From assembly GCA_035632115.1 (NCBI GenBank), contig DASQHL010000144.1:1833-65832 (forward strand): a DNA stretch of 64,000 nt, in the 5' to 3' direction. How positions within the stretch are numbered: position 1 is the stretch's first letter; each line of letters starts with the position of its first letter. Positions 1 to 64,000 of this stretch are shown here, in pieces. A program made the position numbers and the translations under genes. The DNA comes from Dehalococcoidia bacterium (GTDB taxonomy: Bacteria; Chloroflexota; Dehalococcoidia; DSTF01; JACRBR01). The notes under the pieces were generated by a model that had not been told where the DNA came from, made no database searches, and saw only the letters and a program-made list of their open reading frames with translations.

Positions 1-91
1 GGCGCAGCGAACTGAGGATCATCATGCGCTGGGGGGTCATCTTGTGGCCGGCCTGGCGCATGAGGCTGACGGTGGCGGCTTCGCAGCTCAT
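1..91 (-). CDS. Fur-family transcriptional regulator, N-terminal ~30 aa only (gene runs off the left edge of the window)
   Basis: Reverse strand from ATG (plus 89-91) reads MSCEAATVSLMRQAGHKMTPQRMMILSSLR, a typical Fur/Zur/PerR N-terminus (xTxQRxxIL). GGAG sits 6 nt upstream. Too short to appear in the ORF track. Confidence 0.4.
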   Translation of the reverse strand, partial: MSCEAATVSLMRQAGHKMTPQRMMILSSLR

Positions 92-231
92 GCCGATCTC
101 CGCGTTTGCAAGAAGTTGCATCTACGATACACAGGCAACGGGAGCGCGGTCAAGGCGCGCAGCGTGGAGCCGGGGCGAGGCACTGGCTCCTGGGGCGCGA
201 CGTGGGCGAGGGCCATCGTTCGTGGCACACC

Positions 232-249
232 GCACCGGTGCACCGGTGC
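232..249. promoter_or_regulatory. Perfect 18-bp palindrome GCACCGGTGCACCGGTGC (tandem CACCGGTG) in the intergenic region between the Fur-like gene and the downstream convergent ORF
   Basis: Read directly from the sequence and self-complementary. Could be an operator or a hairpin terminator for the gene ending at 335. Confidence 0.3.
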
Positions 250-334
250 GGGCGCCGGGCGGCGCAAGATGAACTGACCGGAACCGGTGCCAGCGCGGGA
301 TCCGGGGCAGTCGCGGGCCGGTCTACGGCGCGGT

Positions 335-747
335 TCAGGCGCGGGTGGACCGGAGGTAGCGGGCCTGCGCCGCCGCCATCTTCTGGAAGTTCTCGCCCAG
401 CTTCGGCTCACCGGCGTCGCGCCGCTCGCCGAGCACGAAGCCCTTCATCCGGTCCCAGATGCCCGTCACGAGCAGCCAATCGAAGAGGAGGTCCTGGTGG
501 ATCAGCTTCTGCGTCCCGATGGTCTCGTAATGCGTCGAGACGAGGCGCGCGGCGCCGTACCCCTCGCTGCCGCGTGGGTATTTTTCATGAACTCGCCGTA
601 GTCTGGGAGGAATTTATCGCTCCACACCCAGTTGCTCGCGGTATGGACGCCGCGAAGTGCGCCCAGCTGTGCGACCTGGAGCATGAGCGTTGCGTCCTCC
701 CTGGTGGGAGCCGGCTTTTGCGCCTTTCGAGCCGTCGTGCCTGGCAT
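335..747 (-). CDS. Hypothetical protein with an apparent 1-nt frameshift in a CCCC run near 558-563
   Basis: Minus-strand ORF MPGTTARKAQKPAPTRED...NWVWSDKFLPDYGEFMKNTHAAARG continues in the +1 frame as YGAARLVSTHYETIGTQKLIHQDLLFDWLLVTGIWDRMKGFVLGERRDAGEPKLGENFQKMAAAQARYLRSTRA*. Both parts have high GC3 and protein-like composition. The junction lies at a C4 homopolymer. Confidence 0.45.
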
Positions 748-874
748 CTGCGCCCTCCTTCCGTAGCGTGCGAACCGAGGTCGCGCCGACTACGGGCAGA
801 TACTACGCCGATGGCCAGAGGTCGTCAACGCGGTCGGGAAGGACATCGCCGGCGACCGTGTTATCCTTGACCCG

Positions 875-1336
875 ATGTCGAACCTCTTCGATTACATCCC
901 GCATCCGCATATGGAGAACCGCAAGGCGGCGGGCCCGCCGAAGGTCGCCGCTGCCGTTGCCGAGGTGCACGGGCCGGGGCTGATCGGGCGGATCAACGCC
1001 AAGGTTGGTCTCAAGATCACGCTGATCGTCGGCACCATGTGGTGCGCGTATCTCTTCACGCTGCTCGCGCTAATCAGCGCCCCCTCCGCGTTCACGACCG
1101 GCAATTCGCTGATCATCATCGCGTGGATAGCCCAGACGTTCCTGCAGTTGGTGCTGCTGCCGATCATCATCGTCGGGCAGAACGTGCAGGCGGCGGCGGC
1201 CGACGCCCGCGCGCAGGCGACGTACGACGATGCGGCGGCCGTGCTGGAAGAAGCGAAGCAGATCCAGGCGCACCTGGAAGCGCAGGATGCCGCGATCGAG
1301 AAGATCCTGGCCGGGGTCACGCGCACAACCGGGTAA
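875..1336 (+). CDS. DUF1003-like small membrane protein
   Basis: 153-aa ORF with two TM helices followed by a VGQNVQAAAADARAQATYDDAA pattern that resembles the DUF1003 QNRQ...DxxAExDY motif. Confidence 0.55.
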   Translation: MSNLFDYIPHPHMENRKAAGPPKVAAAVAEVHGPGLIGRINAKVGLKITLIVGTMWCAYLFTLLALISAPSAFTTGNSLIIIAWIAQTFLQLVLLPIIIVGQNVQAAAADARAQATYDDAAAVLEEAKQIQAHLEAQDAAIEKILAGVTRTTG

Positions 1337-1345
1337 CCGCTTACC

Positions 1346-1531
1346 TCACGAGGCCGTGCGCCCGCGTCCACACCGCTCGCGGAGGCCGGTGAGCCACTCG
1401 CGGAGGTGTCCCGCCGTGGCGATCGTCAGGCTTGGGACGCCGCCCTGGCGGAGGAAGCCGTGGGCTGGCGCCCGGGTCCATGTGCCCTCGATGGTCCATG
1501 GGGACGCGCCGTCGCCGCGGAGGACGAGCAC
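1346..1531 (-). CDS. Small hypothetical ORF (possibly part of a longer frameshifted gene)
   Basis: Minus-strand frame DDLLLLNEWVLVLRGDGASPWTIEGTWTRAPAHGFLRQGGVPSLTIATAGHLREWLTGL has about 88% G/C at third codon positions and a non-junk composition. The upstream frame is broken by a stop next to a C-run near 1570. Confidence 0.2.
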   Translation of the reverse strand: MLVLRGDGASPWTIEGTWTRAPAHGFLRQGGVPSLTIATAGHLREWLTGLRERCGRGRTAS

Positions 1532-1689
1532 CCACTCGTTGAGGAGGAGGAGATCGTCCGGCGGGCGCCCGAAGGTAGAACATCAGGGGGCCCGGCATGC
1601 TGGCGGCCAACGGAACGGCGCACGGCTCATCTCCCATTTCGCTCGATATCGAGCGATTCTGAATCTGAGCCGTGCGCCTTGGTGCCGGA

Positions 1690-1764
<75 letters not shown>

Positions 1765-1938
1765 AGAGCGCCCGTAGTATAGCCAGCAGCGCCCGCCGGC
1801 GACAACGAAGGTTGATTTACAGCGGCACAAACCTGGTCGCCCCGTGTAACGGCGGGCCTGCGGCGGTCGATTCTATGGGTAGGGTGTGCGGGGTGCGCCA
1901 GGGGCGCCTCGGGCCATCGCTGTGACGGTGGAGGGTCA

Positions 1939-2235
1939 GTGGCCAAGTTCAAGGACTACTACGAGGTCATCGGGATCGCGCCGCGCTCGCACGTGCGGGT
2001 GATCGAAGAGACGTACTGGCAGACGGCGCACCAACTGAAACAGCAGCCTACGCGCGCGGCCGCGAAGAAGCTGCGCGCGCTGAACGAGGCGTACGAGGTG
2101 CTCGGGACGCCGCACCGGCGCCTTGCCTACGACCGGGAGTTCGTGCACCAGGCGAGGGAGCAGAAGCGCGATCGGCATCCCGGCGTGATGCAGCAGATCG
2201 TCGGCCTGCTGGCGAAGCCGTTCCGGCTGGAGTAG
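1939..2235 (+). CDS. J-domain (DnaJ-like) protein
   Basis: GTG start preceded by GGAGGG. KDYYEVIGIAPRS...AYEVLGTPHRRLAYDREF is a J-domain signature. Confidence 0.7.
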   Translation: MAKFKDYYEVIGIAPRSHVRVIEETYWQTAHQLKQQPTRAAAKKLRALNEAYEVLGTPHRRLAYDREFVHQAREQKRDRHPGVMQQIVGLLAKPFRLE

Positions 2236-2313
2236 CGCCCGCATCTCAATCTCGGCAGGCGAAGTGGAGCCACACGGCGCGCCTCGTTTCCGTCGCCGTA
2301 CAACCGATCCTGT

Positions 2314-3459
2314 TCAGGCCTGCGCGATCTGGTAGGACTTCCCCTCGGTCTTGATCGCCGGGGCGATCACCATCTCCGTCTTCTGGAAGTCGCGGATCGT
2401 GCGGGCGCCGCAGGTCCCCATGGCGGTGCGCAGCGCTCCCACCAGGTTCTCGCGTCCGTCGGTGCGCGAGGTGGGGCCGAAGAGCGTCTGCTGGAGCGTG
2501 CTATCGATCTTCACCTTGACGCGGGTGCCGCGAGGCAGTTCGCCGTGCGGTGTGGCCATGCCCCAGTGGTGGCCGCGGCCGGGAGCCTCGCGCGTGGCGG
2601 CGAGGATGCTGCCCAGCATGACCGCATCGGCGCCGGCGGCGAACGATTTGCACATGGCGCCGCCGTTGCTGACACCGCCATCGGTGATGATCGGGACGTA
2701 GCGGCCGGTCTCGCGGTAGTACGTGTCGCGGGCGGCGGCGGCGTCGATCGTGGCGGTCACTTGCGGCACGCCGATGCCGAGCACCTCGCGGCTGGTGCAG
2801 GCGGCGCCGGGGCCGACGCCGATGAGCACGGCGGCAATGCCCGTCTCCATCAGCTCTTTCGTGGCAGCGAAGGTGACCGTGTTGCCGACGACGACCGGCA
2901 CATCGCGCATCTGGCGGACGAGCTCGTCGAAGATGAGGCCCTTCTCGCTGCGGGAGACGTGGCGGGCGCTGGTGACCGTCGACTGGACGACGAAGACATC
3001 GACGCCTGCCTCGGCGGCGATGGGGGCGAACTTCTTGGTGTTCATGGGCGTGGCGGACACGGCAGCGACGCCGCCTGCGGCCTTGATCTGCCGGACGCGC
3101 TCGCCGATGAGGTTGGGCTGGATGGGCGCGGAGTAGACCTTCTGCATGAGAGCGGTGACGTCCTGCTTGGGCGCGGCGGCGATCTCGGCCAGGATGGGGT
3201 CGGGGTCGACGTAGCGGGTCTGCACCCCTTCGAGGTTCAAGACAGCGAGGCCACCGAGCTTCGAGAACTCGGTGGCCATCTTCACGTCCACCACGCCGTC
3301 CATGGCCGCGGCCATGAACGGCAGCGGGAAGTCGAGCGATCCGAGCTTGAAGGAGAGTTCTACGAGTTCGGGGTTGATGGTGTGGTGTCCGCCGGGGACG
3401 ATGGCGACGTCGTCGAATCCGTAGGCGCGCCGCATCTGCTTGAACTGGGGCTGTGACAT
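2314..3459 (-). CDS. IMP dehydrogenase/GMP reductase family protein (GuaB-like, no CBS insert)
   Basis: 381 aa with FDDVAIVPG, a GGLAVLN TIM-barrel region, the catalytic loop GIGVPQVTA and GGVSNGG, all typical of the IMPDH/GMPR family. Confidence 0.8.
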   Translation of the reverse strand: MSQPQFKQMRRAYGFDDVAIVPGGHHTINPELVELSFKLGSLDFPLPFMAAAMDGVVDVKMATEFSKLGGLAVLNLEGVQTRYVDPDPILAEIAAAPKQDVTALMQKVYSAPIQPNLIGERVRQIKAAGGVAAVSATPMNTKKFAPIAAEAGVDVFVVQSTVTSARHVSRSEKGLIFDELVRQMRDVPVVVGNTVTFAATKELMETGIAAVLIGVGPGAACTSREVLGIGVPQVTATIDAAAARDTYYRETGRYVPIITDGGVSNGGAMCKSFAAGADAVMLGSILAATREAPGRGHHWGMATPHGELPRGTRVKVKIDSTLQQTLFGPTSRTDGRENLVGALRTAMGTCGARTIRDFQKTEMVIAPAIKTEGKSYQIAQA

Positions 3460-3764
3460 GGTTCGGGTACCTCCAACTATGCCGCCGGGCCTGCCCGCCT
3501 TGAGGCTTCGCTGCTGGTCCCCGTCGCTCGTCCCCGGGCCGGGGTATAGAGCGATCGAGGCCGGCGGAGGGTTCCTACCGGTTCCTGCTTGTTCAGTTCA
3601 TCGTTCGTTCAGGTCCGCCCCGAAGGGCTCGCGGGGGTATGATTTAGGAAAGTGTATCTCCGGGTCCCGCGACCGGTCAAGCGTTTTTCGGAGAATCTAC
3701 TGAATTGCTATAGCGCGTGGACTGTTCCTGGTCCATCCATACGGCCACGTGGCGGTCGCCACTG

Positions 3765-4592
3765 ATGGGGACGCTATACCTCGTGGCGACCCCGATCGGC
3801 CATCTCGGCGACATCACGTTACGGGCGCTGGAGGTGTTGCGCGCGGTGCCGCTGATCGCGGCCGAGGACACGCGGTCGGCGCGGAAGCTGCTCGCCCACT
3901 TCGAGATCCGGGCGCCGCGGCTGGCGAGCTACAACGAGCACAGCGCGAGCACCCGCACGCCGGCGCTGCTCCGCGCGCTCGAGGACGGCGACGTGGCGTT
4001 GGTGAGCGACGCGGGGATGCCGGGGATCAGTGACCCGGGGTACGACCTCGTCGTGGCGGCGGTGGCCGCGGGCCACACGGTGGTGCCGGTGCCGGGCGCG
4101 TCGGCTGTGGTCGCAGCGGTCGCGGCGAGCGGCCTGCCGTCGCGCCGGTTCCACTATCTTGGCTTCCTGCCGAGGCAGGCCGGGCCGCGTCGTCGCGCGC
4201 TGGCCGCTGCCGGGGCGTCCGGCGATACGCTCGTCGTGTACGAGTCGCCGCACCGGGTGCGGGCGACGCTGGCCGACGCGCTGGCGGCGCTCGGCGACCG
4301 CCGCATCGCCGTGGCGCGCGAGCTGACGAAGCTGCACGAGGAGATCTGGCGGGGCACAATCGCCGGGGCCATCGCGCACTTCGGCGAGCCGCGCGGCGAG
4401 TTCACGCTCGTCATCGAAGGCGGTCCAAGCACCGTGGCGGCGCTAGCGAGGGGCGGCGGCGGCGTAGCAGCGGCGATTGCTCGCCTGCGGGCCGACGGCT
4501 TCGGTGCGAAAGAGGGCGTGGCGGCGCTGATGTCGGAGTTCGGGCTGTCTCGCAGGGCGGCGTACGCGGCCTGGCACCGGCCTCCGCGCTGA
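3765..4592 (+). CDS. rsmI: 16S rRNA (cytidine1402-2'-O)-methyltransferase RsmI
   Basis: MGTLYLVATPIGHLGDITLRALEVL...AAEDTR...YESPHR motifs of the RsmI/tetrapyrrole-methylase fold. Start refined to the internal ATG at 3765. Confidence 0.85.
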   Translation: MGTLYLVATPIGHLGDITLRALEVLRAVPLIAAEDTRSARKLLAHFEIRAPRLASYNEHSASTRTPALLRALEDGDVALVSDAGMPGISDPGYDLVVAAVAAGHTVVPVPGASAVVAAVAASGLPSRRFHYLGFLPRQAGPRRRALAAAGASGDTLVVYESPHRVRATLADALAALGDRRIAVARELTKLHEEIWRGTIAGAIAHFGEPRGEFTLVIEGGPSTVAALARGGGGVAAAIARLRADGFGAKEGVAALMSEFGLSRRAAYAAWHRPPR

Positions 4593-4655
4593 GATGCGCG
4601 TGGCACACACGGCCCGGCACCGCGACAAAGATGTGAGTGCTAGAATAACCGCACA

Positions 4656-6335
4656 TTGAGTACGGATTCACAATCGCGCCGGATCCTGGTCGCCGTGGCG
4701 TGGCCTTACGCCAACGGCTCGCTGCACCTCGGCCACATCGCCGGGGCGTACCTGCCCGCGGATATCTTCGCCCGCTACCACCGGGTTATCGGTAACGAGG
4801 TGCTGATGGTGTCCGGGAGCGACCAGCACGGCACGCCGATCACGGTGCGCGCGGACAACGAGGGGCGTTCGCCCCAGGCGGTGGTCGACGAGTTTCACCC
4901 GGAGTTCCTGCGCTACTGGCAGGAGCTCGGCATCTCCTTCGACCTGTTCACGACGACCGGGACGGAGAACCACGCGCAGGTCACGCACGACGTGTTCCTG
5001 CGCCTGATGGAGCACGGCTACATCTACAAGGGGACCACGTCGCAGTTCTACGATCCGCAGGCGGGGCGCTTCCTGCCGGACCGCTACGTCGAGGGCACGT
5101 GCCCCTACTGCGGCTACGACAAGGCCCGCGGGGATCAGTGCGACAACTGCGGGCGCACGCTGGATCCCGAGCAGCTGATCGACCCGCGCAGCCGGATGAG
5201 CGGCGCCACGCCGGAGGCCCGCGACACAGAGCACTACTTCCTGAGGCTCAGCGCGTTCCAGGAGCCGCTGCTCGCGTGGTTGCGCAGCCGCCAGGGCTGG
5301 CGCAAGCACGTGCTGAACTTCAGCATCGGCTTCGTGGAAGAGGGGCTGCACGACCGCGCGATCACGCGCGACCTCGAGTGGGGGGTGTCGCTGCCGGTCG
5401 AAGACCTTGGCCCGGGCAAGCGCATCTACGTGTGGTTCGAGGCGGTGATCGGCTACCTCAGCGCCTCGAAAGAGTGGGCGCAGCTGCGCGGGGATCCGGA
5501 GGCGTGGCGCCGCTGGTGGGAGGACCCGGAGGCGCGCAGCTACTACTTCATCGGGAAAGACAACATCCCTTTCCACACGATCATCTGGCCGGCGATCCTC
5601 ATGGGCTATCGCGGCCTCAACCTGCCGACAGATGTGCCGGCGAACCAGTACGTGACGTTCAAGGGCGCCAAGGCATCGAAGAGCGAGCAGGTCGGCGAGC
5701 CGGTGCTGAGTTACCTGGAGCGGTACCAGCCGGACGCCATCCGGTACTGCCTCGCCGCCAACCTGCCGGAGAACTCCGACACGGATCTCACCGAGGCGGA
5801 GCTGGTCCGCCGCAACAACGACGAGCTGGTAGCGACGTGGGGCAACCTGGTGAACCGCGTGCTCCAGATGACGCACCGCACGTTCGAGGGGCGGGTGCCG
5901 AAGCCCGGCGTGCTGGAGCCGCGCGACCGCCGCCTGCTCGACGGGGGCGCTCTGATGCTTCGGGCCGTGGCATCGGACCTGGAGGCGGTGCGGCTGAAGG
6001 CGGCGCTGCAGGCGGCGATGTCGCACGCGCAGGCGGCTAACGTGTACCTGAACGAGACGGAGCCGTGGAAGACGGCGAAGGTCGACCGCGATCGCACGGC
6101 CACGTCCCTCTACACGGCGCTCTGTGCTATAAACGCGCTGAAGGTGGCGCTCTACCCGTTCCTGCCGTTCTCCAGCCAGCGCATCCACGAGTTTCTGGGG
6201 CTGGCGGGCGATGTAGGTGCGGGCGGATGGGAAGCGCCCGGGCTGGAGCCGGGCACGCTCCTGCAGCAGCCGGAACCCCTGTTCAGGAAGATCGAGCAGC
6301 CGGCTGTCGAAGGGGAGGCGCGGCTCACAGCCTGA
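4656..6335 (+). CDS. metG: Methionyl-tRNA synthetase
   Basis: WPYANGSLHLGHIAGAYLPADIFARYHR is the class I HIGH region. A zinc knuckle CPYCGYDKARGDQCDNCG is present. TTG start. Confidence 0.9.
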   Translation: MSTDSQSRRILVAVAWPYANGSLHLGHIAGAYLPADIFARYHRVIGNEVLMVSGSDQHGTPITVRADNEGRSPQAVVDEFHPEFLRYWQELGISFDLFTTTGTENHAQVTHDVFLRLMEHGYIYKGTTSQFYDPQAGRFLPDRYVEGTCPYCGYDKARGDQCDNCGRTLDPEQLIDPRSRMSGATPEARDTEHYFLRLSAFQEPLLAWLRSRQGWRKHVLNFSIGFVEEGLHDRAITRDLEWGVSLPVEDLGPGKRIYVWFEAVIGYLSASKEWAQLRGDPEAWRRWWEDPEARSYYFIGKDNIPFHTIIWPAILMGYRGLNLPTDVPANQYVTFKGAKASKSEQVGEPVLSYLERYQPDAIRYCLAANLPENSDTDLTEAELVRRNNDELVATWGNLVNRVLQMTHRTFEGRVPKPGVLEPRDRRLLDGGALMLRAVASDLEAVRLKAALQAAMSHAQAANVYLNETEPWKTAKVDRDRTATSLYTALCAINALKVALYPFLPFSSQRIHEFLGLAGDVGAGGWEAPGLEPGTLLQQPEPLFRKIEQPAVEGEARLTA

Positions 6336-7159
6336 TGATGCGCCTGATCGATACACACTGCCACATCCACGACGGCGCATTCGCCGCGGACCGCGACGCC
6401 GCGCTGGACCGCGCCAGGGCCGCCGGGGTGGAGCTGATGGTGACGCTGGGCTCGAACGCGACGGACAGTCGCGAAGCGCTGGCGCTGGCGGAGCGCCGGC
6501 CCGACGTGCTGGCGGCGGCGGGCGTACACCCACACGATGCCGCGGAGGCGACAGACGCCGACCTGGACGCGCTGGAGGAGATGGCGAGGCGGCCGCGCGT
6601 GGCGATGATCGGCGAGATCGGGCTGGATTTCTATCGTACCCTGTCGCCGCGGGATCGGCAGGTGGCCGTGCTGCGCAGACAGTTGGAGACGGCGCGGCGC
6701 GTCGGGAAGCCGGTGGCCGTGCACGCGCGGGAAGCGGACGAGGAGATGCTGGCGGTGCTGTCGGCGTGGTCGCGCGAATTGGGCGGCGCCCTCCCGGACG
6801 GGCGTCCGCTGGGCGTCATGCACTACTTCAGCGGTGACGCCGCCGCGGCGCGCGGCTACGTGGATCTGGGGTTCATGATCTCGGTCCACACGTCGGTGAC
6901 GCATCCGAAGGCGGCGATGCTGGCGGAGGTAGCGCGCGCGCTGCCGCTGGAGCACCTGGTGTTGGAGACGGACAGCCCGTACGGGGCGCCCCAGCGCTAC
7001 CGCGGCACGCGCAACGAGCCGGCGTACGTGGCCGAGGCGGCGCTGCGCGTGGCCGAGTTGAAGGGATTGTCCGTGGAGCAGGTAGCCGAGACGACGACCG
7101 CCAACGCGGAGCGCCTGCTTGGCGTGACGGTGGCGACAGCGGGGAGGGGCCCGGCGTGA
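6335..7159 (+). CDS. tatD: TatD-family metal-dependent hydrolase
   Basis: MMRLIDTHCHIHDGAFAADRD... His-rich TatD motifs. The ATG overlaps the metG stop (TGATG). Confidence 0.85.
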   Translation: MMRLIDTHCHIHDGAFAADRDAALDRARAAGVELMVTLGSNATDSREALALAERRPDVLAAAGVHPHDAAEATDADLDALEEMARRPRVAMIGEIGLDFYRTLSPRDRQVAVLRRQLETARRVGKPVAVHAREADEEMLAVLSAWSRELGGALPDGRPLGVMHYFSGDAAAARGYVDLGFMISVHTSVTHPKAAMLAEVARALPLEHLVLETDSPYGAPQRYRGTRNEPAYVAEAALRVAELKGLSVEQVAETTTANAERLLGVTVATAGRGPA

Positions 7160-8127
7160 AGGTCGCATCCATCTACGGCCCCGTCACGGAAGACCTGCGC
7201 CTGGTGGAAGACGCGCTCGACCGCATCAGGCACGTGGAGAGCTTCCCGGCGCTCTCGCGGATGCTGGAGCATGTGCTCGATGGCGGCGGCAAGCGTGTGC
7301 GGCCGGCGATCGCGCTGCTGGCCGGCAAGTTCGGCGACTACAACCCGGACCTGCACGTGCCGCTCGCCGCGTCGATTGAGCTGCTGCACACGGCTACGCT
7401 GGTGCACGACGACGTGATCGACGGGTCGCCCTCACGGCGCGGGAGGGCGACGGCGAACGAACTGTTCAACAACTCCGCCTCGGTGATGCTGGGCGATTAT
7501 ATGTTCGCGCACTCGGCGGACCTCATCGCGCGCACGGACAACACGAAGGTAGTGCGCCTCTTCGCCCGCACGATCATGGCGATCGCCGGCGGCGAGCTGC
7601 ACCAGGACATGAGCGCGTACGAATACGGGCAGGACACGATGTCGTACTTCGGCCGCATTGAGGGAAAGACCGCGTCGCTCTTCGCCACATCGGCCGAGGG
7701 CGGCGCGATGGTCGCGCGCTGCACGCCGGACGAGCGCGAGGCGCTGCGCGTGTTCGGGCTCAACGTCGGGATGGCCTTCCAGGTCGTCGACGACATCCTG
7801 GACTTCGCCGGCGACGAGCGAGAGATGGGGAAGCCCATCGGCAGCGACCTGTTGCAGGGGACGCTGACGCTGCCTTCGCTCCTGTTGATGGAGCGCCACC
7901 CGAAGGACAATCCGATCAGGAAGGCGTTCCGCAGCCGCAAGCCGCGCGCCGATCTCGTGGCCGAGGCGGTGTACATGGTGCTGAACTCGGACATCCTGAA
8001 CGAGGCCTACGACGTGGCGCGGGACTTCCGCGACCGGGCGCTGTCCTCGCTGCGGGAGCTGCCGGACACGCCGGCGCGCGCGGCGCTCGAAGACATCGCC
8101 GGCTACATCCTGGAGCGGCGCGCGTAG
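7156..8127 (+). CDS. Polyprenyl diphosphate synthase (trans-IPPS, hepta/octaprenyl type)
   Basis: LVHDDVIDGSPSRRG (first DDxxD) and FQVVDDILDF (second DDxxD). GTG start overlaps the tatD stop. Confidence 0.85.
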   Translation: MKVASIYGPVTEDLRLVEDALDRIRHVESFPALSRMLEHVLDGGGKRVRPAIALLAGKFGDYNPDLHVPLAASIELLHTATLVHDDVIDGSPSRRGRATANELFNNSASVMLGDYMFAHSADLIARTDNTKVVRLFARTIMAIAGGELHQDMSAYEYGQDTMSYFGRIEGKTASLFATSAEGGAMVARCTPDEREALRVFGLNVGMAFQVVDDILDFAGDEREMGKPIGSDLLQGTLTLPSLLLMERHPKDNPIRKAFRSRKPRADLVAEAVYMVLNSDILNEAYDVARDFRDRALSSLRELPDTPARAALEDIAGYILERRA

Positions 8128-8144
8128 CGGCGGCAGTGTGCCGG

Positions 8145-8498
8145 CTACGGCTCCAGCGAGGCTTTCAGCGCGCCCAGCTTTTCGTCCCACCAGCGCTCGA
8201 TCTGGCCGAGGCTGCGCCGCGCGAGCGCGAGCCGCGCTGGCTCGAGGCGCCACACGTGCTCGCGGCCGCGGCGAGAACCCCGCACGAGGCCGGCCTCCGC
8301 CAGCACCTCCAGGTGCCGCGTCACCGCCTGGCGCGTCAGGCGCGTGTCCTCCGTTAGTCGCGCGATCGACAGGGCGTCTCCTGAAGCCAGGCGTGTGACG
8401 AGGCCGAGCCGTGTCTCGTCGCCCAGGGCCGCGAAGATCGGCGCCGTCGCCGCGATCTGCCGCCCACGGCCGCGCGGGTCAGGGCGTCTTGACGACAT
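8145..8498 (-). CDS. ArsR/SmtB-family HTH transcriptional regulator
   Basis: IFAALGDETRLGLVTRLASGDALSIARLTEDTRLTRQAVTRHLEVLAEAGLV is a winged HTH of ArsR type. Start placed at the internal ATG (MSSRRP). Confidence 0.7.
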   Translation of the reverse strand: MSSRRPDPRGRGRQIAATAPIFAALGDETRLGLVTRLASGDALSIARLTEDTRLTRQAVTRHLEVLAEAGLVRGSRRGREHVWRLEPARLALARRSLGQIERWWDEKLGALKASLEP

Positions 8499-8949
8499 AG
8501 GCCTCGATGTTCCGCATCTGCTCCGCCCAGCCATCGCTGTTCATGCGGAACGCCTCGGCGCGGCGGGCGAGCGGGATAGCGTCGAACCCGGACTCGGTCA
8601 CCGTCAGCCGGGTGCCGCCGGCGACCTCCTCGAGTTCGAACACGACCAGGGTCATCGGCTCGTCCGAGTAGTCGTGCTGCGGGTCGATGCCGTAGGGGTG
8701 CCAGCGGAACGAGAAGAGCCGCTCCGGCTCGATGCGGTCGACCACGAGTTCGAATGCGTGGCCCTCGAAGCCCGGGTATCTCATCCGGGCGTGGACGGGC
8801 TTCCCGGGCTCAAACGTGACGCCGGACATGTCGACGCTGAACCAGGCCCCGAACTCGGCCGGGTCGCTGATCGCCCGCCAGGCGCGGGACCGCGGCACCT
8901 TTAGCATGATCTCCTTCTGGATGCTGTCTGTCGTTGTCGTCGTGTCCAT
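8479..8949 (-). CDS. SRPBCC/AHSA1-domain protein (paired with the ArsR gene)
   Basis: Start MDTTTTT preceded by GAGGAGG. The WFxxxxxG...RL Aha1/START-like fold pattern is present and the gene overlaps the downstream ArsR gene. Confidence 0.7.
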   Translation of the reverse strand: MDTTTTTDSIQKEIMLKVPRSRAWRAISDPAEFGAWFSVDMSGVTFEPGKPVHARMRYPGFEGHAFELVVDRIEPERLFSFRWHPYGIDPQHDYSDEPMTLVVFELEEVAGGTRLTVTESGFDAIPLARRAEAFRMNSDGWAEQMRNIEAYVVKTP

Positions 8950-9121
8950 ATGCAACCTCCTCATTGCATGTTACGCCATCCCGCTGTGAAATGCAATGCT
9001 CCGGTTGCGTATTCGTCGGGGCCCTGCTGGGCCGTGGTCGCGGCTGCCCTGCGTCGATCGCGCCCGGCGCTGCTACACTGGACGCGTACTGAGGCGCTGA
9101 GATACTGGGGCACTTCCCACG

Positions 9122-9472
9122 ATGCCGATCTACGAGTACGCCTGCCACCGCTGCAAGAAGTTCGTCGAGGTGATCACGCGCCGCGTGCCGGACGGCGATT
9201 TCGCGCCGGCGTGCCCTGAGTGCGGCGGAAGGAAGCTGACGCGCCTGATCAGCAACTTCCAGTTCCACCTCTCGCTGAAATCGCAGATCGACCAACTGGA
9301 CCCGAAGTACGACAAGATGATCGACGCCTCCAGTCCCGACCTGTCGTTCGACAACCTGGTGAAGAAGTACCGGCTCGACCGCCCGCAGTCGACCCCCGCC
9401 GAGCGCAAGGCGTTTCGCGAGAGCGGCACCGGCCTCATTCCCGACGGCAAAGGCAAGACGACGAAGGCGTAG
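9122..9472 (+). CDS. FmdB-family zinc-ribbon protein
   Basis: MPIYEYACHRCKKF...CPECGG is the CxxC...CxxC FmdB regulatory zinc-ribbon signature. Confidence 0.7.
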   Translation: MPIYEYACHRCKKFVEVITRRVPDGDFAPACPECGGRKLTRLISNFQFHLSLKSQIDQLDPKYDKMIDASSPDLSFDNLVKKYRLDRPQSTPAERKAFRESGTGLIPDGKGKTTKA

Positions 9473-9600
9473 GCAGCGTCTGGCCCGCGGCATCGCCAGG
9501 CACCGTACCGTTGCCCCCTCTCGCGCCGTACCATGGAAGCGCCGAATCGGAGCCCTGGGTCCGGGTTCCACGTTCAATGTTCTTAGGCCGGAGGCCGCCC

Positions 9601-10635
9601 GTGCGCAAGATCTTCGACATCCACATGCACTTCCCGCGCAACTGGGAGAAGCCGGACGCCGACCCGGCGCCGCCGGTCCAGCACCTGTACGAGCAGGCGA
9701 AGGCCGCCGGCATCACGAAGGCGAACCTGCTGTGTGGGGGCCGCTTCGGCATCTCGCACAAGGATTCCATCAAGCTGGCGCAGAAGTACCCGGATCTCTT
9801 CATCCCGACGGCGATGATCGACCCGGAGACGACGACGCCGAAGGACCTGCGCGAACTGAAGCGCATGGGCTACCGCGGGCTGAAGATGATCGGCGTGCTG
9901 CGCGACTACGACTGCCCGGACTACTTCCCGGTGTACGAGGCCGCGGAGAAGTTCGGCTGGCCCGTCCTGCTGCACATGGGCGTGATCGGCGGCGGCATCG
10001 ACTATCGCGTGACGCATCCGCGGCGCGACAAGTCGGCGGCCGAGGCGTACGCGCGCTGGAGCAAGCTGTTCCAGGGCGCCCGCAACGTTTCCGCGATGCG
10101 CATGCGGCCGTTTCACCTCGACACGATCGCCAACAACTTCCCGGCGCTGCGGCTGATCGGCGCGCACCTGGGCGGCACGGGGAACTACGACGAGGCGGCG
10201 TCCGTGGCCCGCTGGCGGCACAACGTGTACTTCGATTTCTCCGGCGGCACGACGATCGAGCGGCACGCCGTGGAGCGGCGGCTGATCGGCCACGAGATCG
10301 GCTTCGAGAAGTTGATCTTCGGTTCGGACACGTCGCCGGAGAAGATCGCCGAGCACATCCGGCGCTGGGACACGATCTTCGACCTGCTGGACGTGCCGGC
10401 GGACGCGCGGGAACGCATGTGGTGGCTCAACGGGGCGGAGGTGTATGGCGAGGAGCCGATCCGCTGGCTGAAGGAGCAGCGCGCGGCGAAGGCGGCCCCG
10501 CCGGTGCGCGTGCGCCCGCGCGACGCAGGCGCAGCACCCGCGCGGCGGCGGCGAGCGGCGGCCGCGGCTACGCGCCCGGCGGCGGCGCGCGCCACCGCTG
10601 CGAAGAAGCCCGCGGCGAAGCGCCGGCGGCGCTGA
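9601..10635 (+). CDS. Amidohydrolase-2 (TIM-barrel metal-dependent hydrolase) with a C-terminal Ala/Arg/Lys-rich basic tail
   Basis: GTG start with GGAGG 6 nt upstream. VRKIFDIHMHF matches the His-x-His start of metal-dependent hydrolases. The last ~60 aa are AAKAAPPVRVRPRDAGAAPARRRRAAAAATRPAAARATAAKKPAAKRRRR. Confidence 0.7.
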   Translation: MRKIFDIHMHFPRNWEKPDADPAPPVQHLYEQAKAAGITKANLLCGGRFGISHKDSIKLAQKYPDLFIPTAMIDPETTTPKDLRELKRMGYRGLKMIGVLRDYDCPDYFPVYEAAEKFGWPVLLHMGVIGGGIDYRVTHPRRDKSAAEAYARWSKLFQGARNVSAMRMRPFHLDTIANNFPALRLIGAHLGGTGNYDEAASVARWRHNVYFDFSGGTTIERHAVERRLIGHEIGFEKLIFGSDTSPEKIAEHIRRWDTIFDLLDVPADARERMWWLNGAEVYGEEPIRWLKEQRAAKAAPPVRVRPRDAGAAPARRRRAAAAATRPAAARATAAKKPAAKRRRR

Positions 10636-10674
10636 GATCACCCGGCGCCGCAGATTCAAAACCGCCCACGTTGG

Positions 10675-10704
10675 TTGACACCCCGGCCCCGTCGCCGATA
10701 AGAT
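10675..10704 (+). promoter_or_regulatory. Sigma70-like promoter candidate (TTGACA-18 nt-TAAGAT) upstream of the membrane protein gene, followed by a GC hairpin in the leader
   Basis: TTGACA at 10675-10680 and TAAGAT at 10699-10704. The hairpin ACGCCCCGG-TTT-CGGGGCGT lies at about 10729-10749. Confidence 0.3.
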
Positions 10705-10773
10705 CGGCGCGTCCTGAAACGACAGGTTCACGCCCCGGTTTCGGGGCGTTCGCTTGTCACCGAGACGACACCT

Positions 10774-11607
10774 ATGGCTACATCCTCCACGCTCGAACGG
10801 AGCGCCCCGCCACTGCCCGATGTCCCGCCGGGCTTCCACCTCCGCGGCGCCTCGCGGGCCGGTCGCATCCCGCTCCTCGCGCTCGTGTACGCGATCGGGC
10901 TCGCGCTGTTCGTCAGCATCGACCCGGTGCGGCCGTGGATCCTGCTCGCCGTGACGGTGCTGGTGGGCTTCGGCGCGGACGGGATCATCCGCTCCCATCC
11001 GGCAGGCGAGTTCCACACGATCGCGGACACGGCGCCGTACCTGTTCGTGCCGGTGCTGTTCGCGCTGTCATCGGGGCTGTTCCTCGAGGACGTGGTGCTG
11101 GGCTACTGGGCCGTCCCGGCGATCATGGGCGCGGGCGTGCTGATGGCGGCGGCGCTGTACGCCGAGCACGTCTCCGTGGAGCCGGACCACCCGTCGTTCC
11201 CGCTGGCGCGCTTCGTGCTGAACGTCATCACGTACCTGACGGCGTTCGGGTTCTACGCCGTGGTCTACGGCTTCGGCGTCGCCCTGCTGCCCGCCGCGTT
11301 CGCCGCCGGCCTGATCAGTATGCTCCTGTCGATCGAGATCTTCCGCGAGGCAGAGGCGGACCCGATGCGGGCGCTGGTGTTCGCGGCGGTGATCGGCGTC
11401 ATCGTGGCGGAGGCGCGCTGGGTGCTCTACTTCATCCCGCTGGAGGGCTTCCTCGCCGGGGTCTTCATCCTGCTCGTCTTCTACCTCGCCACGGGCGTGA
11501 TCTCGCACTACCTGACGGAGCACCTGGATCGGAACGTGCTGCTGGAGTTCGCGCTGGTCACCGCCGCCGGCCTCGCGATCGTCGTGGGCGGCCGCGTCCT
11601 CGGCTGA
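10774..11607 (+). CDS. Integral membrane protein, function unknown (about 7 TM helices)
   Basis: 277 aa, dominated by hydrophobic helices. No recognizable motif. Confidence 0.6.
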   Translation: MATSSTLERSAPPLPDVPPGFHLRGASRAGRIPLLALVYAIGLALFVSIDPVRPWILLAVTVLVGFGADGIIRSHPAGEFHTIADTAPYLFVPVLFALSSGLFLEDVVLGYWAVPAIMGAGVLMAAALYAEHVSVEPDHPSFPLARFVLNVITYLTAFGFYAVVYGFGVALLPAAFAAGLISMLLSIEIFREAEADPMRALVFAAVIGVIVAEARWVLYFIPLEGFLAGVFILLVFYLATGVISHYLTEHLDRNVLLEFALVTAAGLAIVVGGRVLG

Positions 11608-11738
11608 CCGACGTTCCCTGATGGAATGAGCACGGTGCGGCCGCCGCGTGCGCGGCCGGCCGGCGCATCGTGCGCGCGCATCCGCTCCCGGCAGGCTCGA
11701 TGGAGACGCCGTGGCTCAGTCGCGCGTGCCGGCGGCGG

Positions 11739-12893
11739 CTACTGGCACTGGCCGGGCTCGCAGTTGACCGGCCCGGGCAGGTAATCGAGCGGGTTCTCGC
11801 GCACGCCGTTGTCGATCACCTCGAAGTGCAGGTGCCGTCCTGTCGAGTAGCCGGTGGAGCCGATGATGCCGAGGGTGGCGCCCTGCGCGACGTGCTGGCC
11901 CTGCGTCACGGCGATTGAGCTGAGGTGCCCGTACAGGGTCTGGATGCCGCCAGGGCTCATCACGACGACGTAGAGGCCGTAGGAGCAGCAGGCGTTGCCG
12001 CCGGCGAAGATCACGGTGCCGTCCGTCGCCGCGGCGATCGGCGCGCCGGCGAGGTTGTAGCCGTCGATATCGATGCCGAGCGGGTGCCACGGGCAGTAGC
12101 AGCTGGAGATGGGGCCGCGCACCGGCCAGATCAGCCCCTTGCCGGAGCGAGGGCCGTGGGCGGCGGGGGGCGGCGCCGTGACGCTACCGCCGCCTGATCC
12201 GGGCGTCGGCGCGGCGGAGGGAGCCGGCGCGGAGACCGGGGCGGCCGCGGGGGCCGGGATGACGGCGCCCGGGACGTAGATCAACTCCGTCTCGGTGATG
12301 TTGTCCGGGCGGGTGATGTGGTTCGCTGCGAAGCCGGTGATCGCCGAGATATCGACGCTGTACTGGCTGGCGATGTCGCTGAGCGTCTCGCCGTACTTCA
12401 CCTCGTGCAGGATGCCGTCGCCCGCCGGGATCAGCAGGGACTGTCCCAGCACGAGGAAGTTGGCGTCCTGGATCTCCGCGTTGTTGGCGACGATGTACTC
12501 CGGGTGGATGCCGAACTGCGCCGCGATGGACGAGATCGTGTCGCCGGCGCGCACGGTGTAGACCTGGTACGGCGGCAGGTCGGGCGGCGGCGCGACGGAG
12601 GCGGCGCGGACGACGGCGTCTTGCGAGGGCGTCGGCATGGGCGTGGGCGTGGCGGCGAGCGCTTGGAGCTGCTGCGCGACCTGCTGCTGCTCCGGCGGCG
12701 CCGGCTCTACCACGCGCAGTGTCTTGTTGATGGCGAGCGGCCGCAGGACAGTCTCGTCCACCACCGGCACGCTGGAACTGACGCCGGGCAGCGAGAGCCC
12801 GGTGACCGGCGCGGCGAACGCGGGCGTGTGCGATCGCAGGGCGCCACCCGTGACGCCGGCGTAGGCGACCGCGAGAGATACTGCGATCAGCAC
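11739..12893 (-). CDS. LysM-domain M23 peptidase (cell-wall endopeptidase)
   Basis: Two LysM repeats (YTVRAGDTISSIAAQFG and HEVKYGETLSDIASQYS) are followed by the M23 core HPLGIDIDG...GSTGYSTGRHLHFEV. Signal-anchor N-terminus. GTG start. Confidence 0.8.
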   Translation of the reverse strand: MLIAVSLAVAYAGVTGGALRSHTPAFAAPVTGLSLPGVSSSVPVVDETVLRPLAINKTLRVVEPAPPEQQQVAQQLQALAATPTPMPTPSQDAVVRAASVAPPPDLPPYQVYTVRAGDTISSIAAQFGIHPEYIVANNAEIQDANFLVLGQSLLIPAGDGILHEVKYGETLSDIASQYSVDISAITGFAANHITRPDNITETELIYVPGAVIPAPAAAPVSAPAPSAAPTPGSGGGSVTAPPPAAHGPRSGKGLIWPVRGPISSCYCPWHPLGIDIDGYNLAGAPIAAATDGTVIFAGGNACCSYGLYVVVMSPGGIQTLYGHLSSIAVTQGQHVAQGATLGIIGSTGYSTGRHLHFEVIDNGVRENPLDYLPGPVNCEPGQCQ

Positions 12894-13261
12894 CAGGCCG
12901 TGGGTGATTGGCCTGTGCTTGCTGCGCGCGGGGTGGCGCGCGGCGGGACCCGGCGTCCGGTGCCTGATGAAACGCGCTCGCCTGTCCTGGAACGAGCGCG
13001 GGCTGAGCGTGCCCCTGATGCTCTTCGCCTCCTGCGTGAGATTTGCGTGCCGTCCATCGGTGTGTGCGATGGCGGCTGCGCGCCCCGCTCCCCCTGCGCT
13101 GGCGGCGGCGCACCGGGGGTTATTCTACCCGTGATGATCGGCGCGCGAACGCGGCCCCCGGTGAGAATTCGGCAACATTGGACATGTTGGCGGGCGGGCG
13201 CGTAGCGGCTGCGCCGCCGTGCGCCCGAACGGGGCGCGTGTCTGCGCGAAGCCGCGGCCAG

Positions 13262-13320
13262 GTGATGAGATCGGGGCGGTCCGAGGCGTGGCTCAGCCCG
13301 GTAGAGCACCTGACTGGGGG
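13262..13320 (+). repeat. Left direct repeat: 59 bp comprising 17 bp of upstream flank plus the 5' 39 nt of tRNA-Pro (through the anticodon GGG)
   Basis: GTGATGAGATCGGGGCGGTCCGAGGCGTGGCTCAGCCCGGTAGAGCACCTGACTGGGGG matches 15357-15415 with 3 mismatches. The partial tRNA has no 3' half. Confidence 0.65.
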
Positions 13321-13555
13321 CTAACTCTGCGCTAACGCTGTGTTCTCGTATCTGCGATCCGAAGCTAAGATCAAGAAATTATCTACCGTTCGCGCGATTT
13401 TCGAGTAGCACCTGACGGGCCGCTCCGCCTTCAAACTGTTCTAGCCCCCTGAACTTACCGCGACGCCCGGACGCGACCGCCGTTGACGCATCGGGGCGTT
13501 AGGCTCTACAACAAGCAACGTGCGAGGTCTCTGACGCGAAGAGGGAGCTGCCAAG

Positions 13556-14065
13556 ATGCCCACGACTGCGGAACCCCCTGATCGGGTCGCGCTATTGCTC
13601 CGGTGTCTCGGCATAGATCCGAGCTCGTTCTACTCGTTTGTCGAATGGGCGTTAGACGAGCAGCTCGTTTCCGCGTTGGCACAAGACGCCGTCGCGCCTC
13701 GCGAACTGTTAGCCAAGCAGGACGGCCTCAGACAGTTTCGCGACATCCTTCGTGAACACACGAAGCGCGATTGGTCTGACAGCGATTTGAAGACCCTGTT
13801 CAGCGCCGTGAGATCCCGATACGAGAAGCACTACCGCGATCCCGTGACGTACGGCGAATACTTGAAGCTACTCTGGTCTAAGCCTCACCGCTGCGCCCAG
13901 TGCGAAGCAGAACCGCCGGGCGTGGTGCTCCACATTGATCATGTCGTGCCCGCGTCGCTCGGAGGCCCATCCAAAGCGCATAACCTCCAGTTCCTTTGTG
14001 CCAAGTGCAACCTCAAGAAGTCAAACAAGCTAGAAGGGGGACAGGCATGGCTCAACTTACAGTGA
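13556..14065 (+). CDS. HNH endonuclease
   Basis: RBS GAGGGAG 8 nt upstream of the ATG. C-terminal CAQCEAE...HIDHVVPASLGG...NLQFLCAKCNLKKSNK is the C-x2-C / H-x-D-H / N / C-x2-C His-Me finger. The N-terminal ~100 aa are unassigned. Confidence 0.75.
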   Translation: MPTTAEPPDRVALLLRCLGIDPSSFYSFVEWALDEQLVSALAQDAVAPRELLAKQDGLRQFRDILREHTKRDWSDSDLKTLFSAVRSRYEKHYRDPVTYGEYLKLLWSKPHRCAQCEAEPPGVVLHIDHVVPASLGGPSKAHNLQFLCAKCNLKKSNKLEGGQAWLNLQ

Positions 14066-15109
14066 CCGCCCACGTACTGAAACAGAAGGGGTTCGATCTG
14101 TACCTGTTCCCCATGAACTCCGAGCGGCTCAAGCAGATATGCTACGTCACGCCTCAGAGCAAAGACAACCCCGATGAAATTCAGCGAATCCTCGATCCGA
14201 AGCGCGCAAAGGAGATTGGCGAGTACATCAAGGATCACACGTCAATTCTCCCCAACGCGCTTGTGGTTAGCCTCACGGACGACGTTGTTGTTAGGGAGTC
14301 GGGTCGTGAAGGAGAGGTAGCAATAGAGTTCCCTGACCACGCCGGCAAGTTCGCGTATGTGCTCGACGGTCAGCACAGGCTCGCGGGCTTTGAGTACAGC
14401 GACGGGGTGGAGTTTCGATTTGCCCGTCGTCGCGCTATACAAGGCGGACGAGCACTTACGCGGCAAGGTGTTTGCCGATATCAACAGCAAGCAAGTCAAA
14501 GTCTCGGACGTTCATCTTCTTTCTCTCTACTACAAGATCAAAGAACTTCCGTCCGACTCCGCCGCAACGATGGACGTGATCCAGCGATTGGCGACTGACG
14601 CCGACTCTCCGCTCGCAGGCAAGATCAAGACGAGCGATGACGACAAGGGAGCCTGGGTGACAAACAAGCACATGAAGTTGTGCGTGGGGCCTCACACGGA
14701 AAGCGGCGGCATCCTGTATGGTCTCAATTCCCCTGCGGCTCAAGCGCAAGTCATGAAGGAATACCTGAAGGGCATTCAGCGTATGTGGCCCGAGGCCTGG
14801 GGTGACAACAAGAATTACATGCTCACGCGACCGATGGGCATGGAACTTATGCTGAGTGTGTTCGCCGCCGTGTCGCACCGATGCGATCTCAATCTCGGCC
14901 GCCAGTACACCGCGGAGAACTTCGAGAAGTCACTCGCGCCACTCAAGGACTGCGAGATCGAGATTCCGGGAGGCGGGAAACTCACCCTCACTTGGCAGCG
15001 AGGCCCATTCGGCACTCTGACTGGAAGGGCGGGGCGCAAGTTGGTTCAGAGGCAACTCAATGACCGGCTCCGCGCCGCCGACGAAAACAGCGCGTCTCAT
15101 GGCACGTAA
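14047..15109 (+). CDS. DGQHR-domain (DndB/ParB-like) protein, interrupted by a +1 frameshift near 14405
   Basis: Start MAQLTVTAH with AGGGGGA RBS, overlapping the HNH stop by 19 nt. FAYVLDGQHRLAGFEYSDGVEF reads to about 14405, then DLPVVALYKADEHLRGKVFADINSKQVKV... continues in the +1 frame to 15109. Total about 354 aa, matching DndB-family length. The junction lies next to a GGGG run. Confidence 0.7.
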
Positions 15110-15136
15110 TCGCCGGTCGCTCGCCGCCAGGCAGAA

Positions 15137-15168
15137 AGGTCAGTGATCCTCTTCGACTCCACTGACCT
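15137..15168 (+). terminator. Hairpin (9-bp perfect stem AGGTCAGTG/CACTGACCT, 14-nt loop) 28 nt after the DGQHR stop
   Basis: Inverted repeat read directly from the sequence. No T-tract, which may be normal in a high-GC genome. Confidence 0.3.
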
Positions 15169-15356
15169 TCGGTCATCCAGCTTGGAAACCAACACCCGGG
15201 CGTAAAGAGGGTGTCCATAAAATCGCCGGGCGATCTTACAGACGCCTCCCTCGCCCCGCGGCTGTGTCCGGCATTCGCAACATGTGCGCGACCGGAGTGC
15301 GGCAGCGTGGACACGCCGAGACCGTGGACGGGCGTCTGGGCGGGGTGCGTTCGGTC

Positions 15357-15415
15357 GTGATAAGATCGGGGCGGTTCGGGGCGTGGCTCAGCCCGGTAGA
15401 GCACCTGACTGGGGG
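15357..15415 (+). repeat. Right direct repeat (overlaps the promoter-proximal flank and 5' half of the intact tRNA-Pro)
   Basis: GTGATAAGATCGGGGCGGTTCGGGGCGTGGCTCAGCCCGGTAGAGCACCTGACTGGGGG. Confidence 0.65.
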
Positions 15416-15453
15416 TCAGGAGGTCGCTGGTTCGAATCCAGTCGCCCCGACCA
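15377..15453 (+). tRNA. tRNA-Pro (anticodon GGG)
   Basis: CGGGGCGTGGCTCAGCCCGGTAGAGCACCTGACTGGGGGTCAGGAGGTCGCTGGTTCGAATCCAGTCGCCCCGACCA has a 7-bp acceptor stem, anticodon loop CTGGGGG, a T-loop TTCGAAT and an encoded CCA. Confidence 0.9.
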
Positions 15454-15925
15454 TTTTCCACACACCATCTTCGCCGCACGGTGCTGCGCGCTTCCGCGCT
15501 TGACGCCGATCGTGCGTGGGCGCGGCTGATCGCGTTGTCGTCACAGGGCGATGACGCGATGGTGCGCACGGCTTCCGCGCGCGGCGCACGGGCATCGTCC
15601 CCGGGCACGCACGGCCGCGCGCAGGTTCGCGCGATTTGAGTATCTCGTCACAAGCGCGAAGATCGTGCCTCGTTGCCCTTGCCCCCCCAACATCGGACGT
15701 CTGATATACTCGGAGCACGGCCGAATCCGCGAAAGCGGAGCGGGGGAACCAACTTTCGGGGTGAATCTCGCAACGTGCGAGTAGGTCAGCTTCTCAGACC
15801 GAACCCGTCAGCTAACCTCGCAGGCACATGAGAGGGTACAGCACCTCGAGAGCAGGGTGTCTGGCCCTGTCCGTCTTGTTGCCATCGGCCAATGTGGACC
15901 CGGTGTTGCAGCGGAGGTGCCCCGC

Positions 15926-18121
15926 ATGAACCGCCTCGTCATCGTTTCCAATCGTCTTCCCGTAACCGCGCATGTCCAGGACGGCGAGCTGGTCGTCGAG
16001 CCATCGAACGGCGGCCTTGCCACCGGCCTGATCGGTCCGCACGAGCGCTGCGACGGGCTGTGGATCGGCTGGCCGGGCGACCTGCCGCAACTCTCCGGCC
16101 AGCAGCAGCAAGCGCTGACGGCGCGGCTTGACGAGCTGCGCGCCGTCGCCGTGCCGCTCAGCCACCGCGAGGTGAAGGCGTTCTACGAGGATGTTGCGAA
16201 CGGCATCCTCTGGCCCATCTTCCACGACCTCGTGCACCAGGTGCCATCGGATCTGCGCGGCTGGGACACGTTCCGTGCTGCGAACGCGCGGTTTGCGCGC
16301 GCCGCCGCCGCTCGTCGCGAGCCCGGCGACCTGATCTGGGTGCACGATTACCAGCTCGTGCTGGTGCCCGGCATGCTGCGCGAGCTGGCGCCTGACGCGC
16401 GCGTCGGCTTCTTCCTCCACATCCCGTTCCCACCGGAGGGGCTGCTGGGCGTGCTGCCCTGGCGGGAAGAGGTGCTGCGGGGGATGCTCGGCGCGGACCT
16501 GGTGGGCTTCCACACGTACGGGTACCTGCGGCACTTCTGCGAGGCGCTGCGCCGCGTGCTGGGCCTGGACGCGGAGCTCGATGGCGTGACGTACGCCGGA
16601 CGACGGGTGCGCTTCGGCGTGTTCCCGATGGGGGTCGACGCGCAGGCGTGGTCCGCGCGGGGCGACGATCCGGCGGTGCGCGACGAAGCGGCGGCGATCC
16701 GGGCGGACGGTGGCGGCACGAAGCTGCTCGTCGGGATCGATCGGCTGGACTACACGAAGGGGCTGCCGCGGCGGCTGCTGGCGGTGGACCGCGTGCTGAA
16801 GAGCGCGCCGGAGCTGCGCGGCGACCTGCGCCTGATCCAGGTGACGGTGCCGTCGCGGGAGAAGGTGGAAGCGTACGCCGGCCTGCGCCGGCGCATCGAC
16901 GAGATGGTGGGCCGGATCAACAGCCGCTACGCCACGCCGACATCGGCGCCGATCCACCGGATGCACACGTCGCTGTCGCCGGAGCGGATCGCGGCGCTGT
17001 ACCGCGCCGCCGACGTGATGCTGGTGACGCCGCTGCGCGACGGGATGAATCTCGTGGCGAAGGAGTTCGTCGCGACGCGCACGGACGAGGACGGCGTGCT
17101 GGTGCTGAGCAAGTCCGCGGGCGCGGCGGCGGAGCTGGGGCAGGCGCTGCTCGTCAACCCGTACGATATCGACGAAGTGGCAGCCGCCGTGCGGACGGCG
17201 CTGGCGATGCCGCGCGAGGAGCGCCGCGAGCGGATGCGCGCGATGCGGCGGCGTGTCGCGTCCCACGACGTCCACCGCTGGGCGGAGACCTTCATGGATG
17301 AGCTGCGGCGCGACCCACCGGCGGCACCGGCCGTCGTCACCCGGGAGCCGTCGGATGACCTGACGCGCTTCGTCGCGCGCGTCCGCGAGCGGCGCGAGAT
17401 GGCGCTAATCCTCGATTACGACGGCACGCTCATGCCGTTCGCGCCGACGCCCGACGCGGCGCCTCCGGATGCGGAGTTGATCGAGCTGCTGCGGCGGCTG
17501 GCTGATCGGCCGGGCATCCGGGTGCACGTGGTCAGTGGCCGCCCGCGAGAGACGCTCGCTGAGTGGCTGGGCGCGCTGCCGATCGGGCTGCACGCGGAGC
17601 ATGGGTTCGCGTCGCGGATGCGGCCGGAGGCGGCGTGGATCGAGCATGGCGGCCCGGCGACGGACTGGAAGCGCCGGGTGCAGCCGATCCTGAAGCATTT
17701 CGCCGGGACGACGCCGGGCGCGTTCGTCGAAGAGAAGCGCGTGTCGCTCGCGTGGCACTACCGCGCAGCCGCGGCCGACACGCGCGACCGGGACTTCGTG
17801 GCATCGCAGGCGCGCGAGCTGCGGCTGGTACTGGAGGAGACGCTGGCGAGCCTGCCGGTGGAGATCCTCCCGGGCAACATGGTGCTGGAGGTGCGGGCGC
17901 GCGGCGTCAGCAAGGCGAACGTTGTGCCGCTGATCCTGGCGCAGGGCGACGGACGCGAGGCCGTGCTGGCGATGGGCGACGACCGCACGGACGAGGACCT
18001 GTTCGCGGCGGTGCCGGAGGGCAGCCTCACCGTGCACGTCGGCGAGGGCGACACGCGCGCGCTCTACCGCGTGCCGGACGTGGCCAGCGCGCGCCAGTTG
18101 CTGGCGACGCTCATCGACTGA
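15926..18121 (+). CDS. otsA: Bifunctional trehalose-6-phosphate synthase (GT20, OtsA) / trehalose-6-phosphate phosphatase (HAD, OtsB) fusion
   Basis: The N-terminal ~470 aa carry GT20 motifs (LIWVHDYQL, the FFLHIPFP region). The C-terminal ~270 aa begin ILDYDGTLMPF, the HAD DxD motif. RBS GGAGGTG. Confidence 0.85.
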   Translation: MNRLVIVSNRLPVTAHVQDGELVVEPSNGGLATGLIGPHERCDGLWIGWPGDLPQLSGQQQQALTARLDELRAVAVPLSHREVKAFYEDVANGILWPIFHDLVHQVPSDLRGWDTFRAANARFARAAAARREPGDLIWVHDYQLVLVPGMLRELAPDARVGFFLHIPFPPEGLLGVLPWREEVLRGMLGADLVGFHTYGYLRHFCEALRRVLGLDAELDGVTYAGRRVRFGVFPMGVDAQAWSARGDDPAVRDEAAAIRADGGGTKLLVGIDRLDYTKGLPRRLLAVDRVLKSAPELRGDLRLIQVTVPSREKVEAYAGLRRRIDEMVGRINSRYATPTSAPIHRMHTSLSPERIAALYRAADVMLVTPLRDGMNLVAKEFVATRTDEDGVLVLSKSAGAAAELGQALLVNPYDIDEVAAAVRTALAMPREERRERMRAMRRRVASHDVHRWAETFMDELRRDPPAAPAVVTREPSDDLTRFVARVRERREMALILDYDGTLMPFAPTPDAAPPDAELIELLRRLADRPGIRVHVVSGRPRETLAEWLGALPIGLHAEHGFASRMRPEAAWIEHGGPATDWKRRVQPILKHFAGTTPGAFVEEKRVSLAWHYRAAAADTRDRDFVASQARELRLVLEETLASLPVEILPGNMVLEVRARGVSKANVVPLILAQGDGREAVLAMGDDRTDEDLFAAVPEGSLTVHVGEGDTRALYRVPDVASARQLLATLID

Positions 18122-18137
18122 TCGCGCGCGCTGCGCC

Positions 18138-20909
18138 TCACGCGGCGGCTTGCTCCTCCGGTGGGGTGAGGTCGCCGGGAAGCGCGCCGCGTTGCCAGAG
18201 GCGCAAGAACGCCTGCACCACGCGCGGGTTGAACTGCGTGCCGGACCATGCTTCCACTTCACGCGCGGCCGCCGACGCGGGCCGGCCGATGCGGTAGGGC
18301 CGGTCGTTCGTCATTGCGTCGAAGCAGTCGGCGACGGCAACGATGGTCGCGGCCTCCGGGATCTCTTCTCCGGCGAGGCCGTGGGGATAGCCACTGCCGT
18401 CCCAACGTTCGTGGTGCGCTTCGGCCACCGCCGCCGCCAGGTCGAATCCGGGCCGGCCGCGCAGGAACTCCGCGCCCCAGACGGTGTGCTGCTGCATGAT
18501 CGACCACTCATCGGTATCGAGGCGCTGGGCGCTGGAGAGCAGCGCCTCCGGCACGCGGATCTTGCCGATATCGTGCAGCACCGCCGCGAGGGCCAGCTCG
18601 CCGGCGGCGCGCGCGGTGTAGCCCAGCTCCAGGGCGATGGCCTCGCTGATCGTGCGGACGCGTTGCAGGTGGCGTCCGGTCGTGGCGTCGTGGGCCTCGG
18701 CGGCGGCCGCCAGCATCAGCACGGTCTCGGCCTGCGCGCGTTCCAGGCGTGCGGAGGTAGCGGCCATGCGGACGATCGCCGTCACCTGCGTGGCAACGGC
18801 GTTGAGGAACTGCGCGTCGCGGGCGCTGAAGGCATGGGTCCGGCCGGCGTGGACCGAGAGGACGCCCACCATCTCGTCGTGCCAGTACATCGGCGCGAGG
18901 ACGGCGGAGTGCACGCCCGTCGCCGCCGCGAGCCGGCGCTCGAGCGGCGTCAGTCGCTCGTCGTGCTGGACGTCGTCGAGGATGATCGGCGCGCGCGTCG
19001 CGCGGACAATGGGACCGAGGCCGGGATGTTCGGGCAGGATGCGGCGCTCCTTGAGCCACTCGGCGCCGACCTCCAACGCCTCAGGCGTCACCGGCGCGCC
19101 GTGCGTGCCTGAGGCGGCGTTGTTGGACGTGCCGAGGACGTCCGCATCGAACACCTCGAAGTTCACCAGCTCATAGCCGGCGCCGATAGAAAGTTGGTGC
19201 GCGACGAGTCGTAGCTTGTCGCCCGGCGTCCCCGCCAATGTCAACAGCGGGACGATCTCGCCCACCATCTGCGCCTCGCGGTCGTCTCCGGCGGGGCGTG
19301 GCGATGCCGGACCCGCGGTGCGGCGGCGCTGTTCGCGGCGCCGCTGGTACATGGCGCTGTCCGCCAGCTTGATCAGGTCTTCCACGCCGACAGCCTCGGC
19401 GGGGTACACCGCTATCCCCATGCTGACGACGACTGGTACCGTGAGATTGACGCTCCCGATCTGCACGGATGTGCCCTCGAGTTCCCGCGTCACGCTCTCG
19501 CGATACCGCTCGGCGGCGGGACGGCCGGCGCCGGGAAGCACTGCGATGAACTCGTCGCCGCCGTAGCGGCCGATGATCGCGCCGTCGCGGGCCATCGCGC
19601 CGGCGACGACGGCGAGGGCGCGGTCGCCGACCTGGTGGCCGTAGGTGTCGTTGGTGGCCTTCATACCATCGATGTCGACCATGGCCACCGCGAACGGGTG
19701 GCCTGGCTCGCGCTCGATGAGATCGCGCACGACGTCGGTGATGACGGCGTGGTTGAGCGTGCCGGTGAGGGCGTCGCGGTCGGCGCGGTCGCGCAGGGCG
19801 GCTTCGGCGCGCACCCGTTCGCTGATGTCGCGGAAGCTCCAGACGCGCCCATTGACGCGGCCATCCATGATGAGCGGGCGTGAGTAGCTTTCGATCGTGC
19901 GGCCGTCATTGAAACGGAGGGTCTCGGAGTGCTCCTCTGCGCTCAGGAACATCTCGCTCAACCGCTTCAGGAACCCGTCCGCGTCGTCGATCTGGCGGCC
20001 GATCAGCTCCCGCAGGCGGGGCCGGTCGCGGCTGTTCAGCACGTCGTCGGGCACGCCCCAGATCTGGCGGAACAGGGCGTTGGTGTGGACCTGCGAGTTC
20101 GCCGTCAACGCCAGAAGGCCGTCGGTGGTGGATTCAATCGTCTTGCGGAGGATCTCCTCGTTCGCCAGCAATGCGTCGTTCGCCTGGGCGAGGTCGCGGG
20201 TGCGTTCGGACACACGCTCCTCGAGTTCCCTGTTCGCCCGCTGCAGGCCCACGCGCGCTTCCAGCAGCGCGTCCTGGGACCGGACGGCCGAGTCGCGCTC
20301 CGAGCGGAGCTGGCGGCCGACCCAGTTGGTCCAGAGGTAGATGCTGTAGAAGACGCCCGCGCCGCCCAGCGCCGTGGTCAGGACGAAGCGGCCGTCCCGG
20401 TAGCTGAAGAGCCCGACACGGGGGTAGGTGTAGTACGGCACGACCCCTGTCGCCTCGAGGACGAGGAGCGCGAGAAAGGCAGCCGCGGCGCCGGTCGTGT
20501 AGATCAGCCCGCGCTTCAGATCGAGGAAGGTGTTGGTGAAGATGAGACCGAAGACGTAGGCGAACGCGCCGAGCCAGGCGACGCCGCCAAGGAAGTAGAC
20601 CATCGTGGTGTGAAAGATGATCTCCGCGGCGAGCATGACGTAGTGCGCGCGCTCGATCTGGCGCGCGGACGGGAGCAGCGCGACGACGCGCAGGTAGACG
20701 ACGAAGAACAGCGCCTCGCAGCAGAGGACGGCGAGGAACGGCGTGGGCATCGGCAGACCGATGACCAGCAGGAGCAGCCAGAGGGCGATGAAGAGGCCGA
20801 TGACGACGAGGCGTGCGAGCGCCTGCGGCGTTTGCTCGCGTCGCCGTGCTTGAAGGCGGTCGGATGGGCGCGCGCCTTCACGGGCACGTGCGACAGCAGT
20901 GCTCAGCAT
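18138..20909 (-). CDS. Membrane-anchored PAS-GGDEF-GAF-HD-GYP signalling protein (c-di-GMP synthesis and hydrolysis domains)
   Basis: About 5 N-terminal TM helices are followed by a PAS domain. GGDEF carries RYGGDEF, with a GAF domain after it. HD-GYP carries HDIGK...HHERWDGSGYP. Confidence 0.85.
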   Translation of the reverse strand: MLSTAVARAREGARPSDRLQARRREQTPQALARLVVIGLFIALWLLLLVIGLPMPTPFLAVLCCEALFFVVYLRVVALLPSARQIERAHYVMLAAEIIFHTTMVYFLGGVAWLGAFAYVFGLIFTNTFLDLKRGLIYTTGAAAAFLALLVLEATGVVPYYTYPRVGLFSYRDGRFVLTTALGGAGVFYSIYLWTNWVGRQLRSERDSAVRSQDALLEARVGLQRANRELEERVSERTRDLAQANDALLANEEILRKTIESTTDGLLALTANSQVHTNALFRQIWGVPDDVLNSRDRPRLRELIGRQIDDADGFLKRLSEMFLSAEEHSETLRFNDGRTIESYSRPLIMDGRVNGRVWSFRDISERVRAEAALRDRADRDALTGTLNHAVITDVVRDLIEREPGHPFAVAMVDIDGMKATNDTYGHQVGDRALAVVAGAMARDGAIIGRYGGDEFIAVLPGAGRPAAERYRESVTRELEGTSVQIGSVNLTVPVVVSMGIAVYPAEAVGVEDLIKLADSAMYQRRREQRRRTAGPASPRPAGDDREAQMVGEIVPLLTLAGTPGDKLRLVAHQLSIGAGYELVNFEVFDADVLGTSNNAASGTHGAPVTPEALEVGAEWLKERRILPEHPGLGPIVRATRAPIILDDVQHDERLTPLERRLAAATGVHSAVLAPMYWHDEMVGVLSVHAGRTHAFSARDAQFLNAVATQVTAIVRMAATSARLERAQAETVLMLAAAAEAHDATTGRHLQRVRTISEAIALELGYTARAAGELALAAVLHDIGKIRVPEALLSSAQRLDTDEWSIMQQHTVWGAEFLRGRPGFDLAAAVAEAHHERWDGSGYPHGLAGEEIPEAATIVAVADCFDAMTNDRPYRIGRPASAAAREVEAWSGTQFNPRVVQAFLRLWQRGALPGDLTPPEEQAAA

Positions 20910-20940
20910 CGGGGAAGTATCGGTACGGAGAGGCGCGACA

Positions 20941-20969
20941 TTGACGGCCGCCCGTTACTTGTCATAACA
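20941..20969 (+). promoter_or_regulatory. Promoter candidate TTGACG-17 nt-ATAACA in the divergent intergenic region
   Basis: Spacing and hexamers read from the sequence. RBS GGGAGAG precedes the 21050 ATG. Confidence 0.25.
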
Positions 20970-21049
20970 CATTGGCGGTCGCCGCCGGCGCGCCGCTGTC
21001 GTAGCATGCCCGCGAGTGCATTCAGGGTGCGCGAGCAGGGAGAGACAAG

Positions 21050-22301
21050 ATGACAGCGGTCGTAACCGGGGCGACGCTGATCGACCGGCACCGGCCGCGA
21101 TCCCATCGCCGGCGCCACGGTGATCATCGAGGACGGGCGCATCGCGCGGGTGGGGACCGCCATCGACATGCCGCGCGACGCCGAGATGTTCGACGCGGCC
21201 GGGGGCACGCTGATGCCCGGCATGATCGATTGCCACGTCCACCTGCTGTTCCATCCGGGGTCGCTGCAAGAGCGGCTGCTGACGCCGCCGTCGCTCCAGC
21301 TCTTCGAGGGTGCGCGCAACGCGCTGGCGACGCTGGACGCCGGCGTAACGACGGTGCGGGACGCTGGCGGCACGCCGCAGGGGTTCAAGCTGGCGATCGA
21401 GCGGGGCCTGATTCCCGGGCCGCGGATGCGCATCGCCGTAGGCATGTTGTCGCAGACCGGCGGACACGGCGACGCCACGATGCCGTCGGGCGTTCGGACG
21501 CGAGCGCCGTGGGGGCCGGAGTTCCCGGAGAACATCTGCGACGGCCCGGACGAGGTGCGGACGGCGACGCGCGGCATGCTGCGGGCCGGGGCGGACTTCA
21601 TCAAGCTGTGCTCGACCGGCGGCGTGCTCTCGCCCGCCGACGAGCCGGGGCACACGCAGTTCACTCCGGCGGAGATCGCGGTGGCGGTGGAGGAGGCGCG
21701 AGCGGCGGGGAAGACCTGCATGGCGCATGCGCAGGGCACGCAGGGGATCAAGAACGCTGTCCTCGCCGGCGTCGAATCGATTGAGCACGGGGTGTTCCTG
21801 GACGACGAGGCGATCGCCGAGATGCAGCGGCGCGGCACGTTCCTGGTGCCGACGCTCGTCGCGCCGGTGTGGGTGCTCCGCAACGCGGAGCGCAGTCCGG
21901 GCAGCATCCTGCCGCAGTCTCTTCGGAAGTCGAAGGAGGTGATGGAGGACCACCGGGCGAGCTTCCGGCGGGCGGCGCAGGTCGGCCTCCGCATCGCCAT
22001 GGGCACGGACAGCGGCGTCGGGCCGCACGGCCACAACGCCGAGGAGCTGGAGCTGATGGTCGCCGGCGGACTGACGCCGATGCAGGCGATCGTGGCGACG
22101 ACGACGACGGCGAGCGAGTGCCTCCACATGGCGGAGCAGGTCGGCACCATCGAAGAAGGGAAGCTGGCGGACCTGCTGGTGGTCGCGGGCGACCCGCTGG
22201 CGGACATCGCGGTGCTGCAGGACCGCGCGAAGCTGGCGCTGATCATGCAGGCGGGCCGTGCGCACAAGGCCGCGCTGCCGCTGCGGGCGGGGCGCGGCTA
22301 G
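21050..22301 (+). CDS. Amidohydrolase-family protein (imidazolonepropionase/prolidase-like) with an apparent 1-nt insertion near 21087
   Basis: MTAVVTGATLID (frame of 21050) followed by GTGRDPIAGATVIIEDGRIARVG...MPGMIDCHVHLLF in the frame of 21120. Joining them gives the classic ATLIDGTG...IEDGRI amidohydrolase N-terminus. Confidence 0.7.
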
Positions 22302-23220
22302 GTCTTGCCGATGAGCCCGGTGAGCAACGCCGTCGTGCGCGCGATGGAGGCGGCGGTGTCTGCGCCGGCGGGCACGATCCCGGCGATGAAGTCGGTCGCG
22401 CCGGCGGCGGCCAGATCGCGGAGCTGGCGCTCGACCGCCGCCTCGTCGCCGAGGATGGCGACGTCGGCCGGGCCCTCGACGCCCTCCTTATCGAGCATGC
22501 GGCGGTAGTTTGGCAGGCGGCCGTAGATCTGAAAGATGCGGGCGCAGGCTTCGCGCGTGGCGGCGATCTCTTCGGTGACGGCGACGGGCAGGCAGACGGC
22601 GACGCGCGGCCGCGGACGCCCCGCCGCCTCGGCTGCGGCGTTGATCTTCGGAGCAACGTGCGCGGCGATCGTGCGGACGCCCGTCATCCAGGTGACGGTG
22701 CCGTCCGCCAGCTCGCCTGCGAGGCGGAGCATGCGCGGCGCCAGGGCGGCCACGATCACGGGCAGCGGCGCCGCGTCCGGCACGGCCAGCGTCGCCGTCG
22801 TGCGGTAGAGGTCGCCGGCGTGGCCGACCTTGTGCTCGCGGGCCAGCGGCAGCAGCACCTTCAGATACTCCTCCATGTGCCGCGCCGGGTGTTCGTAGGA
22901 GAGCCCCCACATGTTCTCGACGACGACGTGATGCGAGAGTCCGATGCCGAGCACGAAGCGGCCCGACGTGGCCGCCTGCACCGTCACTGCCTCTTGCGCC
23001 ATAGCGAACGGGTGGCGCAGGTACGTCGGCACCACGGCCGTGCCCAGCTCGATGTGCGCCGTGCGCGCGCCGGCGAGCGCGATCACGGTCATCGGGTCGG
23101 TGCCGAAGATGTTGCTGAACCACGCCGACTCGAAGCCCGCGGCCTCCGCGTCGATCACTTGCTGCACGTGCTGCGCGACGGGCACGTCGCCGCCCAGGTT
23201 GATGCCGATGCGCATCGTCA
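22298..23220 (-). CDS. LLM-class (luciferase-like) F420/flavin-dependent oxidoreductase
   Basis: MTMRIGINLGG...AEAAGFESAWFSNIFGTDPM...VVPTYLRHP matches the LLM family. Confidence 0.75.
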
Positions 23221-24174
23221 TAGTCCTTTCAGGAAGTCGAGCAGCGCGGCGTTGACTTCGTCCGGGCGCTCCTGCTGGGTCCAGTGCCCGGCGCCCGGCA
23301 GCATGACCACGCGCCGCAGGTTGGGCACGAACGGCTTCATCGCCTCGATGCCGCCCGGGTTCATGGCGATGACGCCATCGCGGTCGCCGCAGACGAAGAG
23401 CGCGGGCTGTGTCACCTTCGCGCCGGCGAGGTGCGGCAGCTCGTCCCAGTCGCGGTCCATGTTGCGGTAGCGGTTGAGGCCGCCGCGGAAGCCCGTGCGC
23501 TCGAACTCCGCCGTGAAGTAGTCCAGGTCCTGCTCGGTGAGCCATGCCGGGAGCGATGCCGGCTCCGGCATGCCATCGAGGAACTTCGCGTCCTTCTGCT
23601 TCACCCAGCCGGCGGCATCGCGCGGGGCGTCGCCGGACGCGGCGTAGAGGAAGAGCCGCATGGAGCGGCGCACGTCCGCCTGCAGCTCGGCCTCGGCGAC
23701 GCCCGGCGCCTGGAAGTAGAGGATGTAGAAGAACGTGTCGCCGAAGACCTGCTTGAAGAGCTGGGTCGGGGGCATGGGCGCGCGCGGCAGGAAGGGCACG
23801 CTCATGCCGGCGACGGCGCGGAAGTGCTCCGGGTAGAGGACGGCGCTGGTCCAGGCGATCGGCGCGCCCCAGTCGTGGCCGACGATGACGGCGGGCTTCG
23901 CGCTGAGCGCATCGACGATGCCGGCCATGTCGGCCGTCATCTCCTTCATGCTGTACGCCTCGATCAGCTCCGGCGCGTCGCTGCGGCCGTAGCCGCGCAC
24001 GTCGACGGCGGCGGCGTGGTAGCCGGCGGCGGCCAGCGCAGGGATCTGGTGGCGCCACGAGTACCACGACTCGGGAAAGCCGTGGACGAGCAGCACGAGC
24101 GGCCCGTCGCCGGCTTCGGCGAGGTGGACGTTGATGCCGTTCGTCTTGAGCGTGCGGTGTGTGATCTCGGACAT
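23218..24174 (-). CDS. Alpha/beta hydrolase (epoxide-hydrolase-like)
   Basis: LLVHGFPESWYSWRHQIP and VGHDWGAPIAW are the HGxP and nucleophile-elbow motifs. Confidence 0.8.
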   Translation of the reverse strand: MSEITHRTLKTNGINVHLAEAGDGPLVLLVHGFPESWYSWRHQIPALAAAGYHAAAVDVRGYGRSDAPELIEAYSMKEMTADMAGIVDALSAKPAVIVGHDWGAPIAWTSAVLYPEHFRAVAGMSVPFLPRAPMPPTQLFKQVFGDTFFYILYFQAPGVAEAELQADVRRSMRLFLYAASGDAPRDAAGWVKQKDAKFLDGMPEPASLPAWLTEQDLDYFTAEFERTGFRGGLNRYRNMDRDWDELPHLAGAKVTQPALFVCGDRDGVIAMNPGGIEAMKPFVPNLRRVVMLPGAGHWTQQERPDEVNAALLDFLKGL

Positions 24175-24232
24175 GGAACCTCCGGTGGCGTTCGGCCTGT
24201 GAACAAGACTATCGTGGACGCCGGCGCCTGGC

Positions 24233-25411
24233 TCAAGCGGCCGGCCTGCGGCGCGACCTGAAGGCGGCAGTGATTGCGAACATCAGCCCGCACAGCGCCG
24301 CCGTCACGGCAACACCCTGGCGCGGGCCGGCGCCGACGAGGACCTTCCCCTGGAGCCACGGGATCGCCAGCCCGCCCGCGTTGCCCAGCGTCACCGTCGC
24401 CGCGGTGACGTTGCCCGGCGCGTTGGCGCTGGCGATGGCGAGCGTCGTCGGCCAGATCGGCCCGAGGCAGAGCCCCGCGCCCGCGACGGCCGCCGCGCTC
24501 AGCGCGATGTTGCCGGACACGATCGCCAGCGCGAGCGACGAGACGCCGGCGCCGGCGACCGACGCGATCAGCAGCAGGCTGGCCTCGCGACCGCGCGCGA
24601 AGTAGATCCCGCTGACGATGCGGCCGAGCGCCAGCGCCGCCCAGTAGCCGGACGTGAGGAGCGCGCCCGCCAGCACGCCGGCGTGCGCCGTCTCGCGCGT
24701 GTACGACGACACCCACGTGCCCAGGCCGAACTCCGCGCCGACGTACAGGAAGAGCACTACGCCCATCGTCCACGATGTGGCGTTTCCGGGGAGGCGGAAC
24801 GGCTCGTCCGGCGCGGGGATCGGCGTGTGCTCCGGCGCCGCCGCGGCGAGCATGACGAGCAGCGTCAGCGCTTCGAACGCCGCGATCCCCGCGAAGACGG
24901 GCCAGCGCTCGCCCGTGTTCGCCAGGATCACGCCGGCCCAGACGGGCCCGGCCATCGCGCCGAACGCGAAGAACAAGTTCAGACGGTTGATGGCGGCGGG
25001 CGCATCGCGTGACGTGCGGCTCATCAGGATGTGCAGCGCGGCGACGACCAGTCCGTCTCCCGCGCCCAGGACGACGCCGCCGGCCAGGGCAACCGGCCAC
25101 CCCGGCGCGGCCGCGAGCAGCGCCATGCCTGAGGCGGCCGCCGCGAGGCCCCAGAGTGAGAGCATGCGTGTATCGCGCCCGTGCAGCGCGATGGCCACGG
25201 AGGCCGACGCGGTGATCGAGCCGATGAACAGCGCGGTGAGCAGCAGGCCCGCCGTATCGAGCGAGACGCCGAGGTCGCTGGCCAGGAAGGGCAGGGCTGG
25301 TCCGAACGACGCGGCGTACATCCCCACGCCGAAGAACGCCATCAGCGCGGCGGCATGCAACAGCCGATGATCTTCGAGGTGGGGGGCGGCGAGCACGCGG
25401 CCAGCGTACAA
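24233..25411 (-). CDS. MFS transporter
   Basis: 392 aa with 12 predicted TM helices and MFS-like loop motifs. Confidence 0.75.
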   Translation of the reverse strand: MYAGRVLAAPHLEDHRLLHAAALMAFFGVGMYAASFGPALPFLASDLGVSLDTAGLLLTALFIGSITASASVAIALHGRDTRMLSLWGLAAAASGMALLAAAPGWPVALAGGVVLGAGDGLVVAALHILMSRTSRDAPAAINRLNLFFAFGAMAGPVWAGVILANTGERWPVFAGIAAFEALTLLVMLAAAAPEHTPIPAPDEPFRLPGNATSWTMGVVLFLYVGAEFGLGTWVSSYTRETAHAGVLAGALLTSGYWAALALGRIVSGIYFARGREASLLLIASVAGAGVSSLALAIVSGNIALSAAAVAGAGLCLGPIWPTTLAIASANAPGNVTAATVTLGNAGGLAIPWLQGKVLVGAGPRQGVAVTAALCGLMFAITAAFRSRRRPAA

Positions 25412-25481
25412 GCGCCCATCCGCGGGCGATAGCCACCCGGCGCACCTGTCGCATCGACGCGCACCACACTATCCTGCATGC

Positions 25482-26441
25482 ATGAAGACCACGCGGCTCG
25501 GCGCCACCGATCTTGCCGTCTCCAACCTGTGCCTCGGCACCATGCAGTTCGGCTGGACGGCCGACGAACGCGCATCGTCCGAGGTGCTCGACGCGTTCGT
25601 CGCGGCCGGCGGCAACTTCATCGATACGGCGGACATCTACAGCCGCTGGGCGAAGGGGAACCACGGCGGCGAGGCCGAGGAGATCGTCGGGCGCTGGCTG
25701 CAGGCGCGCGGCAACCGGCGTGACGTCGTCGTCGCCACGAAGGTACGGGGCGAGATGTGGAAGGGGGCCGACGGCGAGGGGCTGAGCCGCGCGCACATCA
25801 CGCGCGCGGTCGAGGACAGCCTCCGTCGCTTGCAGATCGATACGATCGACCTGTACCAGTGCCACTGGCCCGACGAGGGGACGCCGATCGAGGAGACACT
25901 CGCGGTGTTCGGGGAGCTGATCGCGGCGGGCAAGGTCCGCTACATCGGCGCATCGAACTACTCTGCGGCCCAGCTCCGGGCGGCGCTGGACACGGCTTCG
26001 GTGCGCGGCCTGCCCGCGTTCGCGACGCTGCAGCCGCACCACAACCTCGTGCATCGCGCGGAGTACGAGGAGGAGCTGGCGGCGCTCTGCGTGACGGCCG
26101 GCATCGGAGTCATCCCGTACAGCCCGCTTGCCGGCGGCTTCCTCACGGGAAAGTACCGCAAGGGGCAGCCGCTGCCGGCGAGCCAGCGCGCCGGCGGCGT
26201 GAAGAAGTACCTCAACGATGAAGGCTACGCCGTGGTGGACGCACTGGCGGGCGTAGCGGGTTCGCACGGCACGACGATCGCGGCGGCCGCGCTCGCCTGG
26301 GAGCTGACGCGCCCGGGCATCCAGTCGCCGATCATCGGCGCGAACTCGACGGATCAGCTTTCGGCGCTGCTCCCCGGAGCGGAGCTGGCGCTTGCCGCCG
26401 ACGAGATCGCCGCACTCGACGCGGCGAGCGTGGGGCGGTAG
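25482..26441 (+). CDS. Aldo/keto reductase
   Basis: LGTMQFGW...FIDTADIYS...GASNYS AKR motifs. Confidence 0.85.
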   Translation: MKTTRLGATDLAVSNLCLGTMQFGWTADERASSEVLDAFVAAGGNFIDTADIYSRWAKGNHGGEAEEIVGRWLQARGNRRDVVVATKVRGEMWKGADGEGLSRAHITRAVEDSLRRLQIDTIDLYQCHWPDEGTPIEETLAVFGELIAAGKVRYIGASNYSAAQLRAALDTASVRGLPAFATLQPHHNLVHRAEYEEELAALCVTAGIGVIPYSPLAGGFLTGKYRKGQPLPASQRAGGVKKYLNDEGYAVVDALAGVAGSHGTTIAAAALAWELTRPGIQSPIIGANSTDQLSALLPGAELALAADEIAALDAASVGR

Positions 26442-26455
26442 GCGCGCCCACCCGG

Positions 26456-27613
26456 CTACACGGTTGTTTCGGCAGGCGCGGCCGCGCGCGTCCGTTCGAC
26501 GAGCTGGCGTTCGTAGATCAGGCGCTCGTAGTACGAGATAACCTGGCGGCTGACGCGGTCCCAGCTGAAATACTGCGCGCGCTCGCGTCCGCGCCGCGCC
26601 ATCTCCGCCGACCGGGCCGGGTCGTGCAGCAGCTCGATGAGCGCGTCCGCGAGCGCCTGCGCGTCCTCCGGCCGCACCAGCAGGCCCTCGACGCCGTTCG
26701 TGACGACGCCGGCGAACCCGTCGATGTTCGACGCGGCGATCGGCAGGCCGGCGGCCATCGCCTCCAGCAGCACGATGCCCTGGCTCTCGAACCCCGTGTT
26801 GGGCGCGCAGAAGACGTGCGCGGTGTGGTGGTAGCGCGGCAGTTCACCGAACGGGACGTGGCTGCGAAACACCACATCGCGCAGGCGCGCGTTTCGCACC
26901 GCCTTCTCGTACCGGTCGAACTTCCCCGCGCCGACGACGATCAGGCGGCTGTCCGGGATCGTCCGCTGCACCCCCACGAACGCCCGGATCAGGTACTTCA
27001 GCCCCTTGCGCTTCTCCGGACGGCCGACAAAGAGGACGTTGCGCTTGCCATCGCTGAACTCCGGCAGCGGCGCCACGTCCGCCGCGAAGTGCTCGAGGTC
27101 CACGCCGTTCGGGATCACGTTGTAGTAGCCGGGGAAGTACTTTTCGACGTGGCGGACGGCGGCCGGCGACACCGCGATCTTCCCGTCGAGCTTGCGCGCC
27201 CAGCGCTTGATCAGCCGGCGGCCGTACACGTACGCCCAGTTCGACTCGCGCGCGGCGTGCCACGTGCCGACGTTGACCGTCGTGGAGTAGCGCAGGAACT
27301 GAATGGGCAGCGTCGGCATGAACGGCTCGTGGACGTGCACGATGTCGAAGTCGGTTCCGGCGAGCACGCGCTTCACGGCGCCGGTCGTGCGCAGCGACAG
27401 CGTGATCCGCGCCACCGAGCCGCTCACCCGCAGCGGGATCGGCCGGCCGATCGTCGTAATCGGGCAGACGGTGCTGGCCACGGGCTTCGAACCCGCGGCG
27501 ATGATGTGCGGCTCATGGCCCATCTCCACGAAGCGCTCCGCAAGGTGCGCGATGTGGTTGTTGACGCCGCCGGAGACGGTCCAATCATAGGGTGAGACCA
27601 GGGCAACCTTCAT
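26456..27613 (-). CDS. GT4 glycosyltransferase (PimA-like mannosyltransferase candidate)
   Basis: MKVALVSPYDWTVSGGVNNHIAHLAERF... is the GT-B/GT4 N-terminus and the C-terminal EGFGIVLLEAMAAGLPIAASN motif is present. Start refined to the internal ATG at 27613. Confidence 0.8.
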   Translation of the reverse strand: MKVALVSPYDWTVSGGVNNHIAHLAERFVEMGHEPHIIAAGSKPVASTVCPITTIGRPIPLRVSGSVARITLSLRTTGAVKRVLAGTDFDIVHVHEPFMPTLPIQFLRYSTTVNVGTWHAARESNWAYVYGRRLIKRWARKLDGKIAVSPAAVRHVEKYFPGYYNVIPNGVDLEHFAADVAPLPEFSDGKRNVLFVGRPEKRKGLKYLIRAFVGVQRTIPDSRLIVVGAGKFDRYEKAVRNARLRDVVFRSHVPFGELPRYHHTAHVFCAPNTGFESQGIVLLEAMAAGLPIAASNIDGFAGVVTNGVEGLLVRPEDAQALADALIELLHDPARSAEMARRGRERAQYFSWDRVSRQVISYYERLIYERQLVERTRAAAPAETTV

Positions 27614-28410
27614 CGCGGACCGCCCTCGTGAGGCGGTGGCGTGGTGGGGCGGGGCCGGTGGCGCGCGTGGCTCACGACGAAGCTGCGGATCGTCGGCGCC
27701 CAACCCATCGCGCGGGGCGTGGCCATCATCCCCCGCCACTGCTGCAGCGCGATGTTTCGGTACCCCAGTTCGGACAGGCGCGGCGGCCGTCCGGGCACGC
27801 CGGACGTCGTCCCCGCCTCGATGGCGCGGCGCAGTGCCTCCGCGGTATGGCCCTGGAACTGCGTGCGCGCGCTGCCGATCGACTGGAGGAAGTGCGCGTC
27901 GCTGGACCCGACCGCTGCCAGGTGGAAGCGCTCGCGGTTGAGCCGCCGCGCCCGCCCGGACGACACGCGGCCGGCCGGGCTCAGGTTGTACTCCTCGATG
28001 CCGTCGAAGTGCGCCGCCGGGTCGGCGCTGGCGGCGACGCGCTCCAGGACCCGCGCGCTGACGCTGCGGGTCAGCCAGGAGAGCGGGTGCGGCACGATGG
28101 CGAGTCCACCCTGACGGTGGATGCCCGCAAGCGTCTCTTCCACCCGGCGGAAGCTGGCGACCGGGTCATCAATGAACAGCGCCAGCAGGTGGCCATCGAG
28201 CGTGGTCACCTCCATGCCGCAGACCAGGTCGAAGGCGTATGCGCCGCGGGCGTGCAGATTGCGCGCCTCATCGGCCGGGCGCAGCGTGTCGTGCTCGGTG
28301 ACGGCGATCACGTCGAGGTCGCGGCGTTCTCCGACGAAGTGCAGCAGCTCGGGCACGGTGGCCATGCCATCGCCGTAGCGCGTGTGGATATGGAGGTCTG
28401 CTGTTCCCAC
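27610..28410 (-). CDS. PHP-domain metal-dependent phosphoesterase
   Basis: ADLHIHTRYGDG...IAVTEHDT...IVPHP are PHP His/Asp motifs. The stop overlaps the GT4 start. Confidence 0.75.
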   Translation of the reverse strand: MGTADLHIHTRYGDGMATVPELLHFVGERRDLDVIAVTEHDTLRPADEARNLHARGAYAFDLVCGMEVTTLDGHLLALFIDDPVASFRRVEETLAGIHRQGGLAIVPHPLSWLTRSVSARVLERVAASADPAAHFDGIEEYNLSPAGRVSSGRARRLNRERFHLAAVGSSDAHFLQSIGSARTQFQGHTAEALRRAIEAGTTSGVPGRPPRLSELGYRNIALQQWRGMMATPRAMGWAPTIRSFVVSHARHRPRPTTPPPHEGGPR

Positions 28411-28477
28411 GCTGCGTCACATCGCGCTCGAGGGTGCGCGCTCCGGTCCCGGCGTCCGGACGGGCGGCCGGCTGCCG

Positions 28478-29440
28478 CTAGTGTACCGTCTGCTCCTCGC
28501 CGGGAGCGCCGTGCTCGGGGAGTCCACGCGCCGCCGGCTGCAAGTCGTCCGGCCAGATCCGGTCGAGCACGCTCCACTGGCCGGGATCTTCCTTCAGGTG
28601 ACGCTCGAAGCGCGCCAGCACCGCTTGCGTGTTGGTGCGAAGGTCCCGGTCGTGGTCGCCGGTGATGATCAGCGGCAGCGGTGGGCCGACGCTGGCGCGG
28701 ACTTTGAAGCCGCCTTCCCGGCGCACCCAGCCGGGGAGCAGGACGGCGCCCGTGCGGATGGCGAGGTCCACGGCGCCGGTCGGGAAGCGCGCGGGCGCGC
28801 CGCAGAAGTCCAGCACGATGCCGCGCTTCTGGATGTCGCGGTCGACGAGGATCGCGACGACGCCACCGTCGCGCAGCCAGGCCATGGCGTGCTTGATGGC
28901 GGCAAAGCTCACCGGCTCGTAGCGGTGCCCGTGCACGGTGCGGAGGCTGCGCATCAGCCGGCCGAGCTCGGGAGGGTCCAGCGGCTCGACGAGCGCGAAC
29001 ACCTTGATGCCGGTGGCGAGGAGCCCCTGCACGGCGAACTCGGGGTTGGCGTAGTGCGCCGAGGCGAGCACGACGCCGTGTCCCGCCTTCTGGGCGTCGG
29101 TCACGTACTCCAACCCCTCCAGCACGAGGTCATGGTCGAAGAAGCGCCGCACGTCCATGCGGTGCATCCCTACCACGTCGGCGTAGTAACGGCCGGTGTT
29201 GCGCGCGCAGTCGCGGGCGACTCGGTCCACCTCCTCATCGCTGGCGGCAGGCCCCAGGACGTGGCGGATGTTGCTGCGGACGTTCGGCCCGATGCGCGGG
29301 CCCCAGTCGTACACGCGGTCGGCCACGAAGCGCGCGATGCCGTAGCGCCAGCGGAGCGGGAAGCGGCCGATCGTGTTGATGACCGCCACCATCAGGTAGT
29401 AGCGCCACTTGCTCGGGCGTGGCACCCAGGAGGGGAGCAT
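28478..29440 (-). CDS. LpxL/HtrB/PatA-family lipid acyltransferase (paralogue 2)
   Basis: PF03279-like topology. HX4E motif (AHYANPE). Tandem with the upstream paralogue. Confidence 0.7.
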   Translation of the reverse strand: MLPSWVPRPSKWRYYLMVAVINTIGRFPLRWRYGIARFVADRVYDWGPRIGPNVRSNIRHVLGPAASDEEVDRVARDCARNTGRYYADVVGMHRMDVRRFFDHDLVLEGLEYVTDAQKAGHGVVLASAHYANPEFAVQGLLATGIKVFALVEPLDPPELGRLMRSLRTVHGHRYEPVSFAAIKHAMAWLRDGGVVAILVDRDIQKRGIVLDFCGAPARFPTGAVDLAIRTGAVLLPGWVRREGGFKVRASVGPPLPLIITGDHDRDLRTNTQAVLARFERHLKEDPGQWSVLDRIWPDDLQPAARGLPEHGAPGEEQTVH

Positions 29441-29446
29441 GCGGCG

Positions 29447-30418
29447 TCAGACCTCTTCGGCCAGCTTGCCCGGGCGCGCCCGGACGGGGGACGACTGCTT
29501 CCACATGCGGCGGAAGATGAACCACTGCTCCGGGTAGCGCCGGATCGTCCGCTCCATGGAGTGCATGATGAGGCGCGTCAGCTCCGGGACGTCGTAGGCC
29601 GCGTCCCCGGTGGGCCGATAGTCACGCAGGCTCGAGTCGATGATCGGGCGGATGACCGTGTCGTCCTCCGGCCCGCGCAGGACGACGGCCGGGATCACCC
29701 AGGCGTTCGTCCGCAGCGCCACGCGCGCCGCGGCGGACGAGACGAGCGCCGGCGCGCCGAAGAAGTCGACGCGGATGCCAACCTTTTCGGATGCGACATC
29801 CACCAGCATGGCAAGCGTCTCGCCGCGCCGCAGCGCCTTGAACACGGTCGGTCCAAGGCGATCCTGTCCGATCACCTTCATGCCGAGCTTCTTGCGCGAC
29901 CCCTGCACCAGTTCGTTCATGGGGCCGTAGTGGAAGTTCTCGGCGATCGCGTTGACGGGGTAGCCGAAGGCGGCGAGCGCGGCGGCACCAAGATCCCAGT
30001 TGCCGAAGTGGAGCGTGGCGACGATGACGCCGCGGTCCGAGTTGACCGCCTCGTTCAGCTCGTCCCACTGGTCGAAGCGGAGCCGGCTCTTTACTTCCTC
30101 GGCGGTGATCACGGGGTAGTGGATGAAGTCGACGACGTACTTGCCGAAGTTGCGGAACGAGTGCCGCGCGACCGAATCGACGTAGCGGGCGTCGTCGCTC
30201 TGGAGGACGTGGGCCAGGTTCGCGTTCAGCGCCTTGCGGTGTCGGGGGAAGATGACCCAATAGCAGACGAGGGCGATCCGCTCGGAGAACCAGTACGCCA
30301 CCGGAAGCGGCAGCGGCCGCGTTACGACGATGGCGAGCCGGAACAGCCAGTAGACGGTCCTGTCGAGCAAGCGCTCCTCATCCCGCGATGAACTCCTCCA
30401 CCATGTCGTGCGCGACAT
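29447..30418 (-). CDS. LpxL/HtrB/PatA-family lipid acyltransferase (paralogue 1)
   Basis: HX4D motif (LHFGNWD) plus the downstream acyltransferase-family region. The gene overlaps the MIPS stop. Confidence 0.7.
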
Positions 30419-31739
30419 CGTCCGGGTACTGGCGAGGCGGCGACTTCATGAAGTACGCCGAGGGCCCCTCCAGCGGCCCGGCCAGGCCGCGGTCCAACGC
30501 GATCTTGCAGCAGCGGATCGCATCGATCACCACGCCGGCAGAGTTCGGGCTATCCCACACCTCCAGCTTCACCTCCGCGTTCAGCGGCACGTTGCCGAAG
30601 GTGGTGCCCTCCATGCGAATGTAGCACCATTTGCGGTCAAGAAGCCAAGGCACGTGATCCGAAGGCCCCACGTGCACGTCCCCGGCGGGCAGTTCGTAGT
30701 CCAGCTGGGAGGTGACGGCGCCGGTCTTGGAGATCTTCTTGGATTCGAGCCGCTCCCGTTCGAGCATGTTCAGGAAGTCCGTATTGCCGCCAAAATTGAG
30801 CTGGTAGGTGCGGTCCAGTCGCACCCCCCGGTCCCGGAAGAGGCGCGTCAGCACCCGGTGCACAATGGTTGCGCCGACCTGCGACTTGATGTCGTCGCCG
30901 ATGATCGGCAGCCCCGCTTCCTGGAATCGCTTCGGCCAGTAGCCGAACTGGTCCCGCGCGATGAACACGGGGATGCAGTTGATGAAGCCGCAGCCTGCCG
31001 TGAGCACCTGCTCGACGTACCACTTCGTCGCCTCTTCGGAGCCCACGGGCAGGTAGCTCACGACGACGTCCGTCTCGGTCTCCTTGAGGAGCCGGACAAT
31101 GTCATCGGTGGGGCCGGAGGCCTTCGTGATCACCTGCGACAGGTACTTGCCGAGGCCGTCGTGGGTCATGCCGCGCGAGACGCGCACGCCCTGGTGCGGT
31201 ACGTCGCTGAACTTGTAGGTGTTGTTGGGCGCCGTGAACACCGCCTCGGACAGATCCTTGCCGACCTTGTTCTGGTCGATGTCGATCGCCGCCACGAAGT
31301 TGATATCGCGGATGTGGTAGCCGCCCAGGTTGATGTGCATCAGGCCGGGGATCAGCTCGCCCTCGCGCGCGTCCTGGTAGAAGTAGCGCCCCTGCACGAG
31401 CGAGGAGGCGCAGTTGCCAACGCCGATGATGGCGACGTTGATCTTGCCCTTCTCGCGCTTGCCGGCCTTGTCCGTGGTCCTGGCCTGTGCCTTCGCCCCG
31501 CCCCTGCTCGCCATGTCCGCTGCTCCTTCGCTGAAAAAGAGCCGGTCCTCGCTCATGCCGAAGATGGCGCACGCCGCTTCGATGAACCGCCGGCCCGGCT
31601 GCTTGGTGCCCGCCTTGATCTGGGACAGGTACCCCTCGCTGACGCGGTAGCCGCGGCGCTGCAGTTCGGCCAGCAGCCAGCGTTGCTTCTGGCCGCGTTG
31701 CTCCAGCACCTCGAACACGCGCGTCCTGATCACGGGCAC
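30378..31739 (-). CDS. ino1: myo-Inositol-1-phosphate synthase with an N-terminal XRE-type HTH domain (in-frame fusion; alternative internal start at 31514 would give standalone MIPS)
   Basis: Residues about 20-70 ([50 protein letters not shown]) form an HTH_3 domain. From [19 protein letters not shown] onward the sequence is the bacterial/archaeal MIPS family. No stop separates the two. Both GTG 31733/31739 (GAGGTG RBS) and ATG 31514 (GAAGGAG RBS) are plausible starts. Confidence 0.8.
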
Positions 31740-31816
31740 CTCGGTAAAGTTTGATGAACTCTATGATCCGCTGGCGCCGCGCCGCAAGTTATGAAAACTG
31801 TACCACCGTCGGGCGT

Positions 31817-32722
31817 TCAGGCGCGCTTGCCGAGATAGCTCGCCAGCCCCTCGCGCAGCGGCGTCAGCCTCGCGTGGAGCACCTGCACGGCCAGCGTGTT
31901 GTCCGCGACGGCTGCCTCCGTGATGAAGTCGATCGCGTCGGCGGTGAGCGGCGGCGACGGCAGTGCGGAAGCCAGCGTGCCGAGCAGTTTGCCGATGGCC
32001 GCCGGCTGGTGGAGCAGCGCGCGCCGCTTGCCCGCCACCTCCAGCGCCGTCGCGACGACCTCGTTCATGCTCATCACGTCGGGGCCGCCCAGCTCGAATA
32101 GCTGGTCGGCGGCCTCGGGTCTGGTCGCCGCATCGGCGCACACGCGCCCGACGTCATCGATGAACACCGGCTGCATCGGTTGCTTGCCGTTCCCAAACAT
32201 CGGGATGAAGGGCAGCAGCTTCGCGAATCCCAGGAAGCGGTTGAGCGACACGTCGCCGGGTCCGTACACCCACGTCGGCCGGACGATGGCCCACTCCAGG
32301 CCGCTCCGCTGGAGGTAGTCCTCGGCCTCCCACTTGTAGCGGAACCAGTGCCGTCCGGCGTCCCGGGCCGCGCCGACGCCGCTGACGTACACAAAACGCC
32401 GCGCGCCGGCCGCCTTCGCCGCGTCGACCTGGTGGCGGGTGCCCTTGAGGTCGATCTCCTCGAACGTCCACCCCTTGCGCCGGTTCTCGATAGGCGAGTT
32501 CGGGAACTGGACGGCGTTCACCACCACGTCGACATCCCGCATGGCGGCCGCGAGCGCCGCCGGCTCGCGCACGTCGCCGGCGCGTGCCTGCAGGTCAGCG
32601 CCGAAGCGCGCGCGGATCTTCGCGGCGTCGCGCCCCAGCACGGCGACCTTCTCGCCGCGGCGCACCAACTCGGCGACGATCGCCGACCCGACAAAACCAG
32701 TCCCTCCCGATACGAGGATCAT
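31817..32722 (-). CDS. NAD(P)-binding epimerase/dehydratase-like SDR (NDUFA9/NmrA-like)
   Basis: MILVSGGTGFVGSAIV Rossmann motif and the YxxxK region. Confidence 0.7.
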   Translation of the reverse strand: MILVSGGTGFVGSAIVAELVRRGEKVAVLGRDAAKIRARFGADLQARAGDVREPAALAAAMRDVDVVVNAVQFPNSPIENRRKGWTFEEIDLKGTRHQVDAAKAAGARRFVYVSGVGAARDAGRHWFRYKWEAEDYLQRSGLEWAIVRPTWVYGPGDVSLNRFLGFAKLLPFIPMFGNGKQPMQPVFIDDVGRVCADAATRPEAADQLFELGGPDVMSMNEVVATALEVAGKRRALLHQPAAIGKLLGTLASALPSPPLTADAIDFITEAAVADNTLAVQVLHARLTPLREGLASYLGKRA

Positions 32723-32800
32723 CGCGGACCTCCCCTCTCCAATCGATGCGACCATCGATTGACATCATATGCGAGCGCGGCACCCCCGAGGATCACTTGG

Positions 32801-33655
32801 TCACGCAGGAACGTGGCGGTGCGCCGATCCCGGCGGCAGCCCCTCGGCGATCGTATCTCCGCGCACGTACGCAGCGACGACGTGCGTCAGTGCCTCCGGA
32901 TGCTCCTCCCAGTACGTCGGTGACGGCGCGACCGCGAGCTTCGCGTGCGGCATCTGCTGGTGCAAGATCTCGCCCGAGGAGAGCGGGTGGATCGGGTCGA
33001 CGGGGTGCGTCAGGATCAGCGCCGGACAGGCGATCTCGGCGAGCCGCTCGACCGGGATCGGCGCGCCGCCGAGCAGGCCGCGGATGGCGGGGACGATCGC
33101 CGCGCGCCGCTGGCTGGCGAGCAGCACGCGGAGCCTGCGCCGCTGCGACGCGTCGCCTGCTCGCTTCGCCGGAAGGGCGGCCACGATAGCTGCCGTCATG
33201 CGGACGCCCAGCAGCTTGTACATCGTCGCCAGCGCGCCGGAGAACATCCGCCGGGCGGGGCGCGCCTCCGCGCCGAACCCCGGCGGCGCGCGCAGGATCA
33301 ACCGGTCGACGGCCTCCGGATGTGCGAGCGCGAGCAGTAGCGCGGTGCCCGCGCCCATCGAGCCGCCATAGATCGCGGCCCGCTCGATGCCCAGCGCGCG
33401 CATGAGCGCGCGCATGTCTTCGGCCAGCGCCGTCCACGCATAATCGGCACGAGCTGTCGTGTAGCCGGAACGGCCGTGGCCCCGCGCGTCGTAAGCGACG
33501 ACGTGCACACCGCGCGCGGCGATGTCCTCGAGGCGCTCGCCGAACTGCGGCAGCGCGGCGATGCTGCCGAGCAGGCCGTGCGCGACGACGAGGTCGGGGC
33601 CCTCGCCGTGCTCCTCGTAGTAGATGTCGATGCCGCGGACGCGGACCGTGGGCAT
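32801..33655 (-). CDS. Alpha/beta hydrolase
   Basis: VVAHGLLGS and YGGSMGAG nucleophile elbow. Confidence 0.75.
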   Translation of the reverse strand: MPTVRVRGIDIYYEEHGEGPDLVVAHGLLGSIAALPQFGERLEDIAARGVHVVAYDARGHGRSGYTTARADYAWTALAEDMRALMRALGIERAAIYGGSMGAGTALLLALAHPEAVDRLILRAPPGFGAEARPARRMFSGALATMYKLLGVRMTAAIVAALPAKRAGDASQRRRLRVLLASQRRAAIVPAIRGLLGGAPIPVERLAEIACPALILTHPVDPIHPLSSGEILHQQMPHAKLAVAPSPTYWEEHPEALTHVVAAYVRGDTIAEGLPPGSAHRHVPA

Positions 33656-33671
33656 GGCTCTGCCTCGGACA

Positions 33672-34478
33672 CTAGAGGTGCGTCGTCAGGCCGCCATCGA
33701 CGAACATCACCTGGCCGCTGATGTAGCCGCAGGAGTCGGACGCGAGGTAGACGGCCAGCGGCCCTAGCTCGTCGGCGGCGCCGGCGCGCTTCATCGGCAC
33801 GAAGCGCACGGTCTGGTTCGCCGCCGGGTCCGGGTTGCCGATGGCCGGCGTGTGCTCCATCCATCCCTGCGCGATGGCGTTGACCGTGATTCCGTGCGGG
33901 CCCCACTCCGTCGCCAGCGCCCGCGTCAGGTTCAGGACGCCGGCCTGCGCCGCGCAATACGCCGCGGCGTTGGCGATGGCACGCTCGCCCAGCACCGACG
34001 CGACGTTGACGATGCGGCCGCCGCGCCCTTGCCGCAGCATCTCCTTGCCGACGGCGCGGCAGGCGTGGAACGTGCCGGCGAGGTTCACCTGCATCACCCG
34101 GTTGAAGTCGATGTCGCTCGTGGACTCCGCGGGCTTGCCGAGGAAGAGGTCGGGCGCGTTCACCAGCACGTCGATGCCGTCCATATCTTTCGCGACCTGC
34201 CGCACCATCACCTGCACGCCCTGTCCCAGCGTCACGTCGGTCGCCACGGTGGCGGACTTGCGGCCCATCTTCACCAGCTCCTGCTGGACGCGGCGCGCGC
34301 GCATCACCTCCTCGCCGTCGTTGGTGACGGACGACACAGTGACATCGGCGCCCGCCTCGCCCAGCGCCAGCGCGATCGCCCGGCCGGCCGCACCTCCCGC
34401 GCCGATCACCAGCGCGCGCTTGCCGGTGAGGTCGAAGGCATCGAGGCCGAGGCGGACGTCGCCCCATTCGTTCTTCAC
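33672..34478 (-). CDS. SDR-family oxidoreductase
   Basis: LVIGAGGAAGRAIA...NAA...YCAAQAG are the TGxxxGxG-like and YxxxK motifs. GTG start overlaps the upstream SDR stop (GTGA). Confidence 0.8.
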   Translation of the reverse strand: MKNEWGDVRLGLDAFDLTGKRALVIGAGGAAGRAIALALGEAGADVTVSSVTNDGEEVMRARRVQQELVKMGRKSATVATDVTLGQGVQVMVRQVAKDMDGIDVLVNAPDLFLGKPAESTSDIDFNRVMQVNLAGTFHACRAVGKEMLRQGRGGRIVNVASVLGERAIANAAAYCAAQAGVLNLTRALATEWGPHGITVNAIAQGWMEHTPAIGNPDPAANQTVRFVPMKRAGAADELGPLAVYLASDSCGYISGQVMFVDGGLTTHL

Positions 34479-35290
34479 AGCGCGACCTCCGGGGCGAAGC
34501 CCATCGGCGCCAGCCCGCCCGCGAGGCCGCCGCCGTCGATGACGAAGCCCTGGCCCGTGACGTAGCTGGAGGCGTCGGACGCGAGGAAGATGGCGAGGGG
34601 GCCCAGCTCCCACGCCTCGCCGAGGCGCTGCGCGGGAAGGTATCGGCCACGCGTCTGGGCGAACACCTGCTCCTGCTCGTTGCGGGCGGGGCCCTGCCGC
34701 ACGAAGCCCGGGATGATGCAGTTGACGCGGATGCCGTGCTTCACGAGCATCGCCGACAGCGACTTCGTGAGGGCGATGACGCCGGCCTTCGCCGCCCCGT
34801 AGCCGAAGCTCATCGGGTAGGCGCGGAGCGCCGTGCCGGACGCGAGGTTGATGATCGTTCCGCCGTGGCCCTGCGCGACCATCTGCTTCGATGCGGCGCG
34901 CGCGCAGTAGAAGGCGCTCGACAGGTTCACGTCGAGCGTGTCGCGCCAGTCGGCGTCGTCGACGTCCCACAGCTCGGCGTTGGCGCCGCGCATGTCGCCG
35001 ATGCCGGCGTTGGAGAGCATGACGTCGAGGCGGCCGAACTCGTCGGCGGCTCGCCGGACCAGCGCGTCGCACTGGGCGGAGTCGCGCACGTCCGTGGGCT
35101 GGGCGATGGTGCGGCGGCCGAGCGCGCGGATGTCGGCGGCGGTGCGCTCGATCTGCTCTGCGGTGCGGGCGGCGCAGACGACGTCGGCTCCGGCGTCCGC
35201 GAGCGCAAGTGCCATCTGCCGCCCGAGACCGCGGCCGGCGCCGGTGACGACGGCGACCTTGCCATCGAGCTTCAGGCGTTCAAGGACCAT
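34475..35290 (-). CDS. SDR-family oxidoreductase
   Basis: VAVVTGAGRGLGRQMA...NAG...YGAAKAG motifs. Confidence 0.8.
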   Translation of the reverse strand: MVLERLKLDGKVAVVTGAGRGLGRQMALALADAGADVVCAARTAEQIERTAADIRALGRRTIAQPTDVRDSAQCDALVRRAADEFGRLDVMLSNAGIGDMRGANAELWDVDDADWRDTLDVNLSSAFYCARAASKQMVAQGHGGTIINLASGTALRAYPMSFGYGAAKAGVIALTKSLSAMLVKHGIRVNCIIPGFVRQGPARNEQEQVFAQTRGRYLPAQRLGEAWELGPLAIFLASDASSYVTGQGFVIDGGGLAGGLAPMGFAPEVAL

Positions 35291-35482
35291 CGGCGGCTCC
35301 TTCCGGGTGGTGTCGCCAGTGTACGAGTGGGCGGGGAAAGCGGGAAGCGAGAGGCGAGAGACGGGAAGCGGGAGGTGGGATGCGCGAGGTGGGAGAGGTG
35401 GGAGGGTGCGATGGCTGCTTCCCGATGCGACGTGATCCGCGGGCCGAGGTTAACTTTCCGGCGCGCAGGGCGTTGTACGCAC

Positions 35483-36379
35483 ATGATGATCGGCGTCCGC
35501 GCGTTGGTTTGGTTCGCCGTGATGGCCACCGTAGCGCTGATCCCGGCGCTAGCGCGCGCACAGACTCCGCCCGCGCCACCGCCCCAGGCCGCGACACCCA
35601 TTTCGCCGCCTGCCGCGCCGCCCGCCGCGACCCCGGTCTCCCCGCCGGCCGCGCTGTCCCTGGCATTCGACGACGTCGATACCTTCACCTGGGCCGGCGT
35701 CCCGGGCGCCATCGGCTACACGCTTCGGGGCGACGTGTTCGTCGTCCGGACGAACGCTGCGCGGCCGATCTGCAACCCGCCCCTGGAGGCCGACAACCGC
35801 AACGTCAACGTGACGGCATCGTTCGGCGAGACGGCGCGTTCGTTCCTTCTGACGCTGCCCTCCCTGCCGCCGCAGGACCGCTGGTTCGTGGCATCGTTCA
35901 GCGTCCAACTCACCGCGTACGACGCGGCGGGCCGGGTGATCACCGGTGAGATGATCGGGCATATCGCGGAGACCACCTGTGCACTGCCCGCTGTGCCCAC
36001 GCCGCTTCCTGAGCCGGTCCTGGTCGGACAGTGCGAGATCCCTGCCGGATATCGGGAGGTGACGACGCCCGCGGCGAACGAACATGGTCAGCGGGTGTTC
36101 GAAAGTCCCGACTTCGCGACGCGCATCTACGTCCGCGCCGACGGATCTTGTGTCGGGTTGGTGGGCGGCGCACCGCCTGTACCGGAATTTGTGCCGGACG
36201 GCCCGCTCGGCACACCCGGCATCCCCGACACCGTGCCCCTCCGCGGCCTGCCCGGGACTGGCGGTGGAGCCGCTGCTGGGCGAGGGGGCCTGCCCAGCGT
36301 GAGCATCGAGGTCATCGCCGGGAGCGCGATCGCATTGCTGCTGGGCGGAGCCTGGCTCCGGCGCAGATCTCCTTCGTGA
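35483..36379 (+). CDS. Secreted protein with N-terminal signal peptide and C-terminal LPXTG-type sorting signal
   Basis: Signal-like N-terminus MMIGVRALVWFAVMATVALIPALARA. A Pro-rich linker follows. C-terminus LPGTGGG + hydrophobic segment + RRRS. Confidence 0.6.
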   Translation: MMIGVRALVWFAVMATVALIPALARAQTPPAPPPQAATPISPPAAPPAATPVSPPAALSLAFDDVDTFTWAGVPGAIGYTLRGDVFVVRTNAARPICNPPLEADNRNVNVTASFGETARSFLLTLPSLPPQDRWFVASFSVQLTAYDAAGRVITGEMIGHIAETTCALPAVPTPLPEPVLVGQCEIPAGYREVTTPAANEHGQRVFESPDFATRIYVRADGSCVGLVGGAPPVPEFVPDGPLGTPGIPDTVPLRGLPGTGGGAAAGRGGLPSVSIEVIAGSAIALLLGGAWLRRRSPS

Positions 36380-36550
36380 GGCCATCGCTTATACGGGGCC
36401 GGGACACGCTGCCCGGAGGATCTCGACCGGGCCATCAAGTTACCTCCGCCCATGGACCATCGGCTGCTCGGCAGGTCAGACCTGCGCCGCCAGTCTCCGC
36501 TTCACAGCCGCCCCCGACGAGCGTATGCTGCGCGCAGTAGGAGGGGCGCC

Positions 36551-36889
36551 ATGGCGACGTACCAGTTCGAGCGCGACGTTCGCACGCCGTACTCGGAGAG
36601 CTACACCATCGAGGCGGACGGCGACGAGACTGGCCGCGTCGACCTGCACTTCACGGGCCAGGGCTTCGTCCACGCGACGCTCTGCGTGCCGGCCGATGCC
36701 GACGACGACGAGATCCAGGAGTTGATCGCGGAGGTCGATGAGCGGCTGGTGCTGACGACCGACCCGGAGCGGGCGGACTTCATCGTCACCGTGTGGCGTG
36801 GCACGCCGGCCGGCGTGTACTCAGAAGACGACGAGGAGGGCGAGGACGACGACGAGGAGCCGCGCGGGAATGGGCGGGCGCCGGCCTAG
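36551..36889 (+). CDS. Small acidic hypothetical protein
   Basis: GGAGGG RBS. 112 aa ending in a D/E-rich tail. Confidence 0.5.
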   Translation: MATYQFERDVRTPYSESYTIEADGDETGRVDLHFTGQGFVHATLCVPADADDDEIQELIAEVDERLVLTTDPERADFIVTVWRGTPAGVYSEDDEEGEDDDEEPRGNGRAPA

Positions 36890-36895
36890 CGGCGG

Positions 36896-37387
36896 CTACT
36901 GGCGCGCCCCGACGGCGGCCTTCTCGTCCAGCTGCTGCATCCAGCCCTGGTACTGCGCGAGCTTCTGCTCCAGGTGCGCCTTCATATCCTGGAGCGCGGC
37001 GAGCTTCTGGTCGATCATGGCGACCTGCCGCTCGGTGACCTCGGTGGCCCTGGCGAGCTTGGCCCTGCGCTCGGAGATCTCGGCGTCCACGCGGTACTCG
37101 GCGCGGATCTGCGTCTTGATCTCCTCCGCCTCGACCATCTCCTTGATGTCGGCGAGGGTGAAGCCGAGCAGCGTCTGCAGCCGCTTGATGCGCTCGACCC
37201 GCTGGACATCGTCCTCCGAATAGAGACGGAATCCGCCGTCCAGCCGCGAGGGCGGCTTGAGCAGCCCCTTCTCCTCGTAGAAGCGCAGGGTGCGCTGGGT
37301 GACGCCCGTGCGGTCCGCCACCTCGCCGATCTGGAGGTAGGCCTGTGCTTCGGACGGAGGGTCGGCGGCCGGGCGCCTGGTGCTCAT
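36896..37387 (-). CDS. MerR-family transcriptional regulator
   Basis: YLQIGEVADRTGVTQRTLRFYEEKGLL is the MerR HTH, followed by a coiled-coil. Confidence 0.75.
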   Translation of the reverse strand: MSTRRPAADPPSEAQAYLQIGEVADRTGVTQRTLRFYEEKGLLKPPSRLDGGFRLYSEDDVQRVERIKRLQTLLGFTLADIKEMVEAEEIKTQIRAEYRVDAEISERRAKLARATEVTERQVAMIDQKLAALQDMKAHLEQKLAQYQGWMQQLDEKAAVGARQ

Positions 37388-37458
37388 ATTCACAATCCTC
37401 GGGGCATTGTACCGCCCCAGAGTCTAACGCGCACGTCAAGGTTAGGGCATCCGCCCGA

Positions 37459-38226
37459 CTACCAGGCGTCGGTGGGGCCACGGGCGCGCCGCGGGGGCCC
37501 GCGCTTGCGGTGGATGGCGAAGACGTTGACCAGCAGCGCCCCCGCGACGAAGCCGCCGATGTGGGCGAAGTAGGCGATGCCGCTGCCCGCGCCGACCGTG
37601 GTGGGCCCCAGCGTCGCGAAGCCGCTGAAGAGCTGCGCGACGAACCACAGCCCGATCAGCACGAGCGCCGGCAGCGGGATCGGGATGAAGAAGAAGATCG
37701 GGATGATCACCGCAACCGTCGCCCGCGGGAAGAGCACGATGTACGCGCCCATCACGCCGGCGATCGCGCCGCTGGCGCCGATGGCCGGCGTCAGCTCCGT
37801 CGCGCTGACCGACATCTGCGCGAACGCCGAGATCGCGCCAGCGAGCAGGTAGAACAGCAGGTACAACGGGTGCCCCATCGAATCCTCGACGTTGTCGCCG
37901 AAGATCCAGAGGAACACCATGTTGCCCAGGATGTGCAGCCAGCTCCCGTGGATGAACATGGCCGTGATGATCGTCCACGAGGGGTGCGGCTGCTGCGCGC
38001 AGATGCGGCTCTTCGCCTCCAGCGCGTGCTGCCCGAACTGGTCCAGCGTGCAGGCCGGGATGTTGCCCCAGTGATAGATGAACGTATCGAGCTGCGTGAA
38101 GCCGATGCCGGCCGAGCGGTGGCTCAGCGCGATCTCGTACAGGAACACGGCGAAGTTGAGAGCGATGATCGTCAGGTTGACCCACGGGAACGTGCGCGAG
38201 CGCTCGCTGTCGTAGATCGGGATCAT
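37459..38226 (-). CDS. Rhomboid-family intramembrane serine protease
   Basis: Catalytic GASGAIAGVMGAY (GxSG) and HIGGFVAG. Six TM helices. Start overlaps the cobU stop. Confidence 0.85.
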   Translation of the reverse strand: MIPIYDSERSRTFPWVNLTIIALNFAVFLYEIALSHRSAGIGFTQLDTFIYHWGNIPACTLDQFGQHALEAKSRICAQQPHPSWTIITAMFIHGSWLHILGNMVFLWIFGDNVEDSMGHPLYLLFYLLAGAISAFAQMSVSATELTPAIGASGAIAGVMGAYIVLFPRATVAVIIPIFFFIPIPLPALVLIGLWFVAQLFSGFATLGPTTVGAGSGIAYFAHIGGFVAGALLVNVFAIHRKRGPPRRARGPTDAW

Positions 38227-38810
38227 CCGCCGAGCGTCTCCAGCGGCCGCGCGCCTAGCTCCGTCACGTCGAGCGCCAGGCCGGCGGTGAGGCTGTAGAC
38301 GCGGCCGGCGCGTCGTGCGAACGCGCGGTTGACGCCGCCGAGCGCGTCCTGGAAGAGGCGCCCCAGCGGCGTCGCCGGGACGACGCCCAGCCCCACCTCG
38401 TTCGTCACCGCGATCACGTCGCCGTCGTGCGCGGCAGCGCGGTCCGCCAGTGCCGCACCGCGCCGCACGATGCCGGCGACGGCGGCCGCGCCACGGTCAG
38501 CCGGGACGTCCGTTCCTTCGCCGGCGGCGGCGAGCAGCAGGTTGCTCGTCCAGAGCGTCAGGCAGTCGATCACGACGCACGTGCCGGCCGCGGCGTGCGC
38601 TTCGATCGCGGCGCCGGGGTCGTCGGGCGCCTCGATCGTGGTCCAGGACGCGGGGCGGGCGGCGCGGTGGGCGGCCACGCGCCGTCGCGTCTCGTCGTCG
38701 CCGGGGAGCATGGTGGCGATGAACAGCACGCCGGACGGCGCGCCCGCGGCGAGGCGCTGGGCGAGGTCGCTCTTGCCGCTCCGCGCGCCGCCGATGATCA
38801 GCGTCAGCAT
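38223..38810 (-). CDS. cobU: Adenosylcobinamide kinase / adenosylcobinamide-phosphate guanylyltransferase
   Basis: MLTLIIGGARSGKS P-loop and CobU/CobP family length. Confidence 0.85.
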   Translation of the reverse strand: MLTLIIGGARSGKSDLAQRLAAGAPSGVLFIATMLPGDDETRRRVAAHRAARPASWTTIEAPDDPGAAIEAHAAAGTCVVIDCLTLWTSNLLLAAAGEGTDVPADRGAAAVAGIVRRGAALADRAAAHDGDVIAVTNEVGLGVVPATPLGRLFQDALGGVNRAFARRAGRVYSLTAGLALDVTELGARPLETLGG

Positions 38811-38835
38811 GGCGGCAGTGTACGGCGTCGCCGCG

Positions 38836-39603
38836 TCAGCGCAGCAGCCACGCGCCGATCCAGCCGCGGTTGGCGAGCGCCGCGATGCACAGCAGCAGCA
38901 GCGCCTCGCTGATCTCGATCGTCGCCCCGTACAGGTCGCCCGTCATGCCGCCGACGGCGCGCTTCGCGACGACGCCCGCGGCGAGCGCGCAGCCCGCCGC
39001 GAACGCCAGCGCCAGCACGCCGCCCACGCCGAGCAGCGCGACGGACGCGGCGAGCGCCGTCGCTGTGCCGGCGATCGTCGCCACGGGCCACGCCCTCTCG
39101 TGGAAGGCGGCGCCCATGCCGTCCGGACGGGCGTACGGGAAGGCCGCCGACGTGACCAGCATCGACCAGCGGGCGAGGCACGGGACCAGCAGCAGCGCCT
39201 CGAAGCGCACGCCGGGCGGGAGCGCCGCCAGTCCGGCCCACTTCATCGCGACGACAGCGGCGATGGCGACCACGGCGTAGGTGCCGGCGTGCACGTCGCG
39301 CATGATCTCCAGGCGGCGCTGGCGGTCGCCGCCGCCGAGCAGGCCGTCGGCGGCGTCAGCGAGGCCGTCGAGGTGCAGCGCGCCGGTGAGGACTGCGAGC
39401 AGCACGACCAGCAGCACATCGACGCTGGCCTCCGGCAAGGCGCGCTGTGCCAGCCGGTCGAAGCCGAGCAGCGCCGCGCCGAGGAGCAATCCCACCAGCG
39501 GGAACCACGCCTGCGACGCGGCCACGCGGCGCATGTCGGCGGCCTGCGTCCGCCGCAAGCGCACGCACGTCAGGAACTCGATCGCGTCGAGGAAGGAGGT
39601 CAC
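38836..39603 (-). CDS. cobS: Adenosylcobinamide-GDP ribazoletransferase (cobalamin synthase)
   Basis: Polytopic membrane protein with CobS motifs (LHLDGLADAADG). Confidence 0.85.
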   Translation of the reverse strand: MTSFLDAIEFLTCVRLRRTQAADMRRVAASQAWFPLVGLLLGAALLGFDRLAQRALPEASVDVLLVVLLAVLTGALHLDGLADAADGLLGGGDRQRRLEIMRDVHAGTYAVVAIAAVVAMKWAGLAALPPGVRFEALLLVPCLARWSMLVTSAAFPYARPDGMGAAFHERAWPVATIAGTATALAASVALLGVGGVLALAFAAGCALAAGVVAKRAVGGMTGDLYGATIEISEALLLLCIAALANRGWIGAWLLR

Positions 39604-40685
39604 GCCTCCGGCTGCGTCTCGTGGTCGCCGTGGCTGACGCCGGCGGAGTCGAAGGTCGCCATCTCGCGCGGGATGCGCAGCGCCGCATCCAGCAGCGTCA
39701 TCGCCAGCGCGGCGCCCGTGCCCTCGCCGAGCCGCATCTCCAGGTCGAGCAGCGGCCGCAGGCCGAGGTGCTGCAGCGCGACGCGATGGCCCGGCTCCGC
39801 CGACTGGTGCGAGGTGAGCATGTAGTCGACGGACGGGGGCGCGACGCCGGCCGCGACGAGCGCGGCGGCGGTCGTCGGGTAGCCGTCGAGCACGAGGATC
39901 GCGCCGGATGCGGCCGCGCCTATCGCGACGCCGGCGAGGAAGGCGATCTCGAAGCCGCCGACCTTCGCCAGCACGTCGATGGCGTCGGCGGCGTCTGGCG
40001 CGTTGATGGCAATCGCGCGCTCGACGGCGGCGAGCTTGCGCGCGTAGGCCGCGTCATCGACGCCGGTGCCGCGGCCGGTGGTTACGCGCGGCGGCGCGCC
40101 CGCCAGCACCGCGGTGACGGCGGCCGCCGCCGTCGTGTTGCCGATGCCCATGTCGCCGAGCGCGATGGCGCCGAAGCCTTCCGCCGCGGCGGCGCGGGCG
40201 AACTCGACACCCCGCGCGACGAGCGTCGCCGCCTCGTCGCGCGACATCGCCGGGCCGCGCGTCATGCTGTCGGTGCCGCCGCGCGTCCTGGCGACGTGCA
40301 GGCGCGCGTCGGTCAGCTTGCCGCGGACGCCCGCATCGACGACGCGCACCAGCGCGCCGGCGTGCGACGCCAGGACGTTGACGGCGGCGCCGCCGGCGAG
40401 GAAGTTGGCCACCATCTGCGCGGTGACGTCCTGCGGGTAGGCGCTGACTCCCTCGATCGCGACGCCGTGGTCGGCGGCGGCGACGGCGATCAGCTTGCGC
40501 GGGGGCGCGGGCGTCGCGTCCCGGAGCACTCCGGCCGCCCAGACATGGAGGTCTTCGAGGCGGGCGAGGGCGCCGGCTGGCTTCGTGAGGCGGAGCTGGA
40601 GCGCGCGGGCGGCGTCGCGCGCGGCGGCGTCGGGCGGGCGGATGGCGGCGGCGGCGGCGTCAATGGTGCGGCGGTGCTCGTCCAT
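39600..40685 (-). CDS. cobT: Nicotinate-nucleotide--dimethylbenzimidazole phosphoribosyltransferase
   Basis: CobT family: GDMGIGNTTAAAA and the C-terminal EGTGAALA region. Confidence 0.85.
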   Translation of the reverse strand: MDEHRRTIDAAAAAIRPPDAAARDAARALQLRLTKPAGALARLEDLHVWAAGVLRDATPAPPRKLIAVAAADHGVAIEGVSAYPQDVTAQMVANFLAGGAAVNVLASHAGALVRVVDAGVRGKLTDARLHVARTRGGTDSMTRGPAMSRDEAATLVARGVEFARAAAAEGFGAIALGDMGIGNTTAAAAVTAVLAGAPPRVTTGRGTGVDDAAYARKLAAVERAIAINAPDAADAIDVLAKVGGFEIAFLAGVAIGAAASGAILVLDGYPTTAAALVAAGVAPPSVDYMLTSHQSAEPGHRVALQHLGLRPLLDLEMRLGEGTGAALAMTLLDAALRIPREMATFDSAGVSHGDHETQPEA

Positions 40686-41227
40686 CAGAACTCGATCCCG
40701 GGCTGGGCCTTCAGCCCCTGCTGGAAGGGGTGCTTGACTTCGCGCATCTCCGTCACCAGATCCGCGTAGTCGATGAGCTCCTGCGGCGCGTCGCGGCCGG
40801 TGATGATGACGTGCGTGCGCGCGGGGCGCGTCTTGAGGAACGCCACGACCTCATCCGTCGGCAGCCAGCCGTAGGCCAGCGGATACGTGAATTCGTCCAG
40901 CGCCACGACGTCGTACTCGCCGGAGGCGATGCGCTGCTTGCACTGCTCCCAGAGGTCGCGCGCGAGCGCCTTGTCCTTCTCGATGTCCTTCGAGAGCCAT
41001 GTGAAGCCGCCGCCCAGCGAGACGATCTCCATGCCGATCTTCTTCGCGGCGCGGTTCTCGCCGTAGTTGGACGTGGTGGACTTGATGAACTGGAGCATGC
41101 AGACGTTGTAGCCGCGGCCCCAGGCGCGGAAGAGCACGCCGAGCGCGGCGGTGGTCTTGCCCTTGCCGTTGCCGGTGTTGACGACGACGAGCGCCTTCCG
41201 GGGGTCCCTGGCTTCGGCTTCGGTCAT
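40685..41227 (-). CDS. cobO: Cob(I)yrinic acid a,c-diamide / cob(I)alamin adenosyltransferase (CobO/BtuR type)
   Basis: VVNTGNGKGKTTAALG P-loop. RBS GGGGAGGAG. Confidence 0.8.
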   Translation of the reverse strand: MTEAEARDPRKALVVVNTGNGKGKTTAALGVLFRAWGRGYNVCMLQFIKSTTSNYGENRAAKKIGMEIVSLGGGFTWLSKDIEKDKALARDLWEQCKQRIASGEYDVVALDEFTYPLAYGWLPTDEVVAFLKTRPARTHVIITGRDAPQELIDYADLVTEMREVKHPFQQGLKAQPGIEF

Positions 41228-41289
41228 CGGCTCCTCCCCTCGTTTCGCAAGACAGGGGCCGAGCGCGCTCGCCGTGCCCTGTCCTCGAG

Positions 41290-41450
41290 GGTCCGTGACA
41301 TGATGAGGGCGGTCGACCTGGCTCCCCTCGCGCGTCGCGAGGGATACAGTTGCGGGACAGCGCCGGCTTCGCACCGGCTTCGCCGCGGCCTCATGGTCGT
41401 ATGCGGTTGTGGGTGGAGGATATGGTGGGGGTGCCGCGCCGGTCAAGCTT
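41290..41450 (-). ncRNA. Cobalamin (B12) riboswitch in the leader of the cobO operon
   Basis: Minus-strand RNA contains GAAGCCGGTGCGAAGCCGGCGCTGTCCCGCAACTGT (the GGTGnnAAnCC + GCnGnCCCGCnACTGT core). A hairpin CCCTCGCGACGCGCGAGGG and GAGCCAGGTCGACCGCC (the CCAGG...ACC.GCC 3' element) follow. Boundaries are approximate. Confidence 0.5.
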
Positions 41451-41612
41451 CCTGGCGGCGTGGGCGGGCATCGGGGCCGCCAGGGACGATTCGGCCGGCG
41501 CGTGTCGATCCGGGCGCCGCCCGTTCGACGCATTCACGGGGCGCCGCCTGCCCGCGAGGCATCCAGCACCCCCGAGCGAAGGACACACCGGTATCGAGCA
41601 GAGGGAGTGACG

Positions 41613-41981
41613 ATGAAGTACCTGAGTTTCATCCGCAGTTCGGAGAAGTACCGCGAGTCCCAACCTCCCGCCGGCCTGGCGGAGGCTATGGGTAAGCTCA
41701 TCGACAAGTGCACCAGCGAGGGCGCCCTCGTCGACACGGGCGGCGTGGCGCCGAGCAAGGACGGCTTCCGGATGCGCCTGGCGAACGGGAAGCTCACGAC
41801 GACCGACGGCCCCTTTACCGAGAGCAAGGAAGTGATTGGCGGTTGGGCGATCCTCAAGGCGGACTCGAGGGCTGAGATCCTCCGGCTCACGACCGAGTTC
41901 ATGGATCTGCACCGCGAGCACTGGCCCGAGTTCGAGTGCGAATGCGAGGTGCGGCCCAGCGAGTTCCAGGCGCAGGAGTAG
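41613..41981 (+). CDS. YciI/DGPF-family protein
   Basis: RBS GAGGGAG. TDGPFTESKE motif. Confidence 0.7.
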   Translation: MKYLSFIRSSEKYRESQPPAGLAEAMGKLIDKCTSEGALVDTGGVAPSKDGFRMRLANGKLTTTDGPFTESKEVIGGWAILKADSRAEILRLTTEFMDLHREHWPEFECECEVRPSEFQAQE

Positions 41982-42016
41982 CGACGGCGGTCAACGAAGG
42001 AGAAAGGAGCAGAGCG

Positions 42017-42451
42017 ATGCGGGTCATGGTCATAGTGAAGGCGACAAAGAACTCCGAGGCTGGCGTGATGCCGGGCGAGAAGCTCCTCGGCGACATGGGC
42101 AAGTACAACGAGGAGCTGGTGAAGGCGGGCGTGATGCTCGCCGGCGAAGGGCTGCACCCGAGCTCAAAGGGCAAGCGCATGCTCTTCTCCGGCGGCAAGA
42201 AGACGGTCGTCGACGGGCCGTTCACCGAGACGAAGGAGCTGGTCGCAGGCTTCTGGCTCTGGCAGGTGAAGTCGATGGACGAGGCGCTCGAGTGGGCGCG
42301 CCGCTGCCCGGATCCGATGCCCGGCGAGCAGGCGATCCTCGAGATCCGCCCGATCTTCGAGGCGGACGACTTCGGCGACGAGTTCACGCCCGAGCTTCGC
42401 GCGCAGGAAGACCGCTTGCGTGCGCAGATCGAAGGCGGGCGCGACAAGTAA
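42017..42451 (+). CDS. YciI/DGPF-family protein (second paralogue)
   Basis: RBS AAGGAG. VDGPFTETKE motif. Confidence 0.7.
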   Translation: MRVMVIVKATKNSEAGVMPGEKLLGDMGKYNEELVKAGVMLAGEGLHPSSKGKRMLFSGGKKTVVDGPFTETKELVAGFWLWQVKSMDEALEWARRCPDPMPGEQAILEIRPIFEADDFGDEFTPELRAQEDRLRAQIEGGRDK

Positions 42452-42474
42452 CCGAAGGCGGCGAGGACGACGAA

Positions 42475-43878
42475 TTGACGGACACACATCGCGCCATTGA
42501 GGCGGTCTGGAAGATCGAATCGCCGAGGCTCATCGGCGGCCTGATGCGTATGGTGCGCGATGTCGGCATCGCCGAAGACCTGGCGCAGGACGCGCTGGTC
42601 GCCGCGCTGGAGCAATGGCCGGAGTCGGGCGTGCCGGACCAGCCGGGCGCATGGCTCATGGCCGTGGCGAAGCGGCGCGCGATAGACCACTTTCGCCGCA
42701 ACGAACGGCTGCGGCGGAAGCAGGAGGAGATCGGCCGGACGCTGGAGTCGCGCCAGGAGCGAGGCGACGCGGTGGTGGATGCCTTGGACGACCCGGTGGG
42801 AGACGACGTGCTGCGTCTCGTGTTCACCTGCTGTCACCCCGTGCTGTCGATGGAGGCGCGGGTTGCGCTGACGCTGCGGCTGCTGGGCGGCCTCACGACG
42901 GAGGAGATCGCGCGCGCGTTCCTGGTGCCGGCGCCGACCATCGCCCAGCGCATCGTGCGGGCGAAGCGGACGCTGGCTGAGGCGCGCGTGCCGTTCGAGG
43001 TGCCGCGCGACGCAGATCTGACCGCGCGGCTGCCGGCCGTACTGCAGGTCATCTACCTCATCTTCAACGAGGGCTACTCGGCCACCGCCGGCGACGACTG
43101 GATGCGGCCGGCCCTCTGCGAGGAGGCGCTGCGGCTCGGCCGCATCCTCGCGCAGCGGGCGCCCGGCGAGTCGGAGGCGTACGGGCTCGTCGCCCTGATG
43201 GAGATCCAGGCGTCGCGACTCCGCGCCCGCACCGGCCCGTCCGGCGAGCCCGTGCTCCTGCTCGACCAGGACCGCTCGCGCTGGGATCATCTGCTGATCC
43301 GCCGCGGCACCGCCGCACTCCGCCGTGCCGAGCGCTCCGCGCCGGCCGGCGGCCTTGGCCCGTACGCGCTGCAGGCCGCGATCGCCGCCTGCCACGCGCG
43401 CGCTCGCACGCCCGAAGCGACCGACTGGCCGCGGATCGTCGCGCTGTACGACGCGCTGGCGGAGCTGGCGCCCTCGCCCGTGGTGGAGTTGAACCGTGCG
43501 GTGGCCGTCGGCATGGCGTTCGGGCCGGCCGCCGGGTTGGAGGCGGTCGAGGCCCTCGCCGGCGAGCCCTCGCTCCAGCGCTACCCCGCGCTCCCCGCGG
43601 TCCGCGCCGACCTGCTGTTCAAGCTCGGCCGCCTCGGCGTGCACGCCCGGAGTTCGCCCGTGCCGCCGCGCTCACACACAACGCGCGCGAGCGCGCGCTC
43701 CTGCTGGAGCGCGCCGCCGCGTGCGGAGCAGGCCGCGCGTTGCCGGGCGCGGGGTGATGCGGGGCGCCCGGCCGACGCCCGGTGCCCTGCGCCTCCCGGG
43801 CTCCCGCCCCAGGCCGATTGTGAATTGACCTACAAGTGGGGCGCTGTTACGATCCCGCGTAAAGCTGGGTGCGGCTGA
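42475..43878 (+). CDS. ECF-type sigma-70 factor with long C-terminal domain. A -1 frameshift near 43640 probably displaces the true stop to about 43757
   Basis: TTG start. Sigma regions 2 and 4 (DLAQDALVAALEQW...TTEEIARAFLVPAPTIAQRIVRAKRTL). After ADLLFKLGRLG the annotated frame becomes Arg/Pro junk. The -1 frame reads ARPEFARAAALTHNARERALLLERAAACGAGRALPGAG*. Confidence 0.7.
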   Translation: MTDTHRAIEAVWKIESPRLIGGLMRMVRDVGIAEDLAQDALVAALEQWPESGVPDQPGAWLMAVAKRRAIDHFRRNERLRRKQEEIGRTLESRQERGDAVVDALDDPVGDDVLRLVFTCCHPVLSMEARVALTLRLLGGLTTEEIARAFLVPAPTIAQRIVRAKRTLAEARVPFEVPRDADLTARLPAVLQVIYLIFNEGYSATAGDDWMRPALCEEALRLGRILAQRAPGESEAYGLVALMEIQASRLRARTGPSGEPVLLLDQDRSRWDHLLIRRGTAALRRAERSAPAGGLGPYALQAAIAACHARARTPEATDWPRIVALYDALAELAPSPVVELNRAVAVGMAFGPAAGLEAVEALAGEPSLQRYPALPAVRADLLFKLGRLGVHARSSPVPPRSHTTRASARSCWSAPPRAEQAARCRARGDAGRPADARCPAPPGLPPQADCELTYKWGAVTIPRKAGCG

Positions 43879-43938
43879 TCGCGCGGGTGGCGACGCCCGC
43901 GTGCGCCGGGACACGCCGTCCGGGCCGGAGAGGATCGC

Positions 43939-44313
43939 TTGCCGTTCCAAACGCTGCTCGATAACTATCTCGCCGTCTTCCTGGCGGCGATCGTCGGGTT
44001 CATCCTCGTCGCGACGGCGTTGATCGCGGCGCGCGTCCTCGCCCCGTACTCCAAGGAAAAGGGGAAGTCGATCTCCTACGAGTGCGGCATGCTGCCGATC
44101 GGGCAGACGCGGTCGCAGTTCCACGTCCGCTTCTACCTCTTCGCCATCCTCTTCCTTATCTTTGACGTTGAGGCCGTCTTCCTCTTCCCCTGGGCCGTCG
44201 TCTTCTCGGCCGCGGGCAAGACGGCGTTCTGGGAGATGGTGATCTTCATCGGCATCCTCGCGGCCGGACTCGGTTACGCGTGGAAGAAGGGGGTCCTGCA
44301 ATGGCAGAAGTAG
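43939..44313 (+). CDS. nuoA: NADH-quinone oxidoreductase subunit A
   Basis: Three TM helices and the NuoA/ND3 signature ECGM...FDVE. TTG start. Confidence 0.85.
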
Positions 44314-44918
44314 CCGCGCAGAAGGCAGCGCCGGCCACGGTGCCGGAGAAGCAGGTCGAAGGCGCGCCCGTCGTCGCGCCGCAACGCGAAAAGACCGGCG
44401 TTGAGCGCGAGCTCGAGCGCCTGACGCCCGTGCCCTACGAGCCGGGCACCGCCCTCTACCGCCAGATCCTCCCCGGCATCCTGCAAGTGCCGGCCGACGC
44501 GCTGCTCGCCATGTCGCGCAAGTCGTCGCTGTGGCCGATGACTTTTGGCCTCGCCTGTTGCGCGATCGAGATGATCGCGACGTACATGTCGCACCACGAC
44601 CTCGACCGCTTCGGCATCGTGCCATGGCCCTCGCCGCGGCAGTCGGACGTCATGATCGTCTCCGGCACCGTGACGAAGAAGATGGCGCCGGCGGTGAAGC
44701 TGCTGTACGAGCAGATGCCAAACCCGAAGTGGGTGATCGCGATGGGCGCCTGCGCCACGAACGGCGGCCCGTACACGCGCTACGACCGCGTGCTGCAGGG
44801 CGTCGACAAGATCGTTCCGGTGGACGTGTACGTGCCGGGCTGCCCGCCGCGCCCCGAGGCGCTGATGGACGGGCTGGTGGCGCTCCAGCACAAGATCATG
44901 GAGGAGCGCAACAAGTAG
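44301..44918 (+). CDS. nuoB: NADH-quinone oxidoreductase subunit B (about 40-aa N-terminal extension)
   Basis: GLACCAIEM...[10 protein letters not shown]...VPGCPPRPE Fe-S motifs. RBS AAGGGGG. Overlaps the nuoA end. Confidence 0.85.
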
Positions 44919-45629
44919 ATGACGCTTCCGGACGGGCAGGGAGAGGAAGCACAGGGAGACGCCGCCGGCTCGTCGCCGGAGACCCCGCCGCCGGCCGAGG
45001 CTGCGGCGGCCCCGCCCGCGCCCGACGCGAAGCCAGCTCCCAAGCCCGCCGCCGAGCGCCCGGCCCGGCCCGCCCGCGAGGCGGAGCCGAAGGAGGCGCC
45101 GCGCGTGGCGCCGCCCGCCGGCAGCATCAACGAAACCCTTGCCGCCGCCGCGCCGGCCGCGACGCTGACCGCGTACATCGTGCCGTCGCTGCAGGGCGAC
45201 GCGGTCGCCGTGGAGGTCGGCCGCGACGACCTCGTCGCGGTGATGACCGCCGCCCGGGAGGACGATCGCCTGCAGCTCGACTACCTGCGCTGCCTCTCCG
45301 GCGTCGACTGGCAGGACGAGGGGCTGGAGGTGGTCTACCACCTCTGGTCGATGACGAAGCGCCACGGGCTCACGGTGAAAACGCGCGTGACGTACGACGA
45401 CCCGGTCGTGCCGAGCGTCGCGGCGCTCTACCCCGGGGCCGACTGGCACGAGCGCGAGACGCGGGATATGTTCGGCATCGTGTTCGACGGCCACCCGAAC
45501 CTCGTGCCGCTGCTGCTGCCGGACGACATGACCGACCACTTCCCGCTCCGCAAGGACAACCCCCTGCAGGAGATCGAGGAGTGGCAGGGCGAGAACCTGC
45601 GCGAGGGCGCGGGCGAGGACGGGGAGTAG
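44919..45629 (+). CDS. nuoC: NADH-quinone oxidoreductase subunit C (about 90-aa Pro/Ala-rich N-terminal extension)
   Basis: The C-terminal ~150 aa match NuoC/30 kDa (WHERETRDMFGIVFDGHP). The N-terminus is low-complexity PAPEAAAAPPAPDAKPAPKP. Confidence 0.85.
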   Translation: MTLPDGQGEEAQGDAAGSSPETPPPAEAAAAPPAPDAKPAPKPAAERPARPAREAEPKEAPRVAPPAGSINETLAAAAPAATLTAYIVPSLQGDAVAVEVGRDDLVAVMTAAREDDRLQLDYLRCLSGVDWQDEGLEVVYHLWSMTKRHGLTVKTRVTYDDPVVPSVAALYPGADWHERETRDMFGIVFDGHPNLVPLLLPDDMTDHFPLRKDNPLQEIEEWQGENLREGAGEDGE

Positions 45630-45631
45630 CC

Positions 45632-46759
45632 GTGGTCGCGGAACAGCAGCACGACTTCGAAGTCGTCGACATGCCCATCAACATGGGCCCGCAGCACCCC
45701 AGCACGCACGGCGTGTTCCGCATGGTGCTCGTGATCAACGGCGAGAAGGTCGTCGACGTCACGCCGCACATCGGCTACATGCACCGCGGCGGCGAGAAGC
45801 TGATGGAGGCGATGGACTTCCGCCAGGGCATTGGCTACGCCGACCGCACGGAGTACCTGGCGCAGTTCAGCGCCGAGCTGGGCTACTGCCTCGCCGTCGA
45901 AAAGCTGATGGGGATCGAAGTGCCGGAGCGGGCGGAGTACATCCGCGTCATCCTTACCGAGCTGAACCGCCTCAGCAGCCACTTCATGTTCATGGGCGCC
46001 TTCGGCATCGACTCGGGCCTCTTCGGCACGAGCTTCACGTACGCCTTCCGCGAGCGGGAGTACCTGCAGGACATCTTCGAGGAGGTGTCCGGCGACCGGC
46101 TGATGTACGCCTACTTCCGGGTCGGCGGTCTCGCCTGGGAGGTGACCGACAACTTCGTCGCGCGGGTGCACGAGGTGCTGAAGAAGACGCAGGCCGGGAT
46201 CAAGGACCTGGACGACCTGCTGACTACGAACGAGATCTTCATGGCGCGCTGCCAGAACGTCGGCGCGTTCACCGCCGACCGGGCGATCGCGTACGGGCTC
46301 AGTGGCCCCCTGCTGCGCGCGTCCGGCGTGAACTGGGACCTGCGCCGCGACGAGCCGTACTCGATCTACCCGCGCTTCAAGTTCCAGATCCCCGTGGGCA
46401 ACTACGGCGACGTCTACGACCGCTACCTGGTGCGCCTTGCCGAGATGCGCGAATCGGTGAGCATCGTCGAGCAGGCGCTGGAGCAGCTCCCCGCCGACGG
46501 CCCGATCGTGCCCGAGAAGATGCCGCGCCGGCTGCGGACGCCCCCGGGCGAGGTGTACGCGAAGGTGGAGTCGCCGCGCGGCGAGTGGGGCGTCTATCTC
46601 GTCTCGAAGGGCGGCGACAAGCCGTACCGGCTGAAGATGCGCTCGCCGTCGTTCTGCAACCTCTCGGCGCTGAGGGAGATGACGATCGGGCAGTTCCTGG
46701 CGGACGCGGTGATGATCCTCGGCTCGATGGACATCGTGCTCTGCGACGTGGACAGGTAG
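45632..46759 (+). CDS. nuoD: NADH-quinone oxidoreductase subunit D
   Basis: MPINMGPQHPSTHGV...IGYMHRG 49-kDa subunit motifs. GTG start. Confidence 0.85.
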   Translation: MVAEQQHDFEVVDMPINMGPQHPSTHGVFRMVLVINGEKVVDVTPHIGYMHRGGEKLMEAMDFRQGIGYADRTEYLAQFSAELGYCLAVEKLMGIEVPERAEYIRVILTELNRLSSHFMFMGAFGIDSGLFGTSFTYAFREREYLQDIFEEVSGDRLMYAYFRVGGLAWEVTDNFVARVHEVLKKTQAGIKDLDDLLTTNEIFMARCQNVGAFTADRAIAYGLSGPLLRASGVNWDLRRDEPYSIYPRFKFQIPVGNYGDVYDRYLVRLAEMRESVSIVEQALEQLPADGPIVPEKMPRRLRTPPGEVYAKVESPRGEWGVYLVSKGGDKPYRLKMRSPSFCNLSALREMTIGQFLADAVMILGSMDIVLCDVDR

Positions 46760-46767
46760 GGGGTGTG

Positions 46768-47904
46768 ATGCTGCTCGCCGCGCCCTCCTTCGGCATCAGC
46801 CAGCCCGCCGTGCGGGCGCTGCTCGCGCTGATCATCATCACGCTCGTGATGACTGTCGCCGTCGCGTACGCCACGTGGTACGAGCGCAAGGTCGTCGCGC
46901 GCATCCAGCAGCGGCTCGGGCCGACGCGCACCGGCCCCTTCGGCCTGCTGCAGCCCATCGCGGATATGGTGAAGCTGCTCGTCAAGGAAGACCTGCGCCC
47001 CGCCACCGCCGACCCCATCGCCTTCGAGCTGGCGGTGTTCGGCATCTTCGTGCCGGCCTTCCTCACCGTGGTCGCGGTGCCGTTCACGGCGGACTGGCTG
47101 GTCAGCTCGCTGCCGCTCAGCCTGCTCTACCTGCTGTCGGTGTCCGGCCTCTCCTTCATCGGCTTCCTCATGGCGGGCTGGGGCTCGGACAGCAAGTACG
47201 CGCTGCTGGGCGGCATGCGCGCCGCCGCGCAGCTCATCTCGTACGAGATCCCCCTGATCCTCGCGATGATCGGCGTCGTGATGGTGACGCACAGCGCGGA
47301 CGTCTACGCGATCATCCTCTGGCAGCACAAGGTGCCCCTGATCGTCTGGCAACCGCTGGGCTTCCTGATCTTCCTCACGGCGTCGATCGCCGAGCTGGAG
47401 CGGCAGCCCTTCGACATCCCGACGGGCGAGTCGGAGGTGGCCGGCGGCGTGTTCATCGAGTACAGCGGCATCCGCTGGTCGATGTTCCAGCTCACGTCGT
47501 ACGTGAACATGTACATCTTCAGCCTGCTGGGCGCGTTCGTCTTCCTGGGGGGCTGGGAGTGGCCGTTCGGCCGCGACGTCGGCTGGGGCTACCAGCTGCT
47601 GCTCACCGTCGTGAAGATGAGCCTGTTCATCGTGTTCTACCTGTGGGTGCGGGCGACGTTCCCGCGCCTGCGGGTCGACCAGCTGATGTCGTACGCGTGG
47701 AAGGTGCTGATCCCGTTCGCGCTGTTGCAGATCTTCCTGAACGGGCTGGTCATTGTCTATGATCTGCCGGACGTGGCGCTGCTGGTCACGTCCGGGCTGG
47801 GCGCAGCCGCGCTGGTGGTCCTGGTCTACCAGTCGGTGCGGGTGAAGCCGCGGAAGCCGCTGCGGATGTACAGCAATGCCGCCGAGGCGAGGAGCGTGGT
47901 CTGA
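46768..47904 (+). CDS. nuoH: NADH-quinone oxidoreductase subunit H
   Basis: ERKVVARIQQRLGPTRTGPFGLLQPIADMVKL ND1 signature. Eight TM helices. Confidence 0.85.
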   Translation: MLLAAPSFGISQPAVRALLALIIITLVMTVAVAYATWYERKVVARIQQRLGPTRTGPFGLLQPIADMVKLLVKEDLRPATADPIAFELAVFGIFVPAFLTVVAVPFTADWLVSSLPLSLLYLLSVSGLSFIGFLMAGWGSDSKYALLGGMRAAAQLISYEIPLILAMIGVVMVTHSADVYAIILWQHKVPLIVWQPLGFLIFLTASIAELERQPFDIPTGESEVAGGVFIEYSGIRWSMFQLTSYVNMYIFSLLGAFVFLGGWEWPFGRDVGWGYQLLLTVVKMSLFIVFYLWVRATFPRLRVDQLMSYAWKVLIPFALLQIFLNGLVIVYDLPDVALLVTSGLGAAALVVLVYQSVRVKPRKPLRMYSNAAEARSVV

Positions 47905-48368
47905 TGCTGGGCATCCTCAGGAGCATGGGCATGACCGCGCGCGCCGCCTTCCGAAGGCCGGTCACCATCCAGTACCCCACCGTCCACCGCGAGATCCCGA
48001 ACCGCGACCGCGCCTTCCCTATCCTGATCTGGGACGAGGAGCACGACGAGCCGTTCTGCACCGGCTGCCACGCCTGCGAGCGCGCCTGCCCCGTCGAGTG
48101 CATGACCGTCGTGATGAAGGACAACCCGAAGCACGCGGCCGGCGAGAGCAAGCGGCGCAAGATCATCGACGAGTTCTGGATCGACTACGGCCGCTGCATG
48201 CGCTGTAACATCTGCGTCGAGGTCTGCAACTTCGAGGCGATCGGCATGAATAACACCTGGGCCGGCCACGAGCTGTCGCGCTACGACCGCTCCGAGCTGG
48301 TGATGGATCTCGACCGGCTTCTTTCGCAGTCGATGGCGAAGAAGGTGGACCCGGGGTTGCGCGCATGA
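47904..48368 (+). CDS. nuoI: NADH-quinone oxidoreductase subunit I (2x[4Fe-4S])
   Basis: CTGCHACERACP and CMRCNICVEVCN ferredoxin motifs. Confidence 0.85.
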   Translation: MLGILRSMGMTARAAFRRPVTIQYPTVHREIPNRDRAFPILIWDEEHDEPFCTGCHACERACPVECMTVVMKDNPKHAAGESKRRKIIDEFWIDYGRCMRCNICVEVCNFEAIGMNNTWAGHELSRYDRSELVMDLDRLLSQSMAKKVDPGLRA

Positions 48369-48859
48369 CGCAGCTCTTCTTCGACCTCATGGCGGCGACG
48401 GTGATCGCGGGCGCGCTGGGCGTGGTGCTGGTCCGAAACGTCGTCTACGCCGCGCTGCTGCTGATCGTCTCGCTGATGGGCGTGGCCGGGCTGTACGTGC
48501 TCCTCTCGGTCGAGTTCCTGGCGCTGGTGCAGGTGCTGATCTACGGCGGCGCCGTGACGGTGCTCATCCTCTTCGCTCTCATGCTCACCCGCGTCCGCGA
48601 CCTGAAGGAGCACCTGGATGGCGACCAGCGGCCGCTGGCGGCGGTCGCCGCCCTCACGCTGCTCGGCGCCTTCGCCACGATGATGTACAAGACCACCTGG
48701 CCGCGCGATGTCGGCCAGGTCACCGTCATCCCGTTCAGCGATATCGGCACCGCGCTGTTCAACCGCTGGGCGGTGCCGTTCGAGATCGCGTCGGGCGTGC
48801 TGCTGGTGGCGCTAGTCGGCGCCATCGTCATCTCGCTGCAAGAAGAGGGAGAGCGCTAG
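48365..48859 (+). CDS. nuoJ: NADH-quinone oxidoreductase subunit J
   Basis: ND6-like, five TM helices. Overlaps the nuoI stop. Confidence 0.8.
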   Translation: MTQLFFDLMAATVIAGALGVVLVRNVVYAALLLIVSLMGVAGLYVLLSVEFLALVQVLIYGGAVTVLILFALMLTRVRDLKEHLDGDQRPLAAVAALTLLGAFATMMYKTTWPRDVGQVTVIPFSDIGTALFNRWAVPFEIASGVLLVALVGAIVISLQEEGER

Positions 48860-49186
48860 GTGCAGTCCGTTACACAGGGCGTCCCGCTGGAGCATTTCGT
48901 GATGCTCAGCGCGATCCTCTTCTCCATCGGCGTGTACGGCGTGCTGGCGCGGCGCAACGCTGTGCTGATCCTGATGTCTGTGGAGCTGATGCTGAACGCC
49001 GTCAGCATCAACCTGGTGGCGTTCGCGGTGTACACAGCGCCGTCGCTGTTCGTCGGCATCATCTTCGCCGTGTTCGTGATCACGATCGCGGCTGCGGAAG
49101 TGGGGCTCGCCCTGGCCGTGGTTCTGCGCGTGTTCCGGAACCGCGGCACGGCGAACGTGGACGAAGTTAACTCGCTCAAATGGTGA
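48860..49186 (+). CDS. nuoK: NADH-quinone oxidoreductase subunit K
   Basis: ND4L-like, three TM helices, LEHFVMLSAILFSIGVYGVL. Confidence 0.8.
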   Translation: MQSVTQGVPLEHFVMLSAILFSIGVYGVLARRNAVLILMSVELMLNAVSINLVAFAVYTAPSLFVGIIFAVFVITIAAAEVGLALAVVLRVFRNRGTANVDEVNSLKW

Positions 49187-49229
49187 GCGCCGTCGGAACG
49201 AGGGGGAGCTAGCCATCTTCGGGTTCGGT

Positions 49230-51131
<1,902 letters not shown>

Positions 51132-51143
51132 GCGAGGAGCGAC

Positions 51144-52649
51144 ATGCATTCCGGTTACTGGCTCCTGGCAACCATCGCCATTCCGCTGCTCGCCGCGGCG
51201 GTTCTGGTGTTCGTGCCGGACGACCGCAAGGACGTCGTCCGCTGGCTCAGCGCGGCCGTGGGCGCGGCGCTCTTCGCCCTCTCCGTCTACATCTTCTTCG
51301 CGTACGAGACGGACCGCGGCGGCGCCTACCAGTTCTACATGCGCTGGGACTGGCTGCAGAACGTCGCCTTCCTCGGGCCGCACGGCATCGCGCTGACCTT
51401 CGGCATCGATGGCATCGCCGCGCCGATGGTGCTGCTCACGGGCATCGTCGGGTTCGGCGGGGCGATGATCTCGTGGAAGATCGAGCACCACAACAAGGAT
51501 TTCTTCGTGCTGTTCTGGGTGCTCGTTGCCGGGGTCTTCGGCACGTTCACGTCGCTGGACCTCTTCTTCTTCTTCTTCTTCTACGAGGTCGCTGTGCTGC
51601 CCATGTACCTGCTGATCGCCGTTTGGGGCTCCAGCAGCGTGTTCCCGACGTTCTCGCGCACCAAGGAATACAGCGCGATGAAGCTGACCATCATGCTCGT
51701 CGCCGCGTCCATCCTGATCTTCCTCGGCATCTTCGCCGTGTTCAAGGAGGCGGGGCTCGGCACCTTCGACCTGCAGGCGCTGTACGCCCACAAGTTCGAT
51801 GACCGGTTCCAGAAGCTGGTCTTCCCGCTCTTCGTCATCGGCTGCGGCGTGCTCGCCGGCCTCTGGCCGTTCCACACCTGGTCGCCGGACGGCCACGTCT
51901 CCGCGCCGACCGCCGTCTCGATGCTGCACGCCGGCGTGCTGATGAAGCTCGGCGCGTTCGGCATCATCCGGCTCGGAATCCAGTTGCTTCCGGCTGGCGC
52001 GACGTTCTGGATGCCGGGGCTGATGATCCTCGCGACGTGCAACGTTGTCTACGGCGCCTTCGCGGCGACGGCGCAGCGCGACTTCAAGTACATGATCGGC
52101 TACTCATCGGTGAGCCACATGGGCCTCGTGCTGATGGGGCTCGCGACGATGAACGTGATCGGCGTCGATGGCGCCGTGCTGCAGATGTTCGCGCACGGCG
52201 TCATGACCGCCACCTTCTTCGCCATGGTCGGCGCGGTGTACGACCAGACGCACACCCGCGACATGCGGTCGTACGGCGGCCTGGTGAACAAGATGCCGCT
52301 GTTCGTGTTCTTCTTCGGCATCGCCGGGTTGGCGTCGCTGGGGCTGCCCGGCCTTGCCGGCTTCATCGCCGAGCTCAACATCTTCATCGGCGCCTTCCGC
52401 ACCTACCCGTGGGCCGGCGCGCTAGGCATCTTCGCCGCCATGATGACGGCCGTCTACATCCTGCGCATGTGGACGTGGACGTTCTTCGGCACCTTCAACG
52501 AGCGCTGGGCCACGCTCACGGAGATGACCTACCTGGAGCGCGCCACCGCCGTCCTCCTGCTTGGCTCCATGCTGTTCATGGGCCTCTACCCCGCGCCGTT
52601 CATCGACCGCATCCAGGAGAGCGTGCGCCTCCTGCCGGGAGTCTCATGA
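51144..52649 (+). CDS. nuoM: NADH-quinone oxidoreductase subunit M
   Basis: ND4 family: HTWSPDGHVSAPTAVSMLHAGVLMKLGAFG. Confidence 0.85.
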   Translation: MHSGYWLLATIAIPLLAAAVLVFVPDDRKDVVRWLSAAVGAALFALSVYIFFAYETDRGGAYQFYMRWDWLQNVAFLGPHGIALTFGIDGIAAPMVLLTGIVGFGGAMISWKIEHHNKDFFVLFWVLVAGVFGTFTSLDLFFFFFFYEVAVLPMYLLIAVWGSSSVFPTFSRTKEYSAMKLTIMLVAASILIFLGIFAVFKEAGLGTFDLQALYAHKFDDRFQKLVFPLFVIGCGVLAGLWPFHTWSPDGHVSAPTAVSMLHAGVLMKLGAFGIIRLGIQLLPAGATFWMPGLMILATCNVVYGAFAATAQRDFKYMIGYSSVSHMGLVLMGLATMNVIGVDGAVLQMFAHGVMTATFFAMVGAVYDQTHTRDMRSYGGLVNKMPLFVFFFGIAGLASLGLPGLAGFIAELNIFIGAFRTYPWAGALGIFAAMMTAVYILRMWTWTFFGTFNERWATLTEMTYLERATAVLLLGSMLFMGLYPAPFIDRIQESVRLLPGVS

Positions 52650-54091
52650 ACGGGCTGAACTTCGACTACTCGCTGTTCATCCCGGAGTACCTGCTCGTCG
52701 GCCTCGTGCTGGCGGTGATGGCGCTGGATCTGTTCGCGCCCGGCTTCCGCAAGGCGTGGCTCTCCTGGGTCGCCGCCGCGGGCCTCGCTGCTGTCGCCGC
52801 CGCGTCGCTTGCCTGGGTGGGCAAGCAGAGCAACTTCGCCGGCATCGTCGCGATCGACAACTACACGACGTACTTCCGCGTGTTCTTCATGGCCACCGCC
52901 GCCGTCGTGTGCCTCGCGTCGGGCCGGCTCGTCGAGCAGAAGCTGGAGCACCCTGGCGAATACTACTCGCTGATCATCCTCTCGACCATCGGCGCCATCG
53001 GCATGGCCGCCGCGCGCGAACTGATGACCGCGTACCTCTCGCTGGAACTGCTGAGCTTCAGCCTCTACATTCTGGTCGGCTACCAGAAGTTCAACGCGAA
53101 GTCGAACGAAGCCGGCATCAAGTACCTGCTGCTCGGCGCATTCGCCTCTGCGATGTTCCTGTACGGCCTGAGCCTGATCTACGGCGTCACCGGCACCACG
53201 TACTACAGCGACATCGCGGCCCAGCTCCGCGCCGGCACGCACGGCTTCAGCTTCGCCCTCCTGATGGCGCTGGTGCTGGTCATCACCGGCCTCGGCTTCA
53301 AGGTTGCCGCCGTGCCGTTCCACATGTGGACGCCCGACGCCTACGAAGGCGCGCCCGTCGCCATCACCGCCTACCTCTCGACGACGTCGAAGGCGGCGGG
53401 CTTCGCGCTGTTGCTACGCCTGTTCGGCGGCGCCTTCCAGGTCGTGCACAACGACTGGAGCTGGATGATCGCGGGCATCGCCGCAGCGTCGATGATCCTC
53501 GGCAACCTGGTCGCGCTGCAGCAGCACAACATCAAGCGCCTGATGGCGTACTCGTCGATCGGCCAGATCGGCTACATGCTGATGGGGATCGCCGGGCTCT
53601 CGCACGACACCGCGTCCGCGCTCGTGCTGCACATGACCGGCTACATGGTCTCGAACATGGCGATCTTCGTGGTGATCATCGCCTGGTACAACCTCACCGG
53701 CACTGACGAAATCGAGGACTTCCGCGGCATGCGCGAGCGGGCGCCGCTGCTCGCGGGCACGCTGGCCGGCGCGCTCTTCTCGCTGGCCGGGCTGCCGCTG
53801 TTCGCCGGTTTCGTGACGAAGTTCATCCTCTTCCAGGCGGTGACCGATGCCGGTTACTACTGGCTCGCAGGCATCGGCATCGTCACCAGCGTGATCTCGC
53901 TCTTCTACTACCTGCAGGTGATGCGCCAGGCGTTCGTCAGCGCGCCCGCGGAGGGCGAGGGCGCTCTGAACGTGCCGGTGTTGATGAACGGCCTCGCCTT
54001 CGCGCTCATGCTCGGCGTCTTCTACATCGGCCTCTACCCGCAGCAGCTCTTCGACGCGATCCACAACGCGACTGGCTTCCTCTTCGTGTGA
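52646..54091 (+). CDS. nuoN: NADH-quinone oxidoreductase subunit N
   Basis: ND2 family: FHMWTPDAYEGAPVAITAYL. Start overlaps the nuoM stop. Confidence 0.85.
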   Translation: MNGLNFDYSLFIPEYLLVGLVLAVMALDLFAPGFRKAWLSWVAAAGLAAVAAASLAWVGKQSNFAGIVAIDNYTTYFRVFFMATAAVVCLASGRLVEQKLEHPGEYYSLIILSTIGAIGMAAARELMTAYLSLELLSFSLYILVGYQKFNAKSNEAGIKYLLLGAFASAMFLYGLSLIYGVTGTTYYSDIAAQLRAGTHGFSFALLMALVLVITGLGFKVAAVPFHMWTPDAYEGAPVAITAYLSTTSKAAGFALLLRLFGGAFQVVHNDWSWMIAGIAAASMILGNLVALQQHNIKRLMAYSSIGQIGYMLMGIAGLSHDTASALVLHMTGYMVSNMAIFVVIIAWYNLTGTDEIEDFRGMRERAPLLAGTLAGALFSLAGLPLFAGFVTKFILFQAVTDAGYYWLAGIGIVTSVISLFYYLQVMRQAFVSAPAEGEGALNVPVLMNGLAFALMLGVFYIGLYPQQLFDAIHNATGFLFV

Positions 54092-54209
54092 TCCGCCGCC
54101 CGCTCGCCGCCGCAGGGGCGCAGCCTGCTGCGCCCGTCACCGTGCCGCAAACGCCACACGGTTGCGCCCGGCCGGCCGCCGGTGCCGGCGGCCTGATACC
54201 ATCTCGTCC

Positions 54210-54410
54210 ATGATCCGCGCCGCCACGCCGAACGACACGCACGCCATCGCTGCGCTGATCCGCGCACTTGCCGAGTACGAGCACCTCGCGCACGAAGTCG
54301 TGTTCGACGAGATAGCCCTCCATGCGCACCTGTTCGGCGAGCGCCCGTACGCGGAGGTGCTCCTCGCCGAGGAGGAGGGCCAGGTCGCGCTGGCTGGGAT
54401 TACGAGGTAG
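54210..54410 (+). pseudogene. GNAT N-acetyltransferase remnant (N-terminal about 65 aa only; truncated at an insertion boundary)
   Basis: MIRAATPNDTHAIAALIRALAEYEHLAHEVVFDEIALHAHLFGERPYAEVLLAEEEGQV is a typical GNAT N-terminus. It ends at a stop followed by lower-GC DNA. The remaining ~100 aa expected for a GNAT are absent. Confidence 0.55.
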
Positions 54411-54480
54411 AGCTCTTGAGAGGTAGTGTGTTAGAGTTCGTCGAGGCTAGACGCTGCGGTGTCTCAAGCGGGAGGTAGGG

Positions 54481-54876
54481 ATGGAACCAGAAGGCGAGCT
54501 CTTCGTTTCAGACTGGATCCGGCGGCAGACCGAGGGCGCGAGACTGAGCCCGAAGGCTACGAGGTTCCTAACGGACATCGTGGTGGAGGCATTGGACAGT
54601 CGTCTGGCGGAGCCGGAAGCGAGATTCGCGCTCAGTTCTTTCCCGACCTCAAGCCGACTAGGCTCGTCTGAAGCCAGTGCGATGCTCGATCGATCCCCGC
54701 TCGAGTACGTCGTGAGGGACCTGGTCACGCCCATCGGGCCAATTGTTGCGAACGAGCAGGTCTTGCTGGCCGATTTGCTGGTTGCCATCAATCTGAAATG
54801 GTGCAGTGTGTGGCCGTTTTGCAGGAAGCCGGGTGGTTCGCTGGACCTGTCTCAAGCATTCCAACCGGTTAGGTAG
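54481..54876 (+). CDS. Hypothetical cytoplasmic protein (islet ORF 1)
   Basis: RBS GGGAGGTAGGG-ATG. 131 aa. No recognizable motif. Confidence 0.4.
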   Translation: MEPEGELFVSDWIRRQTEGARLSPKATRFLTDIVVEALDSRLAEPEARFALSSFPTSSRLGSSEASAMLDRSPLEYVVRDLVTPIGPIVANEQVLLADLLVAINLKWCSVWPFCRKPGGSLDLSQAFQPVR

Positions 54877-54941
54877 GTTTACACGTGGCTACCAACGCAG
54901 GAGATGCTGAGGGCGAAACGCCAAAAACCGGAGTGACCGTC

Positions 54942-55316
54942 ATGGGTAACGCTGATGATGACAGGATGGAAAACGCGAGGAAGGCGCTTGAATTCGCCGA
55001 CGCTTGGGCCAAGCTTATATCGAGCCTGTCCACAGGGACGCTAGTGTTGAGCGCGACGTTCATTAAGGATCTCTTCCCGGATGCGCACGCCTTTGCTCTT
55101 AAGAAGGTGCTCTTTGCCTCGTGGAGTGCGCTCGGGTTGGCGGCCGCCCTCGGCCTCATGGTGCTGGGAGCTCTTGTTGCCGAATTGGATGGCTACAAGA
55201 CGGGCGGGCGCCCAAGCGTCTTCGCTGGGGCGATCCAGTTTTGGGCGATTGCGCAGTTCGTGATGTTTGCTCTGGGCGTCTTACTGTTTGCCATATTCAT
55301 CGGGAAGAACCTCTGA
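54942..55316 (+). CDS. Small membrane protein with two C-terminal TM helices (islet ORF 2)
   Basis: GGAG 8 nt upstream of the ATG. Soluble N-terminal ~55 aa, then VLFASWSALGLAAALGLMVLGALVAEL and AIQFWAIAQFVMFALGVLLFAIFIG. Confidence 0.4.
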   Translation: MGNADDDRMENARKALEFADAWAKLISSLSTGTLVLSATFIKDLFPDAHAFALKKVLFASWSALGLAAALGLMVLGALVAELDGYKTGGRPSVFAGAIQFWAIAQFVMFALGVLLFAIFIGKNL

Positions 55317-55356
55317 TGCCTCGTGCTCTGACGCAGCGCCGTTCAGCGGTTCGTAT

Positions 55357-56727
55357 CTACAGCACCGCCAAATACCGGTCCATCTCGAAGTCGCTGACAT
55401 GCCGGCGGTAGGCGTCCCACTCGATCGTCTTGTTCTGGAGCAGGCTGTCGAACACGTGGTCGCCCAGCGCCCGGCGCGCGAAGTCGCTCTTCGCGAACGC
55501 CTGGATCGCCTCCTTCAGGCTCCCCGGCAGCGTCTCGATGCCCCGGCGCTCGCGCTCGGCGGCGGTGACCTCGAACACGTTCTCCTCCGTCGGCGCCCCC
55601 AGCGGGTACTCCTTCTCGATGCCCTCCAGCCCGGCGGCGAGCATCACAGCGAACGCCAGGTACGGATTGCACGCGGCGTCCGGCGCACGATACTCCAGGC
55701 GCGTCGCGACCTCCTTGCCCGGCTTGTACTGCGGCACGCGGATCAGGTCGGAGCGGTTGCGGCGCGCCCACGTGATGTAGACCGGCGCCTCGTAGCCCGG
55801 CATCAGGCGCTTGTAGCTGTTCACCCACTGGTTCGTCACCAGCGTGAACTCCGGCGCGTGGCGCAGCAGCCCCGCCATGAACGACTTCCCGATCGGCGAA
55901 AGATGGTACTCGTCCTCGGCGTCGAAGAAGGCGTTGCGGTCGCCCTTGAACAGCGACTGGTGCGTGTGCATGCCGGAGCCGTTCTCGTTCGCCAGCGGCT
56001 TCGGCATGAACGTCGCGTAAACGCCGTTCGCCAGCGCCACCTCCTTGACGACGAGGCGGTACGTCATGGCGTTGTCGGCCATCGTCAGCGCGTCGGTGTA
56101 GCGCAGGTCGATCTCGTGCTGGCTCGGCGCCACTTCGTGGTGGCTGTACTCCACGCCGATGCCCATCTCTTCCAGCGTCAGCACCGTCTGGCGGCGCAGG
56201 TCGCTCGCCACGTCCAGCGGCGTCAGGTCGAAGTAGCCGCCCTTGTCGAGACCCTCCGGCGCCTCCGATGACTTGAAGTAGAAAAACTCCAGCTCCGGTC
56301 CCACGTAGAACGTGTAGCCGAGGTCGGCGGCGCGCTTGAGCTGGCGTTTCAGGACGAAGCGCGGGTCGCCCTCGAACGGCGCGCCGTCGGGATGGAGGAT
56401 GTCGCAGAACATGCGCGCGACGCCGCGCTCCCGCGGCCGCCACGGCAGGATGGCGAACGTCCCCGGGTCGGGCATGGCGATCATGTCCGACTCGTCGATG
56501 CGCGCGAAGCCCTCGATGCTGCTGCCGTCGAATCCCTGCCCCTCGTCCAGCGCCTGCTCCAGCTCCTCCACCGTGATCGCGAACGATTTCAGCGACCCCA
56601 GGATGTCGGTGAACCAGAGGCGGATGAACTTCACGTCGTGGTCGCGGCAGGTGGTGAGGACGTAGTCCCGCTGGTCATGGTGCATGGACATGTGTTGTGT
56701 CTCCGCTGCTTCGCGTTTCCCCATCAT
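55357..56727 (-). CDS. glnA: Glutamine synthetase (type I-like)
   Basis: VKFIRLWFTDILG...GPELEFF...NGSGMHTHQS...RVP motifs. The true start is probably an internal ATG (56691 or 56685). Confidence 0.85.
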   Translation of the reverse strand: MMGKREAAETQHMSMHHDQRDYVLTTCRDHDVKFIRLWFTDILGSLKSFAITVEELEQALDEGQGFDGSSIEGFARIDESDMIAMPDPGTFAILPWRPRERGVARMFCDILHPDGAPFEGDPRFVLKRQLKRAADLGYTFYVGPELEFFYFKSSEAPEGLDKGGYFDLTPLDVASDLRRQTVLTLEEMGIGVEYSHHEVAPSQHEIDLRYTDALTMADNAMTYRLVVKEVALANGVYATFMPKPLANENGSGMHTHQSLFKGDRNAFFDAEDEYHLSPIGKSFMAGLLRHAPEFTLVTNQWVNSYKRLMPGYEAPVYITWARRNRSDLIRVPQYKPGKEVATRLEYRAPDAACNPYLAFAVMLAAGLEGIEKEYPLGAPTEENVFEVTAAERERRGIETLPGSLKEAIQAFAKSDFARRALGDHVFDSLLQNKTIEWDAYRRHVSDFEMDRYLAVL

Positions 56728-56804
56728 TGTACCTGCGCCGCCGCTGCCGGGTGTCGCGCTTCGCCGGCCGCCGTGTAGCGCGTAACGCAGAATTAACGCC
56801 GGTG

Positions 56805-58310
56805 CTACGCCCGCAGCCAGTCGGCCATCCGCTCGCCGATCATGATCGATGTCAGGTGGATGTTCGCGCGCGGGCAGCGCGGCATCACCGATGCGTCCGC
56901 GACAAACAGGTTCTCGAAGCCGCGCAGGCGCAGCCGCTGGTCGACCACGCCCATCGGGTCTGATGCCGGCGCCATCTTCGCCGTGCAGCTAGGGTGGAAG
57001 CCGCTGCCCGCCACGCGGCGCACCCACTCCGCCAGCGACGCGTCGTCACGCACGACCTCCTCCGTGGGCGATAGCAGGCCGTCGTTCAGGTGCTCGAACT
57101 CGCGCCGCATGCCCACCGCCAACCCCATCCGCACCCCCTCGACGAGCCGCCGCACGTCGTCCGGGTGGTCGCAGTAGCGGTTCTCGATCCGCGGCGCCGC
57201 CAGCGGGTCGGCCGACGTCAGCGTGACGCGCCCCGTCGACTTCTGCCGCTCGATCACGCTCGCGATCGAATACGCCATGCGCCCGTCGCCGGTTGGCAGC
57301 TGCGAGCCGGGCATCAGCTGCATGTCGTTGCGCTCCTCGCCCAGCGACGAGGTGTAGCGGTACGTCACCTGTACCAGCGGGTCGTCCGGGTCCAGCACGC
57401 CATCCTTCGCGCGAAACGTCACGCCAAGCATCGGGTGGTCGTCCAGATTCGCGCCCACGCCCGGCAGGTCGCGCACCACGCCGATGCCGTGCTCGCGGAG
57501 GTGCGCCTCCGGTCCGATGCCCGAGCGCATGAGGATCGCCGGCGTGCCGATCGCCCCGGCCGAGAGCACGATCCGGTCGCCCTCCACCACCTCCCTGGCG
57601 CCGCCGACGTCGATCTCCACGCCCGTCGCTCGTGCGCCGCCGGTGACGATGCGGCAGACGTGCGCGCCGCCGCGGATCGTCAGGTTCGGGCGCCGCCGCG
57701 CCGGCTCGACGTAGCAGATCGCCACGCTCAGCCGCAGGCGTCCGCGCTTGTTCATCGGGTGCGGTCCCAGGCCGGTCGACCGCGGGTCGTTGTTGTCGCG
57801 CGTCTCCGGGAACCCCAGCGCCCGCGCCGCCCGCACGAATGCCGCCTGCACCGGCACCAGTTCGCCCTCACGGTAGCGGCGGATCGGCACGGGCCCGTCG
57901 CGCCCGTGAAAGTCGTCGTCGAAGTCCAGGTCCGCCTCCAGCTTGCGGAAATACGGCAGCACCTTCGCCCACGACCACTCGTCGTTGCCCAGCGCCGCCC
58001 ACTCGTCATAATCCTCGGGCACCCCCCGCAGCGCGATCGCCGTGTTGACGGCGGAAGAGCCGCCGACGACGCGCCCGCGCGGGAAGCGCGACTGGCGGCC
58101 GGAGCGGTTGTTCTCCGACGTGTAGCCCCAGTCGTGCGCCGTGTACGAGTTGTTGTTGCCGTTCAGCAGGTCGTCCGGCATCTCCGCGGTCGTCGCGTAG
58201 TGCGGCCCCGCCTCCAGGAGCAGCACCCGCCGCCCCGCGTCCTCCGAGAGCCGCGCGGCGACCGGCGCTCCGGCCGCCCCCGCCCCGATGACGATCGTGT
58301 CGTACCGCAT
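56805..58310 (-). CDS. GMC-family FAD-dependent oxidoreductase (choline dehydrogenase-like)
   Basis: MRYDTIVIGAGAAGAPVAARLSEDAGRRVLLLEAGP Rossmann start and the C-terminal GMC signature. Confidence 0.85.
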   Translation of the reverse strand: MRYDTIVIGAGAAGAPVAARLSEDAGRRVLLLEAGPHYATTAEMPDDLLNGNNNSYTAHDWGYTSENNRSGRQSRFPRGRVVGGSSAVNTAIALRGVPEDYDEWAALGNDEWSWAKVLPYFRKLEADLDFDDDFHGRDGPVPIRRYREGELVPVQAAFVRAARALGFPETRDNNDPRSTGLGPHPMNKRGRLRLSVAICYVEPARRRPNLTIRGGAHVCRIVTGGARATGVEIDVGGAREVVEGDRIVLSAGAIGTPAILMRSGIGPEAHLREHGIGVVRDLPGVGANLDDHPMLGVTFRAKDGVLDPDDPLVQVTYRYTSSLGEERNDMQLMPGSQLPTGDGRMAYSIASVIERQKSTGRVTLTSADPLAAPRIENRYCDHPDDVRRLVEGVRMGLAVGMRREFEHLNDGLLSPTEEVVRDDASLAEWVRRVAGSGFHPSCTAKMAPASDPMGVVDQRLRLRGFENLFVADASVMPRCPRANIHLTSIMIGERMADWLRA

Positions 58311-58384
58311 GCGCCCCTCCGGCCCGTATCCTAGCGGCCGCAGCGCGCAGGGGCACCTGCCTTTGGGCCGCCACCTGTTCTACA

Positions 58385-58867
58385 ATGCCGGCGATGGAGT
58401 TCTCGCACGACGCCAACTGCGACGGCAAGCACCCGCCGCGCCAGCGTTGCAACGACGCCCTGGCTGCCGGCGCGGAGCGGCGTTTCGAGCTGCCGTGGCG
58501 CGCCGCGGCGAACGGCGCCGCGTCTCATGGCGACGTGTCTGCACTCCGGGAAGAACCGGCGGTCGACGCGCCGCGCGAGGTCGTCGCAGCTGCCGAGCCC
58601 ACCGTCGATCCGCAGCGCGATGCCATCGCCGCCGTGGAGCCCGCACCGCCGTCTGCGTACACCGCGCAAGCATGGCAGAGCACCGTCGCCGCATTGGAAG
58701 AGCCGGATCACGCCGCTTCGGATCGCGGCCATGCGGTTGAAGCGGTGGCGAAGCGCGCGCCCCCCCGGTTCGCCCGCGCCGGGCTGCTCGTCGCGACCGG
58801 CGTGGTCGCGTTGCTGCTGTGGTCGTTGGCACGCCCGCGCCGCGCCGAGGCGCCGGAGCGGGGATAG
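58385..58867 (+). CDS. Hypothetical protein with C-terminal TM anchor
   Basis: High GC3. C-terminal AGLLVATGVVALLLWSLA helix. No homology recognized. Confidence 0.3.
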   Translation: MPAMEFSHDANCDGKHPPRQRCNDALAAGAERRFELPWRAAANGAASHGDVSALREEPAVDAPREVVAAAEPTVDPQRDAIAAVEPAPPSAYTAQAWQSTVAALEEPDHAASDRGHAVEAVAKRAPPRFARAGLLVATGVVALLLWSLARPRRAEAPERG

Positions 58868-59082
58868 GCGCCACGGCCACCTACCCGCTTCGGCCCACCA
58901 TCTGCGTCTCGTCTGTGTTATCCGCGGATCCGCTCGATCGGCCCCGCTCGCCCAACCGCCGCCCGCGCGTCAGCGAGGGATCTCCCGGGCCAGGTCTGCC
59001 TTCCGCGATGTTCGTCGCACGCCCGGCTCGCGAGCCAGACCATCTGTGCCCGTTTACGTCATCCGTGGATCGCCGGCGCGCG

Positions 59083-60375
59083 TCATTCCCAGAACGCCGG
59101 CAGGTACGCCCGGTGCGCCTCCAGCACGTCGTCCAGGAACGCTCCCGCGGCCTTCGCGCTGTGTACGCACGGGTCGATCAGCAGCGCCTCGAGCGCCTTC
59201 GAGCGCGAGCCCGTGACCGCCGCCTCCACCGCCAGCTCCTCGATCGCGATCTCGCGCTGCACCATCGACGCCACCGGCCCGGCCAGGCGACCGACCTCGA
59301 TGCCGCGGAACGTGCCGTCGCTGATCATGCCGGGCACTTCCACGACGGCGTCGCGGGCGACGTTCTCGATGTAGCCGTCGTTCGGGATGATGAACGATGG
59401 CCGCCGCGTGGTGCGCCCGGAGATCAGCGCAGCCATGATCTCCACGCTCGAGTGCCCCAGGCGCGCCTCTCGCGACGGCCGGGCCAGCAGCGATGCGACG
59501 GACTTCGTGCCGGCGGCCCAGGCGTCGTGGTTCCGGTGCGCGAGCCCACGGTTGCGCGCGTACGCGGCGAAGTCGTAGCCCTCCGTGCCCAGCAGCTCCG
59601 CCGCCCAGCCGATGTACTCGCCGACGTGATTGTCGCCGGTGGTGGGGAACACGCCGAACGTGTCGTAGAGCATCGTGCAAAGGCGCCACTTCTCCGGCGG
59701 GTCGTCGCCCAGCCGCTCGCGCAGCGTCGGCAGCAGGTCGCGGCCCGACGGCCGCTCGGTGAGCGACGTGGTCCACGTGAAGTGGTTGGTACCCGCCGCC
59801 CGCAGATCGATGTCGTCGCGCGGCATCTCCAGCACCTGCGCTACCCACTCCACCGTCTCGGCGACGCCGTGGCAGAGTCCGATGCTGCGCACGTTCGTAT
59901 AGCGGTGGACCGCCAGGCACACCCGGTTCTCCGGGTTGGTGTAGTTCAGCAGGAGCGCGTCCGGCGCCAGCCGGTCGATGTCGCGCGCGATCTCCAGGAC
60001 CGGCGGGATCGACCGCAGCGTGTGGGACAGCCCGCCGGGGCCGCCGTTTTCGCTCAGCACGCTGGGGAAGCCGTGCATCAACGCCAGCCGGTGGTCCGTC
60101 TCCCACGTCCGGTCGCGGTCGCGCGCGATCGATGTCACGACGAAGTCCGCGCCCGGCAAGGCCTCGACCCGCTCGGTCGTCGTGCGCAGCGTCACGTCCC
60201 AGCCCGACGCGCCGTTCAGCGCCGCCGCCAGGCCGCCCATGCGGCGCAGCGCGTCCGGGTCGAGGTCGACCAGCCACAGCTCGGCGCCGCGCAACTCCGG
60301 CGTCTGGTACACGTCGCGCAGCAGCTCCACCCCGAACACCAGGCTCCCCACCCCGATCGCCACGATCTTCGTCAT
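59083..60375 (-). CDS. Glycoside hydrolase family 4 (NAD+/Mn2+-dependent alpha-glucosidase/galactosidase type)
   Basis: MTKIVAIGVGSLVFG Rossmann start and the GH4 CHGV/GDNH motifs (GLCHGV..., TGDNHVGE). Confidence 0.85.
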   Translation of the reverse strand: MTKIVAIGVGSLVFGVELLRDVYQTPELRGAELWLVDLDPDALRRMGGLAAALNGASGWDVTLRTTTERVEALPGADFVVTSIARDRDRTWETDHRLALMHGFPSVLSENGGPGGLSHTLRSIPPVLEIARDIDRLAPDALLLNYTNPENRVCLAVHRYTNVRSIGLCHGVAETVEWVAQVLEMPRDDIDLRAAGTNHFTWTTSLTERPSGRDLLPTLRERLGDDPPEKWRLCTMLYDTFGVFPTTGDNHVGEYIGWAAELLGTEGYDFAAYARNRGLAHRNHDAWAAGTKSVASLLARPSREARLGHSSVEIMAALISGRTTRRPSFIIPNDGYIENVARDAVVEVPGMISDGTFRGIEVGRLAGPVASMVQREIAIEELAVEAAVTGSRSKALEALLIDPCVHSAKAAGAFLDDVLEAHRAYLPAFWE

Positions 60376-60765
60376 CTCGCAACCGCCTCCCGTCCTGCCA
60401 GTGCCCCGGCAGGTCGCGCCCGCACGTCATGGCGCCAGCGTAGGACGGCGCGCCGCTGCATGCCAGCCGATTGACAGCGCCGGCCGCCGCCCGATACGCT
60501 CGTGCCAACGACCAACCGGCAGGGAAGGAGGGTGACCGATGAATGAAAGTGCCGCTCGCACCGCATCCGCGCGCACCCCGGAGGGTTCCGCCTGATCCGA
60601 CATCGGCTCCAGATGTCCGACTGACCGGCAGGCCGCCCACGGGCGGCTTTCTTGTTGCGAAGCCGCGTGCGCATCCGGCGCCGCGGCTTCGTCGTTCCCG
60701 ACAGCCCGCAGCCCTGACTGATACACGACATAAGGAGGTGCAGGATATGACCACGACTAGTGTGA

Positions 60766-61584
60766 GTGCCGTCGCGAGCCTTGAATCGAGAACGTTTCAC
60801 CGACGCAGCGGCCCGCGCGCCGCGCGTGGAGGTCAGCTTGGGAAAGAATCGGGACAACGAGCAGCTCGAGGCGCTCGAGCCGTTCATCGACCAGGGGATC
60901 ATCGCCGAGGTGCTCGGCGTGGTGAAGAGCGGGAAGGAGGCAACCGTCTACTGCTGCGAGGGCGGCCCGGCGAGCGGCCGGGAGCTCGTCGCCGCAAAGG
61001 TCTATCGCTCGCGGAACGTGCGGCAGTTCGCGAACGACGCCGCCTACATGGAGGGCCGCCTCCGGCGGAAGACCGGCAGCGAAGCGCGCGCCATCATCGC
61101 CGGCAACCGCGCCGGCCGTGCCATGGCGTTCGACAAGTGGGTGCGTGACGAGCACGAGACGCTGTCGGTGCTGCACCGCGCCGGCGCCGACGTGCCGCAA
61201 CCGGTCGCAATCTCCGGCAGCGTGATCCTGATGGAGTACGTGGGTGACGCCGATGCGCCGGCGCCCATGCTCAGCGCCGTGCGGCTCGATCCCTCCGACG
61301 CGCGCCGCGTCTTCGCACGCCTGATCTGGAACGTCGAGATGGCGCTCGCCTGCGACCGCGTGCATGGCGACCTCTCCGCCTTCAACGTGCTGTACCACGC
61401 CGGCGAGATCCGCATCATCGACTTCCCGCAGGCAGTCGATCCGCGCTTCAACTCCAGCGCCCTGACGCTGCTCGAGCGCGACATCGAGCGCCTGTGCGCG
61501 CACTTCGCCCGCTTCGGCGTGGACGCCGATGCTCGCCGCATCTCGCGCGAGCTGTGGGGACGGTTCCTGCGCTCCGAGCTGTGA
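60766..61584 (+). CDS. RIO-type atypical serine protein kinase
   Basis: GKEATVY...KVYR nucleotide-binding lysine. HGDLSAFNVL catalytic loop. IDFPQAV metal-binding loop. GTG start. Confidence 0.75.
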   Translation: MPSRALNRERFTDAAARAPRVEVSLGKNRDNEQLEALEPFIDQGIIAEVLGVVKSGKEATVYCCEGGPASGRELVAAKVYRSRNVRQFANDAAYMEGRLRRKTGSEARAIIAGNRAGRAMAFDKWVRDEHETLSVLHRAGADVPQPVAISGSVILMEYVGDADAPAPMLSAVRLDPSDARRVFARLIWNVEMALACDRVHGDLSAFNVLYHAGEIRIIDFPQAVDPRFNSSALTLLERDIERLCAHFARFGVDADARRISRELWGRFLRSEL

Positions 61585-61846
61585 GGCGGGTGCGACTGCG
61601 CCGCGCGTCGTGGAAGGACAACGGCCCCGCACATCGCGGGGCCGTTGTCACAGGCAGAGGAAGGAGGTAGCCGGATGACCGTTCCTGCTCAACGGTCCGC
61701 CGTATCTTAGGCATCGGCAGCGGCGCCGGGATCTGTTGCGCGCGAGGCTCCGGCGCCATGTCTTCGCCGGTTTCTCCCGCCGAGCGACAGGTCGGTATGC
61801 CGGTCCCCCTGCTGCCGCTCGCCGCGCCGCGCCGTATACTCTCCCC

Positions 61847-62125
61847 GTGAAACGCGACCTCCGCCGCCGCATCATGAAGCTGCCGGTCCGGGCGAAACTG
61901 CGCCTTGCCTGGCGCCTCTTCCGCGACCCCAAGACTCCCGGCGTGGTCAAAGGCGTGATGCCTGTCGTGCTCGTCTACCTCGCCAGCCCCATCGATCTCA
62001 TCCCCGACTTCATCCCGGTCCTCGGCCAGCTCGATGACTTGCTCGTGCTGGCCGGGGGCCTCGGTCTCGTGCTCTGGCTCACGCCCGTCCAGGTCATCGA
62101 AGACCACCTCAGCGAGCTGGAATGA
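61847..62125 (+). CDS. DUF1232/YkvA-like membrane protein
   Basis: LASPIDLIPDFIPVLGQLDDLLV signature. Start ambiguous (GTG 61847 or ATG 61874). Confidence 0.55.
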   Translation: MKRDLRRRIMKLPVRAKLRLAWRLFRDPKTPGVVKGVMPVVLVYLASPIDLIPDFIPVLGQLDDLLVLAGGLGLVLWLTPVQVIEDHLSELE

Positions 62126-63432
62126 GCGCGCTGCTCGCCGGCGCCGTCTCCGTCCCCATCACGCCGCGGGCGGAGGATCTGCGCCAGGGCGTCTACCTCG
62201 GCGGCTTTGGCAGCTACCGGCAACGGCGGGCCAGCGGCGTCCATGACGACGTCCACTGCCGCGCGCTCGCCCTCAGCGACGGATCGACGGCATGCGTGCT
62301 GGCCGTGCTCGATCTCGTCGGCGCGTCGGGCCCGCTGCTCGCGGCGATCCGTGCCGATGCCGCACGCCTGACGCAGCTCCCGCCGGAGTCGATCCTCCTC
62401 GCCTGCACGCACAGCCACGCCAGTCCGGACACGCAGGGCCTCTGGGGCGGCACACCGGCGGCGTACGAGACGCACGTGGCGCACCGCGCAGCGTCCGCGA
62501 TCTGGCAGGCGCACAGCGCGCTCGCGCCGGCGGCCATCGTCGCCGCGACCACGTCCCTTGGCGGCGTCGCCCGCAACCGCCGCGGCTGGCCGCAGACCGA
62601 CGAGACGCTGACGACGCTGCGCCTCACATCGAACCAGGGCGCGCCGGTCGCCACGCTGCTCAACTACGCCTGCCATCCGACCGCCGCCGGCGCCGCGAAC
62701 ACGGAGGTGTCCCGCGACTGGTGCGGCGTCACCGTGGACGCCGTCGAGCGCGAGCTGGGCGGCGTGGCGCTGTACGTCAACGGCGCCATCGGCGACGTGA
62801 ACCCGGCGCAGGACGGCGGCTTCGATGGCGCGCGCTCGCTCGGCGAGGCCGTGGCTGCCGCGGCGATTGCGTCGCTTGCGGCGGCGGACGCCGTGAGCGG
62901 CTTCCTCCGCGTGCGGACCGAGCCGCTCGAGATCCCGCTGAACTTCGAACGCCTCTCGACGCGGGTGCAGGACGCCGTGGGCCGCGCCGGCCCGGCCCTC
63001 TCCGTGCTGAGCAAGACCGGCGGACTGCGCGCGTCGTCGCTCGCCCTGTACGCTGCCGGGCGCGGCGACCTCGCGCAGATCGTCGCGGCGCTCGCCGGCA
63101 TCTCCGAGCGGCGCCTCGTGCACCGTGACGGTGGCACGTTCTTGCCGACGCACTGCGGCTACCTGGCGATCGGCGGCGGTCTCGAGGCGCTGGCCGCCCC
63201 CGGAGAGGTGCTCACGCGGCTGGCGCTGCCGCTCCGCGCGTCGATGACCGCGCCGCACCGCCTCTTCCTCGGGCTCACGCACGACACGATCGGCTACTTC
63301 GTCCCGGAGGACGAGTGGATGACCGGCCGCAACAGCAACTACGAGGAGTCGGTGTCCATGGGCAGGCGCGCCGGCCCCACCCTCGCCCAGGCCCTGCTCC
63401 GCCTGATGCCGCACCGCCAGGAGGCGCCATGA
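62122..63432 (+). CDS. Neutral/alkaline ceramidase-like hydrolase (uncharacterized)
   Basis: Shows the N-terminal pattern of PF04734-like proteins (GGFGSY...HDDVHCRALAL...LACTHSHASPD). Confidence 0.5.
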   Translation: MSALLAGAVSVPITPRAEDLRQGVYLGGFGSYRQRRASGVHDDVHCRALALSDGSTACVLAVLDLVGASGPLLAAIRADAARLTQLPPESILLACTHSHASPDTQGLWGGTPAAYETHVAHRAASAIWQAHSALAPAAIVAATTSLGGVARNRRGWPQTDETLTTLRLTSNQGAPVATLLNYACHPTAAGAANTEVSRDWCGVTVDAVERELGGVALYVNGAIGDVNPAQDGGFDGARSLGEAVAAAAIASLAAADAVSGFLRVRTEPLEIPLNFERLSTRVQDAVGRAGPALSVLSKTGGLRASSLALYAAGRGDLAQIVAALAGISERRLVHRDGGTFLPTHCGYLAIGGGLEALAAPGEVLTRLALPLRASMTAPHRLFLGLTHDTIGYFVPEDEWMTGRNSNYEESVSMGRRAGPTLAQALLRLMPHRQEAP

Positions 63433-64000
63433 GACTGCCGCTCGTCACGTCGCACGCCGCCTGCAAGGGCCACACGCCGGAGAACACGCTCGCCGGCATC
63501 GAGCGCGCACTCGCGCTTGGCGCCGATGCCATCGAGATCGACGTGCACTGCACCGCGGACGGCGTGCCGGTGCTCATGCACGACGACACCGTCGACCGCA
63601 CGACCGACGGCACGGGCAACATCCACGAGATGCAGTTCGAGGCCGTGCGCGCGCTCGACGCCGGAGCGCGCCAGTTCGTCCCGCGCTTCCAGGGCGAGCG
63701 CGTCCCGTCGCTGACCGAGGTGCTGGAGCTGACCCGCGGCCGCGCGCTCCTGCAGATCGAGATCAAGCAGCCGGACATCGAGGAGCAGGTCGCCGCGGCG
63801 GTGCGCGAAGCCGGAGCGATCGCGTCCTGCGAGACGCACTCGTTCTGGCCGAAGGTCGTGCGCCGCATGCGCGAGGTGGAACCGCGCATGGCGGCGGCGC
63901 TCCTGACCGACGGCAGCCGCGTCGTCGACTGGGACGACTTCTACGGCTTTGCGCTCTCGCTCAACGCCCAGGGCGTCAGCGTGCACCACGCCGCGGCCAC
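63429..64000 (+). CDS. Glycerophosphodiester phosphodiesterase family protein (3' end beyond the window)
   Basis: HAACKGHTPENTLAGIERALALGADAIEIDVHCTADGVPVLMHDDTVDRTT GDPD motifs. Confidence 0.7.
   Translation, partial: MRLPLVTSHAACKGHTPENTLAGIERALALGADAIEIDVHCTADGVPVLMHDDTVDRTTDGTGNIHEMQFEAVRALDAGARQFVPRFQGERVPSLTEVLELTRGRALLQIEIKQPDIEEQVAAAVREAGAIASCETHSFWPKVVRRMREVEPRMAAALLTDGSRVVDWDDFYGFALSLNAQGVSVHHAAA

Follow-up and report, generated by a model that had tools for sequence, protein, structure and literature searches.

To our knowledge nearly every element with a tRNA gene as its integration target replaces the 3' end of that gene, and the host promoter still drives it. The pSAM2-type elements of actinomycetes have tRNA-Pro as their target and share with it an identity segment which starts at the anticodon loop and is about 58 bp long; pSAM2 duplicates the 3' half of the tRNA and encodes Int, Xis, and Rep. 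Integron cassettes represent a different solution, being small, co-oriented, free of a recombinase gene, and arrayed behind a promoter which is already resident. In Dehalococcoides, islands without an integrase are reported to form tandem arrays at ssrA (PMC3146451). They are counted among the cis-mobilizable elements (CIMEs), which are flanked by repeats of the attL/attR type, carry no recombination or transfer genes, and share a single RNA gene with other units in tandem; the proposal is that a related element supplies the recombinase which moves them (PMC3146451). In Klebsiella, islands which use the 5' end of tRNA-Arg (arg2), with the D-loop as sublocation, integrate upstream of the tRNA and duplicate its 5' part, a rare mirror image of the 3' polarity (10.1101/2020.11.02.365908). 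The Prochlorococcus tycheposons are cargo elements beside a tRNA gene which are separated by partial tRNA copies, include defence genes, and come with their own recombinase and replication genes (10.1101/2020.12.28.424599).

The locus presented here was found in a stretch of 64,000 nucleotides, called the window, and shares features with several of these systems. Like the CIMEs it has structural bounds of the attL/attR type and does not itself encode recombination or transfer functions, and its junction together with an arm of 92 nt occurs in at least six copies with differing cargo. Like the ssrA islands such units lie in tandem at one RNA gene and in the same broad host group, Chloroflexota/Dehalococcoidia. 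In contrast to the ssrA islands (PMC3146451) the target is a tRNA gene whose 5' half is duplicated together with its promoter-like sequence, instead of a 20-bp 3' end, and the units are much smaller (one to three genes), share the 92-nt arm, and were seen without a cognate integrase. The Klebsiella arg2 islands bring their own tyrosine integrase and have a repeat ending in the D-loop (10.1101/2020.11.02.365908), whereas here the repeat reaches the end of the anticodon loop, includes the promoter-like sequence, and is accompanied by no integrase. Unlike the tycheposons, for which the description considered here does not report 5' polarity (10.1101/2020.12.28.424599), the islet in the window has neither a tyrosine or serine recombinase nor a replication module. 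Beyond small size and the lack of a recombinase gene, a possible resemblance to integron cassettes lies in the stacking of co-oriented units: the open reading frames of five small units (in the window, L093, L094, L096, and unit A of L100) all run in the direction of the tRNA and one array holds two units, which is a small sample. In contrast to integrons, no intI with attI and Pc was found next to the arrays in the window, L093, L094, and L100, fragment and block gave no sign of imperfect attC hairpins, and the recombination site would be the tRNA gene.

The repeat and the islet at tRNA-Pro

A repeat search in the window returned one direct repeat of 59 nt on the plus strand, with copies at 13262–13320 and 15357–15415 which are identical at 56 of 59 positions and are spaced by 2095 nt. 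As the three mismatches fall on repeat positions 6, 20, and 23, the right-hand 36 nt are identical. When up to three mismatches are allowed, the window contains a 31-mer of the repeat twice, compared to 0.00 expected occurrences (100 shuffles). The repeat is composed of 20 nt of promoter-like upstream flank and of nucleotides 1–39 of tRNA-Pro(GGG) and ends where the anticodon loop ends, two bases 3' of the anticodon, beyond which the left copy continues with CTAAC and the tRNA gene with TCAGG. The intact tRNA-Pro(GGG) was placed at 15377–15453 of the plus strand by ARAGORN and the Rfam tRNA model (65.9 bits), and one copy of the repeat lies inside it: this right, attR-like copy contains the promoter-like sequence TGATAAGAT (15358–15366) and the 5' half of the intact tRNA. 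The left, attL-like copy contains a promoter-like sequence and the displaced 5' half (13282–13320, plus strand), in which G3 is replaced by an A that would mispair with C70, and ARAGORN made no tRNA call on this fragment. The 3' half of the tRNA is single copy in the window and likewise in L093 and L094. In the window and the related loci only the 5' half is duplicated and never the 3' half, which is the opposite of the usual polarity.

A sequence-only reading of this DNA had proposed 59-bp att-like repeats made of the tRNA-Pro 5' half with the intact tRNA at the right end, and these proposals hold. Its assignment of tRNA nucleotides 1–39 to the left copy, with divergence thereafter, is also right; the upstream flank is however 20 nt long and not 17 bp, and the similarity does not stop at the anticodon but continues to the end of its loop. 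A 2-kb islet of low GC content without integrase, which had been noted as well, was likewise recovered. The enclosed segment has 58.4% GC as compared to 69.7% and 70.8% in the flanks and about 70% in the genome, its genes have a GC3 of 0.70–0.73 as compared to about 0.9 for host genes, and within 64 kb it is the only marked GC trough, a composition foreign to its surroundings. Neither an integrase nor an excisionase was found inside the islet, the only credible genes being those for an HNH nuclease and a DGQHR/DndB-like protein.

The HNH endonuclease gene (13556–14065, plus strand, 169 amino acids; Pfam HNH_5 1.7e-11, HNH 7.7e-10) is the first cargo gene. It is followed by a DGQHR (DndB/DpdB-like) pseudogene at 14047–15109 of the plus strand, recognized from open reading frames, Pfam, and PADLOC, with a +1 frameshift at about position 14416 and two frames, A (14047–14598) and B (14327–15109). 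The joined product of 353 amino acids yields matches to Pfam DndB (6e-14) and PADLOC DpdB (2.8e-28) and to intact proteins of 345–353 amino acids at 50–91% identity. The frameshift recurs in Logan unitig L001, and the pairing of the HNH and DGQHR genes is also seen in L003/4, L097–99, and the P0002 contig. Of the Dnd/Dpd defence systems the DGQHR/DndB/DpdB-type protein is present; none of its partners there (dndACDE or dpdA/dpdC and the rest) was detected, and the HNH nuclease is its sole partner here and in the homologous loci. Homing driven by the HNH nuclease was ruled out, as the units of L093 and L094 have no HNH gene.

Upstream of every tRNA-Pro copy of the window, L093, L094, L095, and L100 a sequence similar to TGnTAnnnT is found at positions −19 to −11. 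Comparison of the copies located the displaced extended −10-like motif of the window, TGATGAGAT, at 13263–13271 of the plus strand, with A changed to G at the second hexamer position; among the compared copies only this one has a G there. The −10 regions of the leftmost fragments varied, and GTGATAAACTC is common to three copies, the inner fragment of L100 and the intact tRNA in each of L093 and L094. This distribution fits a model of successive insertions. A strict sigma-70 scan found no promoter. The 20-nt flank may nevertheless act as tRNA promoter, for which the conserved extended −10-like motif is the one indication.

Related loci with the same ends and other cargo

When the repeat was sought beyond the window, the junction was met again in related contigs of uncultured Chloroflexota. 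A scan for tRNA-Pro 5' halves without the anticodon stem next to them led to four metagenomic loci, all of which share the junction and a homologous block of 92 nt. The junction (CTGGGGG/CTA) recurs in L093, L094, L095, L096, and L100–L109, where it is followed by the block and then by unrelated cargo: an FAD monooxygenase with the GC content of the host in L093, a 760 amino acid protein with a Nuc_deoxyrib_tr-like N-terminus in L094, a split N6 methyltransferase in L096, and an HNH remnant together with DUF1801 in unit A of L100. Complete units measure 1.5–2.9 kb and have no recombinase open reading frame. L093, L094, and L100–L109 share the left-hand synteny with the window, an amidohydrolase and DUF5656 at 77–84% DNA identity, and their hosts are therefore of the same kind. 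Every locus has different genes immediately outside the unit, on the side of the fragment as well as on that of the tRNA.

In L100–L102, which come from one strain population, two units of fragment plus block lie in tandem at 15823–15956 and 17479–17612. The fragments of L100 carry a lineage-specific tRNA variant with a GCGC D-stem. Behind the second block lies a segment with the gene of a Rep_trans replication initiator, whose protein in L100 had one weak match only in viral contigs, and neither an integrase nor a tRNA is reached before the locus ends. Several independent assemblies stop exactly at the junction: L103 breaks off with the final base of fragment 2 and L104–L107 4–5 nt into block a. 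Another finding was a tRNA-Thr(CGT)-like 5' fragment in L090 which likewise breaks off at the anticodon loop, with a distantly related block behind it.

In the window the conserved block lies directly 3' of the fragment at 13321–13412 of the plus strand and is the putative P' arm of an attP. An nhmmer model of the block (alignment A1) matches the window, L093, L094, L095, L096, and two sites in L100–L103 with E-values of 1e-17 to 1e-27. No match to the block was found in viral contigs or in phage or plasmid collections, and the tRNA half is also absent from viral contigs. The divergence of the block is similar to that of host genes (60–88% as compared to 77–84% identity). A structured RNA was ruled out as the nature of the block, since there is no Rfam match and no covariation; compensatory pairs are lacking in fragment and block together, for which a positive covariation term was obtained. 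The minus strand of the block is open in five of six copies, with a stop codon exactly at the junction. The block as the tail of a recombinase gene is unsupported, an exhaustive HMMER search with the 39 amino acid peptide of the window, which has low power, having come back empty. No arm-type motif common to both arms was found, and as no inverted copy of the anticodon stem is present right of the junction, a lambda-like core site is not evident.

Proposed mechanism and alternatives

The segment 13321–15376 is best explained, with a probability of roughly 0.6, as a small non-autonomous integrative cassette which was inserted site-specifically in tRNA-Pro(GGG) and moved in trans. The crossover would have occurred at the end of the anticodon loop or just left of it, as judged from where identity ends. 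An incoming circle would carry an attP made of the promoter-like region, the copy of tRNA nucleotides 1–39, and the conserved 92-nt arm, so that a cassette would amount to about 200 bp of attP plus cargo. After integration the tRNA would work from the promoter and 5' half supplied by the element (15357–15415), and the original promoter and 5' half (13262–13320) would be displaced upstream, facing the arm and the cargo genes, which are co-directional with the tRNA. Such a polarity would be the mirror image of the usual integration into tRNA genes. The predicted attB junction of the window is GGCCAGGTGATGAGATCGGGGCGGTCCGAGGCG, continuing to CTGGGGG, joined to TCAGGAGGTCGC, that is, the left flank joined to the intact tRNA, and the predicted attP junction is the right end of the islet (15110–15415) joined to CTAACTCTGCGC of the block. 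A cassette without recombinase has to rely on an enzyme from outside, and the gene for it probably lies in a larger relative which shares the arm.

The search for such an enzyme detected no recombinase in the 64-kb window, where 20 open reading frames of unknown function were tested with Pfam and the rest were judged by eye to be housekeeping genes, nor next to the arrays in the retrieved portions of L093, L094, and L100. No empty tRNA-Pro site was found among the relatives retrieved. A scan of genome contigs for OtsAB gave a best match of only 60% identity without synteny; OtsAB relatives with 66–76% identity keep a c-di-AMP riboswitch and otsAB and have no tRNA-Pro upstream of otsAB, and the closest DUF5656 relatives, L110, L111, and L112, have no tRNA-Pro or block nearby. 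No circular junction was found among the sequences examined. Unitig L001 spans the segment between the repeats and ends 30 nt into each of them, as a unitig of k=31 should, and is thus not evidence of a circle.

The sequence-only reading had placed a site-specific integration in the anticodon loop, with a 5' half supplied by the element, and sequence as well as comparative data support this. It had left the choice between a decayed remnant and cargo mobilized in trans. The window copy itself looks decayed, with its frameshifted cargo, weakened −10 motif, and A3 in the fragment, and given these disabling mutations it may no longer be mobile. Taken as a whole, the locus could be the fixed remnant of an ordinary integrase-bearing island which lost the integrase and most genes by deletion, with nothing mobile left. 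This fits the frameshift in the DGQHR gene, the mutated −10 region and acceptor stem of the fragment, and the finding of neither an integrase within 64 kb nor an empty site. At least five independent small units (window, L093, L094, L096, and unit A of L100), however, keep both ends and the 92-nt block exactly and carry unrelated cargo with no remnant of an integrase, which would require repeated and precise deletions. We therefore regard this explanation as unlikely, although for the window copy alone, which is probably inactive today, it overlaps with that of a trans-moved cassette. The recurrence of the same junction and arm with unrelated cargo and in tandem units speaks, on comparative grounds, more for minimal cassettes which form a family and are moved in trans than for a single decayed island.

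A vertically inherited old duplication or scar, consisting of the 5' half and the block, could also have served as homology arms between which a hotspot was swapped by homologous recombination. Such a history would account for fragment and block lying in the same neighbourhood downstream of amidohydrolase and DUF5656 in several related hosts, for a block divergence resembling that of host genes, for fragments which track the lineage-specific tRNA variant in L100, and for the L093 cargo at host GC. It is rather improbable in view of the genes directly bordering the fragment on its left and the tRNA on its right, which also vary at every locus, the two tandem units in L100, the sister arrangement on a tRNA-Thr-like fragment, the distribution of −10 types which fits successive insertions, and the closest relatives, which have no tRNA at that place altogether. 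That a chimeric join via a short repeat created the arrangement during assembly is hardly credible. The window does stem from a metagenome-assembled genome and L001 ends within both repeats, but these ends fall 30 nt inside the stretch in which the repeats are identical, as expected for k=31, the repeat copies differ at three positions and have distinct flanks, and JGI, ENA, and NCBI assemblies made independently from other samples show the same architecture.

A more far-reaching and doubtful extension of the trans-moved cassette would make tRNA-Pro the place where an integron-like system takes up its cassettes. These would have no recombinase and would consist of one to three genes behind an attP of about 200 bp; an enzyme from outside would insert them at the anticodon loop. 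With every insertion the promoter and 5' half of the tRNA would be renewed, the old ones would transcribe the new co-oriented cargo, and promoter-captured arrays of mostly defence genes would accumulate upstream.

The replacement of the promoter and the 5' half proposed here would be a rare polarity, and an element which replaces them must carry a working tRNA promoter. The units are near the smallest conceivable integrative elements, an attachment site with one or two genes, and occur in tandem with changing, mostly defence-type cargo in an uncultured soil and sediment lineage. Tiny cassettes moved in trans would be like the known cis-mobilizable elements and, if truly moved in this way, would be a route for the exchange of defence genes in Chloroflexota. 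As attP and attB are defined to the base, the site preference of a recombinase would then be directly testable.

A further motif of 67 nt which can form a hairpin lies directly after the cargo at 15116–15182 of the plus strand. It was identified by BLAST with 88% identity to positions 7589–7655 of L094, where it lies upstream of the fragment, and it folds to a 10-bp stem with a z-score of −1.85.

Direct repeats of a tRNA-Pro 5' half around a low-GC islet

The window holds a single intact tRNA-Pro(GGG) gene (15377–15453), whose 5' part recurs about 2 kb to the left as a 59-nt direct repeat (13262–13320 and 15357–15415) with 56 of 59 positions identical. The mismatches fall at repeat positions 6, 20 and 23, leaving 36 nt at the right end without a difference. 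Each copy comprises 20 nt from 5' of the tRNA together with tRNA nucleotides 1–39, its right border coinciding with the final base of the anticodon loop; beyond it the left copy reads CTAAC and the gene TCAGG. A 31-mer of the repeat was found twice in the window, with 0.00 occurrences expected in shuffles, and the 3' half of the tRNA once. The repeats described in the sequence-only reading are therefore real, including their extent of tRNA positions 1–39, but the upstream flank had been given as 17 bp and is 20 nt long. In the displaced copy, tRNA position 3 is an A and would form a mismatch with C70.

The islet between the repeats has a GC content of 58.4% as compared to 69.7% and 70.8% in the flanks and is the sole clear GC trough of the 64-kb window; GC3 is about 0.7 in its genes and about 0.9 in host genes. 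It encodes, on the strand of the tRNA, an HNH nuclease (13556–14065, Pfam HNH_5, 1.7e-11) and a DGQHR/DndB-type protein (14047–15109, Pfam DndB 6e-14, PADLOC DpdB 2.8e-28), and neither integrase nor excisionase, in agreement with the earlier description of a low-GC islet of about 2 kb lacking an integrase. A full Dnd or Dpd system was rejected as the identity of the cargo, which comprises these two genes only. A single additional base near 14416 shifts the frame of the DGQHR gene; its product joined across the shift is 50–91% identical to intact proteins of 345–353 amino acids from many phyla including archaea. A Logan unitig from SRR6788488, possibly assembled from the reads behind this contig, has the same frameshift. 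Overlapping HNH and DGQHR genes form a conserved pair elsewhere in bacterial phyla and archaea (L003, L097–L099 and the P0002 contig), adjoining BrxL, a NotI-type restriction-modification pair and an SLFN-like gene, neighbourhoods of the defence type. These pairs do not lie near tRNAs and have no flanking DNA in common with the window. The pair may represent an undescribed two-gene defence module.

Related loci with a constant junction and changing cargo

Metagenome contigs were scanned for the tRNA 5' half followed by a base other than T, the T being the start of the anticodon stem. In all four loci obtained the junction is identical and is followed by a block of about 92 nt homologous to window 13321–13412, every copy of which is hit by an nhmmer model of the block at 1e-17 to 1e-27; the DNA beyond the block is unrelated between loci. 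The cargo is an FAD monooxygenase in L093, a 760-amino acid protein with a nucleoside-deoxyribosyltransferase-like N-terminus in L094, and a split N6 DNA methyltransferase in L096. L093 and L094 are complete units that run from the fragment through the block, cargo of 1.6 or 2.9 kb and promoter-like sequence to the intact tRNA-Pro, with a perfect repeat of 43–44 nt. Both have amidohydrolase-DUF5656 synteny in common with the window at 77–84% DNA identity, and no two loci agree in the genes immediately left of the fragment or right of the tRNA. The 39-nt tRNA 5' halves of the window, L093 and L094 are identical, and the T-stem differs by a compensatory pair, GCTGG/CCAGT in the window (15422–15453) and GCAGG/CCTGT in L093 (7945–7969) and L094 (10723–10747). 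A 67-nt motif folding into a 10-bp hairpin, 88% identical between window 15116–15182 and L094 7589–7655, lies 3' of the cargo stop codon in the former; in the latter it comes after a DsrE-like gene, shortly before the fragment.

A population of near-identical strains (L100–L109) has the same left synteny as the window, and here fragment and block occur twice in tandem (15823–15956 and 17479–17612 in L100). Between the two lies a unit with an HNH remnant and a gene for DUF1801; downstream of the second block a longer segment encodes a Na/H exchanger and a replication initiator of the Rep_trans type, and there the locus ends. Assemblers break where co-existing strains diverge, and five of the ten assemblies (L103–L107) stop at the fragment/block junction or within 5 nt of it, which suggests cassette polymorphism among co-existing strains. 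A tRNA-Thr(CGT)-like 5' fragment in another locus (L090, 17994–18122) likewise breaks off where the anticodon loop ends, and next to it comes a distantly related version of the block with three direct CAGTTATCTGGT repeats, which may be recombinase binding sites.

The minus strand of the block (13321–13440) is open in five of six copies (…ARTVDN..L.SDRR…AQS*), its stop codon being the invariant CTA at the junction. This recalls dsiB of Dehalococcoides, which overlaps attL (PMC3146451). An exhaustive search of 1.84 billion proteins yielded no homologue of the 39-amino acid peptide. Neither a motif common to both arms nor an inverted copy of the anticodon stem right of the junction was found, which counts against the mechanism proposed below, and the block was rejected as a structured RNA.

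All tRNA 5' ends, in fragments and intact genes alike, are preceded at -19 to -11 by a motif resembling an extended -10 element (TGnTAAGAT, TGATAAACT and similar). The version GTGATAAACTC is common to the intact tRNAs of L093 and L094 and to L100's inner fragment; the motif varies among the leftmost fragments, and the displaced window copy reads TGAGAT, where the second, otherwise conserved position is G. As a strict sigma-70 scan returned no promoter, promoter function is only inferred.

Proposed integration mechanism and its alternatives

The simplest account is that the tRNA gene underwent site-specific recombination with a roughly 200-bp attP composed of the promoter-like region, tRNA nucleotides 1–39 and the 92-nt arm; each incoming element would supply its own promoter and 5' half and displace earlier ones leftward. 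Such successive insertions predict the observed distribution of -10 versions. Identity must span from the gene start to the crossover; as it extends to the final base of the anticodon loop and no further, the crossover most likely took place in or next to the loop. Integration at this position with a new 5' half supplied by the element, as proposed from the sequence, is supported, and to the mechanism as a whole we assign a probability of about 0.6. Several negative results speak against it: a recombinase acting on the sites, an empty site and a circle junction were searched for and not found; the closest DUF5656 relatives (91% and 83%) have no tRNA-Pro at this place, and OtsAB relatives keep the riboswitch with no tRNA upstream.

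The islet had been considered either a decayed remnant or cargo mobilised in trans. Because the five small units (window, L093, L094, L096 and unit A of L100) have both ends exact, unrelated cargo and no recombinase, they are more plausibly non-autonomous cassettes mobilised in trans than islands that decayed five times independently. A candidate for an autonomous relative is the Rep_trans segment that follows the same block in L100. Decay applies to the window copy itself, which, given its frameshifted cargo gene and the two mutations of the displaced copy, has probably lost its activity. One possible alternative to repeated integration is an old scar whose cargo was exchanged by homologous recombination, as the block is about as diverged as the host genes. 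All open reading frames of the five small units run in the direction of the tRNA (chance about 3% if the units are independent), which is compatible with the speculation that cargo is transcribed from the displaced tRNA promoter.

The architecture works like that of a cis-mobilizable element. Its nearest precedent are the integrase-less islands of Dehalococcoides in tandem arrays at ssrA (PMC3146451). Klebsiella arg2 islands also integrate at the 5' side of a tRNA, but carry integrases and use the D-loop (10.1101/2020.11.02.365908), and tandem units with partial tRNAs between them occur in tycheposons (10.1101/2020.12.28.424599). An integron was ruled out because intI and attC are absent. The novelty is the combination of 5' polarity reaching to the anticodon loop, promoter donation, a conserved 92-nt arm and units of one to three genes.

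Flanks and remainder of the window

To the left the islet is flanked by a LysM/M23 peptidase and, farther out, a DUF5656 membrane protein and an amidohydrolase. To the right a c-di-AMP (ydaO-type) riboswitch (15709–15841, 98.9 bits) lies directly 5' of a fused otsA-otsB gene for trehalose-6-phosphate synthase/phosphatase (15926–18121); the same leader is kept at about 900–1030 of L086, a relative with 76% identical OtsAB. Close homologues carry source names of uncultured Chloroflexota/Dehalococcoidia, which indicates a host of this kind. A Pfam scan of 20 open reading frames of unclear function in the window detected no recombinase domain, and the remaining ones were called housekeeping by reading only (MetRS, Nuo operon, cobalamin genes, GlnA and others). 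Between the nuo operon and glnA, in the kilobase that ranks second-lowest for GC in the window, lie two adjacent frames of 141 and 147 amino acids (54451–55313) with a lowered GC3 of about 0.7 and no Pfam match. For a frame of 169 amino acids (36380–36886) Pfam gives a weak, sub-threshold match (E 1.8e-4) to the TBP-like domain found in TOTE conflict systems.

Follow-up and report, generated by a model that had tools for sequence, protein, structure and literature searches.

DndB is a transcriptional repressor and ATPase, and DpdB works as an ATPase in partnership with a transglycosylase. The DGQHR domain, to whose family both proteins belong, has the hallmark motifs QR, DGQHR, and FxxxN, and the motifs QR, DGQxR, and FxxxN are common to the DGQHR domain and DUF262 (PMC4619093). 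According to the same paper, some genomes encode GmrS and GmrD as separate genes (PMC4619093). In GmrSD and SspE, ParB-like NTPase domains were reported to sense DNA and to activate the fused His-Me nuclease (PMC12065111). As for the movement of small nuclease units, insertion with long target duplication has been documented for restriction systems (Furuta, Abe and Kobayashi 2010, PMC2853133).

The gene pair described here lies in a stretch of 64,000 nt from a Dehalococcoidia genome, which was analysed as a whole and is referred to as the window. It consists of an HNH endonuclease gene followed by a DGQHR gene. The pair resembles GmrSD, BrxU, and SspE in having a ParB/Srx-fold domain with QR, DGQxR, and FxxxN, a helical middle domain, and a His-Me nuclease, in needing no cognate methyltransferase, and in its presence on mobile DNA and in defence islands. 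In contrast to these systems, it is made of two polypeptides with the nuclease first, its ParB-like domain belongs to the DGQHR branch (PF14072/TIGR03187) and not to DUF262, and its nuclease is a CxxC...CxxC zinc-finger HNH of PF01844 with a novel N-domain and not a DUF1524 protein. Pfam searches gave no match of the pair to DUF262 (PF03235) or DUF1524 (PF07510) at E<=0.1; the ParB half was assigned to PF14072/TIGR03187 and the nuclease to PF01844/PF14279 only. Since neither DUF262 nor DUF1524 is present, the pair is GmrSD-like in logic only, and the split GmrSD-like module proposed in the initial annotation holds for the logic and fails for the domains.

Compared with DpdB and DndB, the DGQHR protein has the same domain family, a similar size, and a similar two-domain layout, whereas its constant partner is an HNH nuclease, and DpdA/TGT and DndCDE are not recurrent nearby. 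DpdB was the best named model match (96.8 bits for the PADLOC DpdB model). The protein scored 84.9 bits against the DpdB equivalog NF041060, of which the cutoff is 300, and 79.7 bits against DGQHR_dnd_1, of which the cutoff is 450. In NCBIfam, only TIGR03187, DpdB, and DGQHR_dnd_1 were listed for the protein, with no match to a DndB equivalog. An identity as DpdB or DndB was rejected because the scores are far under the equivalog cutoffs and no recurrent dpd or dnd linkage was seen.

Septu is likewise encoded by two genes and pairs an NTPase with an HNH nuclease, and the HNH protein shows weak similarity to PtuB that is confined to the core (PADLOC PtuB, best E 6.6e-6, 24 bits). The present pair, however, has a ParB-fold protein where Septu has an ABC/AAA ATPase (PtuA), and the N-terminal domain of the HNH protein is unrelated. 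The pair is not included in PADLOC as a system, and a description of it was not found in the literature.

The HNH gene and the disrupted DGQHR gene

The HNH endonuclease gene (13556..14065, on the plus strand as are all features given below) is intact and encodes 169 aa. The product matches Pfam HNH (PF01844; 39.2 bits, cutoff 21.4) and HNH_5 (PF14279; 44.3 bits) at aa 113-160, and its layout comprises an N-terminal helical domain (aa 1-108) followed by a C-terminal zinc-finger HNH domain. The catalytic and zinc-binding core CxxC...DH...N...CxxCN (aa 113-152; 13892..14011) was defined by invariant alignment columns, and C113, C116, D128, H129, N143, C148, and N152 are invariant in the family alignment. 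Sequence matches in PDB were 4h9d, the HNH domain of IscB/Cas9, and McrA. The family sharing the N-domain is small, with 26 clusters at E<=1e-30, and in none of them is the protein fused to another domain. No HNH–DGQHR fusion was present in the best 150 matches of the HNH profile (1.84 billion representatives) or in the best 120 of 234 DGQHR matches.

The DGQHR gene (14047..15109) comprises 353 codons when the frame is corrected. It starts with ATG at 14047, and the stop codon of the HNH gene is at 14063-14065. The resulting 19-nt overlap (14047..14065), read directly from the sequence, was the same in 15/15 loci and supports the translational coupling claimed in the initial annotation. A Shine-Dalgarno-like GAAGGGGGA for the DGQHR gene (14033..14041) is located inside the HNH coding sequence, where it encodes a conserved LEGG, and purine-rich motifs are found at the matching place before the DGQHR start in other loci.

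The frame-corrected DGQHR protein scored 125.6 bits against TIGR03187 (cutoff 58.85) and 52.3 bits against PF14072 (DndB; cutoff 29.1), and even the uncorrected frame-1 product reached 45.5 bits on PF14072. More than 230 full-length homologues of 345-355 aa were found. Across 25 homologues, the DGQHR motif (D107-R111; 14365..14379), located in the translation, does not vary, and neither do Q46-R47 and F142...N146. A search of PDB sequences with the DGQHR profile gave nothing at E<=1. The initial annotation had named the lack of a ParB-like fold as a point against its reading. In the predicted structure (AF2 pLDDT 79.6), the N-terminal half is modelled as a ParB/Srx-type NTP-binding fold, which is followed by a helical C-terminal domain. 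The DGQHR protein is best explained as a sister of DpdB and DndB.

The initial annotation had treated the DGQHR gene as one ORF, with the pair ending at 15109. The intact HNH gene and the DGQHR start were confirmed, whereas the DGQHR gene proved to be split; frame 1 is open from 14047 to 14598, and the end coordinate 15109 belongs to a fragment in frame 2. Alignment with the copy at locus L001, which encodes a 91% identical protein, assigned the shift to a one-base insertion, an extra T, in a TTT run (14413..14415); the site reads GAG TTT CGA here and GAG TTC GAT in L001. An independent Logan assembly of SRR6788488 (L042), which is 100% identical over 13291-15409, has the extra T as well. Since two assemblies of one sample contain it, the extra T comes from the reads and was not introduced during assembly. 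The dN/dS values were 0.1 for the HNH gene and 0.05 for the DGQHR gene, and the value of 0.035 on the 3' side of the frameshift indicates that the frameshift is recent. This +1 shift would truncate the DGQHR protein past the DGQHR motif and leave the HNH gene intact, and the module is probably inactive in this Dehalococcoidia genome. Because the local copy is broken, the function in this organism cannot be read from the locus. For the family, the invariant motifs of the HNH and DGQHR proteins and the low dN/dS argue for retained activity.

Probable insertion of the islet at tRNA-Pro

The two genes are the sole cargo of an islet of 2036 nt (13321-15356). Its GC content is 0.584 compared with 0.70-0.71 in the flanks, which agrees with the lower-GC islet recognised in the initial annotation, and its GC3 is 0.70-0.73 compared with ~0.9-0.95 for host genes. 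The pair is preceded by a non-coding leader of 235 nt (13321..13555), in which scans for ORFs, Rfam families, and sigma-70-like promoters were negative, and is followed by a non-coding trailer of 247 nt (15110..15356) with no credible ORF, Rfam match, or terminator. A promoter and terminator scan of the islet gave nothing exceeding shuffles. Rfam detected only the tRNA and an unrelated riboswitch over 12800-15900 and no ncRNA in the islet, and an integrase was not found within 13321-15356.

The islet is bordered by a left (13262..13320) and a right (15357..15415) direct repeat of 59 nt, which are 95% identical. Their local alignment score was 51.5, compared with a shuffle maximum of 15.5. The right repeat lies within a functional tRNA-Pro gene and the 20 nt that precede it. 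This intact tRNA-Pro(GGG) gene (15377..15453), called by ARAGORN and matched by the Rfam tRNA model with 65.9 bits, is the putative insertion target. In the left repeat, these 20 nt and the first 39 nt of tRNA-Pro(GGG), as far as the anticodon loop, are present as a decayed copy; it has three mismatches, one of which is an A at acceptor-stem position 3, and ARAGORN called no tRNA in it. These tRNA-Pro-derived repeats, as well as the frameshift, had been missed in the initial annotation. Composition and borders are best explained by horizontal acquisition of the 2.0-kb islet; tRNA-Pro(GGG) appears to be the site of its insertion, with duplication of 59 nt of the target. Tyrosine-integrase-type islands at tRNA genes have tRNA-derived repeats in common with the islet (here 59 nt at 95%). 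The islet differs from them in the lack of an integrase and in that the 5' part of tRNA-Pro (-20 to +39) is duplicated here, whereas it is the 3' part in those islands.

Other islets of 1.7-2.0 kb that carry the pair alone also have long direct repeats of variable length on both sides. In addition to the 59 nt of the window, the repeats are 44 nt at tRNA-Asn in L080, ~180 nt in L073, ~44 nt in L005, and 35-44 nt in L039. Flanking repeats were thus seen in 5/45 testable loci only. Inside the repeat-flanked islets there was no integrase or transposase, and no conserved element ends were found among the five. The insertion sites have no common sequence; in L046, the copy sits between subunit genes of a CO-dehydrogenase-type operon. 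Look-ups of the exact proteins for an empty site or a sister strain returned contigs of the same sample only.

In the study of restriction systems, such insertions were defined by an insert of <20 kb, a flanking direct repeat of >30 bp, and no mobility gene inside (PMC2853133), and the insert size, the repeat, and the absence of a mobility gene in the window, L005, L039, L073, and L080 all agree with this definition. The islets resemble the units of that study as small nuclease units with direct repeats of >30 bp, which vary in length and sometimes overlap tRNA genes, with deviant GC content, and with no integrase or transposase inside. Unlike the restriction-modification units, they are without a methyltransferase, and repeats are found in only 5/45 loci.

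Conservation and neighbourhoods of the pair

The HNH gene was found directly upstream of the DGQHR gene in 58/59 homologous loci, that is, in 17/17 genome and Logan loci and in 41/42 metagenome loci with enough upstream sequence. These loci span ~10 bacterial phyla and one archaeon; the archaeal copy is 55% similar, compared with 56% for a copy from the same class. The HNH and DGQHR proteins have co-evolved (Mantel r 0.81), and none of 2000 permutations gave a value as high. In hosts whose GC content is 0.57-0.72, that of the pair is 0.52-0.55, and in a host with 0.36 it is 0.40. Frameshifted copies make up ~10%. The family was found in uncultured organisms only, and the metagenome scan contained no relatives of >72% identity. 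A scan of IMG/VR with the family profile detected no viral relatives, and PHROGs gave no match for the DGQHR protein and generic HNH-core matches only for the nuclease. A phage origin was considered and is not supported by these scans.

In the window, 0/57 ORFs of at least 100 aa matched a Dnd, Dpd, Ssp, or methyltransferase model at E<=1e-8, which bears out the absence of modification and dnd/dpd/ssp genes stated in the initial annotation. The neighbourhood scans covered 126 flanking ORFs from 13 loci and 101 flanking ORFs from ~19 loci. Among the 25 most frequent families listed per scan, neither a recurrent third gene nor recurrent dnd or dpd genes were seen in ~40 homologous neighbourhoods, and no Pfam or PADLOC family occurred in more than two loci except a generic mad2 model (4 matches). 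The initial annotation had proposed a two-gene module and had asked whether its homologues are embedded in dnd or dpd clusters. The constant gene order and the absence of a recurrent partner are in line with the former, and the homologues in these neighbourhoods are not embedded in such clusters. The pair is an autonomous unit that crosses phyla and has no need of a dnd, dpd, or ssp partner.

The annotated contexts vary: some are housekeeping operons, others are mobile elements or defence islands. The neighbours of some loci include MmeI/Eco57I-type RM, an SNF2-PLD helicase, Schlafen-AlbA_2, DrmMI, PD-T4-6, SLATT, a KAP NTPase, three DNA methyltransferase families, integrases, and transposases. 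A distant DGQHR relative with no HNH gene (L018, 32% identity) adjoins FolE- and QueD-like genes.

Candidate functions of the pair

The pair probably serves as a small nuclease module, either defensive or selfish. On balance, we lean towards an acquired two-gene conflict system composed of an NTP-switched sensor and an HNH effector nuclease. According to this model, the translationally coupled operon would produce a DNA endonuclease of the HNH type (beta-beta-alpha-metal, zinc-finger), whose helical N-domain is specific to the family, together with a DGQHR protein acting as an NTP-dependent DNA-binding sensor or switch. The DGQHR protein would bind the HNH protein, perhaps via the HNH N-domain, and in the bound state would license it to cut target DNA. 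Since no modification enzyme is linked to the pair, the target would most likely be foreign DNA with a feature that the host lacks. This type IV-like logic would be analogous, not homologous, to that of GmrSD, BrxU, and SspE. Alternatively, an infection signal may lead to the cutting of any DNA.

We infer a defence function from the architecture of the pair, its horizontal transfer, and its partial association with defence islands. Two observations count against defence: plain housekeeping genes surround the pair in about half of the annotated contexts, and no mechanism of self/non-self discrimination is evident. As for licensing, we know of no characterised DGQHR protein that is a nuclease activator, which counts against this part of the model.

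It is possible, though rather unlikely, that the pair is a selfish mobile cassette that persists and spreads by means of its nuclease, which would favour insertion or retention in a homing- or addiction-like manner with no defence benefit to the host. The pair-only islets of 1.7-2.0 kb with long variable repeats and no integrase or transposase inside, the interrupted CO-dehydrogenase-type operon in L046, the foreign composition in every host, and the frequent decay would all be expected of such a cassette. On the other hand, the repeats are confined to 5/45 testable loci, the element termini are not conserved, the insertion sites are without a common sequence, unlike homing targets, and both proteins are under strong purifying selection. 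Moreover, bona fide restriction systems show the same long target duplication (PMC2853133), and mobility thus does not exclude defence. We consider it improbable that the HNH and DGQHR proteins mobilise themselves, such that widely staggered breaks made by the two proteins insert the ~2-kb cassette with 35-180-nt target duplications, including at tRNA genes, and no integrase or transposase is needed. If true, this new kind of nuclease element would also explain how restriction systems undergo 'insertion with long target duplication', for which a mechanism has long been lacking.

We also give little credence to a toxin-antitoxin or addiction pair, in which the HNH protein would be a DNase toxin and the DGQHR protein, by analogy with the repressor DndB, its antitoxin or repressor. 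A mobile operon of two overlapping genes would suit such a pair, as would the description of DndB as an ATP-modulated repressor (PMC10853773) and the links noted between HEPN/ParB and abortive infection (PMC3632139). However, consensus assemblies of the window, L017/L088, L085, and L097 have a frameshifted DGQHR gene with an intact HNH gene, and L011 has the reverse pattern. Copies with one gene broken indicate that neither protein appears to be needed to survive the other. In addition, a highly conserved NTPase-fold protein of 350 aa is atypical as an antitoxin.

That the pair genuinely belongs to the GmrSD/BrxU/SspE type IV group as a split form, with GmrS-like and GmrD-like halves on separate genes, is very improbable. 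The domain logic of a ParB-like NTPase and a His-Me nuclease is the same, the DGQHR domain and DUF262 have motifs in common (PMC4619093), and separate GmrS and GmrD genes occur in some genomes according to that paper. Against this, the pair has no DUF262 or DUF1524 Pfam match at E<=0.1, and its gene order is reversed. A leftover DndB or DpdB with an accessory nuclease from a decayed dnd/dpd cluster is hardly credible. In its favour, DpdB (PADLOC, 96.8 bits) and the Pfam family DndB gave the strongest named matches, the DGQHR gene of the window is a pseudogene, and L018 is beside FolE- and QueD-like genes, but the pair recurs in ~60 loci in which dnd/dpd genes are not recurrent nearby, the window is without Dnd, Dpd, or Ssp matches, and the protein scores 84.9 against the DpdB cutoff of 300 and matches no DndB equivalog. 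On the basis of domain models and neighbourhoods, the remnant reading is largely refuted and the strict GmrSD reading is rejected.

If the sensor–effector pair is a working defence system, it would represent a compact, previously unnamed family. The GmrSD logic of a ParB-like NTP switch and a His-Me nuclease would then have been rebuilt from different parts in split form. To our knowledge, only two roles have so far been described for the DGQHR branch of the ParB superfamily, that of DndB as a regulator and that of DpdB as the ATPase of a base-exchange enzyme; nuclease licensing, if true, would be a third role for this branch. The split format makes the sensor–effector interface directly testable. 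Whatever the function, the small islets, with their long and variable putative target duplications, offer a clean natural system for the movement of nuclease genes without dedicated recombinases. For the source genome the conclusion is modest: the locus is best regarded as a recently inactivated, horizontally acquired cassette at tRNA-Pro.

Structure and linkage of the HNH and DGQHR genes

The two genes form an autonomous, co-transferred, translationally coupled operon, and the proteins encoded by both are under strong purifying selection. The HNH gene of the window (13556-14065, plus strand) is an intact ORF of 169 aa with Pfam HNH and HNH_5 domains at residues 113-160, and it encodes an apparently active nuclease. 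An HNH protein annotated from a Dehalococcoidia MAG is 100% identical to it. The DGQHR gene starts on the same strand with the ATG at 14047, which is preceded by a Shine-Dalgarno-like GAAGGGGGA at 14033-14041, and overlaps the end of the HNH gene (stop codon 14063-14065) by 19 nt, in agreement with the overlapping, translationally coupled genes described in the initial annotation. The overlap was exactly 19 nt in all 15 loci examined. All 17 close loci, taken from genomes and Logan contigs, carry a homologue of the HNH gene immediately upstream of the DGQHR gene. Among 42 metagenome loci, each with at least 500 nt upstream, the HNH gene abuts the DGQHR gene in 39, lies ~290 nt away without the 19-nt overlap in two near-identical loci (L048, spacer 749-1042; L049, spacer 725-1018), and is missing in one degraded copy. 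The conserved pairing that had been proposed as a check was thus observed in all close loci and in 41/42 metagenome loci. The pairwise identities of the HNH and DGQHR proteins are correlated (Mantel r 0.81, reached by 0 of 2000 permutations). When an HNH protein profile was searched against 1.84 billion representatives, only 26 clusters, all of ~160-260 aa, were found at E ≤ 1e-30, and none of them was an HNH-DGQHR fusion.

Although the HNH ORF annotated initially is intact, the DGQHR gene, which extends to 15109, is split over two frames. Its frame 1 part covers 14047-14598, and the C-terminal two thirds are encoded in frame 2. When aligned with L001, its closest relative (91% protein identity), the gene has a single surplus T in the run at 14413-14415. 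An independently assembled Logan contig of run SRR6788488 (L042) is 100% identical to window 13291-15409 including the surplus T, which indicates that the T is present in the reads. With one T removed, the gene encodes a 353-aa protein that aligns collinearly with its more than 230 homologues, which are 345-355 aa long. The dN/dS against L001 was 0.049 overall and 0.035 3' of the shift, with dS of ~0.9, indicating that the frameshift is young relative to the divergence from L001. The site (14410-14419, GAG-UUU-CGA-U) contains a slippery UUU followed by a CGA codon; host genes use UUU 19 times vs UUC 361 times, and CGA accounts for 2.4% of Arg codons. In formal terms it looks like a +1 'hungry codon' slippage site, so that some +1 read-through to a full-length DGQHR protein is conceivable. 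The simplest reading of the frameshift is inactivation, and the window copy is probably a recently disabled one.

Family assignment of the DGQHR protein

The second gene encodes a DGQHR protein of the ParB/Srx fold. Its DGQHR pentapeptide is encoded at 14365-14379 (plus strand), and the QR pair, DGQHR, and FxxxN, given as hallmarks of the DGQHR domain (PMC4619093), are invariant across 25 diverse homologues. The corrected protein scored above the cutoffs of TIGR03187 DGQHR (125.6 bits, cutoff 58.85) and Pfam DndB PF14072 (52.3, cutoff 29.1) and below those of DpdB NF041060 (84.9, cutoff 300) and DGQHR_dnd_1 (79.7, cutoff 450). DpdB was also its sole PADLOC match (96.8 bits), and the profile search gave no match to DUF262.

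A distant DGQHR protein (32% identity) encoded without an HNH gene at L018 7235-10978 is accompanied by genes with sequence motifs of GTP cyclohydrolase I (FolE), duplicated QueD/PTPS, and a CobO-like ATPase. This setting looks like a 7-deazaguanine (DpdB-like) context, which suggests that the DpdB lineage is the sister group.

Islet borders, neighbourhoods, and horizontal transfer

The pair lies in an islet (13321-15356), the lower GC of which had been noticed initially (0.584 vs 0.70). A 59-nt direct repeat of 95% identity (13262-13320 and 15357-15415) borders the islet on both sides; it consists of 20 nt upstream and the first 39 nt of tRNA-Pro(GGG) (15377-15453) and stops within the anticodon loop. 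The copy on the left is mismatched in the acceptor stem and does not represent a tRNA. The islet contains no integrase, and integrase-mediated islands do not typically duplicate the 5' half of a tRNA. In the islet leader at 13407-13424 there is a third, weaker copy (83% over 18 nt) of the AGCACCTGAC... stretch of the tRNA repeat, which may be due to chance. When upstream and downstream flanks were compared in 45 loci, four further loci exceeded all shuffles: L080 (54-97 and 2026-2069; 44 nt, which begin in the T-arm of tRNA-Asn and extend 16 nt beyond its 3' end), L073 (about 3543-3724 and 5706-5881; ~180 nt), L005 (9268-9311 and 11250-11292; ~44 nt), and L039 (9317-9360 and 11096-11139; 35-44 nt). 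The repeat-flanked islets are 1.74-2.04 kb with the pair as their only cargo; no recombinase was found inside these four, and no terminal sequence is shared among the islets. Type I-IV restriction systems have been reported to show this signature, termed 'insertion with long target duplication' (PMC2853133), and we infer this mechanism for the HNH-DGQHR islets. In a Planctomycetota contig (L012), inverted repeats containing GGGGTCAGA (1919-1982, 2005-2030, 3653-3678; 26-27 nt, 88-96% complementary) flank the pair and may be REP- or MITE-like elements.

The annotated neighbourhoods are wholly unlike one another. They include a Trp/Tyr-tRNA synthetase gene with a Schlafen-AlbA_2 gene; an MmeI/Eco57I-type methylase, an SNF2-PLD helicase, IS elements, and an integrase in an archaeon; SNF2 with DDE transposases; an integrative element with Prim-Pol, resolvase, and integrase; and several ordinary housekeeping settings. 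At L046 8469-13995, the pair is located between the FAD-binding and Fer2/MoCo subunit genes of a CO-dehydrogenase/xanthine-dehydrogenase-type operon, and the start of the next gene abuts the DGQHR stop. We searched 126 flanking ORFs from 13 loci and 101 from ~19 further loci against Pfam and PADLOC and listed the 25 most frequent families, by which a partner in at least three loci is detectable and a single occurrence may not be. Except for the generic mad2 (four hits), no listed family occurred in more than two loci.

The islet in the window is flanked by housekeeping genes, with a LysM/M23 peptidase on the left and tRNA-Pro, a c-di-AMP riboswitch, and an OtsA-OtsB fusion on the right. The riboswitch (RF00379, 15709-15841, plus strand; 98.9 bits, gathering score 38) is directly upstream of the fused trehalose-6-phosphate synthase/phosphatase gene (15857-18121; Glyco_transf_20 and Trehalose_PPase), which suggests control of osmolyte synthesis by c-di-AMP. 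A large GGDEF-GAF-HD (HD-GYP-type) signalling protein unrelated to the pair (18138-20909, minus strand) adjoins the trehalose gene.

The pair was found in Chloroflexota, Acidobacteriota, Actinomycetota, Planctomycetota, Proteobacteria, Atribacterota, TA06, and one archaeon. An archaeal and another Dehalococcoidia copy resemble the window copy to the same degree (55% and 56%, respectively), and the GC of the pair is 0.52-0.55 where that of hosts is 0.57-0.72, and 0.40 where it is 0.36. Together with the joint linkage, this indicates that both genes have often been transferred horizontally as one.

Proposed function and relation to known systems

DUF262 domains of GmrSD and SspE have been reported to sense modified DNA and to activate an attached nuclease via NTPase activity (PMC12065111). 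By analogy, the HNH effector may be licensed by the DGQHR protein, which would serve as an NTP-dependent DNA sensor or switch. Among the 57 ORFs of the window, PADLOC hits were limited to three weak families, mad1 and two Csa3 models, and included no modification enzyme model, consistent with the initial annotation. As no modification gene is linked to the pair, it would most plausibly either target modified invader DNA in a type IV-like manner or cleave when triggered by infection.

One rival to this sensor-effector reading is that the pair is a purely selfish mobile nuclease cassette. Another is an addiction pair. Besides the window copy, the DGQHR gene is frameshifted in L017/L088, L084, L085, and L097, the HNH gene in L011, and both genes in L091. 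Some of these frameshifts may be assembly errors; the contig naming of L011 suggests a long-read MAG, in which case its frameshift may be one of them. The existence of copies in which one gene, HNH or DGQHR, is lost and its partner retained speaks against a strict toxin-antitoxin dependence of either gene on the other. A true split GmrSD, as considered initially, shares its logic with the pair, as do BrxU and SspE, but the pair belongs to neither of the domain families that define these systems. A further rival is a dnd/dpd remnant; no Dnd or Dpd family occurred among the Pfam and PADLOC families listed for the flanking ORFs. The two findings named initially as counting against the proposed module, homologues embedded in dnd/dpd clusters and a DGQHR ORF without a ParB-like fold, do not apply.

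DpdB and DndB are nearest to the ParB-like half, but their partners are absent from the pair and the similarity is below cutoff level. No description of an HNH-DGQHR two-gene system was found in the literature searched. We therefore regard the pair as probably one more form of an already known kind, a ParB-fold NTPase combined with a His-Me nuclease in a conflict system.

Follow-up and report, generated by a model that had tools for sequence, protein, structure and literature searches.

A conserved in-frame fusion of an XRE-type helix-turn-helix domain to myo-inositol-1-phosphate synthase in Dehalococcoidia, with a candidate operator at its own promoter

The window, a 64,000-nucleotide stretch of a contig from a Dehalococcoidia bacterium (Chloroflexota), contains a single uninterrupted ORF at positions 30378..31739 of the minus strand, with 453 codons plus a stop codon and GTG at the 5' end of its maximal frame. 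[quoted passage not shown] The fusion lies exactly where the initial annotation had placed it, and the coding-like GC3 reported there for the N-terminal part extends all along the ORF (~0.90 overall; HTH, 0.90; linker, 0.89; MIPS, 0.91). The gene is the first in a phosphatidylinositol-mannoside-like lipid cluster, whose co-oriented downstream genes (26456..30418, minus strand; all limits are those of maximal ORFs) encode two Lip_A-type acyltransferases (29447-30418 and 28478-29440), a PHP_C protein (27610-28410), and a GT4 glycosyltransferase (26456-27739). Three related loci (L096, L097, and L098) share this gene order, with an additional CDP-alcohol phosphatidyltransferase in L097. The operon context points to a phosphatidylinositol-mannoside-like lipid pathway in Chloroflexota. 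Of the annotation pipelines, NCBI truncates the fused gene and JGI names the whole ORF plain MIPS, so current databases give no sign of the putative regulatory domain.

The MIPS (inositol-3-phosphate synthase) domain spans residues 100-453 (30381..31442, minus strand). PF01658 scored 122 bits over residues 100-451 (cut-off 27; E 1.5e-35), and TIGR03450 was aligned over positions 1-355/355 (E 1.6e-160) with a score of 534 bits, below the equivalog cut-off of 638; the protein is therefore a related MIPS outside the mycothiol-type INO1 equivalog, and we make no claim on mycothiol. The closest solved structure is that of Mycobacterium tuberculosis Ino1 (1GR0, E 4e-146), residues 16-367 of which correspond to residues 1-354 of the core, and the N-terminal NAD-binding Rossmann motif is present. 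The core shares 73-79% identity with unfused Chloroflexota MIPS. Among the family-invariant columns, 151 of 158 are kept, the window protein differing at one, and this conservation together with a dN/dS of 0.13 suggests that the moiety is probably still a working enzyme. The MIPS part thus appears to be complete and active, and conversion of glucose-6-phosphate to inositol-3-phosphate is the reaction that we infer for it from this conservation and from the inositol-lipid operon context.

Profile matches and structural modeling identify the N-terminal segment (residues 3-70; 31530..31733, minus strand) as an XRE-type HTH domain with a predicted five-helix lambda-repressor-like fold. The AlphaFold model (pLDDT 94.5) has five helices and short terminal strands, with the recognition helix around S34-44. 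The best 50 Foldseek matches of the model in the PDB were all XRE-type domains, and it superposed on CylR2 and other XRE domains with TM scores of 0.83-0.87 and an rmsd of 1.4 Å. The family profile matched ClgR (1.9e-5), SinR, EspR, C.BclI, and CI in the PDB. The domain had been described as a canonical HTH_3 fold; its XRE type is borne out by the family profile and the model, but "canonical" overstates the case, since residues 1-75 alone fell below the Pfam gathering scores of both HTH_31 (21.1 bits; cut-off 27) and HTH_3 (13.5 bits; cut-off 23). Among the family members, 27 of 43 matched HTH_31 (best E 6.5e-10) and 21 of 43 matched HTH_3 (best E 4.6e-8). The family is small and divergent, with 28 matches among 1.84 billion representatives, and two standalone relatives of ~100 aa (P0144 and P0150) were also observed.

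The subthreshold Pfam scores of the window sequence and the small size and divergence of the family would fit a domain that no longer binds DNA and instead modulates the enzyme, for example through localization, partner binding, or allostery. However, the most conserved residues form the recognition-helix signature S-x-x-Y-L-S-x-x-x-x-G-x-K-x-P common to ClgR and SinR, the predicted fold is that of a complete XRE DNA-binding domain, and the fusion is accompanied by a specific DNA motif (see below), so that we regard a loss of DNA binding as highly improbable. The HTH is predicted to bind DNA, and the co-occurring conserved motif is the one line of evidence that binding would be sequence specific.

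The HTH and MIPS share one frame without a stop codon in 21/21 testable related loci from independent assemblies, 13 of which were retrieved by the HTH alone. In L096, NCBI annotates just the short form, yet the HTH-MIPS frame is intact. More than 100 protein clusters (75-92% identity) keep the uninterrupted ~450-aa architecture. Conservation across loci excludes the sequencing error that had been named as a possible source of the continuous frame. The dN/dS was lowest in MIPS (0.13), followed by the HTH (0.25) and the linker (0.73); judged by these ratios, the HTH is under purifying selection. No standalone HTH gene or HTH remnant was found upstream of 78 unfused MIPS genes. The fused loci form essentially one clade in an unrooted split test (a midpoint-rooted monophyly test gave no information). 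Two short "partial" HTH proteins (P0121 and P0125) were considered as counter-examples and dropped, as the apparent truncation comes from the end of a contig in one case and from a scaffold gap of 100 N in the other; the remaining short HTH matches were dropped as truncated or chimeric fusions.

In GC-rich genomes, true starts are often preceded by long open frames (3-379 codons 5' of MIPS in the unfused loci), and NCBI annotates a 354-380-aa form, as would be expected if the extension were a chance frame or an assembly or sequencing artifact and only the MIPS starting from ATG 31514 were real. The case for the fusion therefore rests on the conserved, selected HTH and not on the openness of the frame. 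The selection on the HTH, its confidently predicted fold, the intact frame in every testable assembly, and the promoter and Shine-Dalgarno (SD) sequence upstream of the first start effectively refute the chance-frame explanation. The fusion in this group of Dehalococcoidia is real, conserved, and unannotated.

The two domains are joined by a basic linker (residues 71-99; 31443..31529, minus strand) of variable length and sequence, which is predicted to be disordered (pLDDT <50 for residues 73-94), evolves nearly neutrally, and carries several in-frame indels among homologues. Such a long, disordered, near-neutral linker, and the existence of the standalone HTH relatives, would also suit a precursor that is cleaved post-translationally into a free 8-kDa XRE regulator and ordinary MIPS. 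We consider this very unlikely: no conserved cleavage motif was seen in the linker, a 70-residue HTH would forfeit the oligomerization provided by the enzyme, and a stop codon would be a simpler solution, yet none occurs in the 21 loci or in the more than 100 clusters.

Ribosome-binding sites had been proposed for both the upstream GTG and an internal ATG. The GTG at 31739 has no SD sequence (dG +2.3), whereas the GTG two codons downstream (31731..31733, minus strand) is preceded by GAGG at 31742-31739, 5 nt upstream (dG -7.2), and agrees with the homologue N-termini "MIRTRVF"; the first start is thus likely GTG 31733, which would give a 451-aa product. The proposal held for the internal site, where GAAGGAG (31523..31529, minus strand; dG -8.5) lies 8 nt before an in-frame ATG (Met76; 31512..31514, minus strand), a conserved Met in the variable linker from which an HTH-less MIPS of 378 aa is probably translated. 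The internal SD and ATG are kept in 18/19 distinct loci (median dG -8.6); the SD of the first start is weaker (median dG -5.9). Within these ORFs, just ~3% of codon positions have an equally strong SD, and the internal GGAG sits in different codon phases from locus to locus. Unfused relatives begin with "MAxKNG..." at the position equivalent to Met76, and NCBI picks the internal start in relatives. L092 lacks the internal start, indicating that the short isoform is not universal.

Purifying selection acts on an HTH that lacks its own stop codon, so any translation of this domain necessarily produces the fusion. The internal SD and ATG are conserved despite the nearly neutral evolution of the linker around them. 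From these sequence features, the original set of possibilities (a fusion, a standalone enzyme, or both) probably narrows to the last, and both full-length HTH-MIPS and HTH-less MIPS are probably made from one frame.

A promoter was inferred upstream of the gene from cross-locus alignment only; a single-sequence promoter/terminator scan of 31400-32000 returned no match. It consists of a -35 hexamer TTGCGG (31782..31787, minus strand; TTGAyg in relatives) and a -10 hexamer TAGAGT (31758..31763, minus strand; TAnAGT in relatives) separated by an 18-nt spacer; the window hexamers are weak (7/12). The candidate operator is a 10-bp motif, AAACTTWACC, located at about +1 of this conserved promoter, with a second copy 51-52 bp upstream. 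In the window, the proximal copy, AAACTTTACC (31743..31752, minus strand), begins 5 nt after the -10 hexamer and covers about -1 to +9, with the predicted transcription start near 31751; the distance from the -10 hexamer to the proximal site is exactly 5 nt in nine loci. The distal copy, AAACTGTACC on the plus strand (31795..31804; GGTACAGTTT on the gene strand), has two mismatches and lies just upstream of the -35 hexamer, 52 nt from the proximal copy and inverted relative to it. Both copies fall within 31740-31810, the region previously named for EMSA. A weak additional copy, TAACTTGCGG (31791-31782, minus strand), overlaps the -35 hexamer. The intergenic region gave no inverted repeat with a generic repeat finder, because the two arms agree at just 8/10 positions; the pair emerged from cross-locus comparison.

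Comparison of promoters revealed a strong motif site in 20/23 fused loci and 2/77 unfused loci, and the motif pair in 16/23 and 0/77, respectively; the scoring matrix was derived from the proximal sites themselves, which leaves the distal partner and the unfused control as the only evidence independent of it. Within pairs, the spacing has its peak at 51-53 nt. With no more than one mismatch allowed, the motif was absent from the 30.5 kb of DNA that precedes unfused MIPS genes. The distal copy is direct and not inverted in L091 and L093, and L084, L087, and L097 are without the canonical pair. In L083, L085, and L086, another ORF lies between the pair and the fused gene, and the pair remains at the promoter, with 270-510 nt between it and the HTH start. 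The window holds three motif matches against 0.3 expected, two of which bracket the HTH-MIPS promoter; the third (35448) is upstream of an unrelated SDR gene, lacks a partner, and may be due to chance. A role of the proximal motif at the RNA or translational level was rejected, given the second copy upstream of the -35 hexamer and the pair that stays with the promoter in the three loci with an intervening ORF. We also rejected an arrangement of two 23-bp palindromic operators, with four half-sites for four HTHs, since the -35 and -10 hexamers coincide in part with the inner half-sites, most of which score below threshold.

The specific tie between the motif and the fused genes provides independent support for autoregulation, as suggested by these sequence comparisons. 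Motif and HTH are associated within a single clade, so that the motif might be recognized by another clade-specific factor. HTH-MIPS might thus act in trans on other genes or bind DNA non-specifically, with the motif pair explained by a different regulator or by an UP-like promoter element; the correlative nature of the link, the restriction of the fusion to essentially one clade, the copy upstream of the SDR gene, and the partial likeness of the motif to a -35 box (CTTGAC variants) are all in keeping with this. However, motif density was 7.1 per kb within 200 nt upstream of the fused genes but 0.2 per kb elsewhere in ~150 kb of the same loci, and the pair is absent from the 77 unfused promoters. 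The motif also tracks the fused gene with or without the lipid genes, being retained in L099/L100, where the fused gene is solo. In addition, a site across the transcription start is in a typical repressor position and not that of an UP element. A trans-acting protein, a different regulator, or an UP-like element is therefore unlikely to account for the pair.

On balance, we favor as reasonably probable a bifunctional HTH-MIPS with two isoforms that binds the two sites at its own promoter and represses its own inositol-lipid operon. In this model, a CylR2-like XRE HTH would be tethered through a flexible basic linker of ~30 residues to a complete, catalytically conserved inositol-3-phosphate synthase, with the full-length protein made from GTG 31733 and HTH-less MIPS from ATG 31514, the start with the stronger ribosome-binding site. 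MIPS is reported to be tetrameric (PMC11348189), and an oligomer would accordingly carry at most four HTH domains. The HTHs of the oligomer would bind two AAACTTWACC sites separated by about five helical turns, of which the first lies shortly upstream of the -35 hexamer and the second spans the transcription start, and binding would repress the promoter of the operon for the inositol-lipid (phosphatidylinositol-mannoside-like) pathway. XRE domains are usually dimeric on half-sites one helical turn apart, unlike 10-bp sites five turns apart. Binding of the HTH to the motif, repression, the two isoforms, the tetramer, and control of binding by substrate, product, or cofactor are all steps that we infer.

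A more tentative and rather doubtful extension is that MIPS is a self-titrating repressor, in which the two starts would set the number of HTHs per tetramer, only oligomers with at least two HTHs could clamp the promoter sites, and DNA binding would be tuned by whether glucose-6-phosphate, NAD(H), or inositol phosphate occupies the enzyme. If true, the first committed step of inositol-lipid synthesis would be subject to direct feedback at the protein level, and alternative translation initiation would control the valency of a regulator. The arrangement suggests a simple valency-setting device of two in-frame starts inside an oligomeric enzyme. To our knowledge, the control of inositol synthesis in bacteria other than Actinobacteria is essentially undescribed; the fusion offers a directly testable, one-protein answer in the widespread, mostly uncultured Dehalococcoidia.

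We found no description of an HTH-MIPS fusion in the databases and literature searched. The catalytic core aligns end to end with M. tuberculosis Ino1 and unfused Chloroflexota MIPS, which, unlike HTH-MIPS, have no DNA-binding domain; the short isoform from Met76 would equal an ordinary bacterial MIPS. The best whole-length structural matches of the HTH are CylR2 (1UTX), SinR, ClgR, and the N-terminal domain of TP901-1 CI, although sequence identity is just 16-25%; those domains are free-standing or fused to dimerization or sensor domains and bind compact palindromes, whereas that of HTH-MIPS is fused to an enzyme. In-frame internal starts give two isoforms of ClpB, IF2, and CheA, and the HTH-MIPS gene likewise has a conserved internal SD and start codon inside a longer ORF; in contrast to those cases, one predicted isoform lacks an entire DNA-binding domain that the other has, and the two could be combined in a single oligomer. 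In corynebacteria and mycobacteria, ino1 is under a separate LacI-type regulator, IpsA (PMC3899939). Arabidopsis MIPS has been implicated in nuclear gene regulation besides catalysis (PMC13210883); it is a eukaryotic enzyme with no fused HTH, and it is evolutionarily unrelated to HTH-MIPS as a regulatory device.

BzdR is reported (PMC3602430) to consist of an XRE-type HTH, a linker, and a shikimate-kinase-like domain that no longer has activity and acts solely as an effector sensor. HTH-MIPS has the same order of N-terminal XRE HTH, linker, and C-terminal enzyme-derived domain, but its MIPS moiety is probably still a working enzyme, so that it resembles the "missing link" stage that the authors of that study made artificially. 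HTH-MIPS would be a natural example of a working enzyme that acquired a DNA-binding domain and kept its activity.

Enzymes that double as repressors through a fused DNA-binding domain ("trigger enzymes") include BirA, PutA, NadR, and archaeal RbkR (PMC5397151). HTH-MIPS carries an intact enzyme and a predicted DNA-binding domain in one frame, both under purifying selection, and its predicted target is, as in those proteins, the promoter of genes of its own pathway. It differs from them in that MIPS has not been reported before as the enzyme partner, in an XRE domain that is CylR2-like and attached through a long disordered linker, in its candidate operator of two 10-bp sites ~52 bp apart bracketing the promoter, and in the HTH-less isoform apparently co-produced from an internal start. 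The unusual autoregulatory architecture envisaged in the initial annotation is thus supported by the motif pair as regards autoregulation, while an enzyme with its own DNA-binding domain belongs to a known class: HTH-MIPS joins that class, its architecture being novel among MIPS enzymes though not of a novel kind.

[quoted passage not shown] The ribosome-binding site attributed to GTG 31739 is absent (Shine-Dalgarno [SD] pairing energy, dG +2.3), and the SD (GAGG, 5 nt upstream, dG -7.2) belongs to GTG 31733, two codons inside the ORF, from which translation gives the N-terminus MIRTRVF, as in homologues. The internal ATG was found as annotated, at 31514-31512, with GAAGGAG at 31529-31523. PF01658 matched residues 100-451 (E 1.5e-35), and TIGR03450 aligned end to end with the MIPS part (E 1.6e-160) at a score below the equivalog cut-off; therefore, we do not claim a mycothiol role. 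The nearest solved structure was M. tuberculosis Ino1 (1GR0; E 4e-146), to residues 16-367 of which the core (MIPS without HTH and linker) was matched. Among 79 unfused MIPS, 158 columns were at least 97% invariant; 151 of these were retained in at least 95% of the fused proteins, and the window protein departed at one. Judged by column conservation, the MIPS part of the fused proteins is without decay.

When searched alone, the first ~75 residues of the window protein gave only sub-threshold HTH matches (HTH_31, 21 bits vs 27); the proposed HTH domain thus fell short on the window sequence but stood at the family, profile, and model levels. An alignment of 43 non-redundant N-terminal segments, numbered from its first sequence, which begins at ORF residue 3, revealed invariant Q17, W19, S32, Y35, S37, G42, F50, and F66. 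Single-sequence scans detected HTH_31 in 27 of the 43 members (best E 6.5e-10) and HTH_3 in 21. The alignment profile matched ClgR (5WOQ, E 1.9e-5), SinR, EspR, C.BclI, and phage CI/Cro proteins in the PDB, and these matches cover the recognition helix, S-x-x-Y-L-S-x-x-x-x-G-x-K. The full-length AlphaFold model contained five helices in residues 8-67 (pLDDT 86-96), with linker residues 73-94 below 50. The isolated-domain model (pLDDT 94.5) matched exclusively XRE-type DNA-binding domains in the PDB by Foldseek, the best being CylR2 (1UTX; TM 0.83-0.87, rmsd 1.4 A, all 70 residues). By alignment, family scans, profile matches, and model, the N-terminal segment is an HTH. The family has few members: 1.84 billion representatives, searched exhaustively, gave 28 matches, of which the short ones were mostly truncated fusions, P0144 and P0150 were distant standalone relatives (~100 aa), and the weakest were ordinary tandem XRE proteins. 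In two fragments, P0140 and P0141, an HTH of this family and the linker precede 'GKINVAIVGLGVGAEFIPIYQ...', which diverges from MIPS and looks like the N-terminus of a Gfo/Idh/MocA-type oxidoreductase; they represent either a different enzyme partner of the HTH or a chimeric assembly.

A full-protein search yielded more than 100 clusters (90% identity level) of 436-485 aa, with 75-92% identity to the query and complete coverage. Because this set is biased towards fusions, we added independently found DNA loci: 15 metagenome loci from a search with the HTH alone, two genome loci, and five fetched via proteins (including L096, where the NCBI call is a 380-aa MIPS only). HTH and MIPS were joined in a single frame, uninterrupted by any stop, in each of the 21 loci where this was testable, which argues against a sequencing error behind the missing stop. 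Two apparent exceptions, NCBI entries named 'hypothetical protein, partial', proved to be a contig end and a 100-N scaffold gap. Pairwise dN/dS was 0.25, 0.73, and 0.13 in the HTH, linker, and MIPS, respectively. On the HTH value, that segment is translated and under selection and, lacking a separate stop codon, can only be translated as part of the fusion. The cluster search, the uninterrupted frames, and the dN/dS of this conserved, selected HTH all support the initial reading of the locus as a real HTH-MIPS fusion.

The HTH was present in two of the best 80 GTDB species-representative loci. The other 78, mostly from Chloroflexota, had cores 73-79% identical and no HTH gene or remnant upstream of MIPS. 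In a neighbour-joining tree of the cores, a single branch set 133 fused sequences apart from the full set of 79 unfused ones, and the divergent L091/L093 lineage comprised the only fused sequences on the unfused side. This topology fits a fusion that arose once, or twice at most, and was then kept for a long time; since their cores group with unfused sequences, L091/L093 may derive from a second fusion or form the deepest branch. By named sources, the fused clade is Dehalococcoidia. The HTH is invisible in current annotation because NCBI calls only the 354-380-aa form (e.g., MBF6599762.1, MEX2247684.1; also at locus L102), leaving the conserved HTH-coding 200 nt unannotated, and JGI labels the whole 450-aa ORF plain 'myo-inositol-1-phosphate synthase', neither mentioning the HTH.

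The linker varied in length and sequence across loci, and in 18 of 19 distinct loci it contained an in-frame ATG with GGAG, AGGAG, or AGGAGG 2-8 nt before it. The internal-start SD had a median of -8.6 kcal/mol, a strength reached at only ~3% of the codon positions of these ORFs. The codon phase of the internal GGAG differed between loci, which indicates selection on nucleotides rather than on encoded 'E-G-G' residues. Unfused relatives begin 'MAxKNG...', and their basic tail is similar; the internal Met is therefore the counterpart of the unfused MIPS start. Since the SD of the first start is weaker (median -5.9), we infer HTH-less MIPS as the major product and HTH-MIPS as the minor one; two in-frame isoforms are probable. 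The L092 linker (about 3950-4030) contained no in-frame ATG, GTG, or TTG, so only the fusion can be made there, providing a natural test of whether it suffices as the enzyme. In L091/L093, the first start lacks an SD, and the internal ATG lies just 3 codons before the Rossmann strand.

Upstream alignment revealed a promoter of TTGAyg, a 17-18 nt spacer, and TAnAGT or GATAAT. A 10-bp candidate operator motif, AAACTTWACC, begins 5 nt past the -10 hexamer in nine loci (about -1 to +9). A second copy lies 51-52 nt upstream, immediately 5' of -35; it is mostly inverted (GGTWAAGWTTT) and direct in L091 and L093, where it abuts the -35. A weaker third copy, TAACTTGAyC, overlaps -35. In the window, cross-locus alignment placed the proximal motif at 31743-31752, the putative -10 hexamer TAGAGT at 31758-31763, the putative -35 hexamer TTGCGG at 31782-31787, and the distal motif at 31795-31804, beginning 12 nt past the stop codon of the upstream gene; these hexamers are weak and were overlooked by a consensus scan. 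The motif scoring matrix was built from the proximal sites themselves. Within the 200 nt preceding fused genes, motif density reached 7.1 per kb, vs 0.2 per kb in the remainder of these loci. Pair spacings peaked at 51-53 nt (17 pairs; no more than 4 at any other spacing). The pair occurred in 16 of 23 distinct fused loci vs 0 of 77 unfused controls, and a strong single site in 20 of 23 vs 2 of 77; L084, L087, and L097 lacked a canonical pair. The 30.5 kb preceding unfused MIPS genes contained no match with up to 1 mismatch. These comparisons link motif and HTH by association, inside a single clade. In L083, L085, and L086, a ~150-aa hydrophobic ORF is inserted between the fused gene and its pair and promoter, which are 270-510 nt upstream; the motif is thus tied to the promoter rather than to the HTH start codon, which counters an RNA or translational role. 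The inserted ORF (L086, 4544-5008) is probably a membrane protein and overlaps the HTH-MIPS start by 8 nt in L086. Since L099 and L100 retain the motif without downstream lipid genes, the link is to the fused gene itself. The 64-kb window contained 3 matches (0.3 expected), two at the fused-gene promoter. The third, AAAGTTAACC (1 mismatch; 35448-35457, -), has no partner at 51-52 nt and precedes an SDR gene (34475..35290, -) by ~160 nt, with a long C/T-rich low-complexity tract (about 35310-35410) before the gene start; it could be a chance match or a second target.

Downstream on the same strand (26456-30418, -) are genes for two Lip_A-type acyltransferases, a PHP_C protein, and a GT4 glycosyltransferase, in the same order as in L096, L097, and L098; L097 adds a CDP-alcohol phosphatidyltransferase. 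The cluster resembles the actinobacterial pgsA1-patA-pimA set for phosphatidylinositol mannosides, and looks like a pathway for lipids of this type in Dehalococcoidia, of which MIPS would provide the committed precursor. Speculatively, the PHP_C protein might act as the phosphatidylinositol-phosphate phosphatase that is otherwise missing. For the first acyltransferase, the maximal ORF (ATG 30418) overlaps the MIPS 3' end by 41 nt; TTG near 30369, preceded by GGAGGAG just past the MIPS stop, is the more likely start, paralleling L096, where the acyltransferase starts 9 nt after MIPS. An NmrA/epimerase-like gene, often accompanied by an alpha/beta-hydrolase gene, lies immediately upstream on the same strand in the window (31817-33655, -), L096, L097, L101, and L102; within the window, no terminator was found between it and the fused-gene promoter.

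We consider it moderately likely that an HTH-MIPS tetramer represses its own operon via the motif pair. Against such two-site binding stands the usual behaviour of XRE domains, which recognize compact palindromes as dimers. MIPS enzymes are homotetramers, and an HTH-MIPS tetramer, presumed by analogy, would with at least two full-length subunits present HTHs on flexible basic tethers of ~30 residues. The fungal MIPS tetramer is reported to measure 120 x 100 A (PMC11348189). Two tethers and the enzyme body could plausibly span 52 bp (about 177 A); alternatively, a modest DNA bend could draw the sites closer. Being five helical turns apart, the sites lie on the same DNA face. Occupied at -52 to -42 and -1 to +9, they would exclude RNA polymerase, and accumulating enzyme would thereby repress its own operon, with glucose-6-phosphate, inositol phosphate, or NAD(H) possibly controlling DNA binding.

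No description of an HTH-MIPS fusion was found in the literature searched; it belongs to a known class, enzymes with their own DNA-binding domain. BirA, PutA, and NadR are bifunctional enzyme/repressors. RbkR is another (PMC5397151), and the mode proposed here for HTH-MIPS would be like that of these four proteins. BzdR (PMC3602430) has the same layout of XRE HTH, linker, and enzyme-derived domain; its enzyme domain has become inactive, whereas that of HTH-MIPS appears intact. In corynebacteria and mycobacteria, ino1 is under the control of a separate LacI-type regulator, IpsA (PMC3899939). If verified, two features would set HTH-MIPS apart within its class: the two isoforms that are probably made from one frame, and a candidate operator pair flanking the promoter, its sites five helical turns apart.
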